From Bacteroidales bacterium (GTDB taxonomy: Bacteria > Bacteroidota > Bacteroidia > Bacteroidales > UBA932): DNA of 64,000 nucleotides. The stretch is taken from assembly GCA_016290385.1 (NCBI GenBank), contig JAEETO010000001.1, positions 18,956 to 82,955 on the forward strand, written 5' to 3'. The translations under genes were made by a program, and so were the position numbers. Positions 1-64,000 of this stretch are shown here, one piece after another; the first letter of the stretch is position 1, and every line of letters begins with the position of its first letter. A model generated the notes under the pieces. The model had not been told where the DNA came from. It did no database searches and saw only the letters and a program-made list of their open reading frames with translations.

Positions 1-583
1 CTGTCTGATGGCCAACGTGGAACTGGCCTATGAACTGCGCAATGTCTGCGACTACCTGCTCTTCTCTCCCACAGAGATCCTGACGGACGGGTTCCCCTAT
101 GACATGATGATGCAGGCTATCTTCAACCAGCCTGCCGAATCCGCCATGCGAAGCATCGCCCAGAGCTATATGGCCCACTACCGCGAATACGCCGGCATCT
201 ATTGCTCGGCCACTATCAGCCTGGTCCGCACCTATGGCTTCCAGGCTCTTGCTGAAGCCTGTCAGACCGTGTTCCGTAACCATCAGGAGCAGATTCTGAT
301 GCTCGACCGGAGCAAAGTCCAGCCCTATTTCCGCTACAACAAGCATTGGTATTACGACATTGACGACTTCGTGCAGCAAGTGGCCGATGACAGTGAATAC
401 CAAGCCTTCAACCGGGCTCTCAACCAGGTCGTCATCTATCGCGACGCCACCGACTACTTCCTCGACCTGCAGATATCACACTATTCGGGCCTCAGTATCT
501 ACATCCCCCGGCCCGAATACACCGTCCTCAACAACTATTACAAGACCCTCGCCTGGAACCAGGCCACCGGACTGGTCCAGTAG
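1..583 (+). CDS. Clostripain-like cysteine peptidase (C11-like), C-terminal part; gene starts upstream of the window
   Basis: Frame 2 is open from nt 2 (CLMANVELAYELRN...), so the listed ORF 8..583 is only the in-window tail. The C-L-M-A-N-V-E-x-AYELR block resembles the catalytic-Cys region of clostripain-family peptidases. Stop at 581-583. Confidence 0.55.
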   Translation, partial: CLMANVELAYELRNVCDYLLFSPTEILTDGFPYDMMMQAIFNQPAESAMRSIAQSYMAHYREYAGIYCSATISLVRTYGFQALAEACQTVFRNHQEQILMLDRSKVQPYFRYNKHWYYDIDDFVQQVADDSEYQAFNRALNQVVIYRDATDYFLDLQISHYSGLSIYIPRPEYTVLNNYYKTLAWNQATGLVQ

Positions 584-650
584 TTCCCGCAAACATAAGT
601 ACCGGACGCAGAATCATTCCGGCCGACGCCCGAAGGAGCGTTGGTGTGGA

Positions 651-1754
651 CTATTGGTTCTTTCCAACGGAATCCTTGACATGCATTACATGCAATTGTT
701 GTACTCTGTCGACATGAACTAAGCCGGACAGGGCAATTCTGTCACGAATGGCTTTCTTGACCATACGAACCTGACTACTGCTGATTCCCAACATTCTGCC
801 GATCTCATTCGGACTGAAATCCATTTCTGTCAAAATAAAAACCGTTCTCTGTTGTGTGCCTTCAAGCAGTTCATCAACTTTTCTAACTATCTCCGGTAAA
901 GTATCATGATATTCCTCCAATAACGACTGTAAATTCCTAGAGATATTTGACTTATTCTCTTGAATAAACTGATTCAAGGCTTCCTGTCGATCTTTATCCG
1001 GCAGATTATGGATAATCGCCAGTCGCTTATTGACGCCAGCATATGTAGCCAAAACGCTACTGACTACCGATTTGGCGACAGCATCTTTTTTCGCTTCTCG
1101 CTGTAATTGCATAGTATTCTTACGCACCAGTTCCTTCTCACGGATTAATAGGACAACGATGATCAGTAATGCGATAAAAAGAATAATTACGATATTCCTA
1201 TCCCGTCGAACTCGGTCGAGAGCGGCCTCTTTTGTTGCTATGTCATACTGCTTTTCAAGCTCAAGGATTCTCTTATTCGCCTTTTGCTCGTAACTCTCTA
1301 ATAGCGAAACATAAGCGAGCGTCGCATAGTGTGAGGTTGAATCAGCATAACCCCAATTGGCATAGAGATCAGCAAGATTCCGGTAATATACATGGTAATA
1401 TTCTTTATCAGATTCTCTGCGGTTAACAAATGCTATCTTTTCATATTCAATTGCCTTACTCCACTCCCCCTTCTTTCTGTAAATTGAAGCAAGTAACTTG
1501 TTTTTTGCCCCCATATCTGCAGGAGAGGGGTTCCAGCACAGGCTATAATACAAAGCGCTATCTAGTTGAGAACGACAGTGCAGGAAGAATATTGCTTTCG
1601 CATTGTCCAGACGGCTCGAATGGAAATCCGGGTGATTGTTCAGTAATGAATTCAGAGCATCGAATGTCCTCTCAGCCTGTAGGCTATCCTTACCACTTGT
1701 CAAACAAATCAATAATTCGCAATAATCCAATATCTCATTTCGATAATTACCCAT
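651..1754 (-). CDS. TPR-repeat / single-TM / C-terminal HTH regulator (probably the distal part of a split gene)
   Basis: ATG at 1754. TPR-like repeats, one hydrophobic TM segment (IVIILFIALLIIVVLLI), a coiled-coil stretch and a C-terminal HTH-like segment (FSPNEIGRMLGISSSQVRMVKKAIRDRI). AT-rich codon usage unlike the neighbouring genes. Confidence 0.6.
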   Translation of the reverse strand: MGNYRNEILDYCELLICLTSGKDSLQAERTFDALNSLLNNHPDFHSSRLDNAKAIFFLHCRSQLDSALYYSLCWNPSPADMGAKNKLLASIYRKKGEWSKAIEYEKIAFVNRRESDKEYYHVYYRNLADLYANWGYADSTSHYATLAYVSLLESYEQKANKRILELEKQYDIATKEAALDRVRRDRNIVIILFIALLIIVVLLIREKELVRKNTMQLQREAKKDAVAKSVVSSVLATYAGVNKRLAIIHNLPDKDRQEALNQFIQENKSNISRNLQSLLEEYHDTLPEIVRKVDELLEGTQQRTVFILTEMDFSPNEIGRMLGISSSQVRMVKKAIRDRIALSGLVHVDRVQQLHVMHVKDSVGKNQ

Positions 1755-2280
1755 CTTCTATATCAATCGCCTTTTGGTAATGGTTCGAAGCGCTTTCGTA
1801 ATTACCATTGAAATCATTGATTTTTCCAAGATAAGTATGAATCAAAGCAATGAGACGATTGTCTTGAATAGAATGGTCATTTACAATCCTTTCAGCTGAA
1901 AGCATATAGTGATGTGCCATTGTATCAGCAAAAGATAATTTATACAATATCAATCCGTTATAAAACAAGGAGCGGGCTTGATTGTAATAATCATGTGTTT
2001 TTGTCACATAATATTTTCGAGACAAGGAAATTATAGAATCATCATAAAAAGAGATATGGTTTTTGTGTTGCGCGATTGTTTTAAGAAGATAATAATATGC
2101 TTTATCGCCTTTCGTCAAGGACTGTTCGTCAATCATAGAAAGCGAGTCCAAGGCTTGCTCAGGGGAGGAATAAAGCATCCGGTCGATTTGGGATAGGTTG
2201 TGGGGATACCGACCGACTGACATTCCTCCGTTGACAGAAATGACAGCCAACAATAACATTTTTATAAATAGTGCTTTCAA
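1747..2280 (-). CDS. Signal-peptide + TPR-repeat protein (probably the proximal part of the same split gene)
   Basis: Signal-like N-terminus MKALFIKMLLLAVISV, then TPR-like repeats. Its TAA (1747-1749) overlaps the ATG (1752-1754) of the next ORF by 8 nt. AT-rich. Confidence 0.5.
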   Translation of the reverse strand: MKALFIKMLLLAVISVNGGMSVGRYPHNLSQIDRMLYSSPEQALDSLSMIDEQSLTKGDKAYYYLLKTIAQHKNHISFYDDSIISLSRKYYVTKTHDYYNQARSLFYNGLILYKLSFADTMAHHYMLSAERIVNDHSIQDNRLIALIHTYLGKINDFNGNYESASNHYQKAIDIEDG

Positions 2281-2665
2281 AGTATGTTATTTTCTCAAAG
2301 TAACAACATATACTTATTTCGAATTTAGTTGAAATTTTCTTCACTATAATCTATATTGGGTTAATCTTTTCATCAATTGCTCATTATTTGGATTAGTTCG
2401 GTCTAATTATCAGCGTTTTATATATAGCTCGATTGCTACGCTTTTTTTTTAGTGCAAATGTGATCTGCCCATAATCTCTGTCCCGAGCAAATAAGGCAAT
2501 CGGAATATCACAAGCATTTGATTATCAATGAACAGCTAACGCAATCAAACAGCAAATTCTTGCTATTTTACACATAATATTTGATCTTTGTAGAGGAATC
2601 TAACTATTCATTTAATAACAGTTCACTACTCAACATTTGAGGTTCACTTAGCATCATATAATAAA

Positions 2666-3145
2666 ATGCCTACTTTCATGAAACACACACTCACATTTTT
2701 GTTAGTTGCCGTTCTCTGCCTGAGTGGATGCACAGAAATGGAGGATCTTACCATTGATCCCAATCAGTTTGATATCCAATCTTTGAGCAACCTCTCCTGC
2801 TATTCCATCAAGATCCAGCCCGCCCATACCAATACGATAGGAAAGCGGGGCGGAGACTTTGTGGTAACGGCCTGTATTGATGAAACAATCAATCCCAATA
2901 CGAAGTTACCCAATGTTTTGAAAAACGAGTTCTTTACGGAGAGTCTGAATCTGGATGCATCTTTTGTGGAATTTAAAGGGAGGGAACAAGTCAATGAACA
3001 GACCGTCCGCTATACTTTCCATTTTAAAGAGAACCTTTCGGGACAGGAGCGGGGAATCGGTACACGAGTCATGGATACCACATTCTTGTACAATGGTATT
3101 CATGCAGCAATAGGTGGTTTCTCCATCATCCAACTTGCGGAATGA
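2666..3145 (+). CDS. Hypothetical lipoprotein
   Basis: Lipoprotein-type signal (FLLVAVLCLSGC). ATG at 2666, alternative ATG at 2678 (MKHTL...). AT-rich. No catalytic motif recognised. Confidence 0.55.
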   Translation: MPTFMKHTLTFLLVAVLCLSGCTEMEDLTIDPNQFDIQSLSNLSCYSIKIQPAHTNTIGKRGGDFVVTACIDETINPNTKLPNVLKNEFFTESLNLDASFVEFKGREQVNEQTVRYTFHFKENLSGQERGIGTRVMDTTFLYNGIHAAIGGFSIIQLAE

Positions 3146-3152
3146 TATTTCC

Positions 3153-3267
3153 CGTCTGGAGCCTAATCATCTGATTGATAATTGATAATGCAAAATCACC
3201 CTCCCCTTGCAAGGGGAGGGGTGATTATATGTAAGTACCTGTCTTTCTGACGATTAATCTCCAGCGG
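3153..3267. repeat. REP/MITE-like nested palindromic element, copy A
   Basis: Central hairpin AATCACCCTCCCC (3194-3206) / GGGGAGGGGTGATT (3213-3226). Outer inverted arms CTGGAGCCTAATCAT (from 3156) and GATTAATCTCCAGCGG (3252-3267). Same architecture as copies at 7692-7790 and 8792-8904. Lies between convergent genes. Confidence 0.8.
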
Positions 3268-3273
3268 CTAGTA

Positions 3274-4026
3274 TTACAGATGCGTTCGGATGATGTCGGC
3301 ACCCATGGCGGCGGCGCGGGATTCGTATTCGCGGACGATGTCGCCGCATGTGTCGGGAGTCAGGCCGCGGGGCTGCCAGATGAAACGTTTGCGCGAGACG
3401 CCCACCAGCAGCGGACGCCGGAAGGATTTGAGTTCGTCGAGCCGGTCGAAGAGCGTCTGGTTTTCTTCGTTGCTTTTGGAGAAGCCGAAGCCCGGGTCGA
3501 GCACCCAGTCTGAAACCCCGGCTTCTTTGGCCCGGACGGCAAAGTCCCGGAAATATTGCTTCACGCTGTCGACGATGTCTACGTAGGCATACGGCTGGTG
3601 CATCGTCTCGAAATCGCCCTGATGGTGCATTGCCACGTAGCGCAGGCCGAGACGGCCGGCCACGGGCAGCATTGCCGGGTCCCATTCTCCCGAGGAGATG
3701 TCATTGATCCAGAACCGTCCCATCGCCTGATAGGCCATCACCACGATCGAGGCCCGGAAGGTGTCGATTGAAAACGTGACGCCAGCATAGTGGCGCGCCG
3801 CCTCTTCGACTACAGGTTCCAGCCGTTTCCATTCCGTATCAGCATCCACCAGTTCGGCACCGGGGCGTGAAGACATGGGCCCCAGGTCGAGGATGTCCGC
3901 CCCTGCGTCCAGCAGCGCGTCGGCCCGCCGGCGGAAGGCATCGACCGTGGAAACACGTGAAGGAGCATAGAAGGAGTCCTCGTTGAGGTTGATGATTCCC
4001 ATGATTTTCGTTTGTCCGGTGCTCAT
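3274..4026 (-). CDS. folP: Dihydropteroate synthase
   Basis: GIINLNEDSFYAPSR..., ADILDLGPMSSRPGA and other pterin-binding DHPS blocks. ATG at 4026 (MSTGQTKIMGIINL) preferred over the upstream extension to 4122, because a TATCTTTG box (4055-4062, minus) and the divergent tmk gene lie inside that extension. Confidence 0.85.
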   Translation of the reverse strand: MSTGQTKIMGIINLNEDSFYAPSRVSTVDAFRRRADALLDAGADILDLGPMSSRPGAELVDADTEWKRLEPVVEEAARHYAGVTFSIDTFRASIVVMAYQAMGRFWINDISSGEWDPAMLPVAGRLGLRYVAMHHQGDFETMHQPYAYVDIVDSVKQYFRDFAVRAKEAGVSDWVLDPGFGFSKSNEENQTLFDRLDELKSFRRPLLVGVSRKRFIWQPRGLTPDTCGDIVREYESRAAAMGADIIRTHL

Positions 4027-4054
4027 CTTTTTCGTATCTTTACAAATTGTATTG

Positions 4055-4062
4055 CAAAGATA
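4055..4062 (-). promoter_or_regulatory. Bacteroidota -7 promoter box (TATCTTTG) for folP
   Basis: The plus strand reads CAAAGATA. It lies 28 nt upstream of the folP ATG. Confidence 0.45.
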
Positions 4063-4069
4063 ATACTTT

Positions 4070-4747
4070 ATGCTGATCGTTCTCGAAGGATTGGATGGCG
4101 CCGGCAAATCGACGCAACTCAAGATGGTGACCTCCTATTTCACGTCGCTGGGGCGGAAAGTGGAATACCTCCATTTCCCGCGCTATACGGCGCCGGTCTA
4201 TGGCGAGCTCATCGCCAAGTTCCTGAGGGGCGATTTCGGTGCCATCGACCAGGTGCATCCGCAGCTGGTGGCCCTGCTCTTCGCCGAAGACCGTCGCGAT
4301 GCCGCCACGCAGATCCGTGGGTGGATGGACGAAGGCCGCGTGGTGATCCTCGACCGCTACGTCTATTCCAACATCGCCTTCCAGTGTGCCAAGCTTCCCG
4401 ATGAAAAGGAAGCTGCCGCCCTGCGCGACTGGATCTTCGAACTCGAATACCAGCACAACGACATCCCCCGGCCGACCCTCAACCTGTTCCTCGACGTGCC
4501 CATCTCCTTCGTGGACGCCAAGCTCAAGATCAACCGCAAAGGCGGCGACCGGGCCTATCTGGAAGGCAAGGCCGATATCCACGAAGCCGACATCCGCTTC
4601 CAGATGAAGGTACGCGAGCACTACCTCGGGCAGTGCCGCCGCGACCCGCATTTCATCCGCATCGACTGCAGTGACCCGGACGGCAACATGCTGCCTGCCG
4701 CCGACATCTTCCGCCGCATCCGCAACGAAATCGAAATGCGCTCATGA
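4070..4747 (+). CDS. tmk: Thymidylate (dTMP) kinase
   Basis: N-terminal P-loop MLIVLEGLDGAGKSTQ and overall dTMP-kinase layout. Confidence 0.85.
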   Translation: MLIVLEGLDGAGKSTQLKMVTSYFTSLGRKVEYLHFPRYTAPVYGELIAKFLRGDFGAIDQVHPQLVALLFAEDRRDAATQIRGWMDEGRVVILDRYVYSNIAFQCAKLPDEKEAAALRDWIFELEYQHNDIPRPTLNLFLDVPISFVDAKLKINRKGGDRAYLEGKADIHEADIRFQMKVREHYLGQCRRDPHFIRIDCSDPDGNMLPAADIFRRIRNEIEMRS

Positions 4748-5886
4748 GATTCCTGCTCGCCCTTTTCAGGATCCTTTTCGCCCTGACCTTCATCGTCTCG
4801 GGCGCACTCAAGCTGGTCGATCCGGTCGGAACGGGCCTCATCGTCAAGGAGTACCTCGATTTCATGCATCTGGACGCCCTCGAACCCGCCGCCATCGGAC
4901 TGGGCATCGCACTGGCCGTCACCGAATTCACCATCGGCATCTGCATCCTGGGCGGCCTGCGTATCCGCATCATCTCCTGGATTACGCTCATCATGGTCGC
5001 GGGCTTCACCGGCCTTACGCTCTACCTGATGCTTTTCAATCCCATCAGCGACTGCGGCTGCTTCGGCGAAGCCATCCATCTGACCAATACCCAGACCTTC
5101 CTGAAAAACGTCGTGCTACTGGTGCTGGCCATCCTGATCTTCCTGGGGCGCAAGCGCGCCACCCGCATCGCCCCGGCCTGGCTCGAGTGGACGTTCGTGG
5201 GCATTTTCGCCTTGCTGGCCACGGCCGTGGCGATCCGGGCGCTGGCCACCATCCCGCAAGTCGATTTCACTGCCTACCGAGTGGGAAACAGCCTCGACGA
5301 ACTGGCACAGGAAAACCAGGCACGATACGAGACCACCTTCCTCTATACCAAGGACGGTCATACCGAAGAATTCACGCTCGACAACCTGCCGGACGAGAGC
5401 TGGACCTATCTCGACAGCAAGACCGTGCAGGTGGGCGGATCCACGAAGATGGCGCAGGTCGACTTCACATTGGAACAAATGGAAGGCCCGGTACTGGCCG
5501 TAACGATCTATAATCCCGAAGCCCTTGACGCGGGGCAGTTGGAAAGAATCGAACATTTCAAGCAGGCTGCGGCACTACGGGGCCAGGAAGTGGTGGTTTA
5601 CGGGCCGTCCGGCGATTATGTGACGGCCGACCGCAAATCGCTCATGACACTCAACCGCAGCAACGGCGGCGCCGTATATTTCAACGACGCCACGATCGTG
5701 GCGAAATGGGCCAATCTTGAGTTGCCGGAAGTCGACCTGGCCGCCGTACTCGACGAAGACCCCGATGTGCTGATCCTCCGGCACCGCATCCGGGAACAAC
5801 TCTATGTCAGCATCCTGATTGCCGGTGCGCTGGTGCTGATGGCTTTCATGCGCATCATCTGCAAATCTTTCATTATCGTCAAGTGA
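4744..5886 (+). CDS. MauE/DoxX-type membrane protein with C-terminal soluble domain
   Basis: Four N-terminal TM helices, the CGCFGE motif typical of MauE/DoxX proteins and a C-terminal TM helix. ATGA overlap with the tmk stop. Confidence 0.6.
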   Translation: MRFLLALFRILFALTFIVSGALKLVDPVGTGLIVKEYLDFMHLDALEPAAIGLGIALAVTEFTIGICILGGLRIRIISWITLIMVAGFTGLTLYLMLFNPISDCGCFGEAIHLTNTQTFLKNVVLLVLAILIFLGRKRATRIAPAWLEWTFVGIFALLATAVAIRALATIPQVDFTAYRVGNSLDELAQENQARYETTFLYTKDGHTEEFTLDNLPDESWTYLDSKTVQVGGSTKMAQVDFTLEQMEGPVLAVTIYNPEALDAGQLERIEHFKQAAALRGQEVVVYGPSGDYVTADRKSLMTLNRSNGGAVYFNDATIVAKWANLELPEVDLAAVLDEDPDVLILRHRIREQLYVSILIAGALVLMAFMRIICKSFIIVK

Positions 5887-5887
5887 C

Positions 5888-6901
5888 ATGGACATCGCTG
5901 TCGTCATCCTCAACTGGAACGGTCTGAACATGCTGCAGACCTATCTGCCGACCCTGATCGGACGGACCTCGCTTCCCGGCACTTTCATCGTGGTGGCCGA
6001 CAACGGTTCCACGGACGGCTCCGTTGCCTGGCTGCGGGCGGAGTATCCGGAAATCCGGACGCTGTGCTTCGACAAGAATTACGGCTTCACGGGCGGCTAC
6101 AACCGTGCGCTTCGGGAGATAGATGCTGACTACTACGTGTTGCTCAACTCCGACATCGAGGTCGGCGAAGGCTGGCTCGAACCGCTGGAAAATTTCATGG
6201 AAGAGCATCCCGATGTCGGCATCTGCCAGCCCAAGGTGCTGTCGATAGCCGAGCGTGACCGCTTCGAATACGCAGGGGCGGCGGGCGGCTTCATCGACCG
6301 TTATGGGTATCCGTTCTGCCGCGGGCGCATCCTTTCGAACATCGAGAAAGATACGGGCCAGTACGACGAGCCGGTGGAATGCTTCTGGGCGACTGGCGCA
6401 TGTCTGATGGTACGCAGTGCGATCTATCACCATCTGGGCGGTCTCGACGAATTGTTCTTTGCCCATATGGAGGAGATTGATTTCTGCTGGCGGGCCAAGA
6501 TGCTGGGCTATCAGGTGTGGTGTGTGCCAACCTCGAAGGTCTGGCATGTGGGTGGCGGCACGCTGCCCAACAATTCTCCCCGGAAGCTCTACTTCAACTA
6601 CCGCAACAACCTGCTGATGCTCTACAAGAACCTGCCGGAAAGCATCCGCCGCAGGCGTATTTTTGTCCGCATGTGTCTTGACGGGGCTTCAGCCGCCGTC
6701 TATCTGGTCACGGGCAAATGGTCGTTCTTCAGCGCCGTCTGGAAGGCGCACCGCGACTACCGCCGCCTCCGCCGCGAAGAAGATCCGTCACCTTTCGAGG
6801 AAGAGCGCAACAACATCGGCCTCTATGCCGGCAGCATCATCCTCCGCTTCTTCCTTTCCGGCAAGAAACTCCGCTGGAGCGACATCGAAAGATATTTGTA
6901 A
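5888..6901 (+). CDS. Glycosyltransferase family 2
   Basis: VVILNWNG...VVADNGSTDGS N-terminal GT2 signature and LNSDIE (DxD-like). Starts 2 nt after the preceding stop. Confidence 0.8.
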   Translation: MDIAVVILNWNGLNMLQTYLPTLIGRTSLPGTFIVVADNGSTDGSVAWLRAEYPEIRTLCFDKNYGFTGGYNRALREIDADYYVLLNSDIEVGEGWLEPLENFMEEHPDVGICQPKVLSIAERDRFEYAGAAGGFIDRYGYPFCRGRILSNIEKDTGQYDEPVECFWATGACLMVRSAIYHHLGGLDELFFAHMEEIDFCWRAKMLGYQVWCVPTSKVWHVGGGTLPNNSPRKLYFNYRNNLLMLYKNLPESIRRRRIFVRMCLDGASAAVYLVTGKWSFFSAVWKAHRDYRRLRREEDPSPFEEERNNIGLYAGSIILRFFLSGKKLRWSDIERYL

Positions 6902-7015
6902 CCCAAACTGAAATGTTTCCCGGTCGCGAGCGGCTGGGGATCTTCATTTTCCGTCAGGGGTTGACGCAACATTTGCAGGTGATTGGCATCTATATATGTG
7001 AATACATATCACACT

Positions 7016-7705
7016 ATGCGCCGAATGCTATTATGCCTGCTGGCCTTGTTATGGCTGCCAGTCTCCTGTGAATTCTTGCAAAACGATCCTGTCTTGACGA
7101 TTGACGCTGAAGATGGTTGGATTACTTTTGACGCCGAAGGCGGCGACAGCACCATCCTGATTACTTCCAACTGCGACTGGGAGGCGGAAAGCCTGGGCAG
7201 TTCGACGGGGGAATCTTTCTTTTCTGTGTCTCCCCGTAGCGGCAAGCCGGGTGAAAGCGTTCTTACGGTACACGTACTCCCGCAACAGGTTGTCTGGCCC
7301 CGCGGTGGAAGTCTCGTACTGAAATACCGAAAGACGTACGTCAGCCCGGTCGAGACCAGGGAACTGTATGTCAATGTCTATCAGAAAGGTGCGGCTGAAA
7401 AGATCTGGTTCGGAGACTGGCAGGAGCCGACGCTCCCAGCCGAAGGCGGAAGTTTTACGACCAACCTCTTTTACAACGGCCAGACCTGGTGGGTGACCTG
7501 CGATGACCCGGATGTCAAATTGGATTTTGCGTGGAAACAACATGACAATGATCCAATAAAGACGGTCACCGTCACGGTTTCAGTTGCGGCCAACCCATCC
7601 ACAGAAAAACGCTCCTTCACGCTGAAAGTCAGCGACCGTAGAGAACAGAATTTCTACGGCGATTACGTCTTTCATCAGCAGGCTGGCACCGCCGCTGGGG
7701 TCTAA
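7016..7705 (+). CDS. BACON-domain lipoprotein
   Basis: Signal/lipobox MRRMLLCLLALLWLPVSC. BACON-like segments (AEGGDSTILITSNCDWEAES; AEGGSFTTNLFYNGQTWWV). ATG 7016 preferred over TTG 6983. The last 13 codons lie inside the 39-bp inverted repeat 7667-7705. Confidence 0.65.
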   Translation: MRRMLLCLLALLWLPVSCEFLQNDPVLTIDAEDGWITFDAEGGDSTILITSNCDWEAESLGSSTGESFFSVSPRSGKPGESVLTVHVLPQQVVWPRGGSLVLKYRKTYVSPVETRELYVNVYQKGAAEKIWFGDWQEPTLPAEGGSFTTNLFYNGQTWWVTCDDPDVKLDFAWKQHDNDPIKTVTVTVSVAANPSTEKRSFTLKVSDRREQNFYGDYVFHQQAGTAAGV

Positions 7706-7790
7706 CCGCCTATTCAACAGGTTCTTATGTATAATCACCCTCCCTCTACTGGTGGAGGGTGATTTTGTGTATAGCGCTGTACTCCAGCGG
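7692..7790. repeat. REP/MITE-like nested palindromic element, copy B
   Basis: Central hairpin AATCACCCTCC (7733-7743) / GGAGGGTGATT (7754-7764). Outer arms CGCTGGGG (about 7694) and CTCCAGCGG (7782-7790). Confidence 0.75.
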
Positions 7791-7840
7791 GTTGTTCTCC
7801 AGCCGTAAAATTATATTTGGAAATCGGCCTGTCAGGATAT

Positions 7841-7848
7841 TATCTTTG
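7841..7848 (+). promoter_or_regulatory. -7 promoter box (TATCTTTG) for the RAYT gene
   Basis: 18 nt upstream of ATG 7867. Confidence 0.45.
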
Positions 7849-7866
7849 TATGAAAAATAGTGCGAT

Positions 7867-8781
7867 ATGAGGGGAAAGATTACATTTCGACAAGGTGCGG
7901 TCCAGCACATCTATCAAAAAACCATCAACGGTTTCCTGATTTTCTATTCAACACGAGATTGCCTGGTCTTTTTTACGATCCTTGCGACAGCTACCCGCCG
8001 GTATGGTGTACATATCCTAGGCATTTGCCTGATGGTCGACCATGTACATATCCTGGTCGAAGCCCGGTGCAAGCGGGACATTGACCTGTTTGTCCGTCTC
8101 TACACAAGCTGGTTTGTAAGAATGTACAATGACTGGTATGGAAGGAACGGTCCATTCTTCTATTCGCCTTACGGAATTGCCTCGAAAGTTTCTGACAAGG
8201 ACATCCGGAATGCCATCGCCTATCTCTACAATAATCCGGTGGAGCGATTAATGTGCAAGCGTGCTGAGCAGGCGCATTGGAACTTTTTGGCATATGCTGA
8301 CGGCCAGTATCATTTTTCCCCGCCCATCCGACTCGACAAAGCGCGCGCGCCGATGCGTCGTGCCATCGAAGAAGTCAAGATTTCCCGCAGGGTGGACATG
8401 CCCCTCAATTATGCCCAACTGAAAAGAATGACCAAGCCCTTGCTTCCTGAAGAACAGCAGCAATTAACGGACTTCATCGTCCAAAGCTACAACTGCGTAG
8501 ACTATGCTGACCTCCTGTATCGTTATGGTAGCTACAAAGATCTGGTAATGGCCATCAATACTACGACAGGCAGCGAGTACGTCATCAAGGAGGACTTTGT
8601 GGGAAGATCAGACAGGATTTTTCAAAAGATGTCCGCCTTCCTGCTGGAGTCGCACCGGATTGAATGCATGGACGAACTGCATCGCCTTCCCGAATCGGAA
8701 CGCAGCGCCCTAATCGCCCCGTTGGGCATCCGTACCGGCGCCAGCCGGCGCCAGCTCGAGAAGTATCTCCACCTAAGCTGA
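7867..8781 (+). CDS. REP-associated tyrosine transposase-like protein (Y1 HUH, IS200/RAYT type) with C-terminal extension
   Basis: HUH motif VDHVHILVE and Tyr motif AIAYLYNNPVE in the usual order, plus the N-terminal block HIYQKTINGFLIFYSTRDCLVF. About 150 extra C-terminal residues end in an HTH-like segment. Flanked by REP-like hairpins. Confidence 0.75.
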   Translation: MRGKITFRQGAVQHIYQKTINGFLIFYSTRDCLVFFTILATATRRYGVHILGICLMVDHVHILVEARCKRDIDLFVRLYTSWFVRMYNDWYGRNGPFFYSPYGIASKVSDKDIRNAIAYLYNNPVERLMCKRAEQAHWNFLAYADGQYHFSPPIRLDKARAPMRRAIEEVKISRRVDMPLNYAQLKRMTKPLLPEEQQQLTDFIVQSYNCVDYADLLYRYGSYKDLVMAINTTTGSEYVIKEDFVGRSDRIFQKMSAFLLESHRIECMDELHRLPESERSALIAPLGIRTGASRRQLEKYLHLS

Positions 8782-8791
8782 ATGCCGCTAT

Positions 8792-8904
8792 GTCTGGAGA
8801 TTAATCATCTGAAAATAAGCCAGATATAAGAAATCACCCTCCCCCAGCACGGGGAGGGTGATTTTACATAAGTAGCTGATGATTAGTCGATTAATCCCCA
8901 TCGG
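8792..8904. repeat. REP/MITE-like nested palindromic element, copy C
   Basis: Central hairpin AATCACCCTCCCC (8832-8844) / GGGGAGGGTGATT (8851-8863). Outer arms CTGGAGATTAATCATCTGA (8794-8812) and GATTAATCCCCATCGG (8889-8904). Collinear with copy A. Confidence 0.8.
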
Positions 8905-8948
8905 TGGCGCCAGCCTGCTGATGAAAGACATGCTGGCCGAAACTTTTG

Positions 8949-9500
8949 CTACTTGAAATAGCGGTTGTACAAGCCTTCGAAGCCTTTGCCGTGACGGGCT
9001 TCGTCCTTGGCCATCTCATGGACCGAGTCGTGGATGGCGTCGTAGCCGAGCTGTTTGGCACGGGTAGCGATGGCTTTCTTGCCTTCGCAGGCACCGGCCT
9101 CGGCTTCCATGCGTTTCTTTAGGTTGGTCTTGGTGTCCCATACCACTTCGCCCAGCATCTCAGCGATACGGGCGGCATGGTCGGCCTCCTCGAAGGCATA
9201 GCGACGGAATGCCTCGGCAACTTCGGGATAACCCTCGCGGTCGGCCTGACGGCTCATGGCCAGATACATGCCCACTTCTGAGCATTCTCCGTTAAAGTGA
9301 TCCTTCAAGCCCTGCCACACTTCGGGGTCGCAGCCTTTGGCCACGCCGATCACGTGCTCGTCGACAAAGGTCAGGCCGCCTTCGCTCTCGACCACTTCAT
9401 TGAATTTCTCCCTGGGGGCTTTGCAAATCGGGCATTTCTCGGGGGCCTCGGGGCCTTCGTGCACATAACCGCACACGGTGCAGATCCATTTCTTTTTCAT
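8949..9500 (-). CDS. Reverse rubrerythrin (N-terminal rubredoxin-like domain + C-terminal ferritin-like di-iron domain)
   Basis: CTVCGY...CPICKAP rubredoxin knuckles at the N-terminus. ExxH di-iron motifs (EEADH, DEARH) in the C-terminal helical bundle. Confidence 0.8.
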
Positions 9501-9589
9501 GATATTGTCGTTTTGAATATTTATAATTTAGAATTATTATAATCTGTTACAAATTTATTCAATTAATTGGTATCCACCAAAAAAAAACA

Positions 9590-9597
9590 TATCTTTG
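9590..9597 (+). promoter_or_regulatory. -7 promoter box (TATCTTTG) for rplY
   Basis: About 85 nt upstream of ATG 9682. The intervening leader contains two hairpins. Confidence 0.45.
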
Positions 9598-9681
9598 CGG
9601 TCCGCTTAAAAAGGGAAACCTTTTGGTGCAATGGGAGCCGGACCCGATCCGGCTTGAGTAACACATTTTAAAACAAAGACA

Positions 9682-10263
9682 ATGAAACATTTCGAACTCA
9701 ACGGTAAGAAGAGAATTACCGGCAAGAAGGCAGACGTCAAGAGCGTCCGCAAAGAAGACCGCGTTCCTTGCGTCATCTACGGCGCGGGCGTCGAGAACGT
9801 TTCTTTCTCGGTCGACGAGAAGGAACTCAAGGGTCTCACCCACACTCCGTACTCCCACATCGTGGACCTCGACATCGAAGGCACGAAACACCAGGCCATC
9901 CTCAAGGCGATCCAGTATCACCCGGTGACCGACCGCGCCCTCCACGTGGACTTCCTCGCCCTCGATCCGAAAAAGCCCGTCACCATCGACGTGCCCATCA
10001 AGATCACCGGTAACTCCATCGGTGTCCGCCAGGGTGGCAAGCTGAACGTTCCGACCCGCAAGCTCAAAGTCTGCGGCCAGATCGAGAACCTCCCCGACGA
10101 ACTTCCGGTCGACATCACCGAACTGGGCCTCGGCAAGCAGATCAACGCCGGCGACCTCAAATACGACGGTTTCCAGATTGTCTCGCCGAAGGGTACGCTG
10201 GTCTGCGCTGTCCGCGCAACCCGCAACTCCAACGCCGCCGCTACGGAAGCAGCTGCTGAATAG
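9682..10263 (+). CDS. rplY: 50S ribosomal protein L25 (Ctc form)
   Basis: MKHFELNGKKR...RVPCVIYG...SHIVDLDIEG...AILKAIQYHPV pattern of long-form L25. Confidence 0.9.
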   Translation: MKHFELNGKKRITGKKADVKSVRKEDRVPCVIYGAGVENVSFSVDEKELKGLTHTPYSHIVDLDIEGTKHQAILKAIQYHPVTDRALHVDFLALDPKKPVTIDVPIKITGNSIGVRQGGKLNVPTRKLKVCGQIENLPDELPVDITELGLGKQINAGDLKYDGFQIVSPKGTLVCAVRATRNSNAAATEAAAE

Positions 10264-10274
10264 TCGACGACCCT

Positions 10275-10901
10275 ATGAACTACCTTGTAGTCGGACTGGG
10301 CAACATCGGCGAGGAATACGCCGCCACCCGACACAACATGGGATTTATGGTATTGGATGCCTGGGCTCAGGCATCCAATGCTGTTTTTACGCCCAGCCGC
10401 TACGGCGCCGTCGCCGAAATCTCGTACAAAGGCCGGAAATTCACGCTCGTGAAGCCTTCCACCTACATGAACCTCAGTGGCAGGGCTGTCCGCTACTGGT
10501 TGCAGAAAACCAAGATCCCGCAGGAGAATCTTCTGGTGGTGGTCGACGACCTGGCCATTCCTTTCGGTACCCTGCGCCTGCGCAAACGCGGCTCGGCCGG
10601 CGGACACAACGGCCTCAAGAGCATCGACTATGAACTGGCGAGCGACGATTATGCCCGCCTGCGCGTGGGAACAGGCAACGGCGGTTTCGCCGAAGGCCAT
10701 CAGGTGGATTTCGTGTTGGGCGAACTGTTGCTGGAAGAAAAACGCGCCATGCCGGAACTGCTGGAACGCGCCGTGGCCGCCATCAAGTGCTACGGGACGG
10801 AAGGTATAGACCGGGCCATGACGCAATTCAACCGCGCCAAGCCCGCCGAAGCGGCCACGCCGGATCAGTCTTCGTCTTCTCCTTCAAAAAAAGAATCGTA
10901 G
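10275..10901 (+). CDS. pth: Peptidyl-tRNA hydrolase
   Basis: LVVGLGNIGEEYAATRHNMGF and GSAGGHNGLKSI motifs. Confidence 0.9.
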   Translation: MNYLVVGLGNIGEEYAATRHNMGFMVLDAWAQASNAVFTPSRYGAVAEISYKGRKFTLVKPSTYMNLSGRAVRYWLQKTKIPQENLLVVVDDLAIPFGTLRLRKRGSAGGHNGLKSIDYELASDDYARLRVGTGNGGFAEGHQVDFVLGELLLEEKRAMPELLERAVAAIKCYGTEGIDRAMTQFNRAKPAEAATPDQSSSSPSKKES

Positions 10902-11263
10902 AGCGACTCCATGTCGCGGCGCTCCTTCTTCGTCGGTCGGCCGGCTCCCCGGTCCCGCCGGATGAAGAAGGTCTCCACCGGAGCGTGCAGTTTGTCGAGC
11001 TCGCTCTGCGGCGTCAGGTTCTCGGCAAAGCGGGGAACGTCTTTGGCACCTACCCGCTTTTCGAGCGGAGCCACCACTTTATAGGTATAGAGAATGGGGC
11101 CCTTCCGGACGGTGATCACGTCACCCGCCTTCACTTCCCGGGCAGGCTTGACATCCGCTCCGTTCACGGTCACCTTGCTGCCCTTGCAGGCATCGGTCGC
11201 ATCGGTGCGCGTCTTGTAAGCGCGGATAGCCCAGAGGTATTTATCGATTCTGACAGCGTCCAT
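10865..11263 (-). CDS. hslR: S4-domain RNA-binding heat-shock protein 15-like
   Basis: MDAVRIDKYLWAIRAYKTRTDATDACKGSKVTVNG (S4 fold signature). Its 3' end overlaps the convergent pth by 37 nt. Confidence 0.75.
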   Translation of the reverse strand: MDAVRIDKYLWAIRAYKTRTDATDACKGSKVTVNGADVKPAREVKAGDVITVRKGPILYTYKVVAPLEKRVGAKDVPRFAENLTPQSELDKLHAPVETFFIRRDRGAGRPTKKERRDMESLYDSFFEGEDED

Positions 11264-11266
11264 GGC

Positions 11267-11291
11267 AAAAAGGGCCGCTCAACGGCGGCCC
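11267..11291 (-). terminator. Rho-independent terminator after the histone-like gene
   Basis: On the minus strand: GGGCCGC-CGTTGA-GCGGCCC followed by TTTTT (plus-strand stem 11272-11278 / 11285-11291, A-run 11267-11271). Confidence 0.6.
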
Positions 11292-11315
11292 CTTCGTTCT
11301 CAAAAATCGAAAAAA

Positions 11316-11489
11316 TTATTTGGCAGAAAGCACCGATACTTTTCTGAATTCCTTCAGAAGTTTGGTGAGTTCCAGCGCGTTTTTGCGAGCGCGGGTACCG
11401 GCGGCTTTATTGCCCTTGGTGACCTGAAGATTGGCATTGAGCTGGAAAGCAGCCATCTCGACAGCGATTTTGTCAACGAGTTCTTTCAT
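11316..11489 (-). CDS. Histone H1-like small DNA-binding protein (57 aa; below the ORF-track size cut-off)
   Basis: Hand translation: MKELVDKIAVEMAAFQLNANLQVTKGNKAAGTRARKNALELTKLLKEFRKVSVLSAK. The KGNKAAGTRARK...EFRK block is typical of Bacteroidota histone H1-like proteins. A terminator hairpin lies downstream. Confidence 0.7.
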   Translation of the reverse strand: MKELVDKIAVEMAAFQLNANLQVTKGNKAAGTRARKNALELTKLLKEFRKVSVLSAK

Positions 11490-11608
11490 GGTGGTTTTAG
11501 ATTAATAGATTATAAATAGGTATGAAATTTTCGTAAAAATCAACTGATTACGAAGATAACAAGTTTTTGTTGAGTTCGCAAATTTTCATTTAAAAAAGAT
11601 GGAAAATC

Positions 11609-13150
11609 CTATTTTTTTACGAAAAAATCCGCACGACGAACCGTATAAAGGCCATACCCGGGCGCATCTTCTTCCCGTTGCAGGCGGGCACCTGTCCGGC
11701 CGGCAGCCTTGGTCGGAATATTGTTCACAGCCGGATAGCTGCCTGAAACGATGTGGGACAGGCAGGCCTTGATCAGGTCTTCCTGCACGCCGAAATCGTG
11801 AAACAGGTCGTCGGGACGCCTGCTGTTGGGAACGAATCCATCGTCGGGGATCTGCTCGCCGTTGCCGTTCATGTTGTAGAAGCAGATGGGCAGGAAGACC
11901 CATTTGAGATTCGTGTAATCGTCGTTGTTGTACCGCTCGTAGTCGCTGTCGGAACCAGGATACATCAGCACGTACATGCCGTTGGGCTTTCCGTACGTGG
12001 TGTCGCCCACCATTTGCAGTTTGTCGCCCATGAAAGGCCGCAGGCCGTTCATCACCATTTCGCTGGCCGAAGCCGTACCGTCTCCCGTAATGAAATAGAT
12101 ACCGTCGAGGTCGAGGCGGTTCGGATAGACCTTGTCCCAGTAGGTCTCTTTCGTCTTGTCCCCGCCTGCGTACGAAGATTTGCTGGATGCGATTATATCG
12201 CTGTACATGTCCATGTCGGAAGCGACGTAGCTGTTGTGCTTGCGCACCACATAGGTCTTCCCTTCCGCCGACTTCGGCGCCAGGTAGTCGATCAGGCGCT
12301 GGCTGGCACGGGAGTCGCCGCCACCATTGTAGCGCAGGTCGATGATGGCTTTCTTCACACCGGCGTCATGCAGGGTCTTCATGGCATTGTCGATCTCCTC
12401 GAGGAACACTTCACTTCCCAGGAAAGAGAGGTAGTGGAAATAGCCTACCGGCTCGGCGAGGCCGGGAAATTCGTCGGGCTGGTAAACACGCGTGATCAGG
12501 ACGGGATGTGTAGACAGCGACATGGCTTTCTGGGCCGTGAAGGTCGTGTCGCGCCCGTCGGCCAGCCGGAAGGTGAAGGTCTGGGGCGACTTGTTGTAGT
12601 TTTCGTTGAAATAGTTGAGCTTCTCACGTGTAAAACCGCTTTCATCGTCCATGACATTGACGCCGTTGATGTGCGTGATCTTGGCACCGCGCGTCACTCC
12701 GTACTGTTCGAAGGGAGAACCCGGATAAATGTAGCGGATATAGATGGAATAGTCGCCCATTTCGACCGCCTGGTCGAGGCTTACGCCCCAGGTGCCGGTA
12801 TAGACGCCGGTCTCGGAAGAGACGTAGTATTCCTTGTCGCACATCCAGCTCCAGCGATCCTTCTGGTAAAGCATGATATCGAAGAAATCGTAGATATCGT
12901 AGTCATACGGCTTGAAGTTCGCATTGCGGCTTTTCACCTGGTCGCGCCAGTAATAGTACACGTCCATATACTCTTTGCGGAGGTAATCCTTGGCCTTGTA
13001 GTCGGGGTCGGCCGCGATCTTTTCGGCCTCCTCGTCTTTGATGGGCGGATCGTCATTGCCGGGGCATCCCTGCAGGACCGCGAGCAGCGGAAGCAAGGCC
13101 AGCAGCAGCCAGAAACGGGTGAAAATATGGTCTTTCATTTTAGCTTTCAT
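11609..13150 (-). CDS. S41-family (C-terminal processing type) peptidase, lipoprotein
   Basis: Signal/lipobox LLAVLQGC, IIDLRYNGGGD and GDGTASASEM (Ser nucleophile region). ATG at 13150 or 13138. Confidence 0.8.
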   Translation of the reverse strand: MKAKMKDHIFTRFWLLLALLPLLAVLQGCPGNDDPPIKDEEAEKIAADPDYKAKDYLRKEYMDVYYYWRDQVKSRNANFKPYDYDIYDFFDIMLYQKDRWSWMCDKEYYVSSETGVYTGTWGVSLDQAVEMGDYSIYIRYIYPGSPFEQYGVTRGAKITHINGVNVMDDESGFTREKLNYFNENYNKSPQTFTFRLADGRDTTFTAQKAMSLSTHPVLITRVYQPDEFPGLAEPVGYFHYLSFLGSEVFLEEIDNAMKTLHDAGVKKAIIDLRYNGGGDSRASQRLIDYLAPKSAEGKTYVVRKHNSYVASDMDMYSDIIASSKSSYAGGDKTKETYWDKVYPNRLDLDGIYFITGDGTASASEMVMNGLRPFMGDKLQMVGDTTYGKPNGMYVLMYPGSDSDYERYNNDDYTNLKWVFLPICFYNMNGNGEQIPDDGFVPNSRRPDDLFHDFGVQEDLIKACLSHIVSGSYPAVNNIPTKAAGRTGARLQREEDAPGYGLYTVRRADFFVKK

Positions 13151-13155
13151 TTTAT

Positions 13156-13163
13156 TATCTTTG
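13156..13163 (+). promoter_or_regulatory. -7 promoter box (TATCTTTG) for the alanine symporter gene
   Basis: 19 nt upstream of ATG 13183. It directly abuts a minus-strand box. Confidence 0.5.
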
Positions 13164-13171
13164 CAAATATA
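13164..13171 (-). promoter_or_regulatory. -7 promoter box (TATATTTG) for the S41 peptidase gene
   Basis: The plus strand reads CAAATATA. 13 nt upstream of ATG 13150. Confidence 0.45.
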
Positions 13172-13182
13172 ACGTTTTTCCG

Positions 13183-14571
13183 ATGAATTCGGCTGCCTTA
13201 CTCATTGAAAAAGTGTCGTCCGCCGTCTGGGGATGGCCGATGATCATCCTTCTGCTGGGTACCCATCTCTTCATGACCATCCGGCTTCGCTTCCCCCAAT
13301 GGTGGGTGGGCAAGGCCATCCGGCTCTCCGTTTCCAAAGACAAACACTCCCATGGCGACGTGAGCCAGTTCGGGGCGCTGGCCACCGCGCTGGCGGCCAC
13401 CATCGGCACCGGCAACATCGTCGGCGTGGCCACGGCCGTTGCGCTGGGAGGACCCGGCGCAGTGTTCTGGTGCTGGATTACGGGTGTATTCGGCATGGCA
13501 ACGAAATACTCTGAAGGCTTGCTGGCTGTCAAATACCGCGCCAAGACGGCCGACGGCCGGATGCTGGGCGGTCCGATGTTCGCACTGGAGCGCGGCCTGC
13601 ACGCCAAATGGCTCGCCATCATCTTCGCCATTTTTACCGCCATCGCCGCTTTCGGTATCGGCAACACCGTACAGGCCAACTCCATCTCGATGCTGCTCAA
13701 CCAGACATACGGGCTGTCTCCCTACCTGGTAGGCGGCGTGCTGGCGGGACTGGTGCTGCTGGTCATCGTCTTTGGTGTCAAGGGTATTTCCAAGGTGTGC
13801 TCCACGCTGGTGCCCTTCATGGCCTTTTTCTATGTGCTGGGCTGTCTGGTGATCCTCGGCATGAACTGGAGCTGTCTGGGCGAGAGCATCCGTCTCATCT
13901 GCCGCTCCGCGTTTACCACCCGGGCGGCCGGCGGCGGCTTCATCGGCTCCACCGTGCTGATGGCCTGCCGCTTCGGTATCGCGCGCGGACTCTTCTCCAA
14001 CGAATCAGGCCTCGGCTCCGCTCCCATCGTGGCTGCCGCCGCCCAGACCCGCAACCCGGTCCGCCAGGCTCTCGTATCGTCGACCGGCACCTTCTGGGAC
14101 ACCGTGGTGGTGTGCGCGCTCACCGGCCTGGTGCTGGTCAGCAGCATCGTGGCGCATCCCGAAATCGATTCGACGCAGGGCGCCGCCCTCACCAAGGCGG
14201 CTTTTGACAAGCTGCCCTATGTGGGCGATTTGATCCTGTCGGTAGGCATCGTCACCTTCGCCTTCTCTACCATCCTCGGCTGGTCGTACTACGGCGAGCG
14301 CGCCGTGGAGTATCTCACGGGCCATAACCACAAGGCGGGAAAGATAGCGATAGCGGCTTACCGTTTCATCTGGATCGTGCTGGTCTTCGCGGGTTCGGTG
14401 CTGAGCCTCTCGCTAGTGTGGAACTTGTCGGACATCGCCAACGCGCTGATGGCCATTCCCAACCTGATAGCGATCCTGCTGCTCAGCGGGGTAATTGTCA
14501 ACGAAACGCGGAAATATCTCTGGAACAACCGTCTCGACGAAGACAGCAACGAGGAGCCTCCGATTGTTTAA
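13183..14571 (+). CDS. agcS: Sodium:alanine symporter family protein
   Basis: Multi-TM protein with the AGCS-family blocks GDVSQFGALATALAATIGTGNIVGVATA and FSNESGLGSAPIVAAAAQT. Confidence 0.85.
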   Translation: MNSAALLIEKVSSAVWGWPMIILLLGTHLFMTIRLRFPQWWVGKAIRLSVSKDKHSHGDVSQFGALATALAATIGTGNIVGVATAVALGGPGAVFWCWITGVFGMATKYSEGLLAVKYRAKTADGRMLGGPMFALERGLHAKWLAIIFAIFTAIAAFGIGNTVQANSISMLLNQTYGLSPYLVGGVLAGLVLLVIVFGVKGISKVCSTLVPFMAFFYVLGCLVILGMNWSCLGESIRLICRSAFTTRAAGGGFIGSTVLMACRFGIARGLFSNESGLGSAPIVAAAAQTRNPVRQALVSSTGTFWDTVVVCALTGLVLVSSIVAHPEIDSTQGAALTKAAFDKLPYVGDLILSVGIVTFAFSTILGWSYYGERAVEYLTGHNHKAGKIAIAAYRFIWIVLVFAGSVLSLSLVWNLSDIANALMAIPNLIAILLLSGVIVNETRKYLWNNRLDEDSNEEPPIV

Positions 14572-14584
14572 ACGGGGTTCTGCC

Positions 14585-14911
14585 CTACTTGATTATGTAG
14601 ACGTCTTCGCCGTCCTGCAGGTAGAAATACTCTTCGCGGGCGAATTTTTCGAGTGAGTCGCGCTGCGACTGAAGCTGCTCGAGCTTGCGTTCCATCTTGG
14701 AGATTTCCTGCTCATAGAATTCGATCTGCTGCCGCTGGCTGCGCAGGGTGCGGCGCGCGCGCAACAACTGCCCCACGTTGTTGGTGTCGAAAAAGCAGAT
14801 CCACACCAGGAAGATCAGGCCCACGATGAAATACTTGTTGAGCAGCACTTTCCCAAGGGGACGCCTCCTGAACAAGCGATATCGGGCCTTGATTCTGGTG
14901 AAGATCGACAT
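14585..14911 (-). CDS. FtsB/DivIC-type septum formation initiator
   Basis: Single TM followed by a coiled coil (QQIEFYEQEISKMERKLEQLQSQRDSLEKFAREEY). ATG 14911 chosen because a TATTTTTG box (14929-14936) overlaps the GTG at 14929. Confidence 0.7.
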   Translation of the reverse strand: MSIFTRIKARYRLFRRRPLGKVLLNKYFIVGLIFLVWICFFDTNNVGQLLRARRTLRSQRQQIEFYEQEISKMERKLEQLQSQRDSLEKFAREEYFYLQDGEDVYIIK

Positions 14912-14928
14912 ACCGGCAGATGTTTTCA

Positions 14929-14936
14929 CAAAAATA
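14929..14936 (-). promoter_or_regulatory. -7 promoter box (TATTTTTG) for the ftsB-like gene
   Basis: The plus strand reads CAAAAATA. 17 nt upstream of ATG 14911. Confidence 0.4.
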
Positions 14937-15000
14937 ATGTATAATCGGGGATCTTCCTAATTTTTCGTCAGCAAGATATCCCCGCCTCCATCGTCTTTAT

Positions 15001-15008
15001 TATCTTTG
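15001..15008 (+). promoter_or_regulatory. -7 promoter box (TATCTTTG) for the sialidase gene
   Basis: 17 nt upstream of ATG 15026. Confidence 0.5.
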
Positions 15009-15025
15009 TAAGAAAAAGAACATCT

Positions 15026-16411
15026 ATGCTGTCTTTCCTCGTTTCTTTACTGGCGGTAGTGACGCTGCAGGTGCAGCACCGGCAGGTACCAGTGGTGCTC
15101 GACCGGGATGTGGCCGTGGCGGTCGTCCGTGTGGCTGACGGAGCGGACACTTCGTCCTACAGAGCGTTGCCCGCATTGTCCTGCAAGGTCAGTGGCCTGC
15201 CGAGGAAGGCGCTTGCCCGGAGCTTCGTCCGCGATTCGCTGTTGTATGTACACGTGGACAGTCGCTATGTGCGCGACTTGCACAAGCCGTTCCGGCTCAA
15301 GCTGAAAGTGCGGGGCTGCCGGATCGAAGAGTCCGGAGAACGGGAGCACCGGCTGGCGCGCGTCGTCCGGACCGGCGGTGATGACGGCGTGGCGGCTTAT
15401 CGGATCCCCGGGCTGGTGACCACGCACAGCGGCGCACTGGTAGCGGTCTACGACATCCGGCATGCCAGCGCGCGTGACCTCCAGGACGACATCGAGATCG
15501 GCGTGAGCCGTTCGACGGATGGCGGCCTGACTTGGGAACCAATGAGAGTTGCGATGTCCATGGGCGAATATGGTGGCCTGCCGCGCGCTGAGAACGGCGT
15601 CGGCGATCCCTGCATCCTGCTCGACGAGACGACGGGAGAACTGATGATCTTTGCCGCCTGGGTACACGGTAAGGGCGGCAAGACGGCCTGGTGGAGCGCC
15701 GGCAACGGCTTTGAACCGGCCGATACGCCGCAACTGCTGATGGTCCGTTCTCAGGATGAAGGCCGAAGCTGGTCGACGCCTGTCAACTTGACGCGGCAGG
15801 TCAAGCAGCCGCAGTGGCTGTTCACCTTCCAGGCGCCGGGACGCGGCATCACGTTGGCCGACGGAACGTTGGTGGTTCCTTTCCAGCATCAAGAGCCGGA
15901 CCGGACGCCGGAGGCCGGCATCATGTACAGCCACGACCACGGCCGGACATGGCAGGTCTCTGCATCGGCCAAGACCAATACGACGGAATCGCAAGTGGCT
16001 GAGATTCAGCTTGGCCGATTGTTGCTTAGCATCCGCGACAATCGAGGAACGGGCCGGGCGATGTATGAGACGCAAGATATGGGCAGGACATGGACGCCGC
16101 ATGTCGCTGACGGACAGCTGCCCGATCCGGTCTGCATGGCATCGCTGCTGCACGTGCCGGCGAGAGAAAACAGTCTGGGACGCGACATACTTCTTTTTGC
16201 CAATCCGGCAGACCCGAAGGACCGCTGCAACATGACGCTTCGCATCAGCTATGACGGCGGCGTTACCTGGCCCGGAGCCATTCTCCTCGACGAAGGCGAA
16301 GGCTGGGGCTACTCCTGCCTCACGATGATCGATCCCGCCACCATCGGCATCCTCTACGAAAGCTCCCAGGCCCACATCACCTTCCAGGCCATTCCTCTGG
16401 CCAATTTCTAA
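15026..16411 (+). CDS. Exo-alpha-sialidase (GH33) with N-terminal accessory domain
   Basis: YRIPGL (FRIP-type) motif and repeated Asp boxes: SRSTDGGLTW, SQDEGRSW, SHDHGRTW, TQDMGRTW, SYDGGVTW. Confidence 0.9.
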   Translation: MLSFLVSLLAVVTLQVQHRQVPVVLDRDVAVAVVRVADGADTSSYRALPALSCKVSGLPRKALARSFVRDSLLYVHVDSRYVRDLHKPFRLKLKVRGCRIEESGEREHRLARVVRTGGDDGVAAYRIPGLVTTHSGALVAVYDIRHASARDLQDDIEIGVSRSTDGGLTWEPMRVAMSMGEYGGLPRAENGVGDPCILLDETTGELMIFAAWVHGKGGKTAWWSAGNGFEPADTPQLLMVRSQDEGRSWSTPVNLTRQVKQPQWLFTFQAPGRGITLADGTLVVPFQHQEPDRTPEAGIMYSHDHGRTWQVSASAKTNTTESQVAEIQLGRLLLSIRDNRGTGRAMYETQDMGRTWTPHVADGQLPDPVCMASLLHVPARENSLGRDILLFANPADPKDRCNMTLRISYDGGVTWPGAILLDEGEGWGYSCLTMIDPATIGILYESSQAHITFQAIPLANF

Positions 16412-16437
16412 CCGCACCTACTTGTACAGCGCGCTTG

Positions 16438-16583
16438 TCCGCCAATCTGTGACACCTACGGCAGCAATCTGTCGCATCAGTCTATGCAATACGTGGAACG
16501 ACCCCCTGAATTCAGGGGGTCGTTCCACGCTCATCGGCGTTGTCTGTAATGAAAAGTCGTTTGTGGTGTCACAGGTTGGCGGA
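16438..16583. repeat. MITE-like palindromic element (family 2), copy 1
   Basis: Terminal inverted repeats TCCGCCAATCTGTGACACC (16438-16456) and GGTGTCACAGGTTGGCGGA (16565-16583), one mismatch. Perfect 38-nt central palindrome CGTGGAACGACCCCCTGAATTCAGGGGGTCGTTCCACG (16492-16529). Confidence 0.85.
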
Positions 16584-16605
16584 CAACAATCGGATGCCGT
16601 CGTCG

Positions 16606-17610
16606 CTATGCCTCGTCCAGCTCCGGACCATCGTAGACGTCGTCTTTCGGGGGCTGGGGGAGGTGGACTTGCAGCAGGTGAGTGCCGCCGGCTGCAGGAA
16701 TAAGCGTTACGGTGTCGAGCGATGCCGGGATGAGCATGGTCTCTCCGGCTGCCAGCGGGAAGGAGGCACCGTCGCATTGGACGGTCAGGGAGCCGGTCAG
16801 GCATTGGAAAACTACGCAACTCCTGAACTGTTCCATCGCAATCTTGGCGGGAGCCGTTAGTGAAAGGCTTGTAATCACGAAGTGCGGATCTTCGACGAGG
16901 ACGCGGACGCTTTCTCCCTTTTCGACGGCCTTCGCGGGATCCGTCTCCAAATGACAGCTGCATGCGGCTTCGTCGTATTTCTTGTAGTTGATGCTGTCGA
17001 GGGCCTCGTCGAGATGCATCTCGCGCCGGGTGGCGGGATTGAATTCCCGGCCCCAGTCGTAAAGGCGGAAGGTCATGTCGGAAGCTTCCTGGATTTCGGC
17101 GATCTTCAAGCCGCCGCCAGCTGCGTGGACCGTGCCTGTGGGAATGAAAAAGCAGTCGCCCGGCTGAGGCTTGTAGGCGTTCAGCAACTGGTCGGCCGTT
17201 CCGTCGTGGCAGGCCTTGTAGAGCGTGCCGGCATCGGTATCCTCCTTGAAGCCCATCCAGATGCGGGCATCCGGTCCGGCTTCCAGCACGTACCAGAATT
17301 CGGTCTTTCCAAACTCGCCGAAGCGCTCGGCTGCCACTTCGTCATCGGGATGCACCTGTACGGACAGGCGGTCTTCCACGACCAGGCGCTTGATCAGCAG
17401 CGGGAAATAGAGATTATGCCAGTCAAAGATTTCGTCGCCCACCAGGTCGCCCAGATAGGTTTCCAGAATGTCGGGAAGGTCATTATCAGCCAGGTAGCCG
17501 TCTGAGACCACGGATGGCGTCTCTTCGAAACCACACAGGTCCCAGTGTTCGCCGCCCCAGGCCTTAGGCATCCACTGGGGATGAAACTTTAGCGGGTAGA
17601 GTTTTTTCAT
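16606..17610 (-). CDS. manA: Mannose-6-phosphate isomerase, type I
   Basis: MKKLYPLKFHPQWMPKAWGG..., VQVHPDD and cupin His/Glu blocks (FIPTGTVHA). Confidence 0.85.
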   Translation of the reverse strand: MKKLYPLKFHPQWMPKAWGGEHWDLCGFEETPSVVSDGYLADNDLPDILETYLGDLVGDEIFDWHNLYFPLLIKRLVVEDRLSVQVHPDDEVAAERFGEFGKTEFWYVLEAGPDARIWMGFKEDTDAGTLYKACHDGTADQLLNAYKPQPGDCFFIPTGTVHAAGGGLKIAEIQEASDMTFRLYDWGREFNPATRREMHLDEALDSINYKKYDEAACSCHLETDPAKAVEKGESVRVLVEDPHFVITSLSLTAPAKIAMEQFRSCVVFQCLTGSLTVQCDGASFPLAAGETMLIPASLDTVTLIPAAGGTHLLQVHLPQPPKDDVYDGPELDEA

Positions 17611-18376
17611 AGAGGATATAGAGTGAAACGGCCGCCACTACGACACAGCCCGCGTAGGTGATCCAGTACTGGGTCGGCGGGAGTATGTCCATCAAACTTG
17701 CGTCGACAGGAAGGTCTGTCCAGATGCGGGATGTGATGACGGAGACCGCGTTGTTCAGGAAATGCATGAAAATAGTGGCCCAGAGGCAGTGAGTCCGCCA
17801 GTAGACCCAGCCCATGAAAAGGCCGATGAGGAAAGCCGGAATCGACTGCCAGGGATTCAGGTGCATGAAGGCGAAGAGAAAGGCCGACCAGAGGATGGCT
17901 TTCCGCGCACCCTTCTGCGGCAGCATGCCGCGCAGCATCATGCCGCGGCAGAGGAACTCTTCCAGGAGCGGCGCCAGGATGCAGGTGGACAGGATCACGT
18001 CCCATAGCGGAGAATCCAGGAAAGCCTGCTCAAATACCTTCTTAGCAAAGTCGGGCATAGGGATGAAAGACGTGGTGGGCTCGACGACGACATTGAGCGC
18101 CAGCATGGCGATGCCGGCGAGCAGGAAAAAGAGCACGGGATGCAACTTGCCGAAATGCGGCGCGTTGATGGGAAGCGGTCGCTCGCCGGCAAACTGGGCA
18201 TTGTCGCCCTGCCACCAGCAGAAGACCACCGGAATCATCATCATCACGAAATACTGCAGCGACTGCGGCGCATGCGGCATTACCACTGCCGCCAATATGC
18301 TGCCGACGATCATCAAGGCGACCAGCAGCCACGACTGTCCAAGCGAGGGCTTGAAATATTGAAACTTCTGAATCAT
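17564..18376 (-). CDS. CPBP-family intramembrane glutamic endopeptidase (CAAX protease-like)
   Basis: Multi-TM protein with EEFLCRG, FAFMHLN and HFLNN motifs. ATG 18376 (MIQKFQYF...) preferred. The 3' end overlaps the manA start by 47 nt. Confidence 0.75.
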   Translation of the reverse strand: MIQKFQYFKPSLGQSWLLVALMIVGSILAAVVMPHAPQSLQYFVMMMIPVVFCWWQGDNAQFAGERPLPINAPHFGKLHPVLFFLLAGIAMLALNVVVEPTTSFIPMPDFAKKVFEQAFLDSPLWDVILSTCILAPLLEEFLCRGMMLRGMLPQKGARKAILWSAFLFAFMHLNPWQSIPAFLIGLFMGWVYWRTHCLWATIFMHFLNNAVSVITSRIWTDLPVDASLMDILPPTQYWITYAGCVVVAAVSLYILYEKTLPAKVSSPVDA

Positions 18377-18502
18377 CGGCCAAAAATAAGCATTATTTCG
18401 ACACACCCCCACCTTATTTTGCTTTTTTGCGGATGGATGAGCGAAATCCGTCATTATCTTTGCGTCAACGAACGATTATCTGTATGAGAGCATCTGACCT
18501 TT

Positions 18503-18642
18503 CGCCAATCTGTGACACCGCCATCTCAGTCTGTATACAATATTCCTCAATGAACGTGGAACGACCCCCTGTACTGAGGGGGTCGTTCCACGCTTAGCGA
18601 CGCTGGCAGTGGCATAACCGCATCACAGGTGTCACAGATTGA
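18503..18642. repeat. MITE-like palindromic element (family 2), copy 2
   Basis: CGCCAATCTGTGACACC (18503-18519) and GGTGTCACAGATTG (18629-18642). Central hairpin CGTGGAACGACCCCC...GGGGGTCGTTCCACG (18555-18592). Same orientation as copy 1. Abuts the OmpA-family gene stop. Confidence 0.85.
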
Positions 18643-20160
18643 TTATTTCTTGACGAATTCGACGCGACGGTTCTTGGCGCGGCCTTCGTCGGTGCTGTTG
18701 TCGGCGATGGGCTCGTGGGCGCCTTTGCCGACGGCACGAAGATTGAACCCGTCGACACCCAAGCCTTCGAGGGCTTTCACGACCGCCTCGGCGCGTTGCT
18801 GGCTAAGAGGATCGTTGATCTTGTCAGAGCCTTGGTTGTCAGTATGACCCTGTACCTCGAAGCGGGCGGAAGGGTTCTTTTTCATGTAGTCAGCCACCTT
18901 CTGGATTTCCTCCATCGACTCGGGTTTCAAGGTCGCCTTGCCGGTTTCGAAAAGGATGTTGTTGGTGACGAACTTGCCAGTCTCGGCAATGGCCTTGGAT
19001 ACAGCGTCCGCATAATCAGTGGTATTCCGCTCATAGAGATCCATAGCTCCTTTGGCCATGATAACATTGCGGATATAGATGCCTTTTTTACTATCTGAAC
19101 TGCCCTCCATATGCCATCTGACGGGCTGTTGCATGTTAGGAATATTAACGATTCGAGCGCCATTCAAATATACTTTCATCGCGCGTTTGTTAAACGAGAA
19201 GGCGATATGGTTCCACGCATTTTTCTTGAACCATTTATCTATCTCATTATCTGATGCGTGAAATTCAATATCACTTCCATTGGGATTTTTAGCACCGCCT
19301 CCCCAATTAATGCCATTACCATAACCTTTACTATCCTCACTCATAAAGTCGGGATGAGATTCAGGGCTTATACGGATATCGAAGACACGCATGCCATCGC
19401 TGTCTTCCATACGAATATCCAACGTGGCGTCCCACGAACTTCCCTTCTGCGCAGGTTGAGACAGAACGTCAAACTCAATGGTAAATTGTTCAGGAAGATA
19501 ATCCTTTTCTTTCATCAAAGGAAAAATACGGCCATTCTCTTCGAGTTTGATGGCTTTGACGCCCTTGATGGTGACCACTTCGGCATAACCGCTGCTAATA
19601 TCCCACATGGAAGGGAATTCGCCTACCTGCTCATTTTCTACTGTATCGTCAAAAAAGACAACGGAACCTCGTTGAAAATCGCCATTTGCGTTTTCTGACT
19701 GTCCTGGATCATCTTCGGCACTTACCGGCCTTGGCGCACCGCAATCTTCGCAGAATTTCCCGGTATTCCCCTCATGACCACACTCAGGACAAGTCCAGGT
19801 CGCATCCTTGGCGGCCGGCCTCGGGGCACCGCATTCGGCGCAGAACTTGCCGGTGTTGCCTTCGTGGCCGCATTCGGGGCAGGTCCAGGTGCCATCGTCC
19901 TGGCCCTGGCGTTTCAGCTCCTCGGCCCGGGCCCTGTTCTCTTCGCGCAGCTGCTCCTCGTCCTGCCTGTTGCTCTTGTCTTTCTTGTTACCAAGTTTCC
20001 CGTCCAGCGCGTTGTTCACGCCCTTTTCGACTTTGTTGCCGATGTTGTTCTCGGCTGCATTCTTCGCCCGGTTCTTCAGGCGGTTGAGGATATCACTCTG
20101 TGCATAGGCTCCGCCGCAGACCAGCAGCAGGGCAGTTATCAGCAAAACGAGCTTTTTCAT
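18643..20160 (-). CDS. OmpA-family protein: signal peptide, charged coiled-coil, 2x zinc-ribbon, LamG/concanavalin-like domain, OmpA_C domain
   Basis: MKKLVLLITALLLVCGGAYAQ signal. TWTCPECGHEGNTGKFC(A/E)(E/D)CGAPRP occurs twice. C-terminal OmpA block NILFETGKATL...VQGHTDNQGS...NRRVEF. ATG 20160 preferred over GTG 20184. Confidence 0.8.
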   Translation of the reverse strand: MKKLVLLITALLLVCGGAYAQSDILNRLKNRAKNAAENNIGNKVEKGVNNALDGKLGNKKDKSNRQDEEQLREENRARAEELKRQGQDDGTWTCPECGHEGNTGKFCAECGAPRPAAKDATWTCPECGHEGNTGKFCEDCGAPRPVSAEDDPGQSENANGDFQRGSVVFFDDTVENEQVGEFPSMWDISSGYAEVVTIKGVKAIKLEENGRIFPLMKEKDYLPEQFTIEFDVLSQPAQKGSSWDATLDIRMEDSDGMRVFDIRISPESHPDFMSEDSKGYGNGINWGGGAKNPNGSDIEFHASDNEIDKWFKKNAWNHIAFSFNKRAMKVYLNGARIVNIPNMQQPVRWHMEGSSDSKKGIYIRNVIMAKGAMDLYERNTTDYADAVSKAIAETGKFVTNNILFETGKATLKPESMEEIQKVADYMKKNPSARFEVQGHTDNQGSDKINDPLSQQRAEAVVKALEGLGVDGFNLRAVGKGAHEPIADNSTDEGRAKNRRVEFVKK

Positions 20161-20231
20161 ATCGAAAATTTTTGACAGTGACACTATTGCAACATTTATG
20201 CAAAGCTAATCAATGTCTAAGAAAAAAGCAA

Positions 20232-20258
20232 GAGATTCCGGGTCATGCCCGAAATGAC
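20232..20258. repeat. GC hairpin repeat (family 3), inverted and diverged copy
   Basis: GAGATTCCGGGTCATGCCCGAAATGAC is the reverse complement of a variant of GTCATTCCGGGCTTGACCCGGAATCT. Lies just 3' of holA. Confidence 0.6.
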
Positions 20259-20264
20259 CCAGAT

Positions 20265-21323
20265 CTACGCGAGAATCTTCGCGGTGAGTTCCTTGAGGAG
20301 GTCGCCGTCGGTGGCTTCGCCGCGGGTGTTCGATTTGGAGCGCTGGTCGTAGTCCTTGAGAAGGGCGATGATTCGCATCACTTTCTTGACGGGATAGTTG
20401 CGCACGGCGGTGTCGTATTCGCCACCGAAATAAGGATTGATGCCGAGTTGCGTGAGGATGTCGTTACGGGAAATGCCGTCCTGCAGCAGGGCATGGTAGC
20501 GCAGCAGACGAAGGAAATGGCTGCTCAGGGCGGCCATGGTCATCGGAAGCGGGAAGCGTTTGGGAGAGTCGGCAAAAAAGCCGACGATGCGGAAGGCCTT
20601 GGCGGCATCGCGCAGGGAAAGGGCCTTGGTGAGCTCGAAGGCCGAGTAGTCACGGCTCATGCCCACGTTTTCTTCCACGTCCTGGATGGTGATCCGCCGG
20701 CGGTCTTCGGGCAGGATCTTGCGCAACTTCTCGACGGCCAGGGCCAGCTTCTGCAAGTCAGTTCCGGCCGATTCGGCCAGGAGAGAAGCGGCGTCGGGCG
20801 CGATGCTGAGCCCCTGTTCGGCGACGAATCCGTCGATCCAGCGGGCAATCTTGTAGTCGGGGATGGGATTCGACTCGAAGGCTACGCCGATTTTCTTTGC
20901 ATTCTTGTAGAAAGTGGAACGTTTGTCGATGTTCTTGCCACTCTTGGTGGGATCGTTGTTGGTCTTGTAGCAGACTACGAGCACGGTCGTGGGCTGGATG
21001 CCCTCGAAATACACGCCGATGTCCTCCACCTTCTTCATCATCTGGGCCTCCTTGACGACCACCAGCTGCCGGCTGATCATCATGGGAAACTGCCGTGCGG
21101 CGCTCACCACCTGGTTGGCTGTCACGTCGGCGCCGAAATACACCAGCTGGCCGAAGTCGCGCTCTTCGGGCGGGATGACGGTTTCCATCAACAACTTGCA
21201 GAGTTCGTCGATATAATAGTGCTCCTTGCCGAAGAGCAGGTAGAACGGCTTGATGTCGCCACGGAGAATTTCCTCGCGCAGCGCCTTGTATTCCTGAACG
21301 GTATCAGTGGTGGTCTTTGCCAT
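20265..21323 (-). CDS. holA: DNA polymerase III delta subunit
   Basis: KPFYLLFGKEHYYIDE..., VYFGADV and a delta-subunit-like layout. ATG 21323 chosen because the TTG at 21332 lies inside the -7 box. Confidence 0.75.
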   Translation of the reverse strand: MAKTTTDTVQEYKALREEILRGDIKPFYLLFGKEHYYIDELCKLLMETVIPPEERDFGQLVYFGADVTANQVVSAARQFPMMISRQLVVVKEAQMMKKVEDIGVYFEGIQPTTVLVVCYKTNNDPTKSGKNIDKRSTFYKNAKKIGVAFESNPIPDYKIARWIDGFVAEQGLSIAPDAASLLAESAGTDLQKLALAVEKLRKILPEDRRRITIQDVEENVGMSRDYSAFELTKALSLRDAAKAFRIVGFFADSPKRFPLPMTMAALSSHFLRLLRYHALLQDGISRNDILTQLGINPYFGGEYDTAVRNYPVKKVMRIIALLKDYDQRSKSNTRGEATDGDLLKELTAKILA

Positions 21324-21329
21324 ATTCAG

Positions 21330-21337
21330 CAAAGATA
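21330..21337 (-). promoter_or_regulatory. -7 promoter box (TATCTTTG) for holA
   Basis: The plus strand reads CAAAGATA. Only 6 nt separate the box from ATG 21323, which predicts a near-leaderless transcript. Confidence 0.5.
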
Positions 21338-21349
21338 CATAAAAACTGC

Positions 21350-21375
21350 GTCATTCCGGGCTTGACCCGGAATCT
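21350..21375. repeat. GC hairpin repeat (family 3)
   Basis: GTCATTCCGGGCTTGACCCGGAATCT (stem ATTCCGGG/CCCGGAAT). Lies between the divergent holA and cca promoters. Confidence 0.7.
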
Positions 21376-21381
21376 TTTCCG

Positions 21382-21389
21382 TATCTTTG
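21382..21389 (+). promoter_or_regulatory. -7 promoter box (TATCTTTG) for cca
   Basis: 4 nt upstream of ATG 21394, which predicts a leaderless transcript. Confidence 0.5.
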
Positions 21390-21393
21390 CAAT

Positions 21394-22791
21394 ATGTTTG
21401 CAGAGGCATTGAACGGCAGAATCTTCGACATCGTGTCGCGGACCGCACACGAGCAGGGCGTCCGGGCCTTCGTCATCGGGGGCTACGTGCGCGATTTCTT
21501 CCTGCAGCGCGAGAACAACGATATCGACATCGTGGTCGAAGGCAGCGGCATCGCCCTGGCTGAGGCCGTCGGGCAAAAATTGCATACGAAGGTGTCCGTT
21601 TTCAAGAATTTCGGAACGGCCATGCTTCACTGCGACGGCATGGAGGTCGAATTCGTCGGCGCCCGCCGCGAATCGTACCGGGCCAACTCCCGCAAGCCCA
21701 TCGTGGAAGACGGCACGCTTGAGGAAGACCAGCAGCGCCGCGATTTTACCATCAATGCCATGGCTTTCAGCCTGCAGCGCGACGACTATGGCAATCTGGT
21801 CGACCCCTTCGGAGGCATCCGCGACCTCAATGCCGGTCTTATCCGCACCCCGCTCGACCCCGACACCACCTACAGCGACGACCCGCTGCGCATGCTCCGC
21901 GGCATCCGCTTCGCCACGCAGCTGGGCTTTACCATCGTACCGGAATCCATCGCATCGATGCGGCGCAACAAGGAGCGGCTCCAGATTCTTTCGGCCGAGC
22001 GCATCGCCGACGAACTCAACAAGATCATGAAATGCCCGAAACCCTCCGTGGGCTTCTATCTGCTCGACGAATGCGAACTGCTGCCTTATGTGCTGCCCGC
22101 CCTCGCCGACCTGAAAGGCGTGGAGACGGTCTCAGGAAGAGGGCACAAAGACAATTTCAGGCACTCGCTCCAGGTGCTCGACAATGTGGCTGCCGCAAGC
22201 GACAACCTCTGGCTGCGCTGGGCCGCCCTGCTCCATGACATCGGCAAGGCACCGACCAAGCGCTGGGAGCCCGGCACCGGCTGGACTTTCCACGCCCACG
22301 AATATGTCGGTTCAAAGATGGTCAAGAACGTTTTCAACCGGCTGAAGATGTCACAGACCGAAGACATGAAATATGTCCAGAAACTGGTGGGCCTGCACAT
22401 GCGTCCTGTGGCGCTGGTCACCGACGAAGTGACCGACTCCGCCGTCCGCCGCCTGCTCTTCGAGGCCGGCGACGACATCGACGACCTGATGATCCTCTGC
22501 AAGGCCGACATCACCTCGGCCAACGAACAGAAAGTCGAGCGCTACAAACAGCAGTACGAGCATGTCCGCGAGAAACTGGTCGAAGTCGAAGCCAAGGATG
22601 CGGTACGCAACTTCAAGAATCCCATCACCGGCGAGCTTATCATGGAGAAATACCATCTCCCGCCCTGCCGCCAGGTGGGTGTCATCAAGGAGTACATCAA
22701 GGAAGCCATCCTCGACGGCATTATCCCCAACGACTACGATGCCGCCTACGCCCTTATGGAGCAGAAGGCCGCTGAACTCGGCTTATCTTAG
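21394..22791 (+). CDS. cca: tRNA nucleotidyltransferase (CCA-adding/poly(A) polymerase family) with HD domain
   Basis: AFVIGGYVRDFFL...NDIDIVVEG head domain, RDFTINAM, and an HD region (LLHDIGK). Confidence 0.8.
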   Translation: MFAEALNGRIFDIVSRTAHEQGVRAFVIGGYVRDFFLQRENNDIDIVVEGSGIALAEAVGQKLHTKVSVFKNFGTAMLHCDGMEVEFVGARRESYRANSRKPIVEDGTLEEDQQRRDFTINAMAFSLQRDDYGNLVDPFGGIRDLNAGLIRTPLDPDTTYSDDPLRMLRGIRFATQLGFTIVPESIASMRRNKERLQILSAERIADELNKIMKCPKPSVGFYLLDECELLPYVLPALADLKGVETVSGRGHKDNFRHSLQVLDNVAAASDNLWLRWAALLHDIGKAPTKRWEPGTGWTFHAHEYVGSKMVKNVFNRLKMSQTEDMKYVQKLVGLHMRPVALVTDEVTDSAVRRLLFEAGDDIDDLMILCKADITSANEQKVERYKQQYEHVREKLVEVEAKDAVRNFKNPITGELIMEKYHLPPCRQVGVIKEYIKEAILDGIIPNDYDAAYALMEQKAAELGLS

Positions 22792-23189
22792 TTTTCCCTT
22801 AACCAGTTTTCAGGAACAGTCGTGCAGTAATCGAAACCGCTGCCGTCGAAACGGCGGGCCAGGATGTGGGTCGTCGTGCCGTTGGTGACCAGAATGTAGC
22901 GTACCTGCAGGACACGGGTGTAGCGCAGGACCTGCTCGACGACCGAAGCATCGAGGGGAACGCCCGGCGCCTTGCATTCCACCAGCAGCAGGGGCTGCAG
23001 CGCGCGGTCGAAGACCAGCACGTCGGCGCGGTAGCGGCGGTGGTTGTACAGGAAACCATATTCGCTTTCCATGCGCGCAAGCGAGACGCCGCAGCTTTCA
23101 TGCAGCCAGCGGATAACTTGCTGCCGCACTTCCTCCTCGGGTGTGCGGGCAACGTTCTTGCGGCGCAAAGGATCGTAGATTTCGTCCAT
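22788..23189 (-). CDS. Stand-alone type I restriction enzyme HsdR N-terminal-like (PD-(D/E)xK) domain protein
   Basis: EEEVRQQVIRWL...RYRADVLVFD...LLLVECKAPGV...YILVTNG pattern of the HsdR_N family. Its stop overlaps the cca stop by 4 nt (convergent). Confidence 0.65.
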   Translation of the reverse strand: MDEIYDPLRRKNVARTPEEEVRQQVIRWLHESCGVSLARMESEYGFLYNHRRYRADVLVFDRALQPLLLVECKAPGVPLDASVVEQVLRYTRVLQVRYILVTNGTTTHILARRFDGSGFDYCTTVPENWLREN

Positions 23190-23193
23190 CGGC

Positions 23194-23667
23194 TCAGATC
23201 CGCTGGACGATCATGCCGACTTTCTGGAATTCGTTCCAGAGCCAGAGATATTCTTCCGTGGCCTTGACCACGATCAGCTTGACGATAAGCGTGGTCTGTT
23301 CGCCGGCTGCCAGGCGGTAATGAAGTTCGCATTCAACCTCTTCACCTTCAGCAGAAGGAATGACTTCGGTATAGCGGACATGGAGGTAACGCGTCTGGTC
23401 GTCACTCTGGATGCGGTAGGTACGACGGTCGCGGCTGGCAGCACGCTGATAGATATCCTGATTGTAGGCCAGCGCGATGGCCCCTTTGATATACAGGCCC
23501 TCTGTATAAGAAGACTCCAGTTGCTTGCGTTCCGCCGACTTGGTATCGACCGGTGTCGGAGGTTCGGGTCCGGGCGGATCGGGCTGCGGACAAGATACGG
23601 CCATCGTGGTGGCGACCAGCACGAGAAACAGCGCAAAACGCAGGATGAAGCCAGGGTTTCTTTTCAT
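23194..23667 (-). CDS. Hypothetical lipoprotein, translationally coupled to the M6 protease
   Basis: Signal/lipobox LVATTMAVSC followed by a Pro-rich linker. ATGA overlap with the upstream stop. Confidence 0.55.
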   Translation of the reverse strand: MKRNPGFILRFALFLVLVATTMAVSCPQPDPPGPEPPTPVDTKSAERKQLESSYTEGLYIKGAIALAYNQDIYQRAASRDRRTYRIQSDDQTRYLHVRYTEVIPSAEGEEVECELHYRLAAGEQTTLIVKLIVVKATEEYLWLWNEFQKVGMIVQRI

Positions 23668-25661
23668 TCTTGTACCTCCAGGATTTTGGTGAGGGTCTCC
23701 CGTGCGCCGTCAGGATAGGTGATGGTAGCGGAGATCTTGTGGGCACCCGAGCGGGCGAAGGTATAGAATTCGTCGGCCAGGGGCTGGCTGTCGACGGACC
23801 AGCTGACAACAGCTTTCTCGTCGAGCAGGTTGAGCAGGAAAAGGCGGATCTGCTCTCCTTTGCGCCAGCTGCGGTCCATGGCGCCGATGAGCGGGTAGTC
23901 ACTCAAGCTGCTGAGTGCCTGAAATTCCAGATAATACACGCGGCCCACCACGTTCCAGCGACTGTAGTACAGCTCGCAGTAATAAGTCTCGCCCGGAAGC
24001 AGGTCGTCAAAGACATACTGCGTCTTGTTGCCGACCACCACGGTCTGGCTATTGATGCCGTTGACGGAGCCCCATCGCAGGTTCCACTGCCCGGAAGCGC
24101 TCTTGTCGCACTCCCAACTCAACACGGCGGAAGTCTGTCCCGGGATGATGGAATAACCGGTCAACACGGGAAGGTCCCAGCTCTCATCGTACACCACCTG
24201 GCAGCTGATGCCTTCGGAAGTGCGGATGATATCGGTCAGGCCCAGCCCCACCCCCTTTCCGCTCCAGGCACGCAGAGGGAACAAATAGGATGAGTGAATG
24301 GTGCGTACGTTTTTCTTGCCGGGATAAAAGGCATCTTCCACGCTGGCGGCCTCCAACCCCGTTGAGGAGACAAAACTGGCACAGGGATGTGCGGCACAGC
24401 CGTTGACAGCGTTGGTCGTCCAGCGCATCCGGGCCGTCATCGAACCCGCCGCATTGTTGCTTTTGTCGATGTGATAGACCACCAGGCCCGTCCCGCCGAT
24501 GGCGGCATCCCACTTCGCGCCGTCCCGGTATTCCAGCCAGAAATCCTCTCCCCCATTGCCGGTCGGCAGCAGATACGCTGTCGTCGCGAGCTGTACGGGC
24601 TGTACGGTCAGTTCCTGCTCCGTGCGGATGGTCGCAGTCCGCGCCAGACCGATGAGCTGGCGTTCAAAGATGGTCAGATAAGGCGGCGTGCGGCCTTCGT
24701 TGTTGTAGTTGCCGCGGTCCATGATCGAAAGACTGCCCTGCAAGCCAGGGCAGGAGCCCTCCTCGTCGTCGTTGACATCGTAGAGGTCGGGCAGGCCGAG
24801 GAAATGGCAATACTCGTGGCAGATGGTGCCGATGCCGGCGAACCGGTAACCCGAGGGACCCGTGTATTCGGAATAAAGCGAGAAATTCGAGATCTTCATG
24901 CCGTCAAGAGACAAGCCCAGGTCGGAGATGTTCCAGGACTGGGGCCATAGGGTATTGTCGCCGCCGCCTTCCGCCTCATTGTGGCCGGCAAAGAAGAGAA
25001 AGACATTGTCCACCACCCCGTCGCCGTCGAAATCGTACCGCGTGAAATCCACGCCGGCCGCGTCGGCAGCCACACAGGCATGCGCCACCAGTTGCTTGAT
25101 GTTCTTGTCAGTGACACCGTCGGCGTTGGCGCCATACCAGGCCTGGCTGTTGGGCAAGGTCACCACGTCGCAGACATCAAAACTGAAACTGCTGCTGCTT
25201 CCGAGGTTGTCGCGGAACCAGTCGAGCACACTGCCCGTGGCCCCGTTGTCGGAATAGTACTGCTGGTTGAAAAGATTGTAGATGGTGCTGCGCGGAGAAG
25301 GAATGGTGAATTTCCGGTCCTGGAACTGCACCGGGATGACAATCGTCCGTACGTTGACGCTGGCCTTGGTGGACAGGAAAAGGGCCAGTGCGCCCCCTTC
25401 CGGGTTGAGCTGTTTCTTGAGCAGGGGCGTTGCGGGCGGAAGGGAATCGGTCTCGTGCCACCAGCCCTGTGCATCCTGATAAACGGGACGGCCGGCCAGC
25501 GTGGTCTTCCACGAGCGGTTCTCGTCGCCATGGATCAGGATGGTCAGTTCACGGCCGTCGGGCTGGGTGACCTTCACGGGATAGGGCCAGGCTTTCACTG
25601 CATGCAGCTGCAGTGAAAAAGCCAGCAAGGCGATCAGCACGATGAAGATTTTCCGGCCCAT
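23664..25661 (-). CDS. M6-family (immune inhibitor A-like) metalloprotease domain protein
   Basis: HEYCHFLGLPDLYD zinc motif, signal peptide MGRKIFIVLIALLAFSLQLHA, beta-rich C-terminal domains. ATG 25661 preferred over TTG 25697. Confidence 0.7.
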   Translation of the reverse strand: MGRKIFIVLIALLAFSLQLHAVKAWPYPVKVTQPDGRELTILIHGDENRSWKTTLAGRPVYQDAQGWWHETDSLPPATPLLKKQLNPEGGALALFLSTKASVNVRTIVIPVQFQDRKFTIPSPRSTIYNLFNQQYYSDNGATGSVLDWFRDNLGSSSSFSFDVCDVVTLPNSQAWYGANADGVTDKNIKQLVAHACVAADAAGVDFTRYDFDGDGVVDNVFLFFAGHNEAEGGGDNTLWPQSWNISDLGLSLDGMKISNFSLYSEYTGPSGYRFAGIGTICHEYCHFLGLPDLYDVNDDEEGSCPGLQGSLSIMDRGNYNNEGRTPPYLTIFERQLIGLARTATIRTEQELTVQPVQLATTAYLLPTGNGGEDFWLEYRDGAKWDAAIGGTGLVVYHIDKSNNAAGSMTARMRWTTNAVNGCAAHPCASFVSSTGLEAASVEDAFYPGKKNVRTIHSSYLFPLRAWSGKGVGLGLTDIIRTSEGISCQVVYDESWDLPVLTGYSIIPGQTSAVLSWECDKSASGQWNLRWGSVNGINSQTVVVGNKTQYVFDDLLPGETYYCELYYSRWNVVGRVYYLEFQALSSLSDYPLIGAMDRSWRKGEQIRLFLLNLLDEKAVVSWSVDSQPLADEFYTFARSGAHKISATITYPDGARETLTKILEVQE

Positions 25662-25752
25662 GCGGTATCTGTCTGTATCCGTTTTTAAACTTTTCAAACT
25701 ACATAATTACAAAAATATCTCCATTTAACCAAATTTCATTCCGTAAGTTTCC

Positions 25753-25760
25753 TATCTTTG
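25753..25760 (+). promoter_or_regulatory. -7 promoter box (TATCTTTG) for the GT2 gene
   Basis: 6 nt upstream of ATG 25767. It overlaps the TTG at 25758 used by the ORF track. Confidence 0.5.
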
Positions 25761-25766
25761 CAAACA

Positions 25767-26501
25767 ATGAATGCGACCGCTGCCTACCGATTCACCATCA
25801 TCGTGCCCGTTTTCAACGAGCGCGACAACCTGCCGGAGCTCGAAAAGCGCCTGGCTGCCTATCTGGAAAAAGCGGTCGTGCAGCCTGCCTGCGTCCTCTT
25901 CGTAGACGACGGCTCGACCGACGGCGGCAGCCGGCTGCTGGAAGAGATCTGCCGGCGGAACAAAGCATTCTATTTCCTGCGATTCGCCGCCAACCGCGGC
26001 CTGAGCGCCGCCCTCAAAGCCGGTTTCGACCACTGTGAATCGCCGCTGGCGGGCTATATCGACGCTGACCTGCAGACTGACCCGGAAGACTTCGACCTGC
26101 TGCTCCCCCACGCAGGAGAACATGCCATGGTCATGGGCATCCGCACCCACCGCAAGGATGGCTTCGGCAAACGCCTCATCTCGATCCTGGCCAACAGTTC
26201 CCGTCGCCGCATCGTCCACGACACAGCCCGGGATACGGGTTGCCCGCTGAAGGTCCTGCAGACATCATACGCCCGTCAACTGCCTTGCCTGGACGGCATG
26301 CACCGTTTCCTGCCGTCGCTGATCAGCAACCTGGGCGGCGACTACCTGCAAGTCCCCGTCCATCATCATCCGCGGACGGCCGGACAGAGCAAGTTCCACC
26401 TGAAGAACCGCTTCTGGGGCCCGATCCGCGATGCTTTCGGCTATCGCTGGTACCAGCAGCGCCGCCTCGAATACACCATTGACGCCAGCAAACTCGACTG
26501 A
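25767..26501 (+). CDS. Polyprenol-phosphate glycosyltransferase (GT2, ArnC/DPM1-like)
   Basis: FTIIVPVFNERDNL...VDDGSTDG...DADLQTDPED motifs. Confidence 0.75.
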   Translation: MNATAAYRFTIIVPVFNERDNLPELEKRLAAYLEKAVVQPACVLFVDDGSTDGGSRLLEEICRRNKAFYFLRFAANRGLSAALKAGFDHCESPLAGYIDADLQTDPEDFDLLLPHAGEHAMVMGIRTHRKDGFGKRLISILANSSRRRIVHDTARDTGCPLKVLQTSYARQLPCLDGMHRFLPSLISNLGGDYLQVPVHHHPRTAGQSKFHLKNRFWGPIRDAFGYRWYQQRRLEYTIDASKLD

Positions 26502-27136
26502 TGGACAATTTCTGGATCTTCGCCCTCGGTTTCCTGGCGCAGCTGCTCTTCGCATCGCGCATGCTGATCCAGTGGCTCCGGTCGGAAAAGGCCCGCAAGG
26601 TGGAGAATCCCACGATCTTCTGGATACTCAGCCTGTGCGGTTCGCTGCTCTTCCTGCTGTACGGCTGGCTGCGCAATGATTTCGCCCTGATACTGGGCCA
26701 ACTGATCGGCTATTATGTCTATATCTGGAACCTGGAAGCCAAAGGCATCTGGTTGAAAATGGGGGCCTGGCGGCCCTGGATCGTCGGCCTGCTGCTGCTC
26801 ATCCCCGTAGCAGCTGCGGTCCGCATGGCTTTCCACTGGCCCGAGGTGGCTGACGCGCTTTTCCACAATGAAGACATCCCGCGGAACCTGCTGCTCTTCG
26901 GCACCGCGGGACAGATCGTCTTCTCCACACGCTTCCTTTACCAGTTCTTCGATTCCGTCCGGCGGAAAGTTTCGCTGCTGCCGGCCGGATTCTGGATCAT
27001 CAGTACCGTCGGCGCAACGATAATCCTGATTTACGGAATACTCCGGCACGATCCCGTCGTGGTCGTGTCCGAAATATTCGGCCTGATCACCTACATCCGA
27101 AACCTGATGCTATGGAACCGGGAACGAAAAGCCTGA
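26501..27136 (+). CDS. Lipid-A-disaccharide synthase N-terminal (LAB_N) repeat membrane protein
   Basis: Two copies of the LAB_N-type helix pair (FLAQLLFASRMLIQWLRSEKARK; GQIVFSTRFLYQFFDSVRRK). 1-nt overlap with the GT2 stop. Confidence 0.65.
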   Translation: MDNFWIFALGFLAQLLFASRMLIQWLRSEKARKVENPTIFWILSLCGSLLFLLYGWLRNDFALILGQLIGYYVYIWNLEAKGIWLKMGAWRPWIVGLLLLIPVAAAVRMAFHWPEVADALFHNEDIPRNLLLFGTAGQIVFSTRFLYQFFDSVRRKVSLLPAGFWIISTVGATIILIYGILRHDPVVVVSEIFGLITYIRNLMLWNRERKA

Positions 27137-28251
27137 CGGACAAGCTGCTGGATTCGCAGTGGGTGCGGCTGGGGTTCTACCTGCTGCTCTTCCTCCCGTT
27201 GCTCCTGCGCCGGGAACCCACCCCGACCAACGAGCTGAAATACCTGCAGATTGCCGACGAGGCGCTGCGGGACGGGCATTTCTGGTGCCTGTATCTGGAC
27301 GGGGCGCCCTATGCCGACAAGCCACCGCTCTATCTGTGGATCGTCATGTGTTTCAAGCGTTTGCTAGGCTTTCACTGTATCCCGCTGCTGGAGCTGTTCT
27401 CCCTGCTGCCGGCCTTCGGCATCCTGGTAATCTTCAACCGCTGGTGCGGTGGAAGGCTTCCCCGGCGCTGGCTGCTGGCGGCAGAATCTGCCCTGCTTAC
27501 CACGGCGTATTTCCTGGGCGCCGCCGTCGTGCTCCGCATGGACATGCTGATGTGCTTATTCATCACGCTGGCCATGTGGCTGTTCTGGCGCATGGACCAA
27601 GGGGAACAGAAACCCTCCCTGCCCTGGTGCTTTGCCCTGGCGGTGTTTGGCGCCATCTTCAGCAAAGGCCCCGTGGGCTTTCTCTTCCCCCTGCTGGGCT
27701 GTCTCGTCTGGCTGCTGGCGGAACGCCGGCCGCGCGATTTCGGGCGGGCATGGGGCTGGCGGACCTGGCTGGTGCTCGTGGTCCTGTGCGGCATCTGGTG
27801 GGTCTCCGTGTATCTGGAGGGTGGACGCGACTATATCCACAACCTGCTGGTCCACCAGACGGTCGGCCGGGCCGTCGACGCCTTCCACCACAAACGTCCG
27901 GTATACTGGTATCTGTATGTCATCTGGTATGCCATGGGGCCCTGGTCGCTGCTGACCATCCCCGTCGGCATCCGGGACGCCATCCGGCATAGACTGCGGG
28001 GGCTTTCCCGTTTCTTCCTGCTGGTCTCCGCCACGTTCTTCGTACTCATGTCGCTGTTCAGCAGCAAACTGCAGATTTACTTGCTGCCCCTGTTCGGCTT
28101 CGTCAATTATGCCTGCTTCATGATTCTTGCGGATCGCGAAAAAGAAATGCCGGGAGACGGGCGGAACCTCCGTCGGATCTGCTATATCGTTGCTGGCGTA
28201 ATGCTGGCGGGGGTTCTCGTCGCCGGACTCTTCTTTCCGGACATTTTTTAG
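27112..28251 (+). CDS. ArnT/PMT-like (GT39/GT83-type) membrane glycosyltransferase
   Basis: Polytopic protein with the YADKPPLYLWI motif in the first extracytoplasmic loop. Overlaps the previous gene by 25 nt. Confidence 0.65.
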   Translation: MEPGTKSLTDKLLDSQWVRLGFYLLLFLPLLLRREPTPTNELKYLQIADEALRDGHFWCLYLDGAPYADKPPLYLWIVMCFKRLLGFHCIPLLELFSLLPAFGILVIFNRWCGGRLPRRWLLAAESALLTTAYFLGAAVVLRMDMLMCLFITLAMWLFWRMDQGEQKPSLPWCFALAVFGAIFSKGPVGFLFPLLGCLVWLLAERRPRDFGRAWGWRTWLVLVVLCGIWWVSVYLEGGRDYIHNLLVHQTVGRAVDAFHHKRPVYWYLYVIWYAMGPWSLLTIPVGIRDAIRHRLRGLSRFFLLVSATFFVLMSLFSSKLQIYLLPLFGFVNYACFMILADREKEMPGDGRNLRRICYIVAGVMLAGVLVAGLFFPDIF

Positions 28252-28283
28252 CCGAAGGGAGTATAACTTTGCCATCATTTCGC

Positions 28284-28291
28284 TACTTTTG
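28284..28291 (+). promoter_or_regulatory. -7 promoter box (TACTTTTG) for alr
   Basis: 19 nt upstream of ATG 28311. A second box, TAACTTTG, lies at 28264-28271. Confidence 0.4.
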
Positions 28292-28310
28292 TATGTTTAA
28301 TGTGAAGATA

Positions 28311-29420
28311 ATGGCACAGAATCCTCCTCTTGCGCGACTCGAATTGAGCCGCAGCGGCATACGGAACAATTACAACCATTTCCGCTCCCTTCTCAACCCT
28401 GCGACCAAAATCCTGATCCTGGTCAAGGCCAATGGTTACGGCCACGGCGCCGTGCCCTTTGCCAAGGAGATGGAGGAGGCGGGCGCCGCCTATCTGGGCG
28501 TGGCTCTTCCCGGTGAAGGCGTGGAACTGCGCAAGGCAGGCATCAACCTGCCCATCCTCGTGCTGACCACCGGCACCGACGACTATCCTGAGATTATCCG
28601 CTACGGGCTCGAGCCCGGCATCCCCGACCTGTATGCGCTTACGCGCCTGCGCGATGAACTGCGCTGCATCGGCCGCAAGGACTATCCCGTCCACATCAAC
28701 ATCGACACGGGCATGCACCGCCTGGGATTCATGGAAAAAGAGATTCCCGCCCTCATCGATTTCCTGGCCGAAAGCCCGGAAATCCACATCGAGGGACTCT
28801 ATACCCACCTGGCCGCTTCCGACGAAGTTCAGCACGATGCCTTCACGCTGGGCCAGATCGCCCTCTACGAGAAGCTCAGCACGCAGATCATGCAGCACCT
28901 GCCTTACAAGCCGCTCCGGCACGTGCTCAACTCGGCCGGCATCGAGCGTTTCACCCAGTACCAGTACGACATGGTGCGCCTGGGCATCGGCATCTACGGC
29001 ATCAGCGCCATCTCCGACCCCCGGCTGAAACCCGCCGCCTTCTATCGGTGCCCCATCCTGCAGATCAAGGACCTGCACCCCGAAGACGGCACCATCGGCT
29101 ACGGCCGCCACGGAATCCTCCACGACGACATCACCCGCTCCGCCACGCTCTGCGTAGGCTATGCCGACGGCATCAACCGGCATCTGGGCTGCGGACACGC
29201 CAGTTTCGAGGTAAACGGAAAGATGGCTCCCACCATCGGCAACATCTGCATGGACATGTGCATGATCGATGTCACCGGCATCGACTGCCAGGAAGGCGAC
29301 ATGGTGACCATCTTCGGCGACAGGCCCTCGGCTGGCGAACTGGCCAAGGTGCTCGATACCATTCCCTACGAAATCTTCACCTCCATCCCGCGGCGCGTGA
29401 ACCGCGTCATCGTGGACTGA
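28311..29420 (+). CDS. alr: Alanine racemase
   Basis: VKANGYGHG PLP-lysine motif and the C-terminal GNICMDMCMIDV block. ATG 28311 (MAQNPP...) preferred over 28269. Confidence 0.9.
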   Translation: MAQNPPLARLELSRSGIRNNYNHFRSLLNPATKILILVKANGYGHGAVPFAKEMEEAGAAYLGVALPGEGVELRKAGINLPILVLTTGTDDYPEIIRYGLEPGIPDLYALTRLRDELRCIGRKDYPVHINIDTGMHRLGFMEKEIPALIDFLAESPEIHIEGLYTHLAASDEVQHDAFTLGQIALYEKLSTQIMQHLPYKPLRHVLNSAGIERFTQYQYDMVRLGIGIYGISAISDPRLKPAAFYRCPILQIKDLHPEDGTIGYGRHGILHDDITRSATLCVGYADGINRHLGCGHASFEVNGKMAPTIGNICMDMCMIDVTGIDCQEGDMVTIFGDRPSAGELAKVLDTIPYEIFTSIPRRVNRVIVD

Positions 29421-29463
29421 CGACATTACAGAAAACTAAAACCAAATCAAAAGCAATACAACC

Positions 29464-30156
29464 ATGGCAACTGAGAAACTCGACATCATGCAGACCATCA
29501 AGGACGGCGTCCAATATGGCCTGAAGAACTTCTTTCCCCTCCTGCTGATGGTCATCCTCTACGTAGTGACTGTCTGGATCCCTTACCTCAACGTCGGCAC
29601 CACCATCGGCCTCTACAAGGCCATCATTCAGATCGGCCGCGGCGAAACCATCGATCCGACATCCATCTTCTCGGGCGAAAACTTCAAGAACCTCAGCGGT
29701 TTCTTCCTCCTGCTGGGACTGTTGTACATAGGCACCGTGGTAGCCACCATCTTCATGTTCATCCCGGGCATCGTGATGGGCGTCGCCTGGAGCTTCGCAG
29801 TCTACTTCTTCATTGACAAGAAAGTCTCCCCGCTCAAGTCGCTCCAGCTGAGCTATGACTCCACCTACGGCAACAAATGGCGCATCTTCTTCACCGAATT
29901 CCTTTGCGCCTTCCTGGTCGGCCTGGTTTGCGGCATCCTCGCTGCCATCCCGAAAGTCGGTCCCGTGCTGGCCGGCGTCGCCGTCATCCTCTGCTGCGCC
30001 ATCGTGGTAGCCGTCGAGGGCGTGATGTATGACTTCTTCTCCAAGAAGGCAAACGAAATCCTGAACAAGAAAAACGAAACGCCTGCCGGCCCGGCCGCAC
30101 CCGTGGTCGAGGCCGAGGTCGACGAAGTGGTCGACACCGTCCGAACCGAGGCGTAA
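29464..30156 (+). CDS. Hypothetical polytopic membrane protein
   Basis: About 5 hydrophobic helices and an acidic low-complexity C-terminal tail. No catalytic motif recognised. Confidence 0.5.
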   Translation: MATEKLDIMQTIKDGVQYGLKNFFPLLLMVILYVVTVWIPYLNVGTTIGLYKAIIQIGRGETIDPTSIFSGENFKNLSGFFLLLGLLYIGTVVATIFMFIPGIVMGVAWSFAVYFFIDKKVSPLKSLQLSYDSTYGNKWRIFFTEFLCAFLVGLVCGILAAIPKVGPVLAGVAVILCCAIVVAVEGVMYDFFSKKANEILNKKNETPAGPAAPVVEAEVDEVVDTVRTEA

Positions 30157-30167
30157 GCACCCCGTAG

Positions 30168-32666
30168 ATGCACAAGATTTTTCTGCCACTGTACCGCTAC
30201 TTCCGCGGTCACAGGGTCGTGATGTACACGCTGCTGATCGTCAGCACGCTGGTATTCCTGTTTTTCGGCCTGCAGCTCCGCTACGAAGAAGACGTGGCGA
30301 AGCTGCTGCCGCGTTCCAGCATTGACAGCGAGCTGGCTTTCAGTGACATCGAGCTCAAGGACAAGATCTTTATCCAGATCACATCTGCCGATCCTTCCCA
30401 GCCGCTCGACACCTGGACGATGAGCGACTACATCGACGAGTTCTGTGTCGGGCTCCTGCAGCGCGACACCGCCGGACGATACATCATCGGCATCCTCAGC
30501 TCCATCGACCCGGGCACGATGCTCGGGGCCATGGACTATGGCTTCGAGCATCTTCCCTCGCTCATCGACACGGCGTTCTATGCAGACTTCGAAGCGGCGA
30601 TGACTCCTGAAGCCATCGCGACGCAGATGGCCCGCAACCGCGAAATCATCGATGCCGACATGACCGGCCAGGCCACACAGATGGTCTGCACCGACCCGCT
30701 CGACCTGCGCAACATCTTCCTCTCGAAGATGTTCCCCGAAGGCCTGGGCGCCGGCACCGTGGGCGACTTCACCATGGAGAACGGGCACTTCTTCTGTCCC
30801 GACCGCACCGTGGCGCTGGCCTTTCTGTCGACGACCGTCGACCAGACCGACTCGGGCACAGGTACACGCTTCGCCCGCATCCTCAACAAGGAAGTAAAGA
30901 AATTCCAGGCCGCCCATCCCGATGCCCGCGTGCTGCTGCACGGCAATCCGCTCGGCGGCGTATCGAACGCCAGCACCATCAAGACCGACCTGGTCTGGAC
31001 CATCGGCCTCTCGCTGCTGATCATCCTGGTCATCCTGTTGCTCTGCTTCCACAGGTTCCGTTTCGTGATCCACATGCTGGCACCCGTGCTGTACGGCACC
31101 CTCTTCGCGCTGGCATGTGTCTATTGGATCAAGGGCATCATGTCGTTCATGGCCCTGGGCATCGGCGCCATCATCCTGGGTGTCGCGCTGAGTTACTGTC
31201 TTCATGTGCTGATCCACTACTACTTCGTGGAAGACGTGGAGCGGATGCTCCGGGAAGAATCCACCCCCGTGGTACTGGGCTGCCTGACGACCATCGGCGC
31301 CTTCCTGGGCCTGTTGTTCACGGAAAGTGAACTGCTGCGCGACTTCGGCCTCTTCGCCACTTTCGCGCTGCTGGGCAACACCATCTACGCGCTGGTCTTC
31401 CTGCCGCAATTCCTGAAGAAAGAGGACGTCTGCTACAAGAAAGACAAGGGCTTCAAGGCCGTCGACCGCTTCAACAACCTGCCTTGGGACCGCAATCCAT
31501 GGATCCTGGGGGCGATGACCGTCCTGCTGGTGCTGGGCATCGTGATGAGCCCCCGCGTGAAATTCGACACCGACCTGCGCAACCTCAACTACGTGAACGA
31601 GCCGCTCGCCGAGAGCATGGATCTCTACAGCGAGAAGAACGAGAACGGCAGCATGACACTGTACTATGCCGCCTATGGCGAGACGCTGGACGAGGCGCTG
31701 GAATGCAACAAGCCGCTGCGCAACCGGCTCGACTCCCTCGAAAAGGCCGGGCAGCTGACCCGCTACTCTTCGCTCGTTCCCCTGCTCTTCCAGACGCAGC
31801 GCGACCAGGAAGACCGGATCGCGGCCTGGAAGGCCTTCTGGACACCGGAGCGGATTGACCACACCCAACGCGACGTTGCCGCTGCCGCCCGGAAGCAGCA
31901 GCTGGACCCCGGCATCTTTATCCCTTTCTTCGCACTGCTGGAAAGCGATTACGAACCGGCATCACTTTTTGAAGCCGGGGTGATTCCGCACGAGATGATG
32001 TCGAACTTCGTCGAACACCAGGCCAGCGGACGCTGGATGGTCTTCTCGACTGCAGCCTTCGACCCGGACGACAAGGACAAGATTACCGATGCGCTGGTAG
32101 ACGGGCCACAGACTGTTGTACTGGAGCCGTTCTATTATTGCCAGGACATGGTGAAGATCGTCCACGACGATTTCCAGATAACGCTCCTGATCTCTTCGAT
32201 CTTCGTGCTGCTGGTGCTGCTGGTGGCCTTCCGGAACATCTGGATCGCCCTCGTGGCCTTCTTCCCGATGTTCCTCTCGTGGTATGCCCTGCAGGGCTTC
32301 ATGGCGCTGCTCGGCCTCGAATTCAACCTGATCAACATCGTCATCGCGACCTTTGTCTTCGGCATCGGCGTGGACTACAGTATCTTCGTGATGGAGGGCC
32401 TGCTGCAGGAAGCGCGCACAGGCTCGAAAGAACGGCTGGCATACCACAAGGTGGCCATCTTCTTCTCGGCCGTGGTGCTGATCATCGTCATCGGATCGCT
32501 GGTATTCGCCCGCCATCCGGCCATCCAGTCGACGGGCGTGATCACGCTCATCGGCATGATCTTCACCATCCTGATGACTTATTCCCTGGAACCGTTCGTC
32601 TTCCGCTGGCTGATGCGCTTCCCTTATTTCCGGAAGCAGTTCCAGAAAGAAAACAAAGCTGCCTGA
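30168..32666 (+). CDS. MMPL/RND-superfamily putative lipid exporter
   Basis: 832 aa with two 5-6-helix bundles, each preceded by a large soluble loop (RND/MMPL topology). Confidence 0.7.
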   Translation: MHKIFLPLYRYFRGHRVVMYTLLIVSTLVFLFFGLQLRYEEDVAKLLPRSSIDSELAFSDIELKDKIFIQITSADPSQPLDTWTMSDYIDEFCVGLLQRDTAGRYIIGILSSIDPGTMLGAMDYGFEHLPSLIDTAFYADFEAAMTPEAIATQMARNREIIDADMTGQATQMVCTDPLDLRNIFLSKMFPEGLGAGTVGDFTMENGHFFCPDRTVALAFLSTTVDQTDSGTGTRFARILNKEVKKFQAAHPDARVLLHGNPLGGVSNASTIKTDLVWTIGLSLLIILVILLLCFHRFRFVIHMLAPVLYGTLFALACVYWIKGIMSFMALGIGAIILGVALSYCLHVLIHYYFVEDVERMLREESTPVVLGCLTTIGAFLGLLFTESELLRDFGLFATFALLGNTIYALVFLPQFLKKEDVCYKKDKGFKAVDRFNNLPWDRNPWILGAMTVLLVLGIVMSPRVKFDTDLRNLNYVNEPLAESMDLYSEKNENGSMTLYYAAYGETLDEALECNKPLRNRLDSLEKAGQLTRYSSLVPLLFQTQRDQEDRIAAWKAFWTPERIDHTQRDVAAAARKQQLDPGIFIPFFALLESDYEPASLFEAGVIPHEMMSNFVEHQASGRWMVFSTAAFDPDDKDKITDALVDGPQTVVLEPFYYCQDMVKIVHDDFQITLLISSIFVLLVLLVAFRNIWIALVAFFPMFLSWYALQGFMALLGLEFNLINIVIATFVFGIGVDYSIFVMEGLLQEARTGSKERLAYHKVAIFFSAVVLIIVIGSLVFARHPAIQSTGVITLIGMIFTILMTYSLEPFVFRWLMRFPYFRKQFQKENKAA

Positions 32667-32667
32667 C

Positions 32668-34266
32668 ATGGAAACGCTCGACGGTGCACGATTTCTGTCC
32701 CTGGTCCGCGGCGGCGGGGTCCGGCTCAACGAACAACGGCAGGTCATCAACGACCTGAACGTCTTCCCCATTCCCGACGGTGACACCGGCGACAACATGT
32801 ACATGACGCTGGAAGCCGGCTGCCGGGCCAACCCGGGGCCGCTGGGCGATACGGCAGCAGCCGTATCGCGCGGCATGCTGACGGGTGCCCGCGGGAACTC
32901 GGGCGTGATCCTCTCCCGTATCTTCGCCGGCATCGCCCAAGGCCTGTCCGGGCAGGAAGAAGCAGACCTTACCGCCTTTGAACATGCCATGGCCTGCGGC
33001 GTGGAGGCTTCCTACAAGGCCGTCGCAACACCGGTGGAAGGTACTATCCTTACGGTGCTGCGCGAAGGCGTCGCGGCGGCCGAAGGCAGTTCCGGCTTTG
33101 CGGAATACTTCGACCGGCTCTGCAAGGCGATGGGCGTTTCGCTCCAGCATACACCCGAACTGCTCGACGTGCTGAAAAAGGCCGGCGTGGTGGACAGCGG
33201 CGGCGCCGGGCTGCTCGCCATCGTGGAAGGCATGCGCGATGTCCTGCACGGCGGGACGGCCGTCCTGCCGCTGGAGGGCGGAGCGCCCGCATCCCAGGCC
33301 GTCGACCTGGACGCCTTCACGGAAGACAGCGTGCTGGAGTTCGGCTACTGCACCGAATTCCTCCTCCGCCTGCAGCGCAGCAAGGTCGACCTCGAGCATT
33401 TTGATGAAAGTGTCCTTTCCGACTGGCTCGCCGCTCATGGTGAATCGCTGGTCTTCTTCCGAGACGGAAGCATCGTCAAGGTCCATGTCCATACCCCTTC
33501 GCCCGGTGACATTCTCAGTCACTGCCAGCGCTACGGCGAATACCTGACCGTCAAGATCGAGAACATGACGCTGCAGCACCATGAAAACCACATGGACGAA
33601 CGCTACCACACCGCCGGCAAGACCCTCGGCGTGGTCGCAGTGGCGGCGGGTGCCCCGCTGCAGCAGGCGTTCCACGAGATGGGCGCCGATGTCGTCATCG
33701 AAGGCGGACAGACCATGAACCCGCCCGTCCAGGCTTTCCTCGACGCGTTCGACCGCATCGGGGCGGAATGCATCCTGGTGCTGCCCGACAACGGCAACAT
33801 CCTGCTCACGGCCCGGCAGGCTGCCGGCCTCTACGAAAAGGCCCGCATCGAAGTGATTCCGACACGGAACCTGGGGGAAGGCTACTTCGCCCTGGCCAGC
33901 CTCGACCGCGACGAAGCGCCCGACCAGATCGTGGCGGAGCTGAGCGGAGCCCTGCAGGAAACCGTCACCGGCATGGTGTCGCGCGCCATCCGTGACAGTG
34001 CAGCCGGACAAACCGGCGACTATCTGGGTTTCAGCGACAAAGACATCCTCTGCGCTTCACCCGGACGCCTGCCGGCATTGGTGGAGCTGGCCCGTCGGCT
34101 CAATGCCGGAGACCACGACATCGCCATCCTGCTTTCCGGCGCGGACGTACCAGCCGACGAAGCCGCAGAAGCGACCGATACCCTTACCCGCACATTTCCC
34201 CGGACCGAATTCTCCCTGATTGAAGGCGGACAACCCGTATATGATTATATCTTACTGCTATGCTGA
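32668..34266 (+). CDS. DAK2-domain protein (YloV/FakA-like fatty-acid kinase subunit)
   Basis: LNVFPIPDGDTGDNM and GARGNSGVILS DAK2 motifs. C-terminal DegV-partner-type domain. Confidence 0.8.
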   Translation: METLDGARFLSLVRGGGVRLNEQRQVINDLNVFPIPDGDTGDNMYMTLEAGCRANPGPLGDTAAAVSRGMLTGARGNSGVILSRIFAGIAQGLSGQEEADLTAFEHAMACGVEASYKAVATPVEGTILTVLREGVAAAEGSSGFAEYFDRLCKAMGVSLQHTPELLDVLKKAGVVDSGGAGLLAIVEGMRDVLHGGTAVLPLEGGAPASQAVDLDAFTEDSVLEFGYCTEFLLRLQRSKVDLEHFDESVLSDWLAAHGESLVFFRDGSIVKVHVHTPSPGDILSHCQRYGEYLTVKIENMTLQHHENHMDERYHTAGKTLGVVAVAAGAPLQQAFHEMGADVVIEGGQTMNPPVQAFLDAFDRIGAECILVLPDNGNILLTARQAAGLYEKARIEVIPTRNLGEGYFALASLDRDEAPDQIVAELSGALQETVTGMVSRAIRDSAAGQTGDYLGFSDKDILCASPGRLPALVELARRLNAGDHDIAILLSGADVPADEAAEATDTLTRTFPRTEFSLIEGGQPVYDYILLLC

Positions 34267-35129
34267 CACTTTATACTGACACCGACACCGACATCACTCC
34301 CGCCGTGGCTGCCCATTATGGCTACAAGCTCATCAGCATGCCCTACAGCGTGGATGCCAAGACCATCTACCCGTACGTGGACTTTCAGGAATTCGATTCC
34401 CATGCTTTCTACGACATGCTCCGGAGCGGCGTCCTGCCGACCACGAGTGCCATATCCAAGGAACGTTACCTGGAATACTTCGAACCCGAATTCGCTGCCG
34501 GCAACGACATCCTCTACGTCCATTTCTCCCGGGCCATGACCGTAACTTTCGACGCCATGGACCAGGCTGTGGCCGAGCTCCGGCAAAAATATCCGGAACG
34601 CCGCTTCGCCGAAATCGATACAAAAGGTATCACCACCATCAGCTACGCCATCGTGCGCGCTGTCGGCGACCTGCACCTGGCCGGATGCGGCCTCGAGGAA
34701 ATCCTCGACTGGGCCCGTACCGAAGTCGATCACTATGCCATGTATTTCTTTGCCGACGACCTGAAATTCTTCCGCCGCAGCGGTCGCGTGAGCGGCCTGG
34801 CCGCCACGATGGGCACCCTGATCGGCATCCGGCCTATCATCTATATGTCGCCGGAAGGAAAGATGGTCTCGTGCGGCAAGACCAAGGGCCGGCTGAAAGC
34901 CATGGAACTGCTGGTCGACAAAGTCGCAGAACTGGGCGACAACATCAAGGACCATCGTTTCTATATCGGGCACACCGATGCGCCTGAACTGGCGCAGGAA
35001 GTCGTCCGTATGATGAAGGAGCGCTTCGGCGACGACCTGGCCATCGAATTCGTGGTCACCAACCCGACGGCCGGCAGCCACTCCGGTCCCAACGGCGTCG
35101 GCGTCTGCTTCCATGCCATCCACCGATAG
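34260..35129 (+). CDS. DegV-family fatty-acid-binding protein (FakB-like)
   Basis: DegV-type layout (TDTDITP...LPTTSAIS...GPNGVGVCF). 7-nt overlap with the DAK2 gene. Confidence 0.8.
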   Translation: MLTLYTDTDTDITPAVAAHYGYKLISMPYSVDAKTIYPYVDFQEFDSHAFYDMLRSGVLPTTSAISKERYLEYFEPEFAAGNDILYVHFSRAMTVTFDAMDQAVAELRQKYPERRFAEIDTKGITTISYAIVRAVGDLHLAGCGLEEILDWARTEVDHYAMYFFADDLKFFRRSGRVSGLAATMGTLIGIRPIIYMSPEGKMVSCGKTKGRLKAMELLVDKVAELGDNIKDHRFYIGHTDAPELAQEVVRMMKERFGDDLAIEFVVTNPTAGSHSGPNGVGVCFHAIHR

Positions 35130-35132
35130 TCT

Positions 35133-36254
35133 ATGATCGAAATCAAAGAAGTCACCACGCGCCGCCAGCAACGGGAATTCCTGGAATTCCCGCTCAGGCT
35201 CTACAAGGGCAATCCCTGGTTCGTCCCGCCCTTCTACGCCGACGAGAAGAAGATGTTCCGGAAGGACTACGTCTACTCGGACTGTTGCCAGTGGATCTGC
35301 TACAATGCCTATAAGGACGGCAGCATGGCCGGCCGCATCCAGGGCATCATCCAGGTAGCTGCCAACGAGAAGAACGGAGAGCGCCGCGCCCGTTTCAACC
35401 GCTTTGACGCCATTGACGACCCGGAAGTTTCACGAGCTTTGTTCGGGGCCGTCGAGCGCTGGGCCCGCGACAAAGGCATGGACACGGTCTGCGGCCCGCT
35501 GAGTTTCTCCGACCTGGAACGCGAAGGCCTGCTGATCGAAGGCTTCGACCAGCCCCAGACTTTTGAAGAGCAGTACAACGCCTCTTACTATCAGCAGCAT
35601 ATCGAGCAACTGGGCTACACCAAGGAGGTCGACTGGCTGGAATGGCGCCTCCGTGCACCCGAAACCGACGAAGAAGACCTCGACAAGCTCACGGACTTCA
35701 TCTTCCGCCGCTACAAGCTGCATTTCGGGCCCTCTAAGAATGCCAAAGACTTCCTGGCCCGATACCAGGACGGCATCTTCCGGCTGCTCGACCAGTCGTA
35801 CGAAGGCCTGTATGGCACGGTGCCTTTCACCGAAGGCATGAAGAAGCTCATGGTCGACAATTTCCGCCTGGTCATCGACCCGAAATACACGGCCGTCATC
35901 CTCGACGAGAACGATCGCATGGTGTGTTTCGGTTTCGCCATTCCGAGCCTGGCGTCCGCACTTGTCGGGACGAAGGGAAAATACACCCCGCGGGTGCTCA
36001 TGCGCCTGCTGCGCAACATCCGCCATCCCAAGGTCATCGACCTGTGCCTGATCGGCGTGGACCCGGAATACCTCAACCGTGGCGTTTCGGCCGCCTTCGC
36101 TTCGGCCATCCTGCACATGCTCCGCGACACCGACGTGGAATACGCCGAGACCAACCTCAACCTCGAAGACAACTACGCCATCCTCAACCTGTGGCGCCGC
36201 TTCGATTCCGTTCAGGCGAAGCGCCGCCGCGCCTATGTGAAGAGACTCGCATGA
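35133..36254 (+). CDS. GNAT-fold-like uncharacterised protein
   Basis: The N-terminal block EFLEFPLRLYKGNPWFVPPFYADEKKMF is seen in a conserved family usually annotated as N-acetyltransferase. ATGA overlap with plsX. Confidence 0.45.
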   Translation: MIEIKEVTTRRQQREFLEFPLRLYKGNPWFVPPFYADEKKMFRKDYVYSDCCQWICYNAYKDGSMAGRIQGIIQVAANEKNGERRARFNRFDAIDDPEVSRALFGAVERWARDKGMDTVCGPLSFSDLEREGLLIEGFDQPQTFEEQYNASYYQQHIEQLGYTKEVDWLEWRLRAPETDEEDLDKLTDFIFRRYKLHFGPSKNAKDFLARYQDGIFRLLDQSYEGLYGTVPFTEGMKKLMVDNFRLVIDPKYTAVILDENDRMVCFGFAIPSLASALVGTKGKYTPRVLMRLLRNIRHPKVIDLCLIGVDPEYLNRGVSAAFASAILHMLRDTDVEYAETNLNLEDNYAILNLWRRFDSVQAKRRRAYVKRLA

Positions 36255-37270
36255 TCAAGATCCTCATCGACTGTTTCGGCGGTGACCATTCTCCGCAAGC
36301 ACCTGTTGACGGTGCCCTCGCCGCGCTGGCAAAGAATCCGGAGCTGTATCTCATCCTGACCGGCGACGAAACGCTGCTCCAGAAAGAACTGGCCGGCAAG
36401 TCGTACGACACTTCCCGGCTGGAGATCGTCCATGCGCCGGAAGTCATCGGCTGTGAAGAAAAACCCACCGACGTGATCCGTCTCAAGCGCAACAGCTCGA
36501 TGATGAAGGCCATCATCCTGCTGCGCGACCGCGACGACATCGCCGCAATGGTCTCCACGGGCTCGACCGGCGCGCTCGTGACCGGCGCGCTCGTGCGCCT
36601 GGGCCGCATTCCCGGCGTCATCCGCCCGGCTTTCTGCCCGCTGCTGCCCACCATGGACGGCGGCATCGTGGGCATCTGCGACAGTGGCGCCAATCCCGAA
36701 GCCACGGCGGTCCACCTGCGCCAGTTCGCCATCATGGCCAGTCTCTATTTGGAAAATGTCTATGGTGTCCGGCAGCCCCGCACCGCTCTGCTCAATGTGG
36801 GACGGGAACCCGAAAAGGGCGATGACATCCGTCGGGAAACCTACCGGCTGCTGCAGGAAACGCCTTCCGTCAACTTCGTGGGCAACATGGAAAGCCGCGA
36901 CCTGCTGTCAGGCGCCTACGACCTGGTGGTGGCCGACGGCTTCTCCGGCAACGTGCTGGTAAAGACCACCGAGGGCACTGCCATCGAACTGCTCAAGAAA
37001 CTCAAGAAAGACATTTATTCCCGCTCGCTATACAAGCTGGGTGCGCTGTTGATGAAGAAGATGTTCATGGAAGAAAAGGAATTCATGAACTACCAGAACT
37101 ACGGCGGAAGCGTGCTGCTAGGCACCGAAAAAGTCGTGGTCAAAGGCCACGGCAGCAGCAAGGCCGTCGCCGTGGAGAAATGCATCGAGCAGGCCTACCG
37201 CATGGAAACCAGCCGCCTCTCCGCCAAGATCGAAGCGGAAATCGCCAAATACGAACACTACGAAGAATAA
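36251..37270 (+). CDS. plsX: Phosphate acyltransferase PlsX
   Basis: MIKILIDCFGGDHSP... and MVSTGSTGAL motifs. The upstream 35924 extension was rejected because it overlaps the GNAT-like gene. Confidence 0.9.
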   Translation: MIKILIDCFGGDHSPQAPVDGALAALAKNPELYLILTGDETLLQKELAGKSYDTSRLEIVHAPEVIGCEEKPTDVIRLKRNSSMMKAIILLRDRDDIAAMVSTGSTGALVTGALVRLGRIPGVIRPAFCPLLPTMDGGIVGICDSGANPEATAVHLRQFAIMASLYLENVYGVRQPRTALLNVGREPEKGDDIRRETYRLLQETPSVNFVGNMESRDLLSGAYDLVVADGFSGNVLVKTTEGTAIELLKKLKKDIYSRSLYKLGALLMKKMFMEEKEFMNYQNYGGSVLLGTEKVVVKGHGSSKAVAVEKCIEQAYRMETSRLSAKIEAEIAKYEHYEE

Positions 37271-37275
37271 AAAAC

Positions 37276-37303
37276 CCGTCATTCCGGGCTTGACCCGGAA
37301 TCT
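37276..37303. repeat. GC hairpin repeat (family 3), also a likely terminator after plsX
   Basis: CCCGTCATTCCGGGCTTGACCCGGAATCT, identical to the copy at 37547-37574. Confidence 0.75.
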
Positions 37304-37311
37304 CTACTGCC

Positions 37312-37545
37312 ATGTTTGAGAAAGTACAGGCCATCCTGGCCAAGCAGCTCCGGAAAGATCCGGCCATCATCACCCGCGAATCGAAGATCAAGCGCGACCT
37401 GGGCGCCGATTCGATCGACATCCTGCAACTGCTGATGAAAGTGGAAGACCAATACGGCATCGTCATCCCCGACAACGCCCTGGCCACGTTCGAGACGGTC
37501 GGCGACGTCGTGGACTACCTCGAAAAGCAGGATTCCGCGGTTTAA
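37312..37545 (+). CDS. Acyl carrier protein (non-canonical paralogue)
   Basis: DLGADSIDILQLLMKVED phosphopantetheine-Ser motif, 77 aa. Confidence 0.8.
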   Translation: MFEKVQAILAKQLRKDPAIITRESKIKRDLGADSIDILQLLMKVEDQYGIVIPDNALATFETVGDVVDYLEKQDSAV

Positions 37546-37546
37546 C

Positions 37547-37574
37547 CCGTCATTCCGGGCTTGACCCGGAATCT
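37547..37574. repeat. GC hairpin repeat (family 3) between the convergent ACP and LolA-like genes
   Basis: CCCGTCATTCCGGGCTTGACCCGGAATCT. It overlaps the TAG of the LolA-like gene (37573-37575). Confidence 0.75.
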
Positions 37575-38088
37575 AGTAAATAAACTTGTACTCGGTGGAA
37601 ATCCCGTTGAATTCCTCGAGGACCATCCGGATCGGAAGGTCTTTCCTGTACTCCATGATGATCCTGGAATAACCGCGGGGAGCGGGTTTGCGGGCTTTCA
37701 TCTCGACGGTCTTGACACCGTTCTTTTCCGAAACGGCCAGCTCGGCATCATTGTCGCGGGCTGCGGTTTCGCAGTTGCCCATGATGCAGTTGAGCAAAGT
37801 GTTGCACATATTCCGGAAACGGGGATTCGTACTCGTATCAATGGAAATCTGCTGCCCCTGGGAATTGCTGCGGAGCATCGGACCCGAAATGATCAGATAC
37901 TCGCCCTCGGGCTTGGTATAGGTCATCGTCAGGTTATCGGGGGCGTTGAAAGAAACGACTCCCTCGGAATGGATGACTTTTCCGGAAGCCTTGATGGTCT
38001 TGTCCTGGGTAAAACGACAGTCAATCTGCTGGGCGACTGCCAGCGTAGCGCAGCACAGCAGCACAAAAAGTAACAAAGATTTTTTCAT
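37573..38088 (-). CDS. LolA-like outer-membrane lipoprotein carrier family protein
   Basis: Signal peptide MKKSLLLFVLLCCATLAVAQ and the LolA-like pattern F.Q.K......K...S.G...F..P. Confidence 0.6.
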   Translation of the reverse strand: MKKSLLLFVLLCCATLAVAQQIDCRFTQDKTIKASGKVIHSEGVVSFNAPDNLTMTYTKPEGEYLIISGPMLRSNSQGQQISIDTSTNPRFRNMCNTLLNCIMGNCETAARDNDAELAVSEKNGVKTVEMKARKPAPRGYSRIIMEYRKDLPIRMVLEEFNGISTEYKFIY

Positions 38089-38120
38089 TTCAATAATGCC
38101 ACTTCGCGTTCGAAAGTTTG

Positions 38121-38128
38121 CAAAGATA
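38121..38128 (-). promoter_or_regulatory. -7 promoter box (TATCTTTG) for the LolA-like gene
   Basis: The plus strand reads CAAAGATA. 32 nt upstream of ATG 38088. Confidence 0.45.
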
Positions 38129-38141
38129 GGATAATAATTCC

Positions 38142-38149
38142 TAATTTTG
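38142..38149 (+). promoter_or_regulatory. -7 promoter box (TAATTTTG) for the AraC-family gene
   Basis: 17 nt upstream of ATG 38167. It overlaps the GTG 38149 used by the ORF track. Confidence 0.45.
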
Positions 38150-38166
38150 TGCCAAACGTCGCAGAA

Positions 38167-39006
38167 ATGTCAGAAATCGATCCCTATTGGAATAGAGCCC
38201 AGGGCCTGTCGTCCCAGTTCGTGTTCAGTATCCAGAAAGTAGAACGCCGGGGTTTCTACGATGTCTCCGACATCCCCCAGGCCTCGTTGCCCATCTTTAC
38301 CTTCGCGTACCTGACTGAAGGAGAAATCCTCATAGAAATCGAAGGGACGACCCTCCTTTGCAAGGCGAACCAGGTTTTGCTGATACCGGCCAGGACGCCT
38401 TTCCGCATCTTGTATTTCAAGGGAAACTCCGGTTACGAATGTGGCTTTTCGATGCGCGCGCTGAAGGATCCCTCCTATCCGTGCCTGCAAAGCCAGCAGC
38501 CCCAGCTGATATCCTTCTCGGAGAAAGACGCCCTTTTCACCACCATACTGCTGGATGAGCTCCTGACAGCATTCCAGAACGACAACCGGCAAGTTGCAGC
38601 CAGTTCGCTCGACTTGTTCCTGTGCCGCCTCGCCACGCCTGACACGCATCCGGTCAGCCCCATCGTAAACCATTTTCTGGAGATGGTCTTCGACCGTGAG
38701 CGCAAGCCGGGAAAAGTCACCGCTTATGCCGATGAACTCTGTATCACGCCCAATTACCTGAACAGGCTGGTCCGTGCACAGACAGGGCACTCCGCCATGG
38801 ACTGGATCGAAATCTCCCGCCTGAACCTGGCCAAACTGCTGCTCCGGCAGAACAAGTTGCAGATTGCAGAAATCGCTGCCGCTACCGGCATCGACGACCA
38901 GTCGTACTTCACACGCTTCTTCAAGAAAAACGAAGGCTGCACCCCGACACAGTACCGTGACAAGGCCTTGATTGGCATGATTAATCCTGATATTGCCGAC
39001 CGCTAA
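38167..39006 (+). CDS. AraC-family transcriptional regulator
   Basis: Cupin-like N-terminal domain plus the C-terminal double HTH (YADELCITPNYLNRLV...IAEIAAATGIDDQSYFTRFFKK). Confidence 0.8.
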   Translation: MSEIDPYWNRAQGLSSQFVFSIQKVERRGFYDVSDIPQASLPIFTFAYLTEGEILIEIEGTTLLCKANQVLLIPARTPFRILYFKGNSGYECGFSMRALKDPSYPCLQSQQPQLISFSEKDALFTTILLDELLTAFQNDNRQVAASSLDLFLCRLATPDTHPVSPIVNHFLEMVFDRERKPGKVTAYADELCITPNYLNRLVRAQTGHSAMDWIEISRLNLAKLLLRQNKLQIAEIAAATGIDDQSYFTRFFKKNEGCTPTQYRDKALIGMINPDIADR

Positions 39007-39746
39007 GCGAAAAGGATCTCAACACAGAACGAGGACCGGTCACCCACCCGGCCTTCCACCACCCAGCCACCTTCTACCGGCGCACGGAAGATTTCAACGG
39101 TCTCGCCGGCATAAACTTCCTTGTTGAAATTGATCCGGACTGAACGGACACGGCGTGTGGACACTTCCGTATAATCGAGGCAGTCCATGGCCCATACCAC
39201 GTAACGGGCGTTGTTGGCATGTCCCACCAGGTCGATGTCGGAATATCCGATGCGGTGCTCCGCCATCTCTTCAATGGGGCCTTCCGGCATCACCACCTTG
39301 CCGCAAGGCTCATCGATGGCGCTTTCCGCACATTCCGTATCGAGCGGCAGGCGCTCGGCCAGGTGTTCGCGCCGCAGCAGGCGCCGGGATGTGGTGTCGA
39401 TGATCAGCCAGGAAGACGTGGCCAGCACGGCCGGATTCCCCGCCGCATCGAGCATACGGAAATCGCGCACGTAAAAGGGTCCTTCGAAACCCTTGTGCCA
39501 GGTCTGCAGTTCGACGGCCTCACGCCAGCGTGGCATGGCAGGAAACTCCATGTGCATGCGCGACAGCACCCAGGCCGTCCCGAAACGCTCCAAATCCTCA
39601 AAGCCGAAACCGAGCGAGCGGGCCGAAACATACGCAATCTCCTGGGCCATGTCCATAAAGGACCCCGGCTTGAGATAGTGGGCCACATCAGTGGCGAAGC
39701 AGGGCACTGTGAGCCGCTGGATGGTTTTCTTGTCGTTGGTATCCAT
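39003..39746 (-). CDS. Acyl-ACP thioesterase
   Basis: Double hot-dog layout. ATG 39746 (MDTNDKK...) chosen because the ORF-track extension to 40127 overlaps the kinase-AAA gene. Confidence 0.7.
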   Translation of the reverse strand: MDTNDKKTIQRLTVPCFATDVAHYLKPGSFMDMAQEIAYVSARSLGFGFEDLERFGTAWVLSRMHMEFPAMPRWREAVELQTWHKGFEGPFYVRDFRMLDAAGNPAVLATSSWLIIDTTSRRLLRREHLAERLPLDTECAESAIDEPCGKVVMPEGPIEEMAEHRIGYSDIDLVGHANNARYVVWAMDCLDYTEVSTRRVRSVRINFNKEVYAGETVEIFRAPVEGGWVVEGRVGDRSSFCVEILFA

Positions 39747-39757
39747 GATCCGGGATA

Positions 39758-41509
39758 TTAATGATAGCCGATGGGCTGGCGGACGGATTTCTTCCCCAGC
39801 GAAGAGGGATTGCAGCGGATTGAATCTTCGAGGTGGCGCTGCGCGATGGGTTCGTCGGCCAGAGCGGCCACCAGTGCCGCATCGTTGGCGATGAAAGCGA
39901 TATCCGAAGAGGCGTAGCCATCGGTCAGCGCAGCGAGCCGGTCGAAATCGATGTCGTCGGCCAGCGGACGGCCTTTGAGATGATGGATGAACATCTGGCG
40001 GCGGGTCTCCGGCTCCGGGGCCGGCACTTCCACCTGCAGGTCGAGACGCCCCTTCCGCAGGACGGCCGGGTCGATCATGTCCATCCGGTTGGTGGTGCCG
40101 ATGACGAAAATGCCCCGCTGCGCACAATTGTTGAGCTGCGAGAGGAATTCGTTGACTTCCTCCGGACGATGCCGGGCTGCCTCGCTGCCGCGCGCAGGGA
40201 CAAAGGAGTCGAACTCGTCAAAACAGAGCACGGTGGGTGCCTTGGCCGCTGCTTCCTGGAAGAGCGCGGCAATCTTGCCCTGTGTGCCGTGAATGTAGGT
40301 GCTGCCCAGGTCCGAGCCATTGACCACCATGTAGTTGAAGCGCGACTCCTCGGCGAATTTTTCGGCGAAATAGGTCTTTCCGCAGCCCGGCGGGCCGTAG
40401 AGCAGCATGCCGTTGGGCGGAAGGAGCCGGTATTTCTTCGCTTTTTCACGATCGCGCAGTACCCAGATCACACGCTCGGTCAGCATCTTTTTCAGCGATT
40501 CCATGCCGGCCACGTCGGCAAAGCCGCCACTGCGTGTATTGCGTTGCAGGGTCTTCTTCATCTCGGTGCCGTCGGTCGTGGCGACCAGGCCGCCGGCGGA
40601 GGCCTTCTTGGGATTGCCGTTGCGGGAACTGCCGTCCGAGCGCTGCCGAGTATCGACACTGGAATCCGTCAGCATTTCCAGCATCCGGGCCGGTGTCGGA
40701 CGGGCGGAGGGATTGATATTCAGGCCCATCAACACGAGACTTCGCAACATGGGGTCGCTGGCATGAAGGGCGGCAGGCCACACGGGCTGCCGGCGCCGTG
40801 CCTCCAGAATCCGTGCCTTCCGTTCCTCAAAAGATTCACTCTCATCCATGTGCAGGCCCCAGGGCTCCTGCCGGCAGATCAGGGTATAGACCAGCGCCGC
40901 TACGGAAAAAGCATCGCTTGCATCCGAGAAACAGCCGTCCAGCGCTTCGGGTGCCGTATAGATCAGGTTCAGGTCTTCCATCGGGAAGGGCGGCTGTCCG
41001 CCAGTGAGCTCGTGCGAAGCATGGCCCAGATCGATGAGCTTGGGAACCAGGCCGTCACCCGATTCTTCCAGGAGAATGTTGCGTGGGGTGATGTCGTTGT
41101 GAAACAAGCCTTCGCTGCGGAGATAGGCCAGTCCTTCCAGCACATGGCAGGTGATGGTCTTGATTTCAGGACCTGTGAACTGGCGTCCGGCAGCCAGGAA
41201 TTCCGACAGGAGGGAGCCCTTGAAATATTGCATCACCAGATACGGATACGTCTTATCCTGTATCGTCAGCACCCCGTCGGCGACATACGAGATGACGTTG
41301 TGGTGCGACAGGCCGCGGCTGTTGACGATTTCCCCGACCTCTCCTCCGTCGAGCCATTCCGGCGGGATGGCCTGAAGGTCGAACAGCTTCAGGAAAAAAC
41401 GGCCGCCTTTGCCGTCGGCCACCACGTAGTTGCTGTTGAAGACCCCGTCCTTGATGAAACGTTCTACGCGGTAGGGACCGACAAGAGCATCATTTTCCAA
41501 GCGGATCAT
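39758..41509 (-). CDS. Ser/Thr protein kinase - classical AAA+ ATPase fusion protein
   Basis: Kinase core: K in FFLKLF, HNDITPRN, DLG, TAPE. AAA module: Walker A GPPGCGKT, Walker B LCFDEFD, SRH TTNRMDMIDPAVLRKGRLD. First ATG at 41509. A TTG at 41518 directly abuts the upstream stop. Confidence 0.8.
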   Translation of the reverse strand: MIRLENDALVGPYRVERFIKDGVFNSNYVVADGKGGRFFLKLFDLQAIPPEWLDGGEVGEIVNSRGLSHHNVISYVADGVLTIQDKTYPYLVMQYFKGSLLSEFLAAGRQFTGPEIKTITCHVLEGLAYLRSEGLFHNDITPRNILLEESGDGLVPKLIDLGHASHELTGGQPPFPMEDLNLIYTAPEALDGCFSDASDAFSVAALVYTLICRQEPWGLHMDESESFEERKARILEARRRQPVWPAALHASDPMLRSLVLMGLNINPSARPTPARMLEMLTDSSVDTRQRSDGSSRNGNPKKASAGGLVATTDGTEMKKTLQRNTRSGGFADVAGMESLKKMLTERVIWVLRDREKAKKYRLLPPNGMLLYGPPGCGKTYFAEKFAEESRFNYMVVNGSDLGSTYIHGTQGKIAALFQEAAAKAPTVLCFDEFDSFVPARGSEAARHRPEEVNEFLSQLNNCAQRGIFVIGTTNRMDMIDPAVLRKGRLDLQVEVPAPEPETRRQMFIHHLKGRPLADDIDFDRLAALTDGYASSDIAFIANDAALVAALADEPIAQRHLEDSIRCNPSSLGKKSVRQPIGYH

Positions 41510-41518
41510 ACCTGTCAA

Positions 41519-41944
41519 CTATTTGAGTTCAGCCTCTACGTTGATGGATGTCGTGTAAAAAGCCCATTGCTTGATCTCCATGCGCGAGAAGAAGGTCTTG
41601 AGCTGCGGCACGGCGTCGAGGTTCAGCACGGCGCGGCCTCCGGAGAATTCTTCCACCAGGCCGGCGGGCAGTTTTTCCAGGATACGTTTCGCAGCAAAAT
41701 CGAGGGCCATGTTGCCGGCAGCGCCGGCCTTGACCTGAAGCACGGCATGCGGCGGGTTGAAGTCCACCAGCTGCACGTCGGCCGAGACCGTGTGCGTGAC
41801 AGGCTTGTTGATGATCGGAAGGGAAATCGTGGCGTCGTAACTGAGTGTCAGGGTATCCGAATCCTTATACCGTATGCCGATGGTCTGTCCGCTTTTTTCG
41901 CGGATCAGGCGGATCAGTTCGTCGTAGGAAGTTGAAAGAATCAT
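41519..41944 (-). CDS. Hypothetical 141-aa protein, first gene of the kinase-AAA operon
   Basis: ATG 41944 (MILSTSYDEL...). No signal peptide, TM helix or motif recognised. TAAATTTG box at 41965-41972. The stop TAG directly abuts the next ORF. Confidence 0.55.
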   Translation of the reverse strand: MILSTSYDELIRLIREKSGQTIGIRYKDSDTLTLSYDATISLPIINKPVTHTVSADVQLVDFNPPHAVLQVKAGAAGNMALDFAAKRILEKLPAGLVEEFSGGRAVLNLDAVPQLKTFFSRMEIKQWAFYTTSINVEAELK

Positions 41945-41964
41945 GGCTCTCGTCAATTTTTTCT

Positions 41965-41972
41965 CAAATTTA
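41965..41972 (-). promoter_or_regulatory. -7 promoter box (TAAATTTG) for the 141-aa ORF / kinase-AAA operon
   Basis: The plus strand reads CAAATTTA. 20 nt upstream of ATG 41944. Confidence 0.45.
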
Positions 41973-41985
41973 ACGATTGTTTCAC

Positions 41986-41993
41986 TATTTTTG
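41986..41993 (+). promoter_or_regulatory. -7 promoter box (TATTTTTG) for the DUF3108-like gene
   Basis: 36 nt upstream of ATG 42030. Confidence 0.4.
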
Positions 41994-42029
41994 CAAGGTA
42001 GGGACGATTATTTCGCCTCCGGACGGACC

Positions 42030-42734
42030 ATGACCATGAAACGACTTGCGACAATCCTGTTAATCCTGCTGGCAGCCAGTCTCCAGGCACAGTCTTTCTC
42101 CTTCCAGGAAGAGACCCTGGACTATTCCATCCGTCACAATTTGTTCCCGGGCACCATTGGCAGCATGACCTATCATACCCATGACGCGGGCAGCCACTGG
42201 CAGGTCGATGCCACGCTCCAGGCTGCCGTGGGCAGCATCTATACGCTGGACTGCAGCTACGGCTCCATATTCTGCAAGGACGCGGACCTGACACCTGTCT
42301 CCGCCACCCGCAGCCAGACCGAAAAGAAATACTGGGCCAAAGGACGCTATGACTGGTCGGCTCCGGGACAGGTCCACATGGACGTAACCAAGAGCTCCCG
42401 GCCACCCCGCGACGAGACTTTGTCATGGGCCGGAACGGTGCGCGACCTGCTGGGCATGATCTGGTGGCTCCGCACGCTCGACTACGACCAGCCGGGGCTG
42501 AATCCCGGTCCGAACGCCCTGCTGCTCGACCATGACGCCCTGCCGGTGTCCATCTCTTCCTGCCAGAAGAAAACCATCAAGTTCAACGGCCTGCAAGTTC
42601 CCGTCATCGAGGTCATCGTGGCCCAGGACGGCAAGGAGGCCCTGCGCCTGACCCTCACCGACGACGCTCTCCGCAAACCCTTGCGCTTCTCCATCGGCCT
42701 GTCGTTCGGCACGATCAAAGGGACGTTGAAGTAA
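42030..42734 (+). CDS. Secreted DUF3108-like protein
   Basis: Signal peptide MKRLATILLILLAASLQAQS (ATG 42030 or 42036). Beta-rich. The DUF3108 call is from memory of the family pattern only. Confidence 0.45.
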   Translation: MTMKRLATILLILLAASLQAQSFSFQEETLDYSIRHNLFPGTIGSMTYHTHDAGSHWQVDATLQAAVGSIYTLDCSYGSIFCKDADLTPVSATRSQTEKKYWAKGRYDWSAPGQVHMDVTKSSRPPRDETLSWAGTVRDLLGMIWWLRTLDYDQPGLNPGPNALLLDHDALPVSISSCQKKTIKFNGLQVPVIEVIVAQDGKEALRLTLTDDALRKPLRFSIGLSFGTIKGTLK

Positions 42735-42749
42735 CGTATCGAAGTATCC

Positions 42750-44273
42750 ATGCCCCTCTCCCCCATCATCCGTATTCCGTTTAACATCCGCGCCCAGAAG
42801 CTGGAGCGGGATGTGCAGCAGGGGGAGGTGCAGCAGAGGGAGGTGCTGGCGCGACTGGTGCGGACGGCACGGGACACTGAGTTTGGAAAGGCGCATGGCT
42901 TTGCCGGCATCCACGACTACGAGGCATTCGCCCGGTTGGTGCCGGTCAACAGCTACGAGGACCTGAAGGAGGCCATCGACCGCATGCGGCACGGGGAGCG
43001 CGACCTGCTCTGGCCGGGACGCGTGAAATGGTTTGCCAAGTCGTCGGGCACGACCAACGACAAGTCTAAATTCATCCCTGTCAGTGACGCCGGACTGCAC
43101 GACACCCATTACCGGGGAGGCTTCGACACCGTGGCCTTCTATGTGAAAAACAACCCGAAGACCCGCATGTTCGACGGGAAAGGTCTCATCCTGGGTGGCA
43201 GCCACGCCCCGAACTATAATGTAGCCGGATCGATCGTGGGCGACCTGAGCGCCATCCTGATCGAAAACATCAACCCGCTCGTCAACCGGCTCCGCGTGCC
43301 GGCAAAGGAGACGGCGCTGCTTTCCGATTTCGAGACCAAGCGCGATCGCATTGCCCGCGAGACCCTGCACCAGAACGTTACCAACTTCAGCGGCGTGCCT
43401 TCCTGGATGCTCTCGGTGCTGCACCGGGTGCTCGAACTCGCCGGCAAGGACAAACTCGACGACGTGTGGCCCAACCTGGAAGTTTTCATGCACGGCGGCG
43501 TGGCATTCACGCCCTACCGCAAGCAATACGAGCACATCATCACCCTGCCGGACATGCACTACATGGAAACCTACAACGCCAGCGAAGGCTTCTTCGGCAT
43601 CCAGGACGACCCGAACGACCCGGCCCTGCGCCTGATGACGGACTACGGGGTGTTCTATGAGTTCATCCCGATGGACGAATTCGGTCGGGAAAACCCGACG
43701 GTCGTGCCGGTCGGGGGCGTGGAGACCGGACGCAACTACGCCATGGTGATCTCCACCAGCTGCGGCCTGTGGCGCTACCTGATCGGCGACACCGTTCGTT
43801 TTACCTCAACCCGACCCTACAAATTCGTCATTACCGGCCGCACCCGGCACTTCATCAATGCTTTTGGTGAAGAACTCATCGTCGACAATGCAGAAAAGGG
43901 CCTCGCCTGGGCATGCCGGGAGACCGACGCCAGCGTTCTGGAATACACGGCCGCCCCCGTTTTCATGGATGGGAAAGCCCGCTGCCGCCACCAGTGGCTG
44001 ATCGAATTCTCCCGTCCACCCGCCGACCCGGCCCGCTTCGCCAGCCTGCTCGACCACAAATTGCAGGAAATCAACAGCGACTACGAAGCCAAGCGCTTCA
44101 AGGACATCACGCTCCAGGAGCTCGAACTGGTGCAGGCCAGGCCTGGGCTTTTCCACGAATGGATGAAGCAGCGCGGCAAGCTTGGCGGACAGAACAAAGT
44201 CCCGCGCCTGAGCAACAACCGCGATTACATCGAACCGCTGCTGGCTCTCAACAGTACCTCTAAAGGAATTTAA
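42750..44273 (+). CDS. GH3-family (acyl-acid amido synthetase-like, adenylate-forming) protein, copy 1
   Basis: FAKSSGTTNDKSKFIPV adenylation motif, YNASEGFFG and YEFIP blocks, as in GH3 auxin-responsive-promoter family proteins. Confidence 0.75.
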   Translation: MPLSPIIRIPFNIRAQKLERDVQQGEVQQREVLARLVRTARDTEFGKAHGFAGIHDYEAFARLVPVNSYEDLKEAIDRMRHGERDLLWPGRVKWFAKSSGTTNDKSKFIPVSDAGLHDTHYRGGFDTVAFYVKNNPKTRMFDGKGLILGGSHAPNYNVAGSIVGDLSAILIENINPLVNRLRVPAKETALLSDFETKRDRIARETLHQNVTNFSGVPSWMLSVLHRVLELAGKDKLDDVWPNLEVFMHGGVAFTPYRKQYEHIITLPDMHYMETYNASEGFFGIQDDPNDPALRLMTDYGVFYEFIPMDEFGRENPTVVPVGGVETGRNYAMVISTSCGLWRYLIGDTVRFTSTRPYKFVITGRTRHFINAFGEELIVDNAEKGLAWACRETDASVLEYTAAPVFMDGKARCRHQWLIEFSRPPADPARFASLLDHKLQEINSDYEAKRFKDITLQELELVQARPGLFHEWMKQRGKLGGQNKVPRLSNNRDYIEPLLALNSTSKGI

Positions 44274-44943
44274 CGAAACCCCGGACGATAAAAAAAGCGC
44301 CGAATACGACCAGGCCGATGCCGATCGCCCGATTCAATAATTGCAGACGCCGGGGATTGAAGAAACGCTGAAGGGAGGTGGCCGCCTTGGCCTTGAGAAG
44401 ATCGCAGCCAAAACTCGTGGCCAGGGTGATGGCGAAAAAGAGCAAGGTCTGGGCCTTGTTCCCTTCGAAATTTCCGGAAGCAACGGCCACGGCACTCAGC
44501 CAGAACAACAGTACAAAAGGATTCAGGATATTGAGAAAGAAGCCCTTGCCAAAAAACACGAACCAGCTCGGCGCTTTTTCGGGATTGGGCAGCTTACCGC
44601 CAGACTCCTCCATGGCCTTCATGCGATCCAACATCTGCTTGTAGGCATCGTCCCCACCCCGTTTGAAATAGGTATACAACCCGAAAAGGATCAGAATGAT
44701 GCCGGCACCGATGCTGAACAGGAACATTTCCCGGTCGTTTTCGGCCACCAGCCGGATGGATGTCAGCACGCAGAGCGACACGATCATCATGTCGCAGAAC
44801 AGGACACCGAGCGCCAGCCAGGCCGCGCAGCGGAAGCCCCGGTCGATACTGGTCTGCAGGAGGGTAAAAAAAGCCGGACCGAATCCGAAGACCAGCGCCA
44901 GCGTCAGGCCGAAGACGACCGCATCGAAAAACAACTTGCCCAT
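44260..44943 (-). CDS. LysE/RhtB-type amino-acid exporter
   Basis: Six-helix protein with the N-terminal block FGLTLALVFGFGPAFFTLLQTSI. ATG 44943 overlaps the TGA of the upstream GH3 gene (TGATG). Confidence 0.65.
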   Translation of the reverse strand: MGKLFFDAVVFGLTLALVFGFGPAFFTLLQTSIDRGFRCAAWLALGVLFCDMMIVSLCVLTSIRLVAENDREMFLFSIGAGIILILFGLYTYFKRGGDDAYKQMLDRMKAMEESGGKLPNPEKAPSWFVFFGKGFFLNILNPFVLLFWLSAVAVASGNFEGNKAQTLLFFAITLATSFGCDLLKAKAATSLQRFFNPRRLQLLNRAIGIGLVVFGAFFIVRGFVKFL

Positions 44944-46493
44944 CACTTCAGAGACGCTATATAGTCCTTCCAAAGAGCGTATCGTTGTCCCTTGAGCACA
45001 CGCGGAAACTTGGTAGCCCCACCCCACTTGCCAATCTTCTCTTCCATGAATTTGTAGAACACATGCGTGGGCAGCACGTCGAGATAGAGCTCACGGATGG
45101 CCTCGGTGCGCTCCACGGCATAGTCATCGTTGAGCTGGCAGAGATAACTGTCGATCTTGCGGATGGCTTCCTGTGGATCGATGGCTTCGTCGCTGCCCAG
45201 ATACCAGTGGTGCGCGTACATCGTACCGTACTCCTCGCCTGCCACGGTGAATTCCGTGATATTCACGCCGAGCTCTTCGGAGAGCATTTCCACCGCCCGG
45301 GTGATGTTGTCCTGCGAGAGATGTTCGCCGGTGATGCTCAGGAACTGTTTGGTGCGGCCTGTGATGACAATGTCACAGGTTTCCTTGTCCAGAAAACGGA
45401 TGGTATCGCCAATCAGGTAGCGCCAGGTGCCCGCACAGGTGGAAAGCAGCAGGGCATAATCGACACCCTCCCGGACTTCCGACAGGGTCAGGGTCTCGGG
45501 CTGGGCCACAATATCTCCGTTGTCGTTGAAATTCATCTCGTTGAAAGGCACGAATTCGAAGTAGATGCCGTTGTCGACCAGTAGCTGCATCACGCGTCGC
45601 TTGAGGTCGACCTGGTAAGCGATGTAGCCTTCGGATGCCAGGTAGCTTTCCACAAAGATGACCTCTTTCCCGAAAATGCGTTCGAAACTCTTCTCATAGG
45701 GAGCGAAGGCCACGCCGCTATGGACATATACCCGCAGGTTCGGCCACAGGTCGTGGATAGTATTGAGGTGGTATTCCTTGATGATGCGCTCCAGCAGGAT
45801 CTGGACCCAGGCAGGCACACCAACCACAACGCCGATATCCCATTTCGGGGCAGCCTTGACCATCTCGTCAAGTTTCTCCGACCAGTCCTTGATCTTGGAA
45901 ATCCGCTGGCCCGGCTTGTAAAAGAACTCGAACCACTTAGGGATGCGGCTGGCCGAGATGCCCGAAAGGTCGCCCGCATAGTAACCGCCGGCCCGGCTGT
46001 ACGACAGCTCCGTGCTGCCGCCGATCATCAGGACGCCCTTATTGTAGAACTCGGCCGGGAAGTCATAGCGTACGGCAGAAACCAGTTGCCGGATGCTCGC
46101 TTTCGTGATGGAGGCGTTCAGCGCCCGGGTGATGGGGATGTACTTGCTGGAAGCCTCGGACGTGCCGCTGCTCAGGGCAAAGTACTTGACCCGCCCCGGC
46201 CAGCTGACGTTGTGCTCCCCGTTGAGTGAACGGTACCACCACTGGTCGTGCATCTTGTTGTAATCAAAGACAGGCACCCTACGGCGGAAAGACTCCACCA
46301 TGTTGCCGGAACGCAGGATCTCGGAAAAATGGTAGGTCCGGCCGAATTCGGTATCCTTGGCCTTCCGCAGCAGTTTCTTCAATTCTTTCTGCTGCGCTTT
46401 CACGGGTTTCACGCGTCGCTGTTTGCGCTCCACCGGAATGTTTTTCAATTCGGCGGCCGCCTTGATGATGGTTCCTAACAAGGGTACGGGCAT
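44943..46493 (-). CDS. GH3-family protein, copy 2
   Basis: FALSSGTSEASSKYIPI, YLASEGYIAYQ and YFEFVP blocks. ATG 46493 (MPVPLLG..., parallel to the MPLSPII... start of copy 1) preferred over TTG 46505. Confidence 0.75.
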   Translation of the reverse strand: MPVPLLGTIIKAAAELKNIPVERKQRRVKPVKAQQKELKKLLRKAKDTEFGRTYHFSEILRSGNMVESFRRRVPVFDYNKMHDQWWYRSLNGEHNVSWPGRVKYFALSSGTSEASSKYIPITRALNASITKASIRQLVSAVRYDFPAEFYNKGVLMIGGSTELSYSRAGGYYAGDLSGISASRIPKWFEFFYKPGQRISKIKDWSEKLDEMVKAAPKWDIGVVVGVPAWVQILLERIIKEYHLNTIHDLWPNLRVYVHSGVAFAPYEKSFERIFGKEVIFVESYLASEGYIAYQVDLKRRVMQLLVDNGIYFEFVPFNEMNFNDNGDIVAQPETLTLSEVREGVDYALLLSTCAGTWRYLIGDTIRFLDKETCDIVITGRTKQFLSITGEHLSQDNITRAVEMLSEELGVNITEFTVAGEEYGTMYAHHWYLGSDEAIDPQEAIRKIDSYLCQLNDDYAVERTEAIRELYLDVLPTHVFYKFMEEKIGKWGGATKFPRVLKGQRYALWKDYIASLK

Positions 46494-46513
46494 GGTCTGG
46501 TTCAATTATCGCG

Positions 46514-46521
46514 CAAAATTA
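46514..46521 (-). promoter_or_regulatory. -7 promoter box (TAATTTTG) for GH3 copy 2
   Basis: The plus strand reads CAAAATTA. 20 nt upstream of ATG 46493. Confidence 0.4.
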
Positions 46522-46543
46522 GCGATTTCTTACAAAGAATCAT

Positions 46544-46551
46544 TAATTTTG
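46544..46551 (+). promoter_or_regulatory. -7 promoter box (TAATTTTG) for the glsA-like gene
   Basis: 33 nt upstream of ATG 46585. Confidence 0.4.
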
Positions 46552-46584
46552 TATTTTTAATGCTATAGATCGATACCGCAAGTC

Positions 46585-47415
46585 ATGCCTGTCAACGAAA
46601 CCGTCATCCTCGACCTGGACGCCATCGTCCAAAGTCGTTTCGGCGATAAGAAGATTCCCAAGCCGCTCCTCCGCTGGTTCAAGAAGTTCATCCACCAGGA
46701 TCACATGAACGGCTACCTGAAGCAGGGATGGCTTGGCGTTGAGTTCGCCGAACAGGCACTAGTCTACTACGATGTCCACCTCACCGTGAAAGGCCTGGAT
46801 GAAATCCCCGTCGACGGCCGCTACACCTTCGCCGGCAACCACCCGCTGGGAGGCATCGACGCCCTGAGCGTGATTGGGCAGGTGGGCCGCAAGTTCGACG
46901 GCAAGATCGTGATCCCGGCCAACGACCTGCTGATGGCCATCAAGCCCATCGCGGAGTACACCGTACCCGTCAACAAGTTCGGCGGCCAGAGTGCCGACCT
47001 GGTCGGAAAGATCAACGACGCCTTCAATTCCGACCGCCAGGTCATCATCTTTCCGGCCGGCTTGTGCTCCCGCAAAATCGACGGCGTGGTGCAGGACCTC
47101 CCCTGGAAGAAAACCTTCATCACCAAAAGCCGGATGTCACAACGCGACATCGTACCCGTCTGGTTCAGCGGCGAGAACTCCCGTCGCTTCTATCGCATCG
47201 ACCAATTGCGGAACCTGCTCAAACTCAAACTGAACATCGCCATGCTTACGCTTCCCGACGAGTTGTACAAGACCCAGCACAAATCCTACACACTGGTCTT
47301 CGGAAAACCCATTCCCTGGCAGACCTTCACTTCCGACAAACGCGACACGGAATGGGCCGCCTGGGTCCGGGAAAAAGTCTATGAGCTGAAAAACAAGGAA
47401 TCGCATGAAAGCTAA
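46585..47415 (+). CDS. Lysophospholipid/1-acyl-glycerol-3-phosphate acyltransferase-family O-acyltransferase (GlsA-like)
   Basis: PlsC-type motif FAGNHPLGGIDAL and IFPAG. Sits beside the N-acyltransferase gene, as in the Bacteroides glycine-lipid locus. Confidence 0.7.
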   Translation: MPVNETVILDLDAIVQSRFGDKKIPKPLLRWFKKFIHQDHMNGYLKQGWLGVEFAEQALVYYDVHLTVKGLDEIPVDGRYTFAGNHPLGGIDALSVIGQVGRKFDGKIVIPANDLLMAIKPIAEYTVPVNKFGGQSADLVGKINDAFNSDRQVIIFPAGLCSRKIDGVVQDLPWKKTFITKSRMSQRDIVPVWFSGENSRRFYRIDQLRNLLKLKLNIAMLTLPDELYKTQHKSYTLVFGKPIPWQTFTSDKRDTEWAAWVREKVYELKNKESHES

Positions 47416-48397
47416 AACCATCATCGCTCCCGTCGACAAGGAGCTGCTCAAACAGGAACTCACCGACAAACATTTCCTGCGCGACACCAACCACGCAGGA
47501 AACAAACTCTATATCGTTGACAACCAATGTGCGCCGAATGTGCTTCGAGAAATCGGCCGCCTGCGGGAAATAGCGTTTCGTGAAGGAGGCGGCGGAACAG
47601 GCAAGGAAGTTGACCTCGACGCCTTCGACCTTGACCCGGCCTTCAAATACAAACAGCTCGTGCTCTGGGATCCGGATGCCGAATGCATCATCGGCGGTTA
47701 CCGCTATGTCCTTTGTGACGAAGTGATGTACGACCGCTTCGGCCAGCCCATCATGCCGTCTGCCCATCTGTTCCGCTTCACCCAGCACTTCCTGCATAAT
47801 GGTTTCCTGCGCACCATCGAGCTCAGCCGTTCGTTCATCCGGCCGGAATATCAGAGCTCGGAGCGGGGCATGAAGAGCCTCTACGCCCTTGACAATCTCT
47901 TCGACGGTCTGGGCGGCCTGATCGTACTCTATAAGGGACGTATGGACTATTTCTTTGGTAAAATGACGATCTACCCGTCATTCCCCGAAAGAGGCCTGGG
48001 CCTGCTGCTCTTCTTCCTGCGCAAGCATTTCGGATCCTGGGAGGCCGAATTGCAGGAGCGCTTTGACCGCATGGTTATCCCGAAGAAACCCGTAAAAATC
48101 AGAATGTCAAAGGAATACAGCGAAATCCTCACCGAAGAAGACTTCGCTGCCGACTACAAGATTCTCAAACGGGAAATCCAGCAGATGGGCGTCAACATCC
48201 CTCCGCTGGTCAATACATACATGAATATGTCGCCGACGATGAAGTCGTTCGGCGCTGGCATCAACGACGAATTCGGTGATGTCATCGAGGCGGGCATCCT
48301 CATCAAGTTCGACGAGATGCACCCGGACAAGGCGCGGCGCCACCTCAATTTTCCGGCACTGGACCGCTACCGGATGCGGTTCCTGCGGAGCAAATAG
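47405..48397 (+). CDS. GNAT-type amino-acid N-acyltransferase (GlsB/OlsB-like, hemolysin-like)
   Basis: EIGRLREIAFREGGGGTGKEVDLDAFD...LVLWDPD block typical of the OlsB/GlsB family. 11-nt overlap with the previous gene. Confidence 0.7.
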   Translation: MKAKTIIAPVDKELLKQELTDKHFLRDTNHAGNKLYIVDNQCAPNVLREIGRLREIAFREGGGGTGKEVDLDAFDLDPAFKYKQLVLWDPDAECIIGGYRYVLCDEVMYDRFGQPIMPSAHLFRFTQHFLHNGFLRTIELSRSFIRPEYQSSERGMKSLYALDNLFDGLGGLIVLYKGRMDYFFGKMTIYPSFPERGLGLLLFFLRKHFGSWEAELQERFDRMVIPKKPVKIRMSKEYSEILTEEDFAADYKILKREIQQMGVNIPPLVNTYMNMSPTMKSFGAGINDEFGDVIEAGILIKFDEMHPDKARRHLNFPALDRYRMRFLRSK

Positions 48398-48406
48398 AAA
48401 GACCGG

Positions 48407-48832
48407 TCAGGCTTTCATCCTCTTCGCTTCGGCCAGCTGCAGATGCGTCACTACGCAGGTCAGCAGTTTCTCCATGATGATGGGCTTCATGATGAAATCG
48501 TTGGCACCCACATCGAAGCCCTTGATAATGTCTTCGTTGGATGTCAAGGCCGACAGGATGACGATCTGGATGTCGGCCGTCTCGGGATTGGCACGCAGGC
48601 GACGGATGACTTCGAACCCATCGATGCCGGGCATCATCAGGTCGAGCAGGATCAGATCGGGCTTTTCCTGGGCAACGGCGTCGAGCGCCAGCTGTCCGTT
48701 GGTGGCTTTCCGGAATTTGAAATTGAAACGGGAAAGCATCTTCTCGACAAGCAGCAGGTTCAGCGGGATGTCATCGACCGCCAGAACGGAAAACTTGGAG
48801 AAATCGTGGTCTTGTGCGTATATCGGGGTCAT
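48407..48832 (-). CDS. Receiver-only response regulator
   Basis: VLAVDD...LILLDLMMPGIDG...ILSA...KP receiver motifs. No output domain. ATG 48832. Confidence 0.8.
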   Translation of the reverse strand: MTPIYAQDHDFSKFSVLAVDDIPLNLLLVEKMLSRFNFKFRKATNGQLALDAVAQEKPDLILLDLMMPGIDGFEVIRRLRANPETADIQIVILSALTSNEDIIKGFDVGANDFIMKPIIMEKLLTCVVTHLQLAEAKRMKA

Positions 48833-48842
48833 ACTAAATAGG

Positions 48843-50834
48843 TTATTGTCTGAATTGGGGAGAAAGGGGAATATCGGAAACTGCGCCTTCGGGCGGATTG
48901 ACAGGTACGATGAACACGAAGCGGGCACCGCCGTCCGTATAGGTCGTATCCAGGAAGATGCGGGCGCCCATCCGGTTGGCGATGTCGCGGCAGATACTCA
49001 GGCCCAGGCCGGTACCCTGCACGAAACCGTTCAGCTTGACAAAACGCTCGAAAATGACTTCGGCCTGCTCCGGAGGTACGCCGGTACCGGTATCGGTACA
49101 TGTGAACGTCACGAAGCCCGGGTTTGCCGTCGTGGAACTGGCCAGGCGGATTTCACCCTGGGTGGTATGCTTGCAAGCATTGGTCAGCATGTTGATGAGG
49201 ATCTGCTGCACACGGCGCGGATCGGTACGAAAGTAGAAAGGTTCTTCATTTTCCGGATCGTAGAACATCTGGACGCCCGGCTGGAGACGGTGCTCCGAAC
49301 TGCTGATGGCGGCGCGGCACATATAATGACACTCCCCTTCTTCGTACACGATCTTGTATTCTTTGTGATCGAGCGCAGAAGCGTTGAGGATGTCGTCGAG
49401 CAGCATGGTCAGCATCTGGGCGTTATTGACGATATGGCTGCTGAACGATTCTTTCTCCTCCAGCGGGAAGGAGCCGTCGGGCAGTGAAAGCAGCTGTGAG
49501 AAGCCGACAATGGCATTGAGCGGCGTACGGACCTCGTGACTCATGTTCTGGACAAACTGGGTCTTGGCTTCATCGGCAGCGATGGCATGCTCGTTGGCCG
49601 CTTTCAACTCTGCGATACGCTCGGCGTCGCGGGCCCGGTTCCGGCGGTAGGATCGGATCGACATCAGGAGGAATGTGATGACGATCAGCATCGTGGCAAT
49701 TGCCAGGATGAAGACCAGGCGGCTGATCTGCGTCACCTGCGAAGACTTCTCCCGGAGGTTGGCCGCCAACGACATGTTGCCGATGCGGGCTTCCACCTCT
49801 GCCAGGCGCGAGCGGTTGTTGGTGGAGACCTGGTCCTCCAGCTCGTCTACCAGCTGCCGGTACAGATGCAGTGCGTAACCCCGGTATCCGTGCTGCTGGA
49901 GAAGCATCGCGATGAATTTCCATTCACGCAGGAGCGTCAGGTCCTGGATGTCGTTCAGGTGACGGCCGATCGTCCCGTCGAAGACGGCATCGATCACATC
50001 GAAGAACAGGCGTCCCGAAGGCGTGACGGTGGGTAGCGAAGGACTGCTGATGCAATAGTCCCGCGACGCCTCATAGGCCCCCATGTCCTGGTCGAGCGCT
50101 GCTTGTTTGGCCAGGTAATATTCGCAGCGCAAGGTGTCGAGGAATGTCTTCCGGTTTTCGACAGCCCGCTGGATGCACAGCCGAGCCGAATCAGAACCGA
50201 TGGGATAATAGTCAGACAGATCACACCACAGGCGGGTGGGAGACTGCCGGAGAATCAGGGAATCCGAGGTCGTCTCGTAAGTCTCGATGGCCCGGTCGAT
50301 GAAACGCTTGGCCGAAACATAGTCGTTCTGGTCCACATAGAGTTTCACCATATAGCGGTCAGCCATCCATTTTCCGTATTCGTCATCGTGCTCCAGGGCG
50401 AAGTCCTGCATCTGCTGGATGAGTTCCATAGCCTTGAGCATGCGCCCGGTATTGAAATAATAGTTCTGGGTGAGCTCGTACCCGTAATAGAAATATTGCA
50501 TGTGCCCGAGCCGCAACGCAGCTTCCTTCAGGTCGCGGAAAGCAGCGTTCACGGCAGCATCCTGCGAACCGTCCATGGGGACTACCCGCACGATATCGCG
50601 CAGTTTCTCCACATAGAAAAGGGTCTGCGCCTTGGTGTCCCCGTTCTGGAGAGCCAGACGCAGCAGGGTGTCATTCACGGCCTTGAATCCTTCTTTTCCG
50701 GCAAGTTCTTCAGCCTTCAGGAAATAAGGGTAGCACTCATCGTTGAGCTGATAAGGATTGTTCTGCGCAACTGCCTGAACGGCGAGCAGCACCGAAAACA
50801 CAAACAAAAACGCCCTTATCTTGATATTTGCCAT
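48843..50834 (-). CDS. Sensor histidine kinase with periplasmic TPR-like domain
   Basis: Signal peptide, TPR-like repeats, TM helix, HisKA (SHEVRTPLN), HATPase (DTGTGV, GTGLGLSICR). ATG 50834. Confidence 0.85.
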   Translation of the reverse strand: MANIKIRAFLFVFSVLLAVQAVAQNNPYQLNDECYPYFLKAEELAGKEGFKAVNDTLLRLALQNGDTKAQTLFYVEKLRDIVRVVPMDGSQDAAVNAAFRDLKEAALRLGHMQYFYYGYELTQNYYFNTGRMLKAMELIQQMQDFALEHDDEYGKWMADRYMVKLYVDQNDYVSAKRFIDRAIETYETTSDSLILRQSPTRLWCDLSDYYPIGSDSARLCIQRAVENRKTFLDTLRCEYYLAKQAALDQDMGAYEASRDYCISSPSLPTVTPSGRLFFDVIDAVFDGTIGRHLNDIQDLTLLREWKFIAMLLQQHGYRGYALHLYRQLVDELEDQVSTNNRSRLAEVEARIGNMSLAANLREKSSQVTQISRLVFILAIATMLIVITFLLMSIRSYRRNRARDAERIAELKAANEHAIAADEAKTQFVQNMSHEVRTPLNAIVGFSQLLSLPDGSFPLEEKESFSSHIVNNAQMLTMLLDDILNASALDHKEYKIVYEEGECHYMCRAAISSSEHRLQPGVQMFYDPENEEPFYFRTDPRRVQQILINMLTNACKHTTQGEIRLASSTTANPGFVTFTCTDTGTGVPPEQAEVIFERFVKLNGFVQGTGLGLSICRDIANRMGARIFLDTTYTDGGARFVFIVPVNPPEGAVSDIPLSPQFRQ

Positions 50835-50840
50835 CTTTGG

Positions 50841-50848
50841 CAAATATA
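50841..50848 (-). promoter_or_regulatory. -7 promoter box (TATATTTG) for the sensor kinase
   Basis: The plus strand reads CAAATATA. 6 nt upstream of ATG 50834, which predicts a near-leaderless transcript. Confidence 0.45.
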
Positions 50849-50891
50849 ACAAAAATAAATGGATAATGACAGGATGAAATGGAACAACGAC

Positions 50892-50919
50892 AAAAAAGGC
50901 CTGACTGGAAAGTCAAGCC
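50892..50919 (-). terminator. Rho-independent terminator after the DUF2795-like gene
   Basis: On the minus strand: GGCTTGACT-TTCC-AGTCAGGCC (one mismatch) followed by TTTTTT. Confidence 0.55.
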
Positions 50920-50928
50920 GTTTCTGTA

Positions 50929-51150
50929 TCAATACTCCTCCTCGTCGAAAAAGAAGTCATCCTTTGTCGGATAATCGGGCCAGATGTCTTCGATGGAATC
51001 GTACACTTCGCCGTCTTCCTCCAGGTCTTCAAGATTCTCGATCACTTCGAGCGGAGCTCCCGAGCGGGTGGCATAATCGATGAGTTCTTCCCGGGTTGCG
51101 GGCCACGGGGCATCTTCCAGTTTGGATGCGAGTTCCAGTGTCCAATACAT
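50929..51150 (-). CDS. DUF2795-like small acidic protein
   Basis: MYWTLELASKLEDAPWPATREELIDYATRSGAPLEVIENL matches the DUF2795 pattern as I recall it. ATG 51150. Confidence 0.55.
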   Translation of the reverse strand: MYWTLELASKLEDAPWPATREELIDYATRSGAPLEVIENLEDLEEDGEVYDSIEDIWPDYPTKDDFFFDEEEY

Positions 51151-51230
51151 ACGCGAATCGTTCTTAGTTTTCTTGAAATGGGCCGCAAATATATAAAAAA
51201 ATCGATACAGCAAAATATTTATATAAATAT

Positions 51231-51749
51231 TTACGGGAGCCAGTAGTCGTCGTGACCCGCGCAGAAGTATCTTGCCAGCGTGAACAGGTAATCACTCAGG
51301 CGGTTGATGTAACGGATCGCCCGTTCGTCCTGCTCCGATTTTCCTTCGATCAGCACGGCGCTGCGCTCGGCACGCCTGCATACGGTCCGGGCTACATGGG
51401 CCAGCGAGGAAGCACGGGGCTGGCCCGGCAGGACGAAGGCTTTCTGCGGGGGAAGCTCGGCCGTCATCCGGTCGATCTCTTTCTCCAGGAACTGTGTCTC
51501 GGCCTCATCAAGCGGCTTCAGCTTGACCGACCGGCCATCGTTGGCCAGATGGGCGCTGACGTTCATCAGGTGGATCTGGATACGCCGCAGGGGCAGCGCC
51601 GTCTGCACCTCGCAGCGGAGCAATCCGAGACAGCTGATCAGTTCGTCGACATCGCCATAAGCCATCACCCGCGGATGTGCCTTGCTGACGCGGGTTCCGT
51701 CGACCAGCGATGTGGTGCCGGCATCACCGGTTTTCGTGTAGATCTTCAT
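51231..51749 (-). CDS. ATP:cob(I)alamin adenosyltransferase, PduO type
   Basis: MKIYTKTGDAGTTSL N-terminus and the ...RAERS... helical-bundle motifs. Confidence 0.8.
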   Translation of the reverse strand: MKIYTKTGDAGTTSLVDGTRVSKAHPRVMAYGDVDELISCLGLLRCEVQTALPLRRIQIHLMNVSAHLANDGRSVKLKPLDEAETQFLEKEIDRMTAELPPQKAFVLPGQPRASSLAHVARTVCRRAERSAVLIEGKSEQDERAIRYINRLSDYLFTLARYFCAGHDDYWLP

Positions 51750-52419
51750 CACTTTCAATTTTTCCGTCGCGCAGGCGGAGGATGCGGTGCGCATGCCGTG
51801 CGACCGCTTCCTCATGCGTGACTAGTATCACTGTATTTCCTTTACGATGGATGGCATCAAAAAGTTTCATCACTTCGCCGGTCGCCGCCGAATCGAGATT
51901 TCCGGTCGGCTCGTCGGCCAGGATGATGGACGGATGCATGATCAGGGCGCGGGCCACGGCCACCCGCTGCCGCTGTCCGCCCGAAAGGGCGTCGGGACGG
52001 TGCAGCATCCGGTCGGAAAGCCCCACTTTGCACAATTCCTCCGCAGCCCGGCGCAGCCGTTCTTCCTTGCGTATGCCCGCATATTCCAGCGGAACGGCCA
52101 CGTTTTCAAGCGCATTCATGCGCGGCAACAGGTTGAACGACTGGAACACGAAACCGATCTCGCGGTTGCGGACGCCCGAAAGCATGTCGTCGTCCAGCGT
52201 TCCGACATCCAGCCCCCGCAGGCGGTAGCGGCCCGATGTCGGAACGTCGAGGCAGCCCAGGATGTTCATCAAGGTTGATTTTCCGGAACCCGAAGGGCCC
52301 ATGATGGCGACATAGGTTCCTTTTTCGATTCGAAGGTCGATTCCGTCAAGCGCCCGTACCACACTGTCGCCCGCGTGATAGTGCTTCCTGACTCCCTCCA
52401 TGCAGATCAATTCGCTCAT
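51724..52419 (-). CDS. ABC transporter ATP-binding protein (MacB/LolD-like)
   Basis: Walker A GPSGSGKST, signature LSGGQRQR, Walker B IILADEPT. ATG 52419 (MSELICMEGV). Confidence 0.85.
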   Translation of the reverse strand: MSELICMEGVRKHYHAGDSVVRALDGIDLRIEKGTYVAIMGPSGSGKSTLMNILGCLDVPTSGRYRLRGLDVGTLDDDMLSGVRNREIGFVFQSFNLLPRMNALENVAVPLEYAGIRKEERLRRAAEELCKVGLSDRMLHRPDALSGGQRQRVAVARALIMHPSIILADEPTGNLDSAATGEVMKLFDAIHRKGNTVILVTHEEAVARHAHRILRLRDGKIESDEDLHENR

Positions 52420-53203
52420 AGCACTGGTACAAAGTATCGACGGCCCGGCGTCCTTCTTCTCCCAAATCGAGGGAAAAGTCGTTGACGAACATGTCGATGT
52501 GTTTTCGCTGGATCTCTGCCGACAGCTCGCGGGCGTACGAGGCGACATAGGCGCGCGAGTCTTCCGGATGGGCGAATGCATGGGCGATGCTCCGGTGCAG
52601 CACGCGGCTGAAAGATGCAGCAATTTCCGGGCCAAGGGTCCGTCGGACGGCAATGCCGCCCAGCGGGATGGGGCAGCCAGAGGACTCCTGCCACCAGGAC
52701 CCCAGGTCGCGGACCAGTTCCAGTCCTTTGTCCCGATAAGTGAAGCGGCCTTCATGGATCAGCACGCCCAGGTCGGCCTCGCCGCGCGACACGGAGCCTT
52801 CGATCTCGGAGAAAAGCATCGGAACCTGTTCGCCCAGGCCCGGATATGCCAGCAAGCAGAGCAGGGCGCCCGTCGTGAAGCGGCCGGGGACGGCGATACG
52901 AAGCGGACGGCGGTCCAGTACGGCGCTGTCGCCGGCGCGGCGCACCAGCAGCGGGCCGCAGTCCCAGCCCAGGGCTGATCCGACATCGAGCATGGCGTAG
53001 GCATCACGGACGGTAAACCAGCCATGATAGCTGAGTTTCGAGACGTCGTACACCCCGCGCTGCGCGCGTTCGTTGAGTTCTTCCACATCATGGATATCGA
53101 CATCGAAGGACAGTCCCTCGGTATCGACCAGGCAGTGGACCAGGGCGTGGAACATGAAAGTGTCGTTGGGACAGGAGGAAAAGGCGAGGCTAAGTTTCTT
53201 CAC
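52346..53203 (-). CDS. mqnD: 1,4-dihydroxy-6-naphthoate synthase (futalosine pathway)
   Basis: LSLAFSSCPNDTFMFHALVH...DVSKLSYH... blocks. The only start compatible with the upstream stop is GTG 53203. Confidence 0.7.
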   Translation of the reverse strand: MKKLSLAFSSCPNDTFMFHALVHCLVDTEGLSFDVDIHDVEELNERAQRGVYDVSKLSYHGWFTVRDAYAMLDVGSALGWDCGPLLVRRAGDSAVLDRRPLRIAVPGRFTTGALLCLLAYPGLGEQVPMLFSEIEGSVSRGEADLGVLIHEGRFTYRDKGLELVRDLGSWWQESSGCPIPLGGIAVRRTLGPEIAASFSRVLHRSIAHAFAHPEDSRAYVASYARELSAEIQRKHIDMFVNDFSLDLGEEGRRAVDTLYQCYERIDLHGGSQEALSRGRQCGTGA

Positions 53204-53208
53204 TTCGT

Positions 53209-53757
53209 TCAGTTCAATGACAGGTTGTTTCGGAATGTGCAAAGGGCGGACTGAAGGTTCCGGAGGGCCAGGGGGATGTTCCAGCGGGCGTGGTCGCGCT
53301 CCCCCACTTCGTTCGAGACTGCGCGGACTTCGGCGAAAGCACATCCCTGCTGCAGACAACATGCGAAGAAGGCGGCACCTTCCATGGTTTCCACGTCATA
53401 TTCGACCTGGCGGAAACGGTCGTCCAGCTCCCGAACGGTATTGCCGGCAGCCACGGGCAGGAAATCCAGTGCCGGACAAGGGGCAGGCTGCTGCTGCAAA
53501 AGACCGGGTTGATCGCCGCATCGTTCGGATATCACCTGCACCACGTCGCCGACCGCAGGGCCGCCGGGACGGCCGCCGGCGATGCCCACATCTACGACCA
53601 GGTCGTAGGAGGCACCGTCGGAGAACTTTTGTTCCAATGCCTGCCGCGTAGCATCGGCACCCCAGCCGCCCAGCAGGTAATCGGCCGGGGATCCTTTCCA
53701 GGCAGCACGGGCCGCTTCCAGTTCAAAATCAACGGCTGCGACGAACAAAATCCGCAT
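53209..53757 (-). CDS. mqnB: Futalosine hydrolase (MTA/SAH-nucleosidase family)
   Basis: MRILFVAAVDFE... and VETMEGAAFF nucleosidase motifs. Adjacent to mqnD. Confidence 0.7.
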   Translation of the reverse strand: MRILFVAAVDFELEAARAAWKGSPADYLLGGWGADATRQALEQKFSDGASYDLVVDVGIAGGRPGGPAVGDVVQVISERCGDQPGLLQQQPAPCPALDFLPVAAGNTVRELDDRFRQVEYDVETMEGAAFFACCLQQGCAFAEVRAVSNEVGERDHARWNIPLALRNLQSALCTFRNNLSLN

Positions 53758-53832
53758 AATTGCAATTTAAAGTTTGAAAAGACGAAAATAATGAAAATAA
53801 TTAGTAACTTGCCATAATTTTAGGAAATAACC

Positions 53833-54432
53833 ATGGCTGACCAGAAAGAGGAACAATTCGACGAAACGATTACCCGGCAGTTGAGCGGGCACTACCATGA
53901 GATTCTCCGCCTCCTCGGGGAAGACCCCGCCCGGGAGGGTCTGATGAAGACCCCGCTGCGCGTGGCCCGTTCCATGCAGTTCCTCACCAGGGGCTATCAG
54001 GAAGACGGTGCGGAAATCCTCCGTTCGGCCATGTTCCAGGAAGAATACCACCAGATGGTGGTGGTCAAGGACATCGAACTCTACTCGATGTGCGAGCACC
54101 ACATGCTGCCCTTCTACGGAAAGGCGCACGTGGCCTACATTCCGGACGGCTATATCACGGGCCTGAGCAAGATTGCCCGCGTCGTGGAAACCTACGCCCG
54201 CCGGCTTCAGGTCCAGGAGCGTCTCACCGTCCAGATCCGCGACTGCATCCAGGATACCCTGCACCCGCTCGGCGTGGCCGTCGTCATCGAAGCCGCCCAC
54301 ATGTGCATGCAGGTGCGCGGAGTCCAGAAACAGAATTCAGTGACCACGACCTCCGCCTTTACCGGCGTCTTTCTCAAGGACATCCGCACCCGCGGAGAAT
54401 TCATGACCATCATAGGAGCCAAACTGCATTAG
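53833..54432 (+). CDS. folE: GTP cyclohydrolase I
   Basis: [23 protein letters not shown] and RLQVQERLT motifs. Confidence 0.9.
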
Positions 54433-54435
54433 GAT

Positions 54436-55785
54436 ATGAAAATCGTCATCGCCGGAGCCGGAGAAGTTGGATGCCACTTGGCCAAGATGCTGAGTGAAGG
54501 CTACCACGAGATCACCATCATCGACAACGACGAGGAGCGGCTTGCCCTGGTCACCGAGAGCATGGACGTGCTCACCGTGCAGGGAAACCCCACTTCCATC
54601 AAGGTCCTCAAATCGGCCGGCGTCGACAAGGCCGACCTGTTCGTAGCCGTCAACCCGGCCAAGCAGCAGGATGTCAACCTGGTGTCGGCCATCATCGCCA
54701 AAAAGCTGGGCGCCAAGAAGGTGACGGCCCGTATCAACGAGGCCGAATACCTCAACTATGACAACAAGCTCATGTTTACCGACATGGGCATTGACCTGCT
54801 CTTCTATCCCGAAAAGATCGCCGCCACGGAAATCGGCGACCTGCTCAAGCAGTCCGACGTGTCGGAATTCGTGGACTTTGCGCGCGGCCAGCTGCAAATG
54901 GTCGTCTTCCGCATCGATGAAGATTCCAAGCTGCTCAACAAGACCAGCGCCGACCTCCCCTACGATCCCTACAACCTGCCCTTCCGCATCGTTGCGATCA
55001 CCCGGGGCGGTGAAACCCTGATTCCCCAGCGCGACACGCTCTTCAAACGCGGCGACATGGCTTATGTCGTTACGAAAAAGGAATTTGTCGACGACCTGAT
55101 GGCCCTTTCGGGCAAGCATTACCTCGACATCAAACGGCTCACCATCCTGGGCGGCGGACGCATCGGCGAAATGGTGGCTGCCCAGTTCGAGAAGAATGCC
55201 GAGTTCGTCAAGATCATCGAGATCAACCGCGAACGCTGCGAGGTCCTCTCCGAAAATCTCAACCGAACGCTCGTTATCAACGGCGACGGACGCAATTCAG
55301 ATTTCCTCTATGAAGAAGACGTCAAGAGCTGCGATGCCTTCGTGGCCGTGACCTCGAGTTCAGAGACCAATATCCTGGCCTGCGTGGCCGCCAAGAAGAT
55401 GGGCGTGGCCAAGACCATCGCCGAAGTCGAGAACATCGAATACATCAAACTGGCCGAAGGCATGGGCGTCGACGCCGTGATCAACAAGAAAATCATCACC
55501 GCCGGCCGTATCTTCCGCTTCACCATGAGCAACAAGGTCCGGACGGTCAAGGTAATCGGCGGCTCCGACGCAGAAGTCATCGAATATATCGTCAATCCCG
55601 AAAGCCAGATCACCAAGGCGCCCATCGGCGAGCTCAACCTTCCGCAGGACGCCATCATCGGCGGCATCATCCGCGGCAACGAGGCCATCATCGCTTCCGA
55701 CCAGACCCTCATCCGGCCATACGACCGTGTCGTGATCTTCGCCCTGCCCACCGCACTCGGGAAAATCGAAAAATTCTTCGCCTGA
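54436..55785 (+). CDS. trkA: Trk potassium uptake system NAD-binding subunit
   Basis: MKIVIAGAGEVG and a second Rossmann repeat ILGGGRIG. Duplicated TrkA-N/TrkA-C layout. Confidence 0.9.
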   Translation: MKIVIAGAGEVGCHLAKMLSEGYHEITIIDNDEERLALVTESMDVLTVQGNPTSIKVLKSAGVDKADLFVAVNPAKQQDVNLVSAIIAKKLGAKKVTARINEAEYLNYDNKLMFTDMGIDLLFYPEKIAATEIGDLLKQSDVSEFVDFARGQLQMVVFRIDEDSKLLNKTSADLPYDPYNLPFRIVAITRGGETLIPQRDTLFKRGDMAYVVTKKEFVDDLMALSGKHYLDIKRLTILGGGRIGEMVAAQFEKNAEFVKIIEINRERCEVLSENLNRTLVINGDGRNSDFLYEEDVKSCDAFVAVTSSSETNILACVAAKKMGVAKTIAEVENIEYIKLAEGMGVDAVINKKIITAGRIFRFTMSNKVRTVKVIGGSDAEVIEYIVNPESQITKAPIGELNLPQDAIIGGIIRGNEAIIASDQTLIRPYDRVVIFALPTALGKIEKFFA

Positions 55786-55814
55786 ACTTTATTAACCCCA
55801 TAAAAATTGTTCTT

Positions 55815-57245
55815 ATGATCGAATACAAATTCAAAACTTCTGGCAAGACCCGTTCCGAGCACGACTTGCTGGGCGACAAGGATGTTCCCGTAGAGGCCCT
55901 CTTCGGCGTACAGACCCTCCGCTGCATCGAGAACTTCGACATCAGCCGCAATCTCCTCGGCGACCATCCGGAGTTCGTCAAGGCATTCGGCATCGTGAAG
56001 ATGGGTGCCATCCTCGCCAACCACGACCTCGGCCTCGTCTCCGACGAGATTACCGACGCCGTCGTGGCCGCCTGCAAGGAACTCATGGAAGGCAAGCACA
56101 CCGAGCACTTCCCGATCGACATGATCCAGGGCGGCGCCGGCACTTCTGCCAACATGAACGCCAATGAGGTGATCGCCAACCGCGCCCTCGAGATCCTGGG
56201 CAAGAAACACGGCGACTACAAGGTGATCCACCCGAACGACCACATCAACATGGCCCAGTCGACCAACGACGCCTACCCGACCGCCATGCACCTGGGTCTC
56301 TATATGATCCACCAGGACCTGATGGCCGCCCTCAAGGCTCTCGCCAAGGCCTTCCGTGCCAAACAGCGCAGCTTTGCCAACATCATCAAGATGGGCCGCA
56401 CCCAGCTGCAGGACGCCGTGCCGATGACCCTCGGCCAGACCTTCGGCGCCTTCGCCACCGCTGTCGAGACCGAAATGAAACGCCTCGACGCCGCTGCCCA
56501 GGAATTCCTTGTGATCAATATGGGCGCCACCGCCATCGGTACCGGCATCACCGCCGAACCGGGCTATGCGGAAGCCTGCACCAAGCACATCAAGGAGATT
56601 TCCGGCTGGAAGATCTCGCTGGCCAAAGACCTCGTGGAAGCCACCAACGACACCTCCTGCATGGTCTGCTACCACGCTGAGCTGAAGAACATCGCCATCC
56701 GCATCTCCAAGATCTGCAACGACCTTCGCCTGCTGGCTTCCGGTCCCCGCACCGGCCTTGCCGAAATCAATCTTCCGCCGAAACAGCCGGGCAGCTCCAT
56801 CATGCCGGGCAAGGTCAACCCCGTGATTCCCGAGGTGACCAACCAGGTCTGCTTCAAGGTGATCGGCAACGACACCTGCATCACCATGGCTTCCGAAGCC
56901 GCACAGCTGGAACTCAACGTCATGGAACCCGTGCTCGTGGAATCGATGGTCGAATCCATGACCTGGATGACCAATGCCCTCAACACCCTCCGTCTGGAGT
57001 GCGTCGACGGCATCACCGCCAACAAGAAGCACTGCAAGTCCCTGGCAGAACACAGCATCGGCATCGTGACCGCCCTCAAGCCGTACATCGGCTATGCCAA
57101 GTGCACCGAGGTCGCCAAGGAAGCCCTCATCACCGGCGGCAGCGTCTACCAGCTCGTCCTCGACAAGGGCTATCTCACCAAGGCCCAGCTCGACAAGATT
57201 CTCGATCCGAAGAACATGGTCAAACCCACGAAGGTGGAGCTCTAG
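55815..57245 (+). CDS. aspA: Aspartate ammonia-lyase
   Basis: GSSIMPGKVNP signature and TQLQDAVPMTLGQ. Confidence 0.9.
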   Translation: MIEYKFKTSGKTRSEHDLLGDKDVPVEALFGVQTLRCIENFDISRNLLGDHPEFVKAFGIVKMGAILANHDLGLVSDEITDAVVAACKELMEGKHTEHFPIDMIQGGAGTSANMNANEVIANRALEILGKKHGDYKVIHPNDHINMAQSTNDAYPTAMHLGLYMIHQDLMAALKALAKAFRAKQRSFANIIKMGRTQLQDAVPMTLGQTFGAFATAVETEMKRLDAAAQEFLVINMGATAIGTGITAEPGYAEACTKHIKEISGWKISLAKDLVEATNDTSCMVCYHAELKNIAIRISKICNDLRLLASGPRTGLAEINLPPKQPGSSIMPGKVNPVIPEVTNQVCFKVIGNDTCITMASEAAQLELNVMEPVLVESMVESMTWMTNALNTLRLECVDGITANKKHCKSLAEHSIGIVTALKPYIGYAKCTEVAKEALITGGSVYQLVLDKGYLTKAQLDKILDPKNMVKPTKVEL

Positions 57246-57604
57246 CCGTCCTTCATCCGTTCCCTGAGAGCGCAGGCCGTCAAGCCTGCGCTTTTTTTGA
57301 CGTAGCGGTTCATGGTATCGGCACTTGAGAAACCGCTCAGGAGGGCGAGCTCCTCAGGCGAAGCGTCAGGGTAGCGCCCCGATGCCATCAGCTCGATGGC
57401 ATGGGCCGCCCGGAACGAATTGACGAACTGCGGAAAACTGAGCCCCCTCCCCTTGAGCGCGCGTGTGATATAGGTCCGGTTCGTCAGCACTTCCCGCGCC
57501 AGGCAGTCACGCGTCAGGTCGTGTCGCAGGTAAAGTTGCCTTTCCAGCATCAATTGCTTCATTCTCTCATATACTTCGTCCGTATCAACCCGCTTTCGCC
57601 TCAT
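57242..57604 (-). CDS. AraC-type HTH domain protein (no sensor domain)
   Basis: Single AraC-like double-HTH region (LAREVLTNRTYITRALK...LLSGFSSADTMNRYVKK). Paralogous to the upstream gene. Confidence 0.6.
   Translation of the reverse strand: MRRKRVDTDEVYERMKQLMLERQLYLRHDLTRDCLAREVLTNRTYITRALKGRGLSFPQFVNSFRAAHAIELMASGRYPDASPEELALLSGFSSADTMNRYVKKSAGLTACALRERMKDG
57269..57298 (+). terminator. Rho-independent terminator after aspA
   Basis: AGCGCAGGC-CGTCAA-GCCTGCGCT followed by TTTTTTT. It lies inside the 3' coding end of the convergent 120-aa HTH gene. Confidence 0.65.
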
Positions 57605-58142
57605 TCCTTTTTCGAAACTGTTTGCACCATTCGGCGGGCGTGAAACCCGTGTTCCTGCCGAAAGCCGTATTGAAAGTGGTCATCGAATTGAAACCGACCC
57701 TCCGGCATAGCTGGGTGATGGTAAGGTCCGGATTCTGCGCGTACAGGCGCATGGCCTCCCGGACACGGTAGTAATGCACCAGTTGACAAAAATTTTTTCC
57801 CATTTTCAGCTTTATGGTCTGCGCGAGGTAACTTTTGTTGGTGTAGAGCCGCTCAGCCAGGTCGCCGACGCGGATATCCGGGTTCAGGTAGAGTTTCTCG
57901 CGCTCCAGCACATTGCAGAGCCGCTCTTTCAGCTCTTCCATGTCTGCGTCTTTCAGGCTCGGGCCGGGATCCTCCAGTATCCGGTCGGCATGCGGGATGG
58001 CCAGGTCTTGGACGGGATATTCTTTCACCGTCTTCACATTTTCGGCCGGATGCGCGAGATGATGCCGTCGCAGGCGGTAAAACAGGTATACCAGCCCCGC
58101 AAGCAAAGGCAGGTAAGCGATCAATAAGACATAGTCGTTCAT
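57585..58142 (-). CDS. Membrane-anchored AraC-type HTH protein
   Basis: N-terminal TM helix (VLLIAYLPLLAGLVYLFY) plus an AraC HTH (LAERLYTNKSYLAQTIK...LCRRVGFNSMTTFNTAF). Confidence 0.65.
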   Translation of the reverse strand: MNDYVLLIAYLPLLAGLVYLFYRLRRHHLAHPAENVKTVKEYPVQDLAIPHADRILEDPGPSLKDADMEELKERLCNVLEREKLYLNPDIRVGDLAERLYTNKSYLAQTIKLKMGKNFCQLVHYYRVREAMRLYAQNPDLTITQLCRRVGFNSMTTFNTAFGRNTGFTPAEWCKQFRKRNEAKAG

Positions 58143-58229
58143 GGTTCCGTATTTTTAGTACGAAACTACAAACAAATCAGCCAACCGGTTCACTGCTAGG
58201 TATAACCGGCCTGTACTGGAAATATCCGT

Positions 58230-59126
58230 TTATTTTTTGATTACATCGAAACCGTAGCCATACACACCGGACACACTGCCCACCGAAATGAAGGCCTGCG
58301 GATCTTCCTCCTTGATCAAATTCAACAAAAGTTTCAACTCCGGTTTGCGGGCAATGACCAGGAGCACCGTGGATTCTGTCTTTGTGTACCAGCCCTTTCC
58401 TTCAAGTGCCGTAACGCCACGATGTACGTCAGCGGTAATGCGGTCTGCAATCTTTTCATAATTTTTCGAAAAAATAAAGATTTGTACAGACTGCTTGGAA
58501 CCGGACACGAACAGGTCGAGCGCCACGCTGAAAACACCGGCCATCACATAACCGTACATCAGGTTGGCCACCCGCACGCCCCAGCTGCCTTCCGTCGGAA
58601 CGATGAGGGATGAACCGATGATAAACACGTCCAGGATGAGCAGGATCTTGCCGGGAGAGATGGCCCGGTACTTCGTAATCATCAGGGCGATGATATCGGT
58701 ACCGCCGGAACTGCCACCCTGGGAGAAAGTAAGCGAGATACCTAGTGCGGAGAGCGTACCGCCGATTATCACGCTGAGCAGCTTTCCGTTCTCGATGGCG
58801 ATGATGCGGATGAACTCCTCCGGAATGACCATCGGCATGAAGCGCAGCAACAGGGTGGTAACCACCATCGCATAGATGGTCTTCACGCCGAACGACGGGC
58901 CCAGCACCTTGAGCGCAATCAGCAGCAGGATGCCGTTGATGATGAAGAAGGAGTAGCTCACGTTGAAACCGGTGCAGTACTGGATCACGGCCGAGATACC
59001 GGTTACGCCGCCACCGACCAGCTGGTGGGGAATGATGAAGACGACCCAGGCCAGCACGTAGAGGATGAGGCCGAGAGTGATGATGGCGTAGGACTTGAAA
59101 GTCGCCAGGAATTTGCTCTTTTCCAT
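58230..59126 (-). CDS. YitT-family membrane protein (with DUF2179-like C-terminal domain)
   Basis: LVGGGVTGISAVIQY and GGSSGGTDIIA repeats. ATG 59126 overlaps the leuS TAA (TAATG). The ORF-track extension to 59465 was rejected. Confidence 0.75.
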   Translation of the reverse strand: MEKSKFLATFKSYAIITLGLILYVLAWVVFIIPHQLVGGGVTGISAVIQYCTGFNVSYSFFIINGILLLIALKVLGPSFGVKTIYAMVVTTLLLRFMPMVIPEEFIRIIAIENGKLLSVIIGGTLSALGISLTFSQGGSSGGTDIIALMITKYRAISPGKILLILDVFIIGSSLIVPTEGSWGVRVANLMYGYVMAGVFSVALDLFVSGSKQSVQIFIFSKNYEKIADRITADVHRGVTALEGKGWYTKTESTVLLVIARKPELKLLLNLIKEEDPQAFISVGSVSGVYGYGFDVIKK

Positions 59127-61837
59127 TAACAGACGATATTGATGATTTTGCCCGGGACGACGATGACCTTGCGGATCGCAGCACCCTGCAGGTATTTTTC
59201 GGTTTCGGCGGCTGCCCGCACGGCGGCTTCCACTTCCTCGCGGCCCATGCTCTTGGGCAGTTCGAGCAGGAAACGCATCTTGCCGTTGAACTGGACCGGA
59301 TACTTCACATTGTCTTCCACCGTGTAGGCGGCTACATATTCGGGGAAACGGGCGAAGCTGATGCTTTCTTCGTGCCCGAGCATGTTCCAGAGTTCCTCGC
59401 AGATATGCGGGGCGAAGGGGCTGAGCACGATCAGCAGCGGTTCGAGGATCTCCCGCTTGTTGCAATGGAGGTCGGCCAGGTCGCCGACGGCGATCATGAA
59501 GGCGCTCACCGTAGTATTGAACGAGAAGTGTTCGATGTCGTCCTGGGCCTTGCCGATCAGCTTGTGCAGCACCTTGAGCTCGGCCGGTGTGGCTTTCTCT
59601 TCGCTCACGCTGAAATCGTCGCGGTCAAAGAAGAGCTTCCAGAAACGGCGCAGGAAACGGTGGACGCCGTCGATGCCCTTGGTGTCCCAGGGCTTGCTCT
59701 GCTCAAGCGGGCCGAGGAACATTTCGTACATGCGGAGGGTGTCGGCGCCATAACGCTCGCACACCAGGTCGGGGTTGACCACATTGAACATCGACTTGCT
59801 CATTTTCTCGACGGCACTGCCGCAGATGTACTGTCCGTCCTCGAGGATGAACTCGGCCGTGGCGAAATCGGGCATCCACCGGCGGAAGGCCTCGGTATCG
59901 AGCCGGTCGCCGGAGACGATGTTGACGTCCACATGGATCTCAGTGGTGTCGTACTGGTCCTTGAGGCCATAGGACACGAACTTGTTGGTATTCTTGATCC
60001 GGTACACGAACTTGCTCTGTCCCTGGATCATGCCCTGGTTGATGAGCTTCTTGAACGGTTCGGACTCGCAAACGTAGCCCAGGTCATAGAGGAACTTGTT
60101 CCAGAAACGGGAGTAGATGAGGTGACCGGTGGCGTGCTCGGTACCGCCGATGTAGAGGTCCACGTCGCGCCAGTACTCATCGTCTTCCCTGCTTACCAGC
60201 GCCTCGTCGTTGTGCGGATCCATGTAGCGGAGGTAGTACGCGCTGCTGCCGGCGAAACCGGGCATGGTGCTGGTCTCGATGGGATAGCCCTTGTAGGTCC
60301 AGTCCTTGGCACGTGCCAGGGGCGGTTCGCCGGTCTCCGTGGGAAGGAACTTGTCGACTTCGGGAAGTTCCAGCGGCAGGCATTCGTACGGCATGGCGCA
60401 GGGAATGCCGTCCTTGTAATAGATCGGGAACGGCTCGCCCCAATAGCGCTGGCGCGAGAAGATGGCGTCACGCAGGCGGTAATTGACCTTGCGGCGGCCC
60501 AGGCCGTGCGTTTCGATATAGTCGATGGCGGCGGGGATGGCTTCCTTGACGGTCATGCCATTGAGGAAACCGGAATTGCACATGATGCCCGCCTTGGCGT
60601 CAAAGCTGCTTTCGGAAACATCGCTTCCTTCGATGACGGGCACGATGGGCAGGTTGAACGTCCTGGCGAAAACATAGTCACGACTGTCGTGCGCCGGAAC
60701 GGCCATGATGGCGCCGGTGCCATAGCCGGCCAACACGTATTCGGAGATCCAAACAGGAACCTTTTCACCTGACACGGGATTAACTGCATAAGAGCCCGTA
60801 AACACGCCGGTCGCCTTGTGGGTCTCGGCGATGCGCTCGCGTTCCGTCTTTTTCTTGGCCTGCTGCAGGTAGGCCTCAACGGCCTCTTTCTGCTCCGGCG
60901 TGGTCAGCTTCTCAACCCACTCGCTCTCGGGCGCCAGCACCATGAAGGTAACGCCGAAGATCGTGTCGGCACGGGTTGTAAAGATGGTCATCTCGTACTC
61001 TTTCGTTCCGTTGAACACATGGAACAGCATCTCGGCGCCCTGGCTCTTGCCGATCCAGTTGCGCTGCATCTCCTTGAGGGAGTCGGTCCAGTCGAGCTGC
61101 TCGAGGTCGTTCAGCAGGCGTTCTGCATAGGCGCTCACGCGGAGCTGCCACTGCTTCATCTTTTTCTGCTCGACGGGGAATCCGCCGCGCACCGAGTAAC
61201 CTTCCTTCACCTCGTCGTTGGCCAGCACGGTACCCAGGGCCGGGCACCAGTTCACCGCGGTTTCGCCCAGATAGGCGATGCGGTACTGCATCAGCAGGTC
61301 GGACTGCTCTTTTTCGGTCAGGCCGTCCCATCGCCCTTCCTGCCTGAGCTGCGCAATCAGGGTATCGAGGGGCTCCGCCTTGTCGGTGGCAGGATTGTAC
61401 CAGTGGTTGAACATTTCCAGGAACGCCCACTGCGTCCATTTATAATAGGAAGGGTCGCAGGTGCGGACTTCGCGCGACCAGTCATAGGAGAAACCGATGC
61501 GGTCCATTTGCTGCCGGTAGCGGGCGATGTTCTTTTCGGTGGTCTCGGCCGGATGCTGCCCGGTCTGGATGGCGTATTGCTCGGCGGGGAGGCCAAATGC
61601 ATCGAACCCCATCGGATGCAGCACGTTGAAGCCTTTCAGGCGTTTGTAGCGGCTGTAGATGTCGCTGGCGATGTATCCCAGTGGATGGCCCACGTGCAGG
61701 CCGGCGCCCGAAGGATACGGAAACATGTCCAATACGTAGTATTTGGGGCGGGAGGGATCGGTCTGGACCTCGAAAGTATGATGCTTAGCCCAATAGGCCT
61801 GCCAGCGCTTCTCAATGTCGACGAAGTTGTATTCCAT
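59126..61837 (-). CDS. leuS: Leucyl-tRNA synthetase
   Basis: [16 protein letters not shown] (HIGH) and KMSKS motifs, 903 aa. Confidence 0.95.
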
Positions 61838-61874
61838 GAAAATGATGTTTTTACGCCTGATTTGAAATCTGGCG

Positions 61875-61882
61875 CAAAGATA
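61875..61882 (-). promoter_or_regulatory. -7 promoter box (TATCTTTG) for leuS
   Basis: The plus strand reads CAAAGATA. 37 nt upstream of ATG 61837. Confidence 0.45.
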
Positions 61883-61885
61883 GTG

Positions 61886-63202
61886 TTATTTTTTCAAACC
61901 TATGTCCCACTTTGACGACAAGCGGAATTCCACCGGAAGGACCATTCTTGTACGAACCTTTTCTCCGCGTATCTGGCCAGGTATCCATTTCGGGGAAATG
62001 GATATGACGCGGACAGCCTCGTCGTCGAGCAGTTCATCGATGCCGCTTTCCACCTCGACGTTCGTGACGGAGCCGTCTTTCTCGATGATGAAGCTCACCA
62101 GTACCTGGCCCTGCAGCTTCCGTTCGATGGCGGTCGCCGGATATTTGAGGTACTTGTAGACCCAGCTCTGCAGGAAATGGCGTTCGTTGGAATGGAAAAA
62201 TTGCGGGCGCACGTCGCAATCGGAGACGGCATGGACGCGCTCGCTCCGGGCCGCCCGTTTCCCGGAATCGGCGTCCGCGGGGGACAGCTCGTCGATGTCG
62301 GCCGCCACCAGCAGGAAATGGTAGAGATAGTTGCAGTTGCTTTCCATGGACGACCAGTCGATCAGGCGCGGAGTGTCCTTGATGGTCCTATGTTCCCGTG
62401 CCGTGCCCGTCGAGAACCAGAATACGGGAATCTGACGCTCATAGAAAGGCAGGTAGTCTGAAGCGGGCAGGATGCCTCTGGCGACCTCGGGCAGATGGAC
62501 GACGGGCTGTTCAGCCGTCTTGTTGAGCAGGTACTGGAAATCACTGCTGCCAAGCTGGGAAAAGACGGTCAGCGGATGGTCGAGGCCGCCGCGGCCCAGG
62601 CAGTCCAGATCGATCATCGCCTTGACGCTGCCGATCTGCTCGAAGGCACGGTTGACGAAATACCAGGCACCGGCCGTGCCCTGCTCCCCGGCACCGAAGC
62701 CCACAAAAATGACGGAACGGCGGAAAAGGCCCTGATAGTCCGCTACCAGACGGGCCAGCTCGATGAGCATCGCCACGCCGGAAGCGTTCCGGTCGGCGCC
62801 GGGATAAAGCTGGACCACCGGTTCACCGTCCACGGTCAGAAGATTGGTACCCATGTGGTCGTAGTTCGCGCCGACAACGATGTATTCGTCGCGGAGCAGC
62901 GGGTCGGATCCCTGCACGATGCCCACGATGTTCTGCGAGTGGATGTCCCCTTCGGGCAGCTTGATGGTGAAATCCTGGCCCAGGGAATCGGTGAGCATCA
63001 GCACGCCGGCCTCCTGCAACGCCTGGTACAAGTATGCGGCCGCGGCCCGTTCTCCCTCGCTGCCGGCCAGGCGGCCTTCGAGTTCCTCGTCGCAGAGCGC
63101 TTCCACGTGCCGCTGCAACGCGGGGGCAACAGCAAAATTCTGTGCGGCAAGACTTGCCGCACAGAATTCAAGCAGGAGGAGTATGATCAGTCTTTTCTTC
63201 AA
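61886..63202 (-). CDS. M28-family peptidase fused to a C-terminal TonB_C-like domain
   Basis: Signal peptide KKRLIILLLLEFCAASLAAQ. M28-like core (GANYDHMG..., ADRNASG). C-terminal YPATAIERKLQGQVLVSFIIEKDGSVTNVEV... (TonB C-terminal fold pattern). The only possible start is TTG 63202. Confidence 0.65.
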   Translation of the reverse strand: MKKRLIILLLLEFCAASLAAQNFAVAPALQRHVEALCDEELEGRLAGSEGERAAAAYLYQALQEAGVLMLTDSLGQDFTIKLPEGDIHSQNIVGIVQGSDPLLRDEYIVVGANYDHMGTNLLTVDGEPVVQLYPGADRNASGVAMLIELARLVADYQGLFRRSVIFVGFGAGEQGTAGAWYFVNRAFEQIGSVKAMIDLDCLGRGGLDHPLTVFSQLGSSDFQYLLNKTAEQPVVHLPEVARGILPASDYLPFYERQIPVFWFSTGTAREHRTIKDTPRLIDWSSMESNCNYLYHFLLVAADIDELSPADADSGKRAARSERVHAVSDCDVRPQFFHSNERHFLQSWVYKYLKYPATAIERKLQGQVLVSFIIEKDGSVTNVEVESGIDELLDDEAVRVISISPKWIPGQIRGEKVRTRMVLPVEFRLSSKWDIGLKK

Positions 63203-64000
63203 TTACTTCTTGTAGAACGGCATCTTCACCACGACGGCCTTCAGCAGCTTGCCACGGATCTCGACGTAGATTTCGGAGCCGATCTTGTTGAACGGAACAT
63301 CTACATAACCCATGCCAATCGCTTTCTTCACCGTCGGGCCCATCGTGCCGGAAGTCACGAAGCCGATCGGGTTGCCCTGATCGTCGCAGAGCCGCATCTC
63401 GTGACGGGCGATGCCACGGTCGACCATTTCAAAGCCCACGAGCTTGCGCGTCAGGCCCTCGGCCTTCTGCTTGAGCAGATATTCCTTGTCGATGAAGTCG
63501 CCCTTCACGTCGTTGAACTTGGTAATCCAGCCCAGGCCGGCCTCCAGCGGAGAGGTGTTGTCGTTGATGTCGTTGCCATAGAGGCAGAAACCCATCTCGA
63601 GGCGCAGGGTGTCGCGGGCGCCCAGGCCGATCGGCTGGATGCCCTCCGGCGCGCCGGCTTCGAAGACGGCGTTCCAGAGGCGGTCGCCGTATTGATTGGG
63701 CACGTAGACTTCACATCCGCCGCTGCCGGTGTAACCGGTGGTGGAGAGGATGGCGTCGGGGATGCCGGCCACTTCCAGTTCCTTGAACGTATAGTATTCC
63801 ATGGACAGGATGTCTTCCTTGCAGAGTTTCTGCATGACTTCCATAGCCTTGGGGCCCTGGATGGCGAGCTGGCAGGTCTGGTCGGAGGCGTTTACCAGGT
63901 CCTTTCCGATTTCAAGGCCGAATTTCGGCGCGACGGAGCACAGGTGGTTCCAGTCTTTCTCGATGTTGGCTGCGTTGACGGCCAGGAGGTATTTCTCCGT
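63203..64000 (-). CDS. gcvT: Glycine cleavage system aminomethyltransferase, C-terminal part; gene continues beyond the window
   Basis: Hand translation shows the frame stays open to nt 64000 (...LLAVNAANIEKDWNHL...QLAIQGPKAMEVMQ...). TGYTGSGGCEVY and GLGARDTLRLE motifs. Confidence 0.9.
   Translation of the reverse strand, partial: TEKYLLAVNAANIEKDWNHLCSVAPKFGLEIGKDLVNASDQTCQLAIQGPKAMEVMQKLCKEDILSMEYYTFKELEVAGIPDAILSTTGYTGSGGCEVYVPNQYGDRLWNAVFEAGAPEGIQPIGLGARDTLRLEMGFCLYGNDINDNTSPLEAGLGWITKFNDVKGDFIDKEYLLKQKAEGLTRKLVGFEMVDRGIARHEMRLCDDQGNPIGFVTSGTMGPTVKKAIGMGYVDVPFNKIGSEIYVEIRGKLLKAVVVKMPFYKK

Follow-up and report, generated by a model that had tools for sequence, protein, structure and literature searches.

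A RAYT-like Y1 HUH gene between inverted nested palindromes in a structurally variable Bacteroidales locus

The host role of RAYT-type enzymes is unresolved, and nearly all data on them are Proteobacterial. The window analyzed here, a stretch of 64,000 nucleotides from a gut or rumen Bacteroidales chromosome, contains a Y1 HUH gene enclosed by two nested palindrome elements (NPEs), which are inverted relative to each other, and by an outer inverted repeat. An earlier note on this DNA had proposed a RAYT/REP system in a Bacteroidota genome with an atypical IS-like outer repeat; the host assignment was borne out. The locus raises the question of whether the gene and the palindromes belong together, and whether they form a mobile element or a fixed chromosomal system. 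The relevant features are as follows.

3153..3269, no strand: NPE3, a solo nested palindrome 4.6 kb upstream of the cassette (profile, fold)
6983..7705, + strand: BACON-domain gene ('geneA'; Pfam BACON, 27.3 bits), its 3' end embedded in the left repeat arm
7667..7705, + strand: left arm of the 39-bp outer repeat, formed by the final 13 codons of the BACON-domain gene (VFHQQAGTAAGV*)
7690..7808, no strand: NPE-L, the left nested palindrome (nhmmer profile, repeats, fold, covariation)
7816..7848, + strand: Bacteroidetes-type promoter motif TTTG-N21-TATCTTTG, read from the sequence and ending 18 nt upstream of the Y1 ATG
7867..8781, + strand: Y1 HUH (RAYT-like) gene, 304 aa (Pfam Y1_Tnp, AF2 model, Foldseek, invariant residues, dN/dS)
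8791..8906, no strand: NPE-R, the right nested palindrome (repeats, profile, fold), with its central hairpin at 8832-8865
8891..8929, − strand: right arm of the 39-bp outer repeat, a non-coding inverted duplicate of the BACON gene 3' end that abuts the rubrerythrin stop codon
8949..9500, − strand: rubrerythrin gene, convergent with the Y1 gene and its syntenic right-hand neighbor in related lineages

The translation of ORF 7867-8781 carries the HUH and tyrosine motifs that the earlier note had read in it, VDHVHILVE at residues 57–65 and AIAYLYNNPVE at residues 116–126. The profile search suggested there matched residues 37–122 to Pfam PF01797 (Y1_Tnp) at 33.6 bits, above the gathering score of 23. 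The AF2 model of the protein (pLDDT 91.7) has the topology b-a-b-b-a-b-a, and its top Foldseek match is 4er8_A, TnpA_REP with a REP hairpin (TM 0.68 on the target, RMSD of 2.5 Å), followed by the ISDra2, IS608 and IS200 TnpA structures (2xma, 2a6m and 2f4f). Residues H59, H61, Y119, N122 and N123 are invariant among 44 homologs, and the HUH motif, the single catalytic tyrosine, the polar ligand four residues on and the canonical beta-alpha fold place the protein in the Y1_Tnp superfamily. With a dN/dS of 0.08 in each half of the protein, the gene is under strong purifying selection, and its catalytic residues and fold are intact. By sequence comparison, the RAYT equivalog REP_Tyr_transpos of NCBIfam scores 33.3 bits, below its cut-off of 80, and a PDB sequence search gave matches confined to IS200/IS605 proteins and did not reach 4er8.

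The catalytic domain occupies approximately residues 1–130 and is followed by a helical C-terminal domain (approximately residues 133–304, ~170 aa) that is conserved, family-specific and always fused to this Y1 core. The long C-terminal extension remarked on earlier is therefore real, and the purifying selection extends to it. We flag it as a domain without a known relative: it has no match in Pfam, PDB sequences, PDB folds or BFVD folds, and the C-terminal halves of 23 family members gave zero Pfam matches and none of the HTH domains Bac_DnaA_C, HTH_23 and HTH_28; these searches thus gave no match for the HTH-like end proposed in the earlier note. The subfamily is Bacteroidales-specific, measures ~305 aa, comprises 470 clusters at 50% identity and is abundant in uncultured gut and rumen Bacteroidales. 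The exact sequence of the window's protein had no entry in the contig collection. The motif at 7816-7848 follows the promoter consensus of Bacteroidetes, familiar from Bacteroides, and is kept in 11 of 13 homologous loci; the Y1 gene has a conserved promoter motif of its own.

Profile, repeat and folding analyses all recovered the flanking palindromes on both sides of the gene, with element boundaries set by an nhmmer profile made from related copies. Each NPE is a two-tier palindrome of ~115 nt. In NPE-L, an outer stem (CCGCTGGGG/CTCCAGCGG-like) surrounds a central hairpin at 7733-7766; the hairpin core AATCACCCTCC..GGAGGGTGATT recurs at 8832-8865 and, for a third time, at 3194. This third element, NPE3, lies between the convergent ORFs 2666-3145 (+) and 3274-4122 (−, a pterin-binding enzyme). 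A profile scan of the whole 64 kb found no NPE beyond these three, all of which lie within 6 kb. Folded as single-stranded DNA, they reach z-scores of −4.4 to −7.2 relative to shuffled sequences. The central hairpins fit the intrinsic-terminator pattern on both strands, all three are located at gene ends or between convergent genes, and that of NPE-R was also picked up by a terminator-like scan. An Rfam search of 2500-9600 at a permissive threshold returned no match. The sequences at the hairpin feet are ..GTAT/AATCACCC, ..AAGA/AATCACCC and ..GCAA/AATCACCC, and no GTAG, the GT[AG]G tetranucleotide expected at the 5' foot of RAYT hairpins, is conserved across an alignment of 27 copies.

The earlier note had allowed that hairpins confined to these three sites, and found in no related genome, would simply be related terminators. 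Instead, palindromes flank Y1 homologs in nine homologous loci (L001, L023, L030, L033, L034, L047, L070, L072 and L073). The hairpin sequence is lineage-specific among them (for example, AATAGCCC in L001 and AATCGGTTGCG in L073), and the palindromes co-vary with the protein lineage across genomes; paired inverted copies are nearly constant down to 48% protein identity, despite completely different hairpin sequences. Across the 27-copy alignment, pairing holds in 92% of cells, and compensatory changes occur at 16 of the 21 pairs; none of 500 shuffles attained this, and slid controls remained at 38–53%. Because the outer stem, 50 nt away, co-varies as well, we rejected the view that the hairpins are chance structures or generic terminators. 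Decayed flanking hairpins beside an intact Y1 gene are found in at least one lineage, L005.

Solo copies occur in five loci, 1.4–10 kb from the Y1 gene, and local counts are small: three NPEs in the 64-kb window, four in 21 kb in L072 and three in 21 kb in L073. An exact-hairpin scan of 185,579 species genomes, a set that excludes the source genome, returned 23 stretches, 4 of them from this system, and a metagenome scan returned 35, only 4 of them from this system, each representative genome or metagenome sample having only one or two exact hairpins. On these counts, a high-copy REP family finds no support. Contigs that end in hairpins were dismissed as proof of high copy number, since palindromes alone can break de Bruijn assemblies; in practice, the palindromes interrupt the assembly of short reads and flag synteny breakpoints in Bacteroidales metagenome-assembled genomes. 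Classical REP/REPIN families are far more numerous than the NPEs counted here, and the amplification that is the hallmark of RAYT activity therefore appears weak. The earlier reading as a RAYT/REP system therefore stands in part: the RAYT-like Y1 HUH fold and the cognate inverted hairpins support it, but the protein falls below the NCBIfam RAYT cut-off and the window and scans gave no sign of a high-copy REP family.

The outer repeat has a different origin from the one proposed. Of the 39 positions of 7667-7705, 34 agree with 8891-8929 read as its reverse complement, as the earlier note had counted by hand, and the outer 21 are identical. An 18-mer of the repeat occurs at its two arms only (chance expectation, 0.07). 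What that note had overlooked is that the inverted repeat runs on from the 39-bp part into the hairpins, with arms of 151 nt at 7657-7807 and 8789-8939 that are 75% complementary. The left arm of the 39-bp part is composite: its outer ~24 nt belong to the native coding sequence of the BACON-domain gene, whereas its inner ~15 nt form part of the outer stem of the NPE, from which the gene takes its stop codon. A paralog of this gene in L046 ends YTFHQAGSK* without a palindrome element, and the 39-bp repeat is absent from the homologous cassettes of other lineages. We rejected the repeat as a mobile-element end on these two grounds, the paralog sharing the FHQ(Q)AG motif palindrome-free and other lineages lacking the repeat; it is the BACON gene's own 3' coding sequence, duplicated in inverted orientation. 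Both arms read ..VFHQQAG..stop, so the BACON ORF survives inversion. On the right, ORF 8891-9094 (−) overlaps rubrerythrin and is no gene.

Related strains show that the locus has three structural alleles, in which the gene is present, inverted, or missing beside a single remaining palindrome. In the sister lineage L047, 7657-8929 is inverted between the same flanking genes. The metagenome contig L044 is 99.5–99.8% identical to the window outside the NPE halves, yet lacks 7699-8831; it keeps one palindrome and both outer repeat arms and offers no clean target. The 34-nt left half of its palindrome is identical to the reverse complement of the right half of NPE3 and ~90% identical to the orthologous L047 half. 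Because this half matches neither NPE-L nor NPE-R, simple recombination between the two was rejected, and because the palindrome is a mosaic with an NPE3-like left half, L044 is no simple one-step excision product. Its junctions share only ~8–13 nt of identity, which we infer to be short for RecA-dependent recombination. A third, independent break in synteny lies at 3193 in L046, at the foot of the NPE3 hairpin. Both this break and one of the cassette junctions map to the central hairpin, at its 5' foot or in its 5' arm, that junction being confined to ~12 nt at the foot; the other cassette junction falls in the outer stem. Within the shared arm of the hairpin, the exact junction positions are ambiguous. 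The two orientations are seen only in lineages ~10–14% diverged, not within one population.

We consider it probable that the locus encodes a single-copy, chromosomally fixed Y1 HUH single-stranded DNA endonuclease of RAYT/TIRYT type in a REPtron/TIRtron-like cassette with its cognate NPEs. By analogy with characterized relatives, the enzyme most likely acts on single-stranded DNA, where it would cut its cognate hairpins and join them again. It would bind the central hairpin extruded there, for example on the lagging-strand template. Cleavage and rejoining, placed at the 5' foot or close to it, would pass through a 5'-phosphotyrosine intermediate in the manner of IS608 TnpA and E. coli TnpA_REP. 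Such activity could occasionally copy or move NPEs over short distances and drive inversion and loss of the cassette; the inversion could also be ordinary homologous recombination between the ~150-nt inverted repeats. The central hairpins, each an A-run, GC stem and T-run, may double as bidirectional terminators. The outer 39-bp repeat would represent an outward growth of the inverted repeat, specific to this lineage, in which the BACON tail was copied to the other arm, possibly by template switching between arms or by read-through copying.

The palindromes might instead be structural or regulatory elements of the host, such as bidirectional intrinsic terminators or mRNA-stabilizing hairpins, that recombine by RecA or replication slippage, beside a domesticated Y1 protein that has some other single-stranded DNA function and does not act on them. 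The two-strand terminator pattern, the placement of three hairpins at gene ends or between convergent genes, the low copy number and the persistence of the L005 gene beside decayed hairpins all fit this account, and inverted repeats of ~150 nt suffice for RecA-mediated inversion. It leaves unexplained why an outer stem ~50 nt away from the terminator hairpin is conserved and covaries, why paired inverted copies accompany the gene down to 48% protein identity with different hairpins, and why solo copies cluster close to the gene. The short identity at the L044 junctions also weighs against it, and we regard it as rather unlikely. An autonomous IS-like transposon spanning 7657-8939, with ~150-bp terminal inverted repeats and mobile as a unit (or a mobile TIRtron), would account for the long inverted repeat with its sharp outer edge, for presence/absence polymorphism within a species and for the different chromosomal contexts of the cassette in different genera. 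That outer edge, however, is native BACON coding sequence missing in other lineages, and the 'empty' allele retains the palindrome and both arms. Each Y1 protein variant has one chromosomal context. Synteny with rubrerythrin/L25 is conserved down to 75% identity, with one copy per genome context and the dN/dS given above, no Y1 relatives were found on plasmids or in viral contigs, and the segment has no target-site duplications. An IS-like unit is accordingly very unlikely.

Invertible regions are common in Bacteroidales, and a programmed switch (inverton), flipped often within populations, is suggested by the occurrence of both orientations between the same flanking genes and by the duplicated tail, which keeps the BACON gene intact both ways. 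Yet the orientations are known only from diverged lineages, there is no serine or tyrosine recombinase gene near the cassette, and a flip would have no obvious consequence for expression because the Y1 gene carries its own promoter, making a switch highly improbable. A bolder form of the HUH reading, which we hold to be unlikely, is a self-contained, RecA-independent rearrangement module in which cutting and rejoining at the hairpin foot would flip, excise and re-seed the cassette, the BACON-tail copy would keep that gene intact either way, and the C-terminal domain would add a function that classical RAYTs lack, such as synapsis of distant hairpins or replisome targeting. If this were true, these proteins of gut and rumen Bacteroidales would make up a new functional class among domesticated Y1 enzymes. 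Under the probable reading, as a fixed endonuclease with cognate NPEs, the system is compact: a single gene is joined by two to four large putative substrates that are easy to recognize, and because the junctions of three alleles map to the hairpin foot or outer stem, hypotheses on cleavage site and mechanism can be tested with oligonucleotides.

Among known systems, IS200/IS605 elements (IS608 and ISDra2 TnpA) share the fold, the HUH and tyrosine catalytic residues and subterminal hairpins as presumed substrates. Unlike them, the Y1 cassette is neither multicopy nor on mobile replicons: there is one Y1 copy in the window, in a conserved syntenic location, with no tnpB-like ORF adjoining it. 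The window has no tRNA gene and hence no tRNA-linked island. The tyrosine motif is Y-x3-N-P here and Y-x3-Q there, and the same hairpin stands inverted at both ends here, in contrast to distinct left and right ends there.

The likeness to the E. coli TnpA_REP (RayT/YafM) REPtron and to Pseudomonas RAYT/REPIN systems is closer. They share the Y1 HUH fold, with 4er8_A as the best structural match, and the NP of the tyrosine motif (YLYNNP here, Y[IV]HxNP there), as well as a single-copy chromosomal gene between cognate inverted palindromes, palindrome–protein co-divergence, purifying selection and absence from plasmids and phages. The present system differs in lacking a GTAG foot, in scoring 33 bits against the 80-bit cut-off, in its ~115-nt two-tier hairpins rather than 20–40-nt REPs or REP doublets, in the small number of copies seen, which cluster around the gene where REPs are dispersed in tens to hundreds, in a phenylalanine in place of the conserved W of the W[EQ] motif and in its extra 170-aa C-terminal domain.

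RAYT-like genes flanked by long, partly self-complementary terminal inverted repeats (TIRs) were named TIRtrons/TIRYTs by Di Nocera et al. 2013 (PMC3733652); some of their repeats are self-complementary, and their genomic repeat families are small or absent. By that definition, a RAYT-like gene between 151-nt arms of 75% complementarity that are not GTAG REPs belongs with them, although the TIR motif GGGGWSAS is not exactly matched here (GGGGAGGG). Most TIRYTs fall in subclass 2.1, with a C-terminal Bac_DnaA_C, HTH_23 or HTH_28 domain (PMC6006769). No such C-terminal domain is detectable here. The TIRYTs listed in 2013 by Di Nocera and colleagues are reportedly not Bacteroidales proteins. A Bacteroidetes TnpAY1 subclass has been described as flanked by 'atypical secondary structures' (PMC6006769). 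Subclass 2.6 (Quentin et al. 2018, PMC6006769), whose median length is 179 aa and whose signatures are NH[LIV]H / WQ / YIH[QN]NP, is set apart, by these descriptions of lengths and signatures, from the ~305 aa and DHVH / F / YLYNNP found here. The earlier suggestion that the combination may be undescribed is overstated: TIR-flanked RAYT-like genes have had a name since 2013 (PMC3733652), and the arrangement is a REPtron/TIRtron-type cassette of a known kind, but the ~305-aa Bacteroidales subfamily and its large C-terminal domain are previously undescribed and uncharacterized.

The reading with the most support is that this locus is a REPtron/TIRtron-type cassette whose Y1 enzyme is RAYT/TIRYT-like and domesticated.

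Components of the locus in the window
6983-7705, + strand: BACON gene, left neighbour of the Y1 gene
7867-8781, + strand: Y1 gene
8949-9500, - strand: rubrerythrin gene, right neighbour
7690-7808 and 8791-8906: nested (two-tier) palindromes NPE-L and NPE-R
3153-3269: solo nested palindrome NPE3
7667-7705 and 8891-8929: arms of the 39-bp outer inverted repeat

The 304-aa Y1 protein carries the HUH motif VDHVHILVE and the tyrosine motif AIAYLYNNPVE. It exceeds the Pfam Y1_Tnp threshold (33.6 bits versus 23) and falls below the NCBIfam equivalog cut-offs for RAYT (33.3 versus 80) and IS200 (18 versus 55). A PDB sequence-profile search reached IS200/IS605 transposases alone, with weak scores. The top PDB fold match of its alignment-based AlphaFold model (pLDDT of 91.7, pTM of 0.91) is E. 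coli TnpA_REP in complex with a REP hairpin (4er8_A; TM of 0.68 on the target, RMSD of 2.5 Å over 134 columns), followed by the TnpA proteins of ISDra2, IS608 and IS200. The Y1_Tnp profile and the best fold thus uphold the earlier note's assignment to RAYT-type HUH transposases, with the NCBIfam RAYT cut-off missed. A homolog search recovered proteins of ~305 aa, aligning over the full length, in more than 120 clusters; all named homologs come from Bacteroidales MAGs, annotated 'transposase', 'Transposase IS200 like' or 'RayT'. Residues H59, H61, Y119, N122 and N123 are invariant in 44 of 44 family members, and the dN/dS of the gene is 0.08 against two close homologs (<0.12 for each half).

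Residues ~133-304 are modeled as an all-helical domain with no matches in Pfam, PDB sequences, PDB folds or BFVD folds and no description that we found in the literature; the 'HTH-like' end proposed earlier likewise drew no supporting match in Pfam, PDB or BFVD. A profile of this domain, searched against 1.84 billion representatives, matched 470 proteins (406 at E ≤ 1e-10). Because the best 150 of these 470 are either full-length (~300-aa) proteins with the domain at about residues 133-305 or shorter proteins that look fragmentary, the domain appears, by sequence comparison, to be exclusive to the ~305-aa Y1 family.

There are three copies of the hairpin core AATCACCCTCC..GGAGGGTGATT, at 7733-7766, at 8832-8865 and at 3194. 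Searched with a profile of 16 related copies, the 64-kb window yields three elements and no more, 3153-3269, 7690-7808 and 8791-8906, each of which folds better as single-stranded DNA than 200 of 200 shuffles (z-scores of -4.4 to -7.2). Profile and folding therefore agree on the nested palindromes noted on both sides of the gene and add the solo copy. Common to every copy are an outer stem of ~9 bp, (C)CGCTGGAG / CTCCAGCG(G), a TAA/TTA pair, variable spacers, often with CTGAnnATCAG, and an 11-14-bp central hairpin between A-rich and T-rich runs. Such palindromes also flank Y1 homologs on related contigs (L001, L023, L030, L033, L034, L047, L070, L072 and L073). In a 27-copy alignment, 92.1% of cells are paired and compensatory changes are seen at 16 of 21 pairs, values reached by none of 500 shuffles; sliding the partner by 1-3 columns gives 38-53% pairing. 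Rfam returned no family matches for the palindromes. The central hairpin sequence follows protein divergence across homologous loci.

Central hairpins by identity to the window protein
At least 64%: AATCACCC, AATAGCCC, AATCGCCC, AACTCGCC
69% (L070), deviating: AATCTCGCCCCC
51%: AAGTTACCC
48%: AATCGGTTGCG, outer stem GTGGCGC/GCGCCAC

Two related contigs show other arrangements. In the clade of L005, the Y1 gene is bordered by a restriction-modification gene of the MmeI/Eco57I type and by an MMPL gene; at L005 2600-4100 it is intact between decayed hairpins (AATAGCCCACCC..GGGGGCTAAT downstream, only AATAGC..GCTATT upstream). At L023 5182-7176, a distant BACON homolog lies between the divergently oriented Y1 gene and the second palindrome, and the palindrome pair therefore encloses two genes.

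The outer repeat described in the earlier note is real, although it is not the IS-like end proposed there. Its arms match at 34 of 39 positions, with the outer 21 identical, and an 18-mer from it occurs only twice, once per arm (0.07 expected); the inverted repeat is continuous over 151 nt at 75% (7657-7807 and 8789-8939). The left arm encodes the final residues of the BACON-domain protein. A BACON paralog in metagenome contig L046 ends YTFHQAGSK* before an ordinary terminator, without a palindrome, and the distant homolog in L023 ends RQAAGA*, its stop codon within a palindrome as in the window; from these sequences, we take the outer ~24 nt (VFHQQAGT) to be native coding sequence. The remaining ~15 nt, on the inner side, are the palindrome outer stem, whose TAA is the BACON stop codon. 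In the right arm, the gene tail is duplicated in inverted orientation and is non-coding. The window, L044 and L047 have the repeat; L001, L033 and L034 lack it. Its BACON-tail origin and this absence rule it out as an IS end; it is a lineage-specific inverted-repeat extension, not a family feature. It may have arisen by template switching between repeat arms, a known mechanism of quasipalindrome correction, or by read-through copying on the part of the HUH enzyme. A by-product of the duplication is that the BACON ORF is intact in either cassette orientation.

Present, inverted and absent alleles occur naturally, and this set is the most useful asset of the locus. In L044, the gene-absent allele, both flanks are collinear with the window, at 99.5% identity for 2,349 nt to the left and 99.8% for ~870 nt to the right; 7699-8831 is missing, and one palindrome remains between both 39-bp arms. 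This palindrome shares its hairpin and right half with NPE-R. Its left half, 34 nt long, matches the reverse complement of the NPE3 right half exactly and the gene-side half in L047 at ~90% identity. In L047, the gene-inverted allele (DNA 86-92% identical, Y1 protein 93%), the 7657-8929 segment is reversed between the same flanking genes, and the inner palindrome halves move with the gene. Synteny between L046 and the window extends rightward from NPE3, and the genes to the left differ; homology (91%) begins exactly at the NPE3 5' hairpin foot (window 3193, L046 12635), which looks like a rearrangement breakpoint at a palindrome. Window 1-609 appears inverted ~2.7 kb away in L046.

Three rival explanations are less likely. 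The palindromes could be terminators, recombined by host pathways: the central hairpins do match the intrinsic-terminator pattern. The L044 junctions share just 8-13 nt of identity; junction 8831/8832 and the L046 break lie at the 5' foot or 5' arm of the central hairpin, and junction 7698/7699 lies inside the outer stem. The cassette could be a programmed inverton: both orientations occur between the same flanking genes, in the diverged lineages of the window and L047. The cassette could also be an autonomous IS-like unit. More distant Y1 clades do lie at other sites (two, for example, upstream of an MMPL gene); each protein variant has one chromosomal context, amid housekeeping genes, with the right-hand synteny (rubrerythrin, L25, Pth, S4-domain protein, Hc1 and S41 peptidase) held down to 75% identity, and no relatives were found in IMG/VR or PLSDB. 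In 11 of 13 loci, the start codon is preceded, at a distance of 17-28 nt, by a promoter motif of the Bacteroidetes type, TTTG-N17-23-TAnnTTTG.

Under the domesticated-enzyme reading, the two-tier palindromes are probably the cognate substrates. By analogy with IS608 TnpA and TnpA_REP, the enzyme would recognize them as hairpins in single-stranded DNA and would cut and rejoin near the 5' foot, which could result in infrequent local copying, inversion and cassette loss.

Palindrome copy number is low. Solo copies lie 1.4-10 kb from the Y1 gene in the window, L030, L034, L072 and L073. An exact-hairpin scan of 185,579 species (one genome each) gave 23 stretches, four of them from this system and all four beside, or at most 4 kb from, a Y1 homolog; the others are hairpins standing alone in unrelated taxa. 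Of 35 stretches from the metagenome scan, four were relevant. Because palindromes break short-read assemblies, MAG-based counts are likely underestimates. Short contigs with close Y1 homologs (L032, L033, L003 and L004) terminate within flanking hairpins. A 2.7-kb contig in a 'Selenomonadaceae' MAG (L017, JAEEGN010000146.1) has flanks and alignment statistics in the Y1/palindrome region identical to those of L023 (CACYZM010000001.1, Bacteroidia MAG) and is probably mis-binned.

Another repeat in the window, CGTCATTCCGGGCTTGACCCGGAATC, is also short and palindromic and is unrelated to the NPEs. It is a hairpin, ATTCCGGG/CCCGGAAT, that carries a CGTC tag on its 5' side and is present in three exact copies (0.00 expected by chance).

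Copies of the second repeat
21349-21374, 37277-37302 and 37548-37573, + strand: window copies
20234-20259, - strand: window copy, 3 mismatches
5370-5395: copy in contig L060

It resembles the 'CGTC-tagged REP' class, for which a dedicated transposase is not known (PMC3733652).

The general arrangement of the Y1 cassette is already covered by REPtrons/RAYTs and TIRtrons/TIRYTs (PMC3733652) and by eleven TnpAY1 subclasses, among them a Bacteroidetes one with flanking 'atypical secondary structures' (PMC6006769). No published subclass signature (PMC6006769) fits the family by length or by HUH, W and Y motifs; its own signature is a length of ~305 aa, DHVH, F replacing W, and YLYNNP.

Follow-up and report, generated by a model that had tools for sequence, protein, structure and literature searches.

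Classical AAA unfoldases take their specificity from the domains at their N termini. CDC48/p97/VAT, PAN/Mpa, and FtsH share Walker A and B motifs, sensor-1, a second region of homology (SRH) with two arginines, an aromatic-hydrophobic pore loop, and a lid. PAN and Mpa are marked by a coiled-coil/OB N-domain and by a docking motif at the C terminus (HbYX/GQYL) whose next-to-last residue is tyrosine; the known partners of ClpP come from another AAA+ clade and have their IGF motif on an internal loop. There is a precedent for tying phosphorylation to unfolding: in the Gram-positive McsB/ClpC(-ClpP) system, a kinase is reported to be coupled to an AAA+ unfoldase/protease as its adaptor, and phosphorylation selects the clients (bioRxiv 10.1101/2022.09.15.508104). 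McsB–ClpC would be the closest functional analogy to the gene described here, and the differences are considerable: McsB, whose fold is that of a phosphagen kinase, produces phospho-arginine and is a protein separate from ClpC, itself an Hsp100 with two rings from another AAA+ clade, whereas here a Hanks Ser/Thr kinase and one classical AAA ring are covalently joined.

The gene occupies 39758..41509 on the minus strand of the window (by which we mean the whole 64-kb stretch of DNA that was analyzed), and it encodes 583 aa plus a stop. An initial annotation, made by eye from the sequence, had read the open reading frame at 39758..41518 (minus strand) as a Hanks kinase–classical AAA fusion, and that reading holds: Pfam finds Pkinase at residues 61-281 (E 5.7e-28; its 98.5 bits clear a cut-off of 31.7) and AAA (PF00004) at residues 371-499 (E 2.9e-33, 115.6 bits against 21.2), with an AAA_lid_3 match below threshold, and all the motifs quoted for it are present (FFLKLF, HNDITPRN, DLG, TAPE, GPPGCGKT, LCFDEFD, and TTNRMDMIDPAVLRKGRLD). 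The same annotation had left the start between an in-frame TTG at 41518 and the ATG at 41509. We take the ATG, because the homologs all begin M-I/T-R-L and because the public gene call (an identical product is held in public collections) is the 583-aa ATG form.

The kinase domain fills residues 1-281 in ATG numbering (40667..41509, minus strand), with its key residues at K20, K41 (beta3), E60, H137-N138-D139, N144, D160-L-G, and A186-P-E. The AF2 model (pLDDT 91.4, pTM 0.89) has the bilobal kinase fold, and Foldseek superposes it on PknB, DCLK1, AMPK, and ULK1 at TM 0.72-0.79. With PknB-type kinases it shares the complete fold (TM 0.75-0.79 to PknB) and all the catalytic residues; it differs from PknB in being non-RD (HND), in its degenerate Gly-rich loop, in an invariant extra K20 and N25 (Y28 in the same region is invariant as well), in having neither a transmembrane segment nor a PASTA sensor, and in carrying an AAA ring C-terminal to it. 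The loop reads IKDGVFNSNY where GxGxxG would be expected, with one glycine only, and it is degenerate family-wide. Profile, modeled fold, and catalytic residues place the domain in the Hanks-type Ser/Thr kinase superfamily, the GxGxxG element being the one that does not fit. We would predict an active kinase, though one that may bind ATP or catalyze in an unusual way because of that loop.

A low-complexity linker rich in Ser, Thr, Arg, Gly, and Lys follows (40529..40666, minus strand; about residues 282-327), spanning the distance from the end of the kinase model to the p97-aligned start of the AAA module. It is unstructured and has no conserved columns across the family, and its composition is as first described; its length is about 45-50 aa rather than the roughly 70 proposed at the outset. 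The single classical AAA module with its lid (39845..40528, minus strand; about residues 328-555) opens at about residue 328 with a conserved N-terminal helix, GGFADVAGM, and contains Walker A (GPPGCGKT, 40373-40396, minus strand), Walker B (LCFDEFD, 40208-40228, minus strand), pore-loop-1 (T-Y-I-H-G), sensor-1 (TTN), and an SRH with two arginines. It aligns with p97/CDC48 D2 end to end and at residue level (E ~1e-80), and T-Y-I-H-G falls on the p97 pore loops. In an alignment of 77 family members, about 30-94% identical, GPPGCGKT, FDEFD, the sensor-1 asparagine of TTN, and R485 and R488 of the SRH are each at least 98% conserved, and the pore-loop tyrosine is at least 70% conserved. Judged by its motifs and its PF00004 match, this half belongs to the classical AAA clade. 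Beyond the lid lies a C-terminal extension (39761..39844, minus strand) ending in RQPIGYH, and the tail [KR]-x-[IV]-G-[FY] to which it conforms is found in 77 of 77 aligned members and in a Haliscomenobacter homolog. The window's protein ends IGYH, with a penultimate tyrosine; the [IV]G[FY] lies anywhere from 0 to 8 residues from the C terminus across the family, a placement too loose for a strict HbYX.

Is this, then, a familiar unfoldase with an unusual head? The initial annotation had allowed that homology searches might place the fusion in a characterized family, and they do not. Scores against the NCBIfam models of classical AAA unfoldases are 4-5 fold under the family cut-offs: 175 against 802 for CDC48/p97 (TIGR01243), of which only a single AAA module is represented, behind a kinase N terminus; 160 against 600 for FtsH (TIGR01241), over the AAA region only, with no peptidase domain by Pfam; and 110-149 against about 500-750 for PAN/Mpa, whose CC-OB domain is absent. 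In other words, the fusion has one AAA ring and no CDC48_N, coiled-coil/OB, transmembrane, or M41 peptidase part, and a kinase stands in the N-domain's place. Nor is it one of the Clp/Hsp100 partners of ClpP (HCLR clade): its module is of the classical clade, and its IGF-like tripeptide sits at the C-terminal tail. Among defense models, the AAA half resembles IetA (PADLOC, E 7.5e-28) and the kinase half resembles mad6 (E 4.6e-33) and PD-T4-6, and no single one of these models spans both halves. IetAS was rejected (IteA score 91.4 against 510, with no protease partner such as the IetS subtilase in the window), as was MADS (MAD6 score 80 against 460, with no MADS methylation/restriction genes found as neighbors).

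The fusion is no accident of assembly. Across 80 Bacteroidales species genomes, each complete copy that we found joins the two halves, distant representatives of 570-615 aa are fused likewise, and so is a copy on a Haliscomenobacter (Saprospiria) plasmid; a mis-assembly joining two genes, raised as a possibility at the start, is ruled out because the fusion occurs in more than 75 independent assemblies. It is an uncharacterized combination that is widely conserved across gut and rumen Bacteroidales, with a cultured representative in Prevotella sp. P5-108 (L075). Public records name the ATPase half only (“AAA family ATPase” or “transitional endoplasmic reticulum ATPase”), an annotation that is corrected here. 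The first reading knew of no characterized bacterial protein of this kind, and our searches agree: literature queries on TY-Chap, on Hanks-type/AAA/Bacteroidetes, and on kinase-AAA returned no description of the fusion, nor of a kinase that looks catalytically intact in the N-domain position, and the PDB holds no entry spanning both halves.

What does the protein work with? In most of the family, the answer may lie directly downstream. A gene of ~126 aa on the same strand follows the fusion; of the 75 loci that could be assessed, 43 have it, as do 9 of the 11 clades drawn at 55% identity. The spacing is for the most part about 5-80 nt, and two members of its family (P0198 and P0201) score above the Pfam cut-offs for YbjN (PF10722) and TY-Chap1 (PF22551). 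TY-Chap1 proteins are peptide-binding chaperones (PMC9503650). A six-frame hmmsearch for this partner across all 64 kb of the window gave no match, which rules out a hidden copy; for the window's own gene, the partnership would be argued from its relatives, its lineage being one without the adjacent chaperone gene. Other neighbors also belong to proteostasis: clpP lies 10-13 nt 3' of the fusion in eight species genomes of one clade, HtpG is nearby in three loci (L055, L068, and L085), TerB-like proteins are nearby in six (L034, L035, L037, L047, L057, and L070), and on the Haliscomenobacter plasmid the fusion has an Hsp70-family gene of atypical form (842 aa) on one side and a TerB gene on the other, with BREX genes adjoining. 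Each of these neighbors is confined to one or two clades, so any one of them could be an isolated accident of gene order. The neighboring ClpP itself resembles an ordinary housekeeping gene and, by eye, is followed by hisC/hisB-like ORFs, not by clpX.

We propose, at a confidence about evenly balanced between yes and no, that the fusion is a phosphorylation-coupled hexameric unfoldase or remodeller serving a chaperone-type stress or conflict response. The single classical AAA module would form a hexameric ring that threads its substrate, an assembly and an activity that we infer because Walker A and B, sensor-1, the arginine fingers, and the Tyr-Ile pore loop are all intact. A presumably active non-RD Hanks kinase would sit where p97, PAN, and FtsH hold their N-terminal substrate- or adaptor-binding domain, tethered to the ring by a disordered linker of ~45 aa, and six such kinase heads above the pore might capture and phosphorylate clients (or their own linkers), gating or steering unfolding by that route. 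Across the majority of lineages, the fusion would act with the YbjN/TY-Chap1 peptide-binding chaperone encoded directly 3', often with TerB-like, Hsp70/Hsp90, or ClpP genes at hand, and the invariant C-terminal tail would likely serve as a docking peptide for a peptidase ring or a chaperone. The window's lineage would have lost the adjacent chaperone gene, leaving the fusion on the border of a gene slot whose content varies. Its most likely biological role would be in an accessory response of the chaperone type to stress or conflict, not in controlling the adjoining lipid genes. The conflict-type genes found around the fusion in the window's subclade weigh against this proposal. The most explicit version, in which one polypeptide phospho-marks a client, threads it through its own ring, and docks a peptidase or chaperone through the IGF-like tail, with TY-Chap1 as the adaptor in Bacteroidota, we regard as unlikely. 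If kinase and unfoldase are indeed coupled, the family would show phosphorylation directly gating protein unfolding or degradation in bacteria, something that is otherwise known to us only in trans, from McsB–ClpC; a self-contained “mark-and-unfold” machine would, if true, introduce a regulatory logic that is new among bacterial AAA proteins. The cultured member, the small TY-Chap1 partner, and the short tail motif leave the hypothesis open to direct test by point mutants.

Other readings of the protein deserve a hearing. A dedicated anti-phage or conflict system of the abortive-infection type, in which the AAA part senses or remodels the invader, the kinase is the effector, phosphorylating targets of the host or the phage, and TY-Chap1, TerB, or Hsp70-like proteins are sensors or adaptors, seems to us doubtful but worth keeping in view. 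It draws on the domain-level PADLOC matches to mad6, PD-T4-6, and IetA, on the definition of the TY-Chap families in antiviral ADP-ribose systems (PMC9503650), on the plasmid copy with its Hsp70-family and TerB flanks beside BREX genes, on second kinase genes directly 3' of the fusion in four loci (L039, L040, L041, and L048), on a gene location that varies even among close relatives, and on the fusion's place, within the window's subclade, in a variable slot that elsewhere holds genes of the TIR, PEGA, trypsin-like, kinase, and CHAT types. It must, however, contend with whole-protein scores far under the cut-offs (IteA and MAD6, above) and with 126 flanking proteins that fall into 114 Pfam families, heterogeneous and mostly housekeeping, of which only about 9 match PADLOC at E <= 1e-10 (PDC-M16B four times, PD-T4-6 three times, dGTPase once, and CARF once); on these tallies we reject a defense-island context. 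A phage origin is likewise excluded by the lack of any real homolog of the fusion in 50,697 phage records. The sub-clusters are taxonomically coherent where labeled, and the composition is native, as the initial annotation had judged it, with a G+C of 0.60-0.62 that matches the surroundings; these two findings, like the empty phage search, count against an antiviral role. A machine coupled to ClpP, whose kinase writes a phospho-degron, whose ring unfolds, and whose IGF-like tails dock the peptidase (a McsB–ClpC–ClpP analogue in one polypeptide), is favored by the universal [IV]-G-[FY] after basic residues, by the clpP genes just downstream, and by the McsB–ClpC precedent of a kinase adaptor. 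We consider it improbable: the adjacency is limited to one clade and counts as one event, the tail's distance from the C terminus varies, no clpP was found near the fusion in the window, and we know of no classical-clade AAA that partners ClpP. That the kinase half might be a pseudokinase or a nucleotide-sensing scaffold, serving the unfoldase as a substrate-binding N-domain, is suggested by the Gly-rich loop and by the catalytic loop of one distant member, the Haliscomenobacter copy, where HNE replaces HND. Still, K41 (the beta3 Lys), E60 (the alphaC Glu), D139, N144, and D160 are each at least 98% conserved in the 77 members, which would not be expected of a dead domain, and we give this idea quite a small chance.

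Two further readings turn on the neighbors in the window. Upstream of the fusion lies an orphan ORF of 141 aa (41519..41944, minus strand), its TAG (41519-41521) 9 nt before the fusion's ATG, and it is probably co-transcribed with the fusion. It has 69 homologs (52-94% identity, most of them 141 aa long) and a confident AF2 model (pLDDT 84, pTM 0.72), and its product is a real, conserved, soluble alpha/beta protein. It had been called unrecognizable, and so it is: Pfam, NCBIfam, PADLOC, and PHROGs gave zero matches, Pfam at E <= 1 was empty for all 63 members of its family, and Foldseek of the model against the PDB and BFVD reached a best E of 0.16 and 0.06, respectively, with TM at most 0.33. 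It stands outside the T3SS-chaperone-like YbjN/TY-Chap1 class of the downstream partner by sequence, profile, and fold (no profile match to PF10722 or PF22551, no T3SS-chaperone among the Foldseek matches), and as a relocated copy of that partner it fails with an hhalign probability of 0.1. The -7 box noticed before the gene pair is there: TAAATTTG (41965..41972, minus strand), 21 nt upstream of the orphan's ATG, matches the Bacteroidetes consensus TAnnTTTG and is the sole such match on the minus strand between 38900 and 42200, a putative promoter element to be read against 37 matches in the window on both strands, at which density a single chance match near the fusion is not unlikely. Terminator-like matches showed no excess over shuffles (the sigma-70 promoter/terminator scan is uninformative for Bacteroidetes), and an Rfam scan of the window returned zero structured RNAs.

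The 9-nt gap, the single upstream box, the same tight adjacency in L006, L011, L013, and L014, and the well-folded conserved product would all suit an obligate two-gene system, which the initial annotation had offered as a candidate module. The wider survey has largely refuted it as a general module, on the annotation's own refuting condition that the small ORF is not conserved beside the fusion, and we think it has only a slim prospect: the two genes lie within 8 kb of each other in just 6 of the 80 species genomes, all from the subclade of the window; other relatives just as close (L007-L010 and L016, kinase domains 57-77% identical) have the fusion and no orphan; other genes intervene in L001, L012, and L015; and the orphan occurs without the fusion, solitary among housekeeping genes in L088-L090 and, in L092, inside a 10-gene TIR...CHAT cassette at the same chromosomal slot. 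On the other side, the acyl-ACP thioesterase gene (39003..39746, minus strand; Pfam Acyl-ACP_TE and Acyl-ACP_TE_C) begins 11 nt past the fusion stop, as first reported, and is probably co-transcribed with it. That short gap, the lipid genes verified around the fusion in the window (the thioesterase, PlsX, ACP, and acyltransferases), and the same arrangement in L001 and L011-L015 are what speak for the earlier suggestion that the fusion regulates them. The neighborhood is real, yet it is the synteny of one subclade, and we find a regulatory role there very hard to credit: outside the window's subclade the fusion has unrelated neighbors and no thioesterase after it, and the thioesterase flanks the slot on the right not only in L001 and L011-L015 but also in L092, where the fusion is missing, so it behaves as a flank of the slot and not as a partner of the fusion. 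The 141-aa orphan is assigned to the variable TIR/CHAT-type slot rather than to the fusion; it is a lineage-specific island gene and the slot's most constant cargo.

What was made of this locus in the initial annotation has survived in one part and failed in another: the kinase-AAA fusion is a genuine, conserved and undescribed architecture, and the two-gene module that it was thought to form with the neighboring 141-aa ORF is not upheld. The fusion gene lies on the minus strand of the window, where ORF calling returns the reported frame, 39758..41518 if read from a TTG and 39758..41509 if read from an ATG. Both starts had been offered, and it is the ATG that stands, because homologs open uniformly with M-I/T-R-L and public collections hold the exact 583-aa product beginning at ATG 41509, which sits 9 nt past the TAG of the 141-aa ORF (41519..41944, minus strand). 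Pfam places both a Pkinase domain (E 5.7e-28) and an AAA domain (PF00004, E 2.9e-33) in the product, well over the cut-offs, and every kinase and AAA motif that had been quoted can be found in it; the linker between the halves, claimed at about 70 aa, is actually about 45-50 aa, and the Gly-rich loop of the kinase is degenerate (IKDGVFNSNY). The surroundings had also been read correctly. By its Pfam identity, the gene that starts 11 nt past the fusion stop (39003..39746, minus strand) is indeed an acyl-ACP thioesterase; the G+C of the fusion equals that of its surroundings, as the native codon composition proposed for it would have it; and a candidate −7 box does precede the gene pair, with TAAATTTG at 41972-41965 being the sole TAnnTTTG on the fusion's strand across the 3.3 kb examined. 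A 700-aa ORF (39833-41935, plus strand) reads antisense over the full length of the fusion. It is not a gene but a shadow ORF, of the kind typical in high-GC coding sequence, and the same effect gave miscalled genes in several GC-rich loci of other genomes (L018-L028).

How widely is the fusion shared? The best 120 homologs from a homology search (identity 54-94%) are all 539-598 aa long and carry Pkinase plus AAA, under names that are solely "AAA family ATPase" or "transitional endoplasmic reticulum ATPase." When a single genome of each GTDB species was scanned with a kinase-domain alignment, 80 loci turned up in Bacteroidales, whose labels include Prevotella/Xylanibacter, Muribaculaceae, Alistipes/Tidjanibacter, Rikenellaceae, Millionella, Paludibacteraceae and Porphyromonadaceae. 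At every locus with a complete gene, the kinase is joined to the AAA module, the incomplete ones being at contig ends together with one probably disrupted copy. In that copy (L041:8001-9733, from the cultured Millionella massiliensis Marseille-P3215T), the kinase region is broken over two overlapping ORFs (233 aa and 312 aa), in all probability through a frameshift or because the gene is a pseudogene, and a second kinase gene comes after it. The kinase-domain family is modest, with 25 proteins at E <= 1e-30 when 1.84 billion representatives were searched exhaustively; the few dozen of these whose match begins at residue 1 measure about 570-615 aa, and all those that were domain-scanned hold Pkinase plus AAA. 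Prevotella sp. P5-108 has an ortholog, and Haliscomenobacter hydrossis (Saprospiria) bears a full-length copy, 38% identical, on its plasmid pHALHY02. Fused at all complete loci, spanned in both halves by no entry in a PDB search and described nowhere in the literature searched, the protein is the uncharacterized fusion that it had been claimed to be.

Judged by sequence, both halves look active. Among 77 aligned members, the beta3 Lys, HND, PRN and DxG of the kinase are each at least 98% conserved (the alphaC Glu, at least 90%), as are Walker A, Walker B, sensor-1 and both SRH arginines of the AAA half. The kinase is of the non-RD type, since HND replaces HRD, and the Haliscomenobacter homolog has HNE there; the AF2 model of the domain is confident (pLDDT 91.4, pTM 0.89) and superposes on PknB, DCLK1, AMPK and ULK1 with TM 0.72-0.79. 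The AAA half can be aligned over its whole length with p97 D2 (E ~1e-80), with T-Y-I-H-G in the pore-loop-1 position, and is a single module of the classical clade, predicted to build a ring; the protein is, so to speak, a putative classical AAA unfoldase with a kinase for its N-domain. Against CDC48, FtsH, PAN, IteA and MAD6 the scores are far under the cut-offs, which places the fusion outside CDC48, FtsH, IteA and MAD6 and probably outside PAN. Missing from the initial annotation is a conserved C-terminal tail, [KR]-x-[IV]-G-[FY], which lies 0-8 residues from the C-terminus in 77/77 members and in the Haliscomenobacter copy. It reads RQPIGYH in the window protein and RPKIGFKP in Haliscomenobacter; members of a clade with an adjacent ClpP gene end in ...IGFDN, ...IGFDS, ...IGFNN or ...IGFDSY.

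The 141-aa ORF is itself a genuine protein, with 69 homologs (mostly exactly 141 aa, identity 52-94%) and a confident AF2 model (pLDDT 84, pTM 0.72). It is also as unrecognizable as had been said: it matched nothing in Pfam, NCBIfam, PADLOC or PHROGs, all 63 members of its family stayed without a Pfam hit at E <= 1, and Foldseek searches of PDB and BFVD brought up nothing significant. As the fusion's general partner we reject it, for the distributions of the two do not match. With an HMM of its family and a limit of 8 kb from the fusion, only 6 of the 80 species genomes have it (L006, L011-L015); L001 and the window likewise carry it close to the fusion, and all of these belong to the window's own subclade; in the equally close relatives L007-L010 and L016, the same search did not find it. 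Between the two genes lie a 676-aa RyR-domain gene (L001, L012) or a TIR and a PEGA gene (L015), and at L088-L090, the homolog stands alone amid housekeeping genes.

What, then, is this slot? In L092 (4686-18287 of scaffold LIUQ22-1_SAMN18817940 scaffold_54, the same as L086/L087), it is occupied, between the Acetyltransf_5/Acyltransf_2 genes and the acyl-ACP thioesterase, by 10 genes on one strand, several overlapping at start and stop codons: TIR (315 aa), PEGA (776 aa), x676, a 146-aa homolog of the small ORF, x523, trypsin-like (441 aa), Pkinase (273 aa), x210, TPR-CHAT (744 aa) and x421. The kinase-AAA fusion is missing from this cassette, which makes the slot a variable island; half of the 10 genes have no Pfam family, and the whole looks like an undescribed conflict-type system. 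The 141-aa ORF is the most constant cargo of the slot, the thioesterase is its conserved flank, and the window carries a minimal version. The 676-aa protein of L001 (3646-5941) and L012 (5643-7950), with its RyR domain at the C-terminal end, is 57% identical to x676; an opposite-strand ORF of 106-113 aa, itself an RyR domain (E 4.9e-30), overlaps the 3′ end of its gene.

The fusion's real conserved partner is another gene. Clustering all ORFs that flank the fusion loci yielded one recurrent neighbor, an ORF of ~126 aa directly downstream on the same strand. Of the 75 genome loci that could be assessed, 43 have it, and so do 9 of the 11 clades drawn at 55% identity. Its members exceed the Pfam cut-offs for YbjN and for TY-Chap1, a family defined in PMC9503650 and titled "T3SS (YopN, CesT) and YbjN peptide-binding chaperone 1." The family was not found in any of the window's six frames, and the 141-aa ORF is ruled out as a relative (hhalign probability 0.1). 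L004 and L017, within the window's own 55% clade, retain the ORF, and so the window's subclade has lost it from this position. Other neighbors recur as well, and apart from them the flanks are heterogeneous, 126 proteins being spread over 114 Pfam families with few PADLOC matches. Recurrent are HtpG (L055, L068, L085), a second kinase (L039, L040, L041, L048), a TerB-like protein of 480-500 aa directly downstream (L057, L070) and, at eight loci of one clade (L018, L019, L020, L024-L028), ClpP, 10-13 nt downstream of the fusion stop and followed by hisC-/hisB-like ORFs (by eye), not clpX. At L034 (3356-10143; also L035, L037 and L047), the order is TY-Chap paralog, TerB-like gene (478 aa in L034, its start overlapping the paralog's stop), a ~916-aa ORF that by eye resembles a P-type cation ATPase (DKTGTLT), fusion and second TY-Chap. 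This string and the RyR-domain neighbors hint at a possible link to metal or Ca2+ handling. On the Haliscomenobacter plasmid (L091:5422-10312; NC_015512.1 11174-16064), an 842-aa atypical Hsp70-family protein, the kinase-AAA homolog and a TerB family protein stand back to back with the BREX genes brxL and pglZ.

The best-supported reading is that of a hexameric unfoldase that would thread its substrate, with an active Ser/Thr kinase as the N-domain that selects it, a TY-Chap1 peptide-binding chaperone as its usual co-worker and the C-terminal tail as a docking-type element. The nearest functional analogy is McsB-ClpC, in which a kinase is reported to pick clients for an AAA+ unfoldase (bioRxiv 10.1101/2022.09.15.508104), although that pair acts in trans and its folds are unrelated to those of the fusion.

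To what end would such a kinase-bearing unfoldase work? Chaperone and protease genes nearby, housekeeping flanks and native composition favor stress proteostasis. Five observations favor inter-genomic conflict: the plasmid/BREX context of the Haliscomenobacter copy, the second kinase genes, the partners of TerB and atypical Hsp70 type, the antiviral setting in which TY-Chaps were defined and the cassette with TIR and CHAT genes that the window's subclade has. That the fusion regulates the lipid genes adjoining it, genes that we could verify in the window, is unlikely, because the lipid neighborhood is confined to one subclade.

Two other features of the window deserve mention. Compared with L001, the window carries an insertion of three genes (42750-46505) after DUF3108 and before the Acyltransf_2 gene, in which a LysE-type exporter (44260-44958, minus) has on either side a paralog of the GH3 family, the two being acyl-acid amido synthetase-like and divergent (42750-44273, plus; 44943-46505, minus). 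Directly upstream of plsX is a 373-aa ORF without a Pfam family (35133-36254, plus), at whose position L001 has a 375-aa gene, likewise without a Pfam match.

Follow-up and report, generated by a model that had tools for sequence, protein, structure and literature searches.

A rumen Bacteroidales genome unites three gene units that serve to couple acids to amino acids and that are normally found apart. In this stretch, three units that are each conserved independently have probably been brought side by side recently and in this lineage only; a role is proposed below for each of them: a GH3-family gene with a LysE-family gene (GH3-2 and LysE), a DUF3108 gene with a second GH3-family gene (DUF3108 and GH3-1), and glsA–glsB. 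Judging from their sequences, GH3-1 and GH3-2 are most likely ATP-dependent acid–amino-acid ligases.

Layout of the locus

The window, i.e., the whole stretch of DNA analysed, comprises 64,000 nt of contig JAEETO010000001.1. A sequence-only reading had placed six genes at 42030-48397, in the order DUF3108, GH3-1, LysE, GH3-2, GlsA, GlsB, and all six are confirmed. These genes, the divergent intergenic region between two of them, and one context gene are:

39003-39746, minus strand: acyl-ACP thioesterase, 247 aa, context gene; PF01643 E 2.2e-15, PF20791 E 3.7e-13
42030-42734, plus strand: DUF3108 protein; PF11306 E 3.8e-11; signal-peptide-like N-terminus MTMKRLATILLILLAASLQAQS
42750-44273, plus strand: GH3-1, 507 aa; GH3 domains E 5.9e-55, 4.8e-19 and 1.8e-27; motif FAKSSGTTNDKSKFIPV
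44260-44943, minus strand: LysE/RhtB-family membrane protein, 227 aa; PF01810 70.6 bits versus a cut-off of 25.6
44943-46493 (46505 with an upstream TTG start), minus strand: GH3-2; three GH3 domains; motif FALSSGTSEASSKYIPI
46506-46584, no strand: divergent intergenic region, AT-rich; two back-to-back Bacteroides-type -7 boxes TAATTTTG
46585-47415, plus strand: GlsA, lyso-glycine-lipid O-acyltransferase; NF053697 equivalog 310.8 bits versus 260; PF19576 E 1.6e-59
47405-48397, plus strand: GlsB, glycine N-acyltransferase; NF053696 equivalog 376.7 bits versus 300; PF13444 E 3.2e-11

The DUF3108 gene lies 15 nt upstream of GH3-1, which converges on LysE with a 14-nt overlap. The LysE ATG had been read as overlapping the GH3-2 stop codon, and indeed the two have one base in common (AAG TGATG GGC). 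The acyltransferase genes glsA and glsB also overlap as proposed, by 11 nt, and both products pass their NCBIfam equivalog cut-offs; by these scores, what had been called a GlsA/GlsB-like pair is the known glycine-lipid pair, bona fide. In both respects the pair resembles the operon-like GlsB/GlsA genes of Bacteroides, described as BT_3459/BT_3458 (Lynch et al. 2019, as cited in PMC12971839 and PMC12746155). Unlike in Bacteroides, Prevotella and Phocaeicola, where the GH3 gene is elsewhere in the genome, the GH3 genes of the window adjoin glsAB. They share no sequence relation with GlsB or GlsA.

The consensus for the -7 element of Bacteroides promoters is TAnnTTTG. Within the divergent region, this box occurs at 46544-46551 (plus strand), 34 nt ahead of the glsA ATG, and at 46521-46514 (minus strand), 20 nt ahead of the GH3-2 ATG; another lies at 41986-41993, near the DUF3108 gene. 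The presence of three amide-lipid-type units within 6.4 kb, together with this shared divergent promoter region, may reflect a functional link. Between the acyl-ACP thioesterase gene and the DUF3108 gene, the window has a kinase-AAA gene and a 145-aa ORF; in one relative (L006) the two genes adjoin directly. The thioesterase may provide free fatty acids, a supply that the GH3 enzymes might draw on and that might be shared within the locus.

Two GH3 proteins and their precedents

GH3-1 and GH3-2 are the only GH3 genes in the whole MAG (2.36 Mb, 83.5% complete), and their products are 32% identical. Both belong to the GH3 superfamily: against PF03321, PF23571 and PF23572 (gathering cut-off 23.6 bits each), GH3-1 scores 187.1, 68.7 and 96.8 bits, and GH3-2 scores 120.6, 59.4 and 39.5 bits. 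Both proteins have intact adenylation motifs that align with plant GH3 structures. These are the three nucleotide-binding motifs (an SSGT-type loop, Y-x-x-SEG and Y-x-x-GD) and a Lys-x-Pro-Arg in the C-terminal catalytic-lysine region, namely SSGTT (98), YNASEG (277), YLIGD (346) and KVPR (483) in GH3-1, and SSGTS (112), YLASEG (290), YLIGD (366) and KFPR (499) in GH3-2. The GH3-2 protein has 516 aa if translation starts at the ATG (46493) and 520 aa if it starts at the TTG (46505). Plant GH3s (JAR1, GH3.5, GH3.6, GH3.8 and GH3.12; PDB 4EPL, 5KOD, 7DK8 and 4B2G) have the same three-domain architecture and motifs, with matches to the solved structures reaching E-values of 4.7e-22 for GH3-1 and 4.5e-13 for GH3-2. 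However, the window proteins are shorter (~510 aa versus ~580–610 aa), the similarity is low, and the context is bacterial. Unlike those of plant GH3s, their substrates are probably lipidic.

The sequence-only reading held that, as far as was known, bacterial GH3s have no experimentally assigned substrates. This view is outdated, because OlsH, a planctomycete GH3 from Singulisphaera acidiphila, uses ATP to couple free fatty acid to ornithine and thereby makes N-acyl-ornithine, without CoA or ACP (PMC12493201, published in 2025). OlsH is the best NCBIfam match for both GH3-1 (E 5.8e-132) and GH3-2 (E 9.4e-100), the same three nucleotide-binding motifs are present, and the proteins probably have in common the formation of acid–amino-acid amides with ATP and without CoA or ACP. 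Neither protein reaches the 620-bit cut-off of the OlsH equivalog NF052613 (GH3-1, 440.8; GH3-2, 334.6). No OlsI-type alpha/beta hydrolase (O-acyltransferase) was found beside either GH3 gene in the window, and OlsH and OlsI homologues of the CFB group are not in one operon (PMC12493201). OlsH, unlike the window GH3s, has no described pairing with LysE or DUF3108. Of the >7,500 bacterial GH3 homologues retrieved with OlsH, almost 90% come from Bacteroidota (PMC12493201). The authors of that study deemed ornithine an unlikely substrate for the GH3s of the CFB group, on the grounds that ornithine lipid is already produced in this group by OlsB/OlsF homologues. In the literature searched, we found no characterised Bacteroidota GH3 with an assigned product.

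Conservation of the cluster and its parts

The sequence-only reading took the GH3–LysE–GH3 triad and the adjacent glsAB as a locus for making and exporting acyl–amino-acid conjugates. The full arrangement occurs at only 3 of 78 related GH3-2 loci and is confined to the three closest relatives (L004–L006), which represent one genus-level lineage; the GH3-2/LysE pairing itself is found at ~60 of the 78. At none of 80 loci does GlsA, GlsB or LysE lie within 10 kb of the GH3-1 orthologue, and no GH3 gene lies within ~60 kb of GlsB or OlsF in 200 phylum-level genomes. Outside the window lineage glsAB normally stands alone, and both GH3 clades represented in the window are found also in genomes without a GlsB/OlsF-type acyltransferase. 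The make-and-export proposal is reasonable for GH3-2 and LysE, which are a conserved pair, but does not extend to the triad or to the glsAB adjacency, neither of which is conserved.

GH3-1, DUF3108 and a possible serine step

The GH3s of class Bacteroidia fall into three old clades. GH3-1 belongs to clade A, the core GH3 clade of the class (SH-aLRT 99), with orthologues in 162 of 200 Bacteroidales genomes and in nearly all sampled genomes of the class. It is 60–72% identical to its Prevotella, Bacteroides, Phocaeicola and Alistipes orthologues. Each Bacteroides, Phocaeicola, Xylanibacter, Hoylesella and Alistipes genome checked has a single GH3, from clade A, and in the checked Bacteroides, Phocaeicola, Prevotellaceae and Alistipes genomes this sole GH3 is near a DUF3108 gene. 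DUF3108 genes follow GH3-1 orthologues at 54 of 80 Bacteroidales loci, and the linkage occurs in two different gene orders. The secreted DUF3108 protein is, according to its AlphaFold2 model (pLDDT 83, all-beta), a beta-barrel; its top PDB match is Brucella DUF1849 (6NTR, TM 0.55). GH3-1 would be a second acid–amino-acid ligase, and its linkage in Bacteroidales to a secreted barrel suggests that it is probably tied to an envelope lipid.

The locus could instead encode one integrated pathway, in which a GH3, most likely GH3-1, adenylates the carboxylate of N-acyl-glycine, the GlsB/GlsA product, and ligates L-serine to give Ser-Gly dipeptide lipids. The named lipids of this type are flavolipin, lipid 654/430 and the doreamides. 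Carboxylate adenylation followed by attack of an amino-acid amine, the chemistry of GH3s, is exactly what the serine step requires. The gene for this step was stated to be unidentified in December 2025, in a study whose domain search left out GH3 PF03321 (PMC12746155). E. coli carrying glsAB makes glycine lipids and no dipeptide lipid (PMC12746155), so a gene outside glsAB is needed. The single clade-A GH3 of the genera listed above is compatible with such a role, as is the movement of GH3 genes next to glsAB in the window lineage. In addition, clade A is missing from 9 of the 11 Bacteroidales genomes without GlsB/OlsF and from 29 of the 189 with GlsB/OlsF (odds ratio ~25, Fisher p ~6e-6, uncorrected for phylogeny). 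However, the genomes lacking both are mostly small (1.8–2.8 Mb), which means that the joint loss could reflect genome reduction in general. Two Bacteroidales genomes carry clade A without GlsB, and clade A is present in genomes of one family (f5) without any GlsB/OlsF-type domain. Moreover, the adjacency to glsAB is restricted to one genus-level lineage, and plain fatty acids are what the one bacterial GH3 characterised so far uses. We consider the integrated pathway unlikely. We are similarly doubtful that L-serine is added to N-acyl-glycine by GH3-1 and by the single-copy orthologues that Bacteroides, Phocaeicola, Prevotella and related genera carry, with GH3-2/LysE forming a separate, undescribed synthetase-plus-exporter for another N-acyl amino acid.

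GH3-2 and LysE as an operon

GH3-2 and LysE form an old, translationally coupled two-gene operon that is widely conserved and functions without GlsB. GH3-2 belongs to clade C (SH-aLRT 100), which has a long stem (0.9). The suggestion that GH3-2 and LysE are a functional pair is borne out by their deep conservation: across 200 sampled Bacteroidales genomes, LysE is directly downstream of 57 of the 64 GH3-2 orthologues, in many families and with a median gap of ~40 nt, and the pairing extends to other orders (10 of 15 orthologues), where LysE identity is as low as 24–35%. Clade C and its LysE partner are also present in family f5, in which 11 of 12 genomes gave no GlsB/OlsF hit and 4 of 5 had no PF13444 domain. 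The coupling is strong and not obligatory, since this LysE subfamily occurs in 15 sampled genomes that have no clade-C GH3, and seven clade-C genes have no LysE partner; no other transporter takes its place.

The window LysE shows about six hydrophobic segments (hydropathy peaks at 4–22, 43–61, 73–91, ~130–154, 167–185 and 202–227), consistent with the LysE/RhtB family. It is like LysE, ArgO, RhtB and RhtC in its Pfam LysE domain, its size (~210–230 aa) and its ~six TM segments; unlike them, it falls far under every NCBIfam equivalog or subfamily cut-off (TIGR00949, 41.6 versus 183.95 bits; RhtC, 22.1 versus 288). To our knowledge, an operon partnership between a LysE-family protein and a GH3 enzyme has not been described. 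In the mechanism we propose, GH3-2 would act in the cytoplasm, adenylating a carboxylic acid and then condensing it with an amino acid at the amino group of the latter. By analogy with OlsH, the acid is most plausibly a fatty acid. LysE, with its small size and six TM segments, would pass the resulting anionic conjugate through the inner membrane or into it, and transport of the GH3-2 product across that membrane is the most likely role of LysE. The known cargoes of LysE-family proteins are small amino acids and not amphiphiles, and LysE might carry the amino-acid substrate of GH3-2 instead.

It is quite improbable that the GH3s act as in plants, conjugating small aromatic or short-chain acids to amino acids, with LysE exporting a soluble conjugate for detoxification or signalling. 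The acids proposed in this case, indole-3-acetate, phenylacetate and benzoates, are abundant in rumen and gut. The nearest solved structures to both proteins are indeed plant IAA-, JA- and benzoate-amido synthetases, LysE/RhtB proteins carry small polar cargo, and the best NCBIfam match of the window LysE is the homoserine/threonine efflux subfamily, albeit far under the cut-off. A GH3 gene also mattered for rhizosphere fitness in a plant-associated Bacteroidota strain, as assayed by RB-TnSeq (PMC13440311). By contrast, both GH3 clades are spread over marine, soil, gut and rumen Bacteroidia regardless of habitat, clade A lies beside acpP-fabF, lptB or envelope-protein genes and not aromatic-acid genes, and the sole biochemical data on a bacterial GH3 point to fatty-acid substrates. 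Least probable of all is that LysE balances the amino-acid substrate pool by export or uptake, or is merely a co-regulated membrane protein that has no direct mechanistic tie to GH3-2: the genomes with one partner and not the other, and a transport direction that is itself predicted, would allow this, but the two genes stay adjacent on the same strand, with gaps of ~40 nt, in different families and orders even as LysE identity falls, and this is difficult to account for unless the two are directly linked in function.

Significance

Clade C and a LysE-type membrane protein move together as a fixed operon. In the gut Bacteroides, Prevotellaceae and Alistipes genomes checked, the core clade is the only one retained. 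These results bear on which enzymes make the numerous orphan N-acyl amino acids and aminolipids found in Bacteroidota and by what route these leave the cytoplasm, as well as on which gene adds serine to the glycine lipid for lipid 654 and the doreamides. GH3-1 is a testable candidate for this step, which is still missing from the description of an inflammatory bacterial lipid pathway; if it does act there, its orthologues would be the long-sought serine ligase for TLR2-active lipids made by gut and oral microbiota.

Gene content and layout

Two homologues of the GH3 acyl-acid amido synthetases, GH3-1 and GH3-2, lie with a LysE-family gene between a DUF3108 gene and the glycine-lipid acyltransferase genes glsA and glsB. 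This gene order, first described from sequence alone, was borne out by ORF listing and profile searches.

Genes of the GH3 region (window positions, strand, product)
39003-39746: acyl-ACP thioesterase, nearby gene
42030-42734, + strand: secreted DUF3108 protein (PF11306, E 3.8e-11)
42750-44273, + strand: GH3-1, three Pfam GH3 domains
44260-44943, - strand: LysE-family protein (PF01810, 70.6 bits)
44943-46493, - strand: GH3-2, three Pfam GH3 domains
46585-47415, + strand: GlsA (NF053697, 310.8 bits, cut-off 260)
47405-48397, + strand: GlsB (NF053696, 376.7 bits, cut-off 300)

The stop codon of GH3-2 overlaps the LysE start codon by one base (TGATG), and there is an 11-nt overlap between glsA and glsB. 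Between GH3-2 and glsA, 79 nt of intergenic sequence contain two back-to-back TAATTTTG boxes, one on each strand, matching the Bacteroides -7 consensus, TAnnTTTG. A scan for sigma-70 promoters and terminators, a method ill-suited to Bacteroidota, did not exceed shuffled expectation.

The nearby acyl-ACP thioesterase may supply fatty acids to the GH3 region. It is separated from the DUF3108 gene by a kinase-AAA fusion gene and a 145-aa ORF (39758-41956). Because the thioesterase immediately adjoins DUF3108 in L006, one of the closest related loci, the two intervening genes look like an insertion into a lipid cluster.

GH3 clades and known chemistry

GH3-1 and GH3-2 are the only GH3 genes of this genome and share 32% identity. 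In both, the SSGT loop and the Y-x-ASEG, YLIGD and C-terminal K-x-PR motifs are intact, and solved plant GH3 structures align with both. A maximum likelihood tree of 78 GH3 proteins resolves those of class Bacteroidia into three clades: A (SH-aLRT 99), B (100) and C (100, with a long stem of 0.9). GH3-1 falls within Bacteroidales clade A and GH3-2 within clade C. Exactly one GH3, from clade A, is found in each of five named genomes (Bacteroides, Phocaeicola, Xylanibacter, Hoylesella and Alistipes).

A clade-C GH3 on a gammaproteobacterial chromosome (Glaciecola amylolytica CP034120.1, 4076753-4098261; L080) is near-identical to that of a Flavobacteriales UBA7666 MAG (L079), with tree branches of 0.035 and 0.056 and the same neighbouring gene clusters, suggesting that the gene was recently transferred horizontally or that the record is mislabelled. 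A GH3 homologue from another class of the phylum lies inside a 1201-aa open frame (G035:C1:1464930-1466411), and two small Bacteroidales genomes (G074 and G118) have only weak GH3-like matches, inside frames of 566-761 aa; fusion or strong divergence of GH3 may account for these.

The sequence-only reading held that bacterial GH3 proteins lack assigned substrates. This is outdated: NCBIfam contains an equivalog, OlsH_GH3_orni, and the product of OlsH has been shown (PMC12493201). OlsH from the planctomycete Singulisphaera acidiphila uses ATP and Mg2+ to join ornithine to a free fatty acid, yielding N-acyl-ornithine; almost 90% of the >7,500 bacterial OlsH homologues are from Bacteroidota, and other amino acids are probable substrates of these CFB-group enzymes (PMC12493201). 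A 2026 review restates the OlsH findings (PMC12971839). OlsH_GH3_orni is the top NCBIfam match for both GH3-1 and GH3-2, yet they score 441 and 335 bits, respectively, against a cut-off of 620. Our literature search found no characterised Bacteroidota GH3.

The triad and its glsAB neighbours

GH3-LysE-GH3 and glsAB had been proposed to form one locus making and exporting acyl-amino-acid conjugates. Synteny rules out a conserved triad or Gls-linked locus. Among 78 public loci encoding GH3-2 relatives, the GlsB-GlsA/GH3-2-LysE/GH3-1 arrangement occurs only in the three closest (L004-L006, 93-97% identity), with the L006 cluster extending to DUF3108 and then the acyl-ACP thioesterase. No GlsA, GlsB or LysE gene is found within 10 kb at any of 80 GH3-1 orthologue loci. 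Similarly, 200 phylum-level genomes have no GH3 within ~60 kb of GlsB or the related acyltransferase OlsF, which also argues against an obligatory link between GH3 and glycine lipid. The wider locus was probably brought together recently, within a single genus-level lineage. In G338, a genome of the same family as the window's MAG, OlsF lies 7.4 kb from a clade-A GH3; unrelated housekeeping genes lie between them, and we do not consider this a cluster.

GH3-1, the core GH3 of Bacteroidia

GH3-1 is the core Bacteroidia GH3, sharing 60-72% identity with its orthologues in Prevotella, Xylanibacter, Bacteroides, Phocaeicola and Alistipes. The usual order at the 80 orthologue loci is acpP-fabF-rnc-(pfkA)-GH3, followed by a gene for a 650-aa Big_5 lipoprotein and then DUF3108. 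DUF3108 instead lies directly upstream of GH3-1 in the window and in close relatives; since its position differs, the link between clade-A GH3 and DUF3108 outlasts rearrangement. In other Bacteroidia orders (L184-L203), the core GH3 is commonly found directly after recJ and lptB (LPS-transport ATPase) on the same strand, another hint at a role in envelope lipids.

The AlphaFold2 model of DUF3108 is an all-beta barrel (pLDDT 83). Its closest PDB match by fold is Brucella DUF1849 (6NTR), with a moderate TM of 0.55, and the lipid-binding half-barrels LprG, LppX and LolA rank far below; a PDB sequence search returned no match. The model suggests, rather than proves, a periplasmic or envelope role. 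No function for DUF3108 was found in the literature searched.

Two further observations concern this neighbourhood. The Big_5 lipoprotein that follows GH3-1 orthologues in other Bacteroidales is split across two contig ends in the window's MAG (C91:72-722 and C1:52-984). In G338 (L242, 9553-12079), the gene downstream of the clade-A GH3 encodes a second adenylating enzyme, a LuxE-like acyl-protein synthetase (PF04443), and its start is overlapped by the GH3 gene.

According to a December 2025 paper, the gene whose product adds serine to glycine lipid "remains to be identified", and GH3 is absent from the listed Pfam domains searched in that study (PMC12746155); our own literature search likewise found no serine ligase. 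The core GH3 is an attractive but rather unlikely candidate. The step fits GH3 chemistry exactly, and in those Bacteroides and Phocaeicola genomes that were checked, the GH3-1 orthologue is the sole GH3. Across 200 Bacteroidales genomes, clade A is missing from 9 of the 11 without a GlsB/OlsF match (all 11 also lack clade C) and from 29 of the 189 with GlsB (odds ratio ~25, Fisher p ~6e-6, in a test that ignores phylogeny). However, the genomes that have lost both genes are mostly small, making genome reduction a plausible confounder. In addition, all three GH3 clades occur in one sampled family in which 11/12 genomes lack a GlsB/OlsF match and 4/5 lack a PF13444 domain. The phyletic pattern of GH3 relative to glycine lipid is mixed.

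The GH3-2/LysE pair

Around 60 of the 78 GH3-2-relative loci have GH3-2 followed by LysE, with the rest of the cluster absent. For clade-C orthologues of other orders (at least 46% identity), LysE is next in line in 10 of 15, once with an intervening ORF, and the LysE proteins are 24-35% identical. In the 200 Bacteroidales genomes, which sample many families evenly, clade C occurs in 62, and 57 of 64 clade-C genes are directly followed, on the same strand, by a LysE homologue (median gap ~40 nt). These counts identify the GH3-2/LysE operon as the conserved unit.

Other neighbours are housekeeping genes (RecJ, PurH, MnmA and a pseudouridine synthase), together with an upstream gene for a T9SS-tailed protein and, frequently, a DUF308/HdeD-like membrane protein gene after LysE. 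The latter (191 aa) is found in ~21 related loci (L010, L014 and others) and is absent from the window. No neighbour matches the conservation of LysE, and we rejected a further conserved partner. Clade-C genes without LysE have no substitute transporter: they neighbour PNP oxidase, an OMP barrel, riboflavin synthase and an anthranilate-synthase-like gene. The LysE subfamily is present without clade C in 15 sampled genomes. In two genomes (G366:C94:7536-8150 and G243:C285:6692-7306, the latter L213), the open frame holding a LysE-subfamily gene is 430 aa long, ~2x the normal length, suggesting fusion with another domain.

Conservation of gene order indicates that the GH3-2/LysE pair is ancient and the triad local. 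Unlike the wider locus, GH3-2 plus LysE reads well as a make-and-export module.
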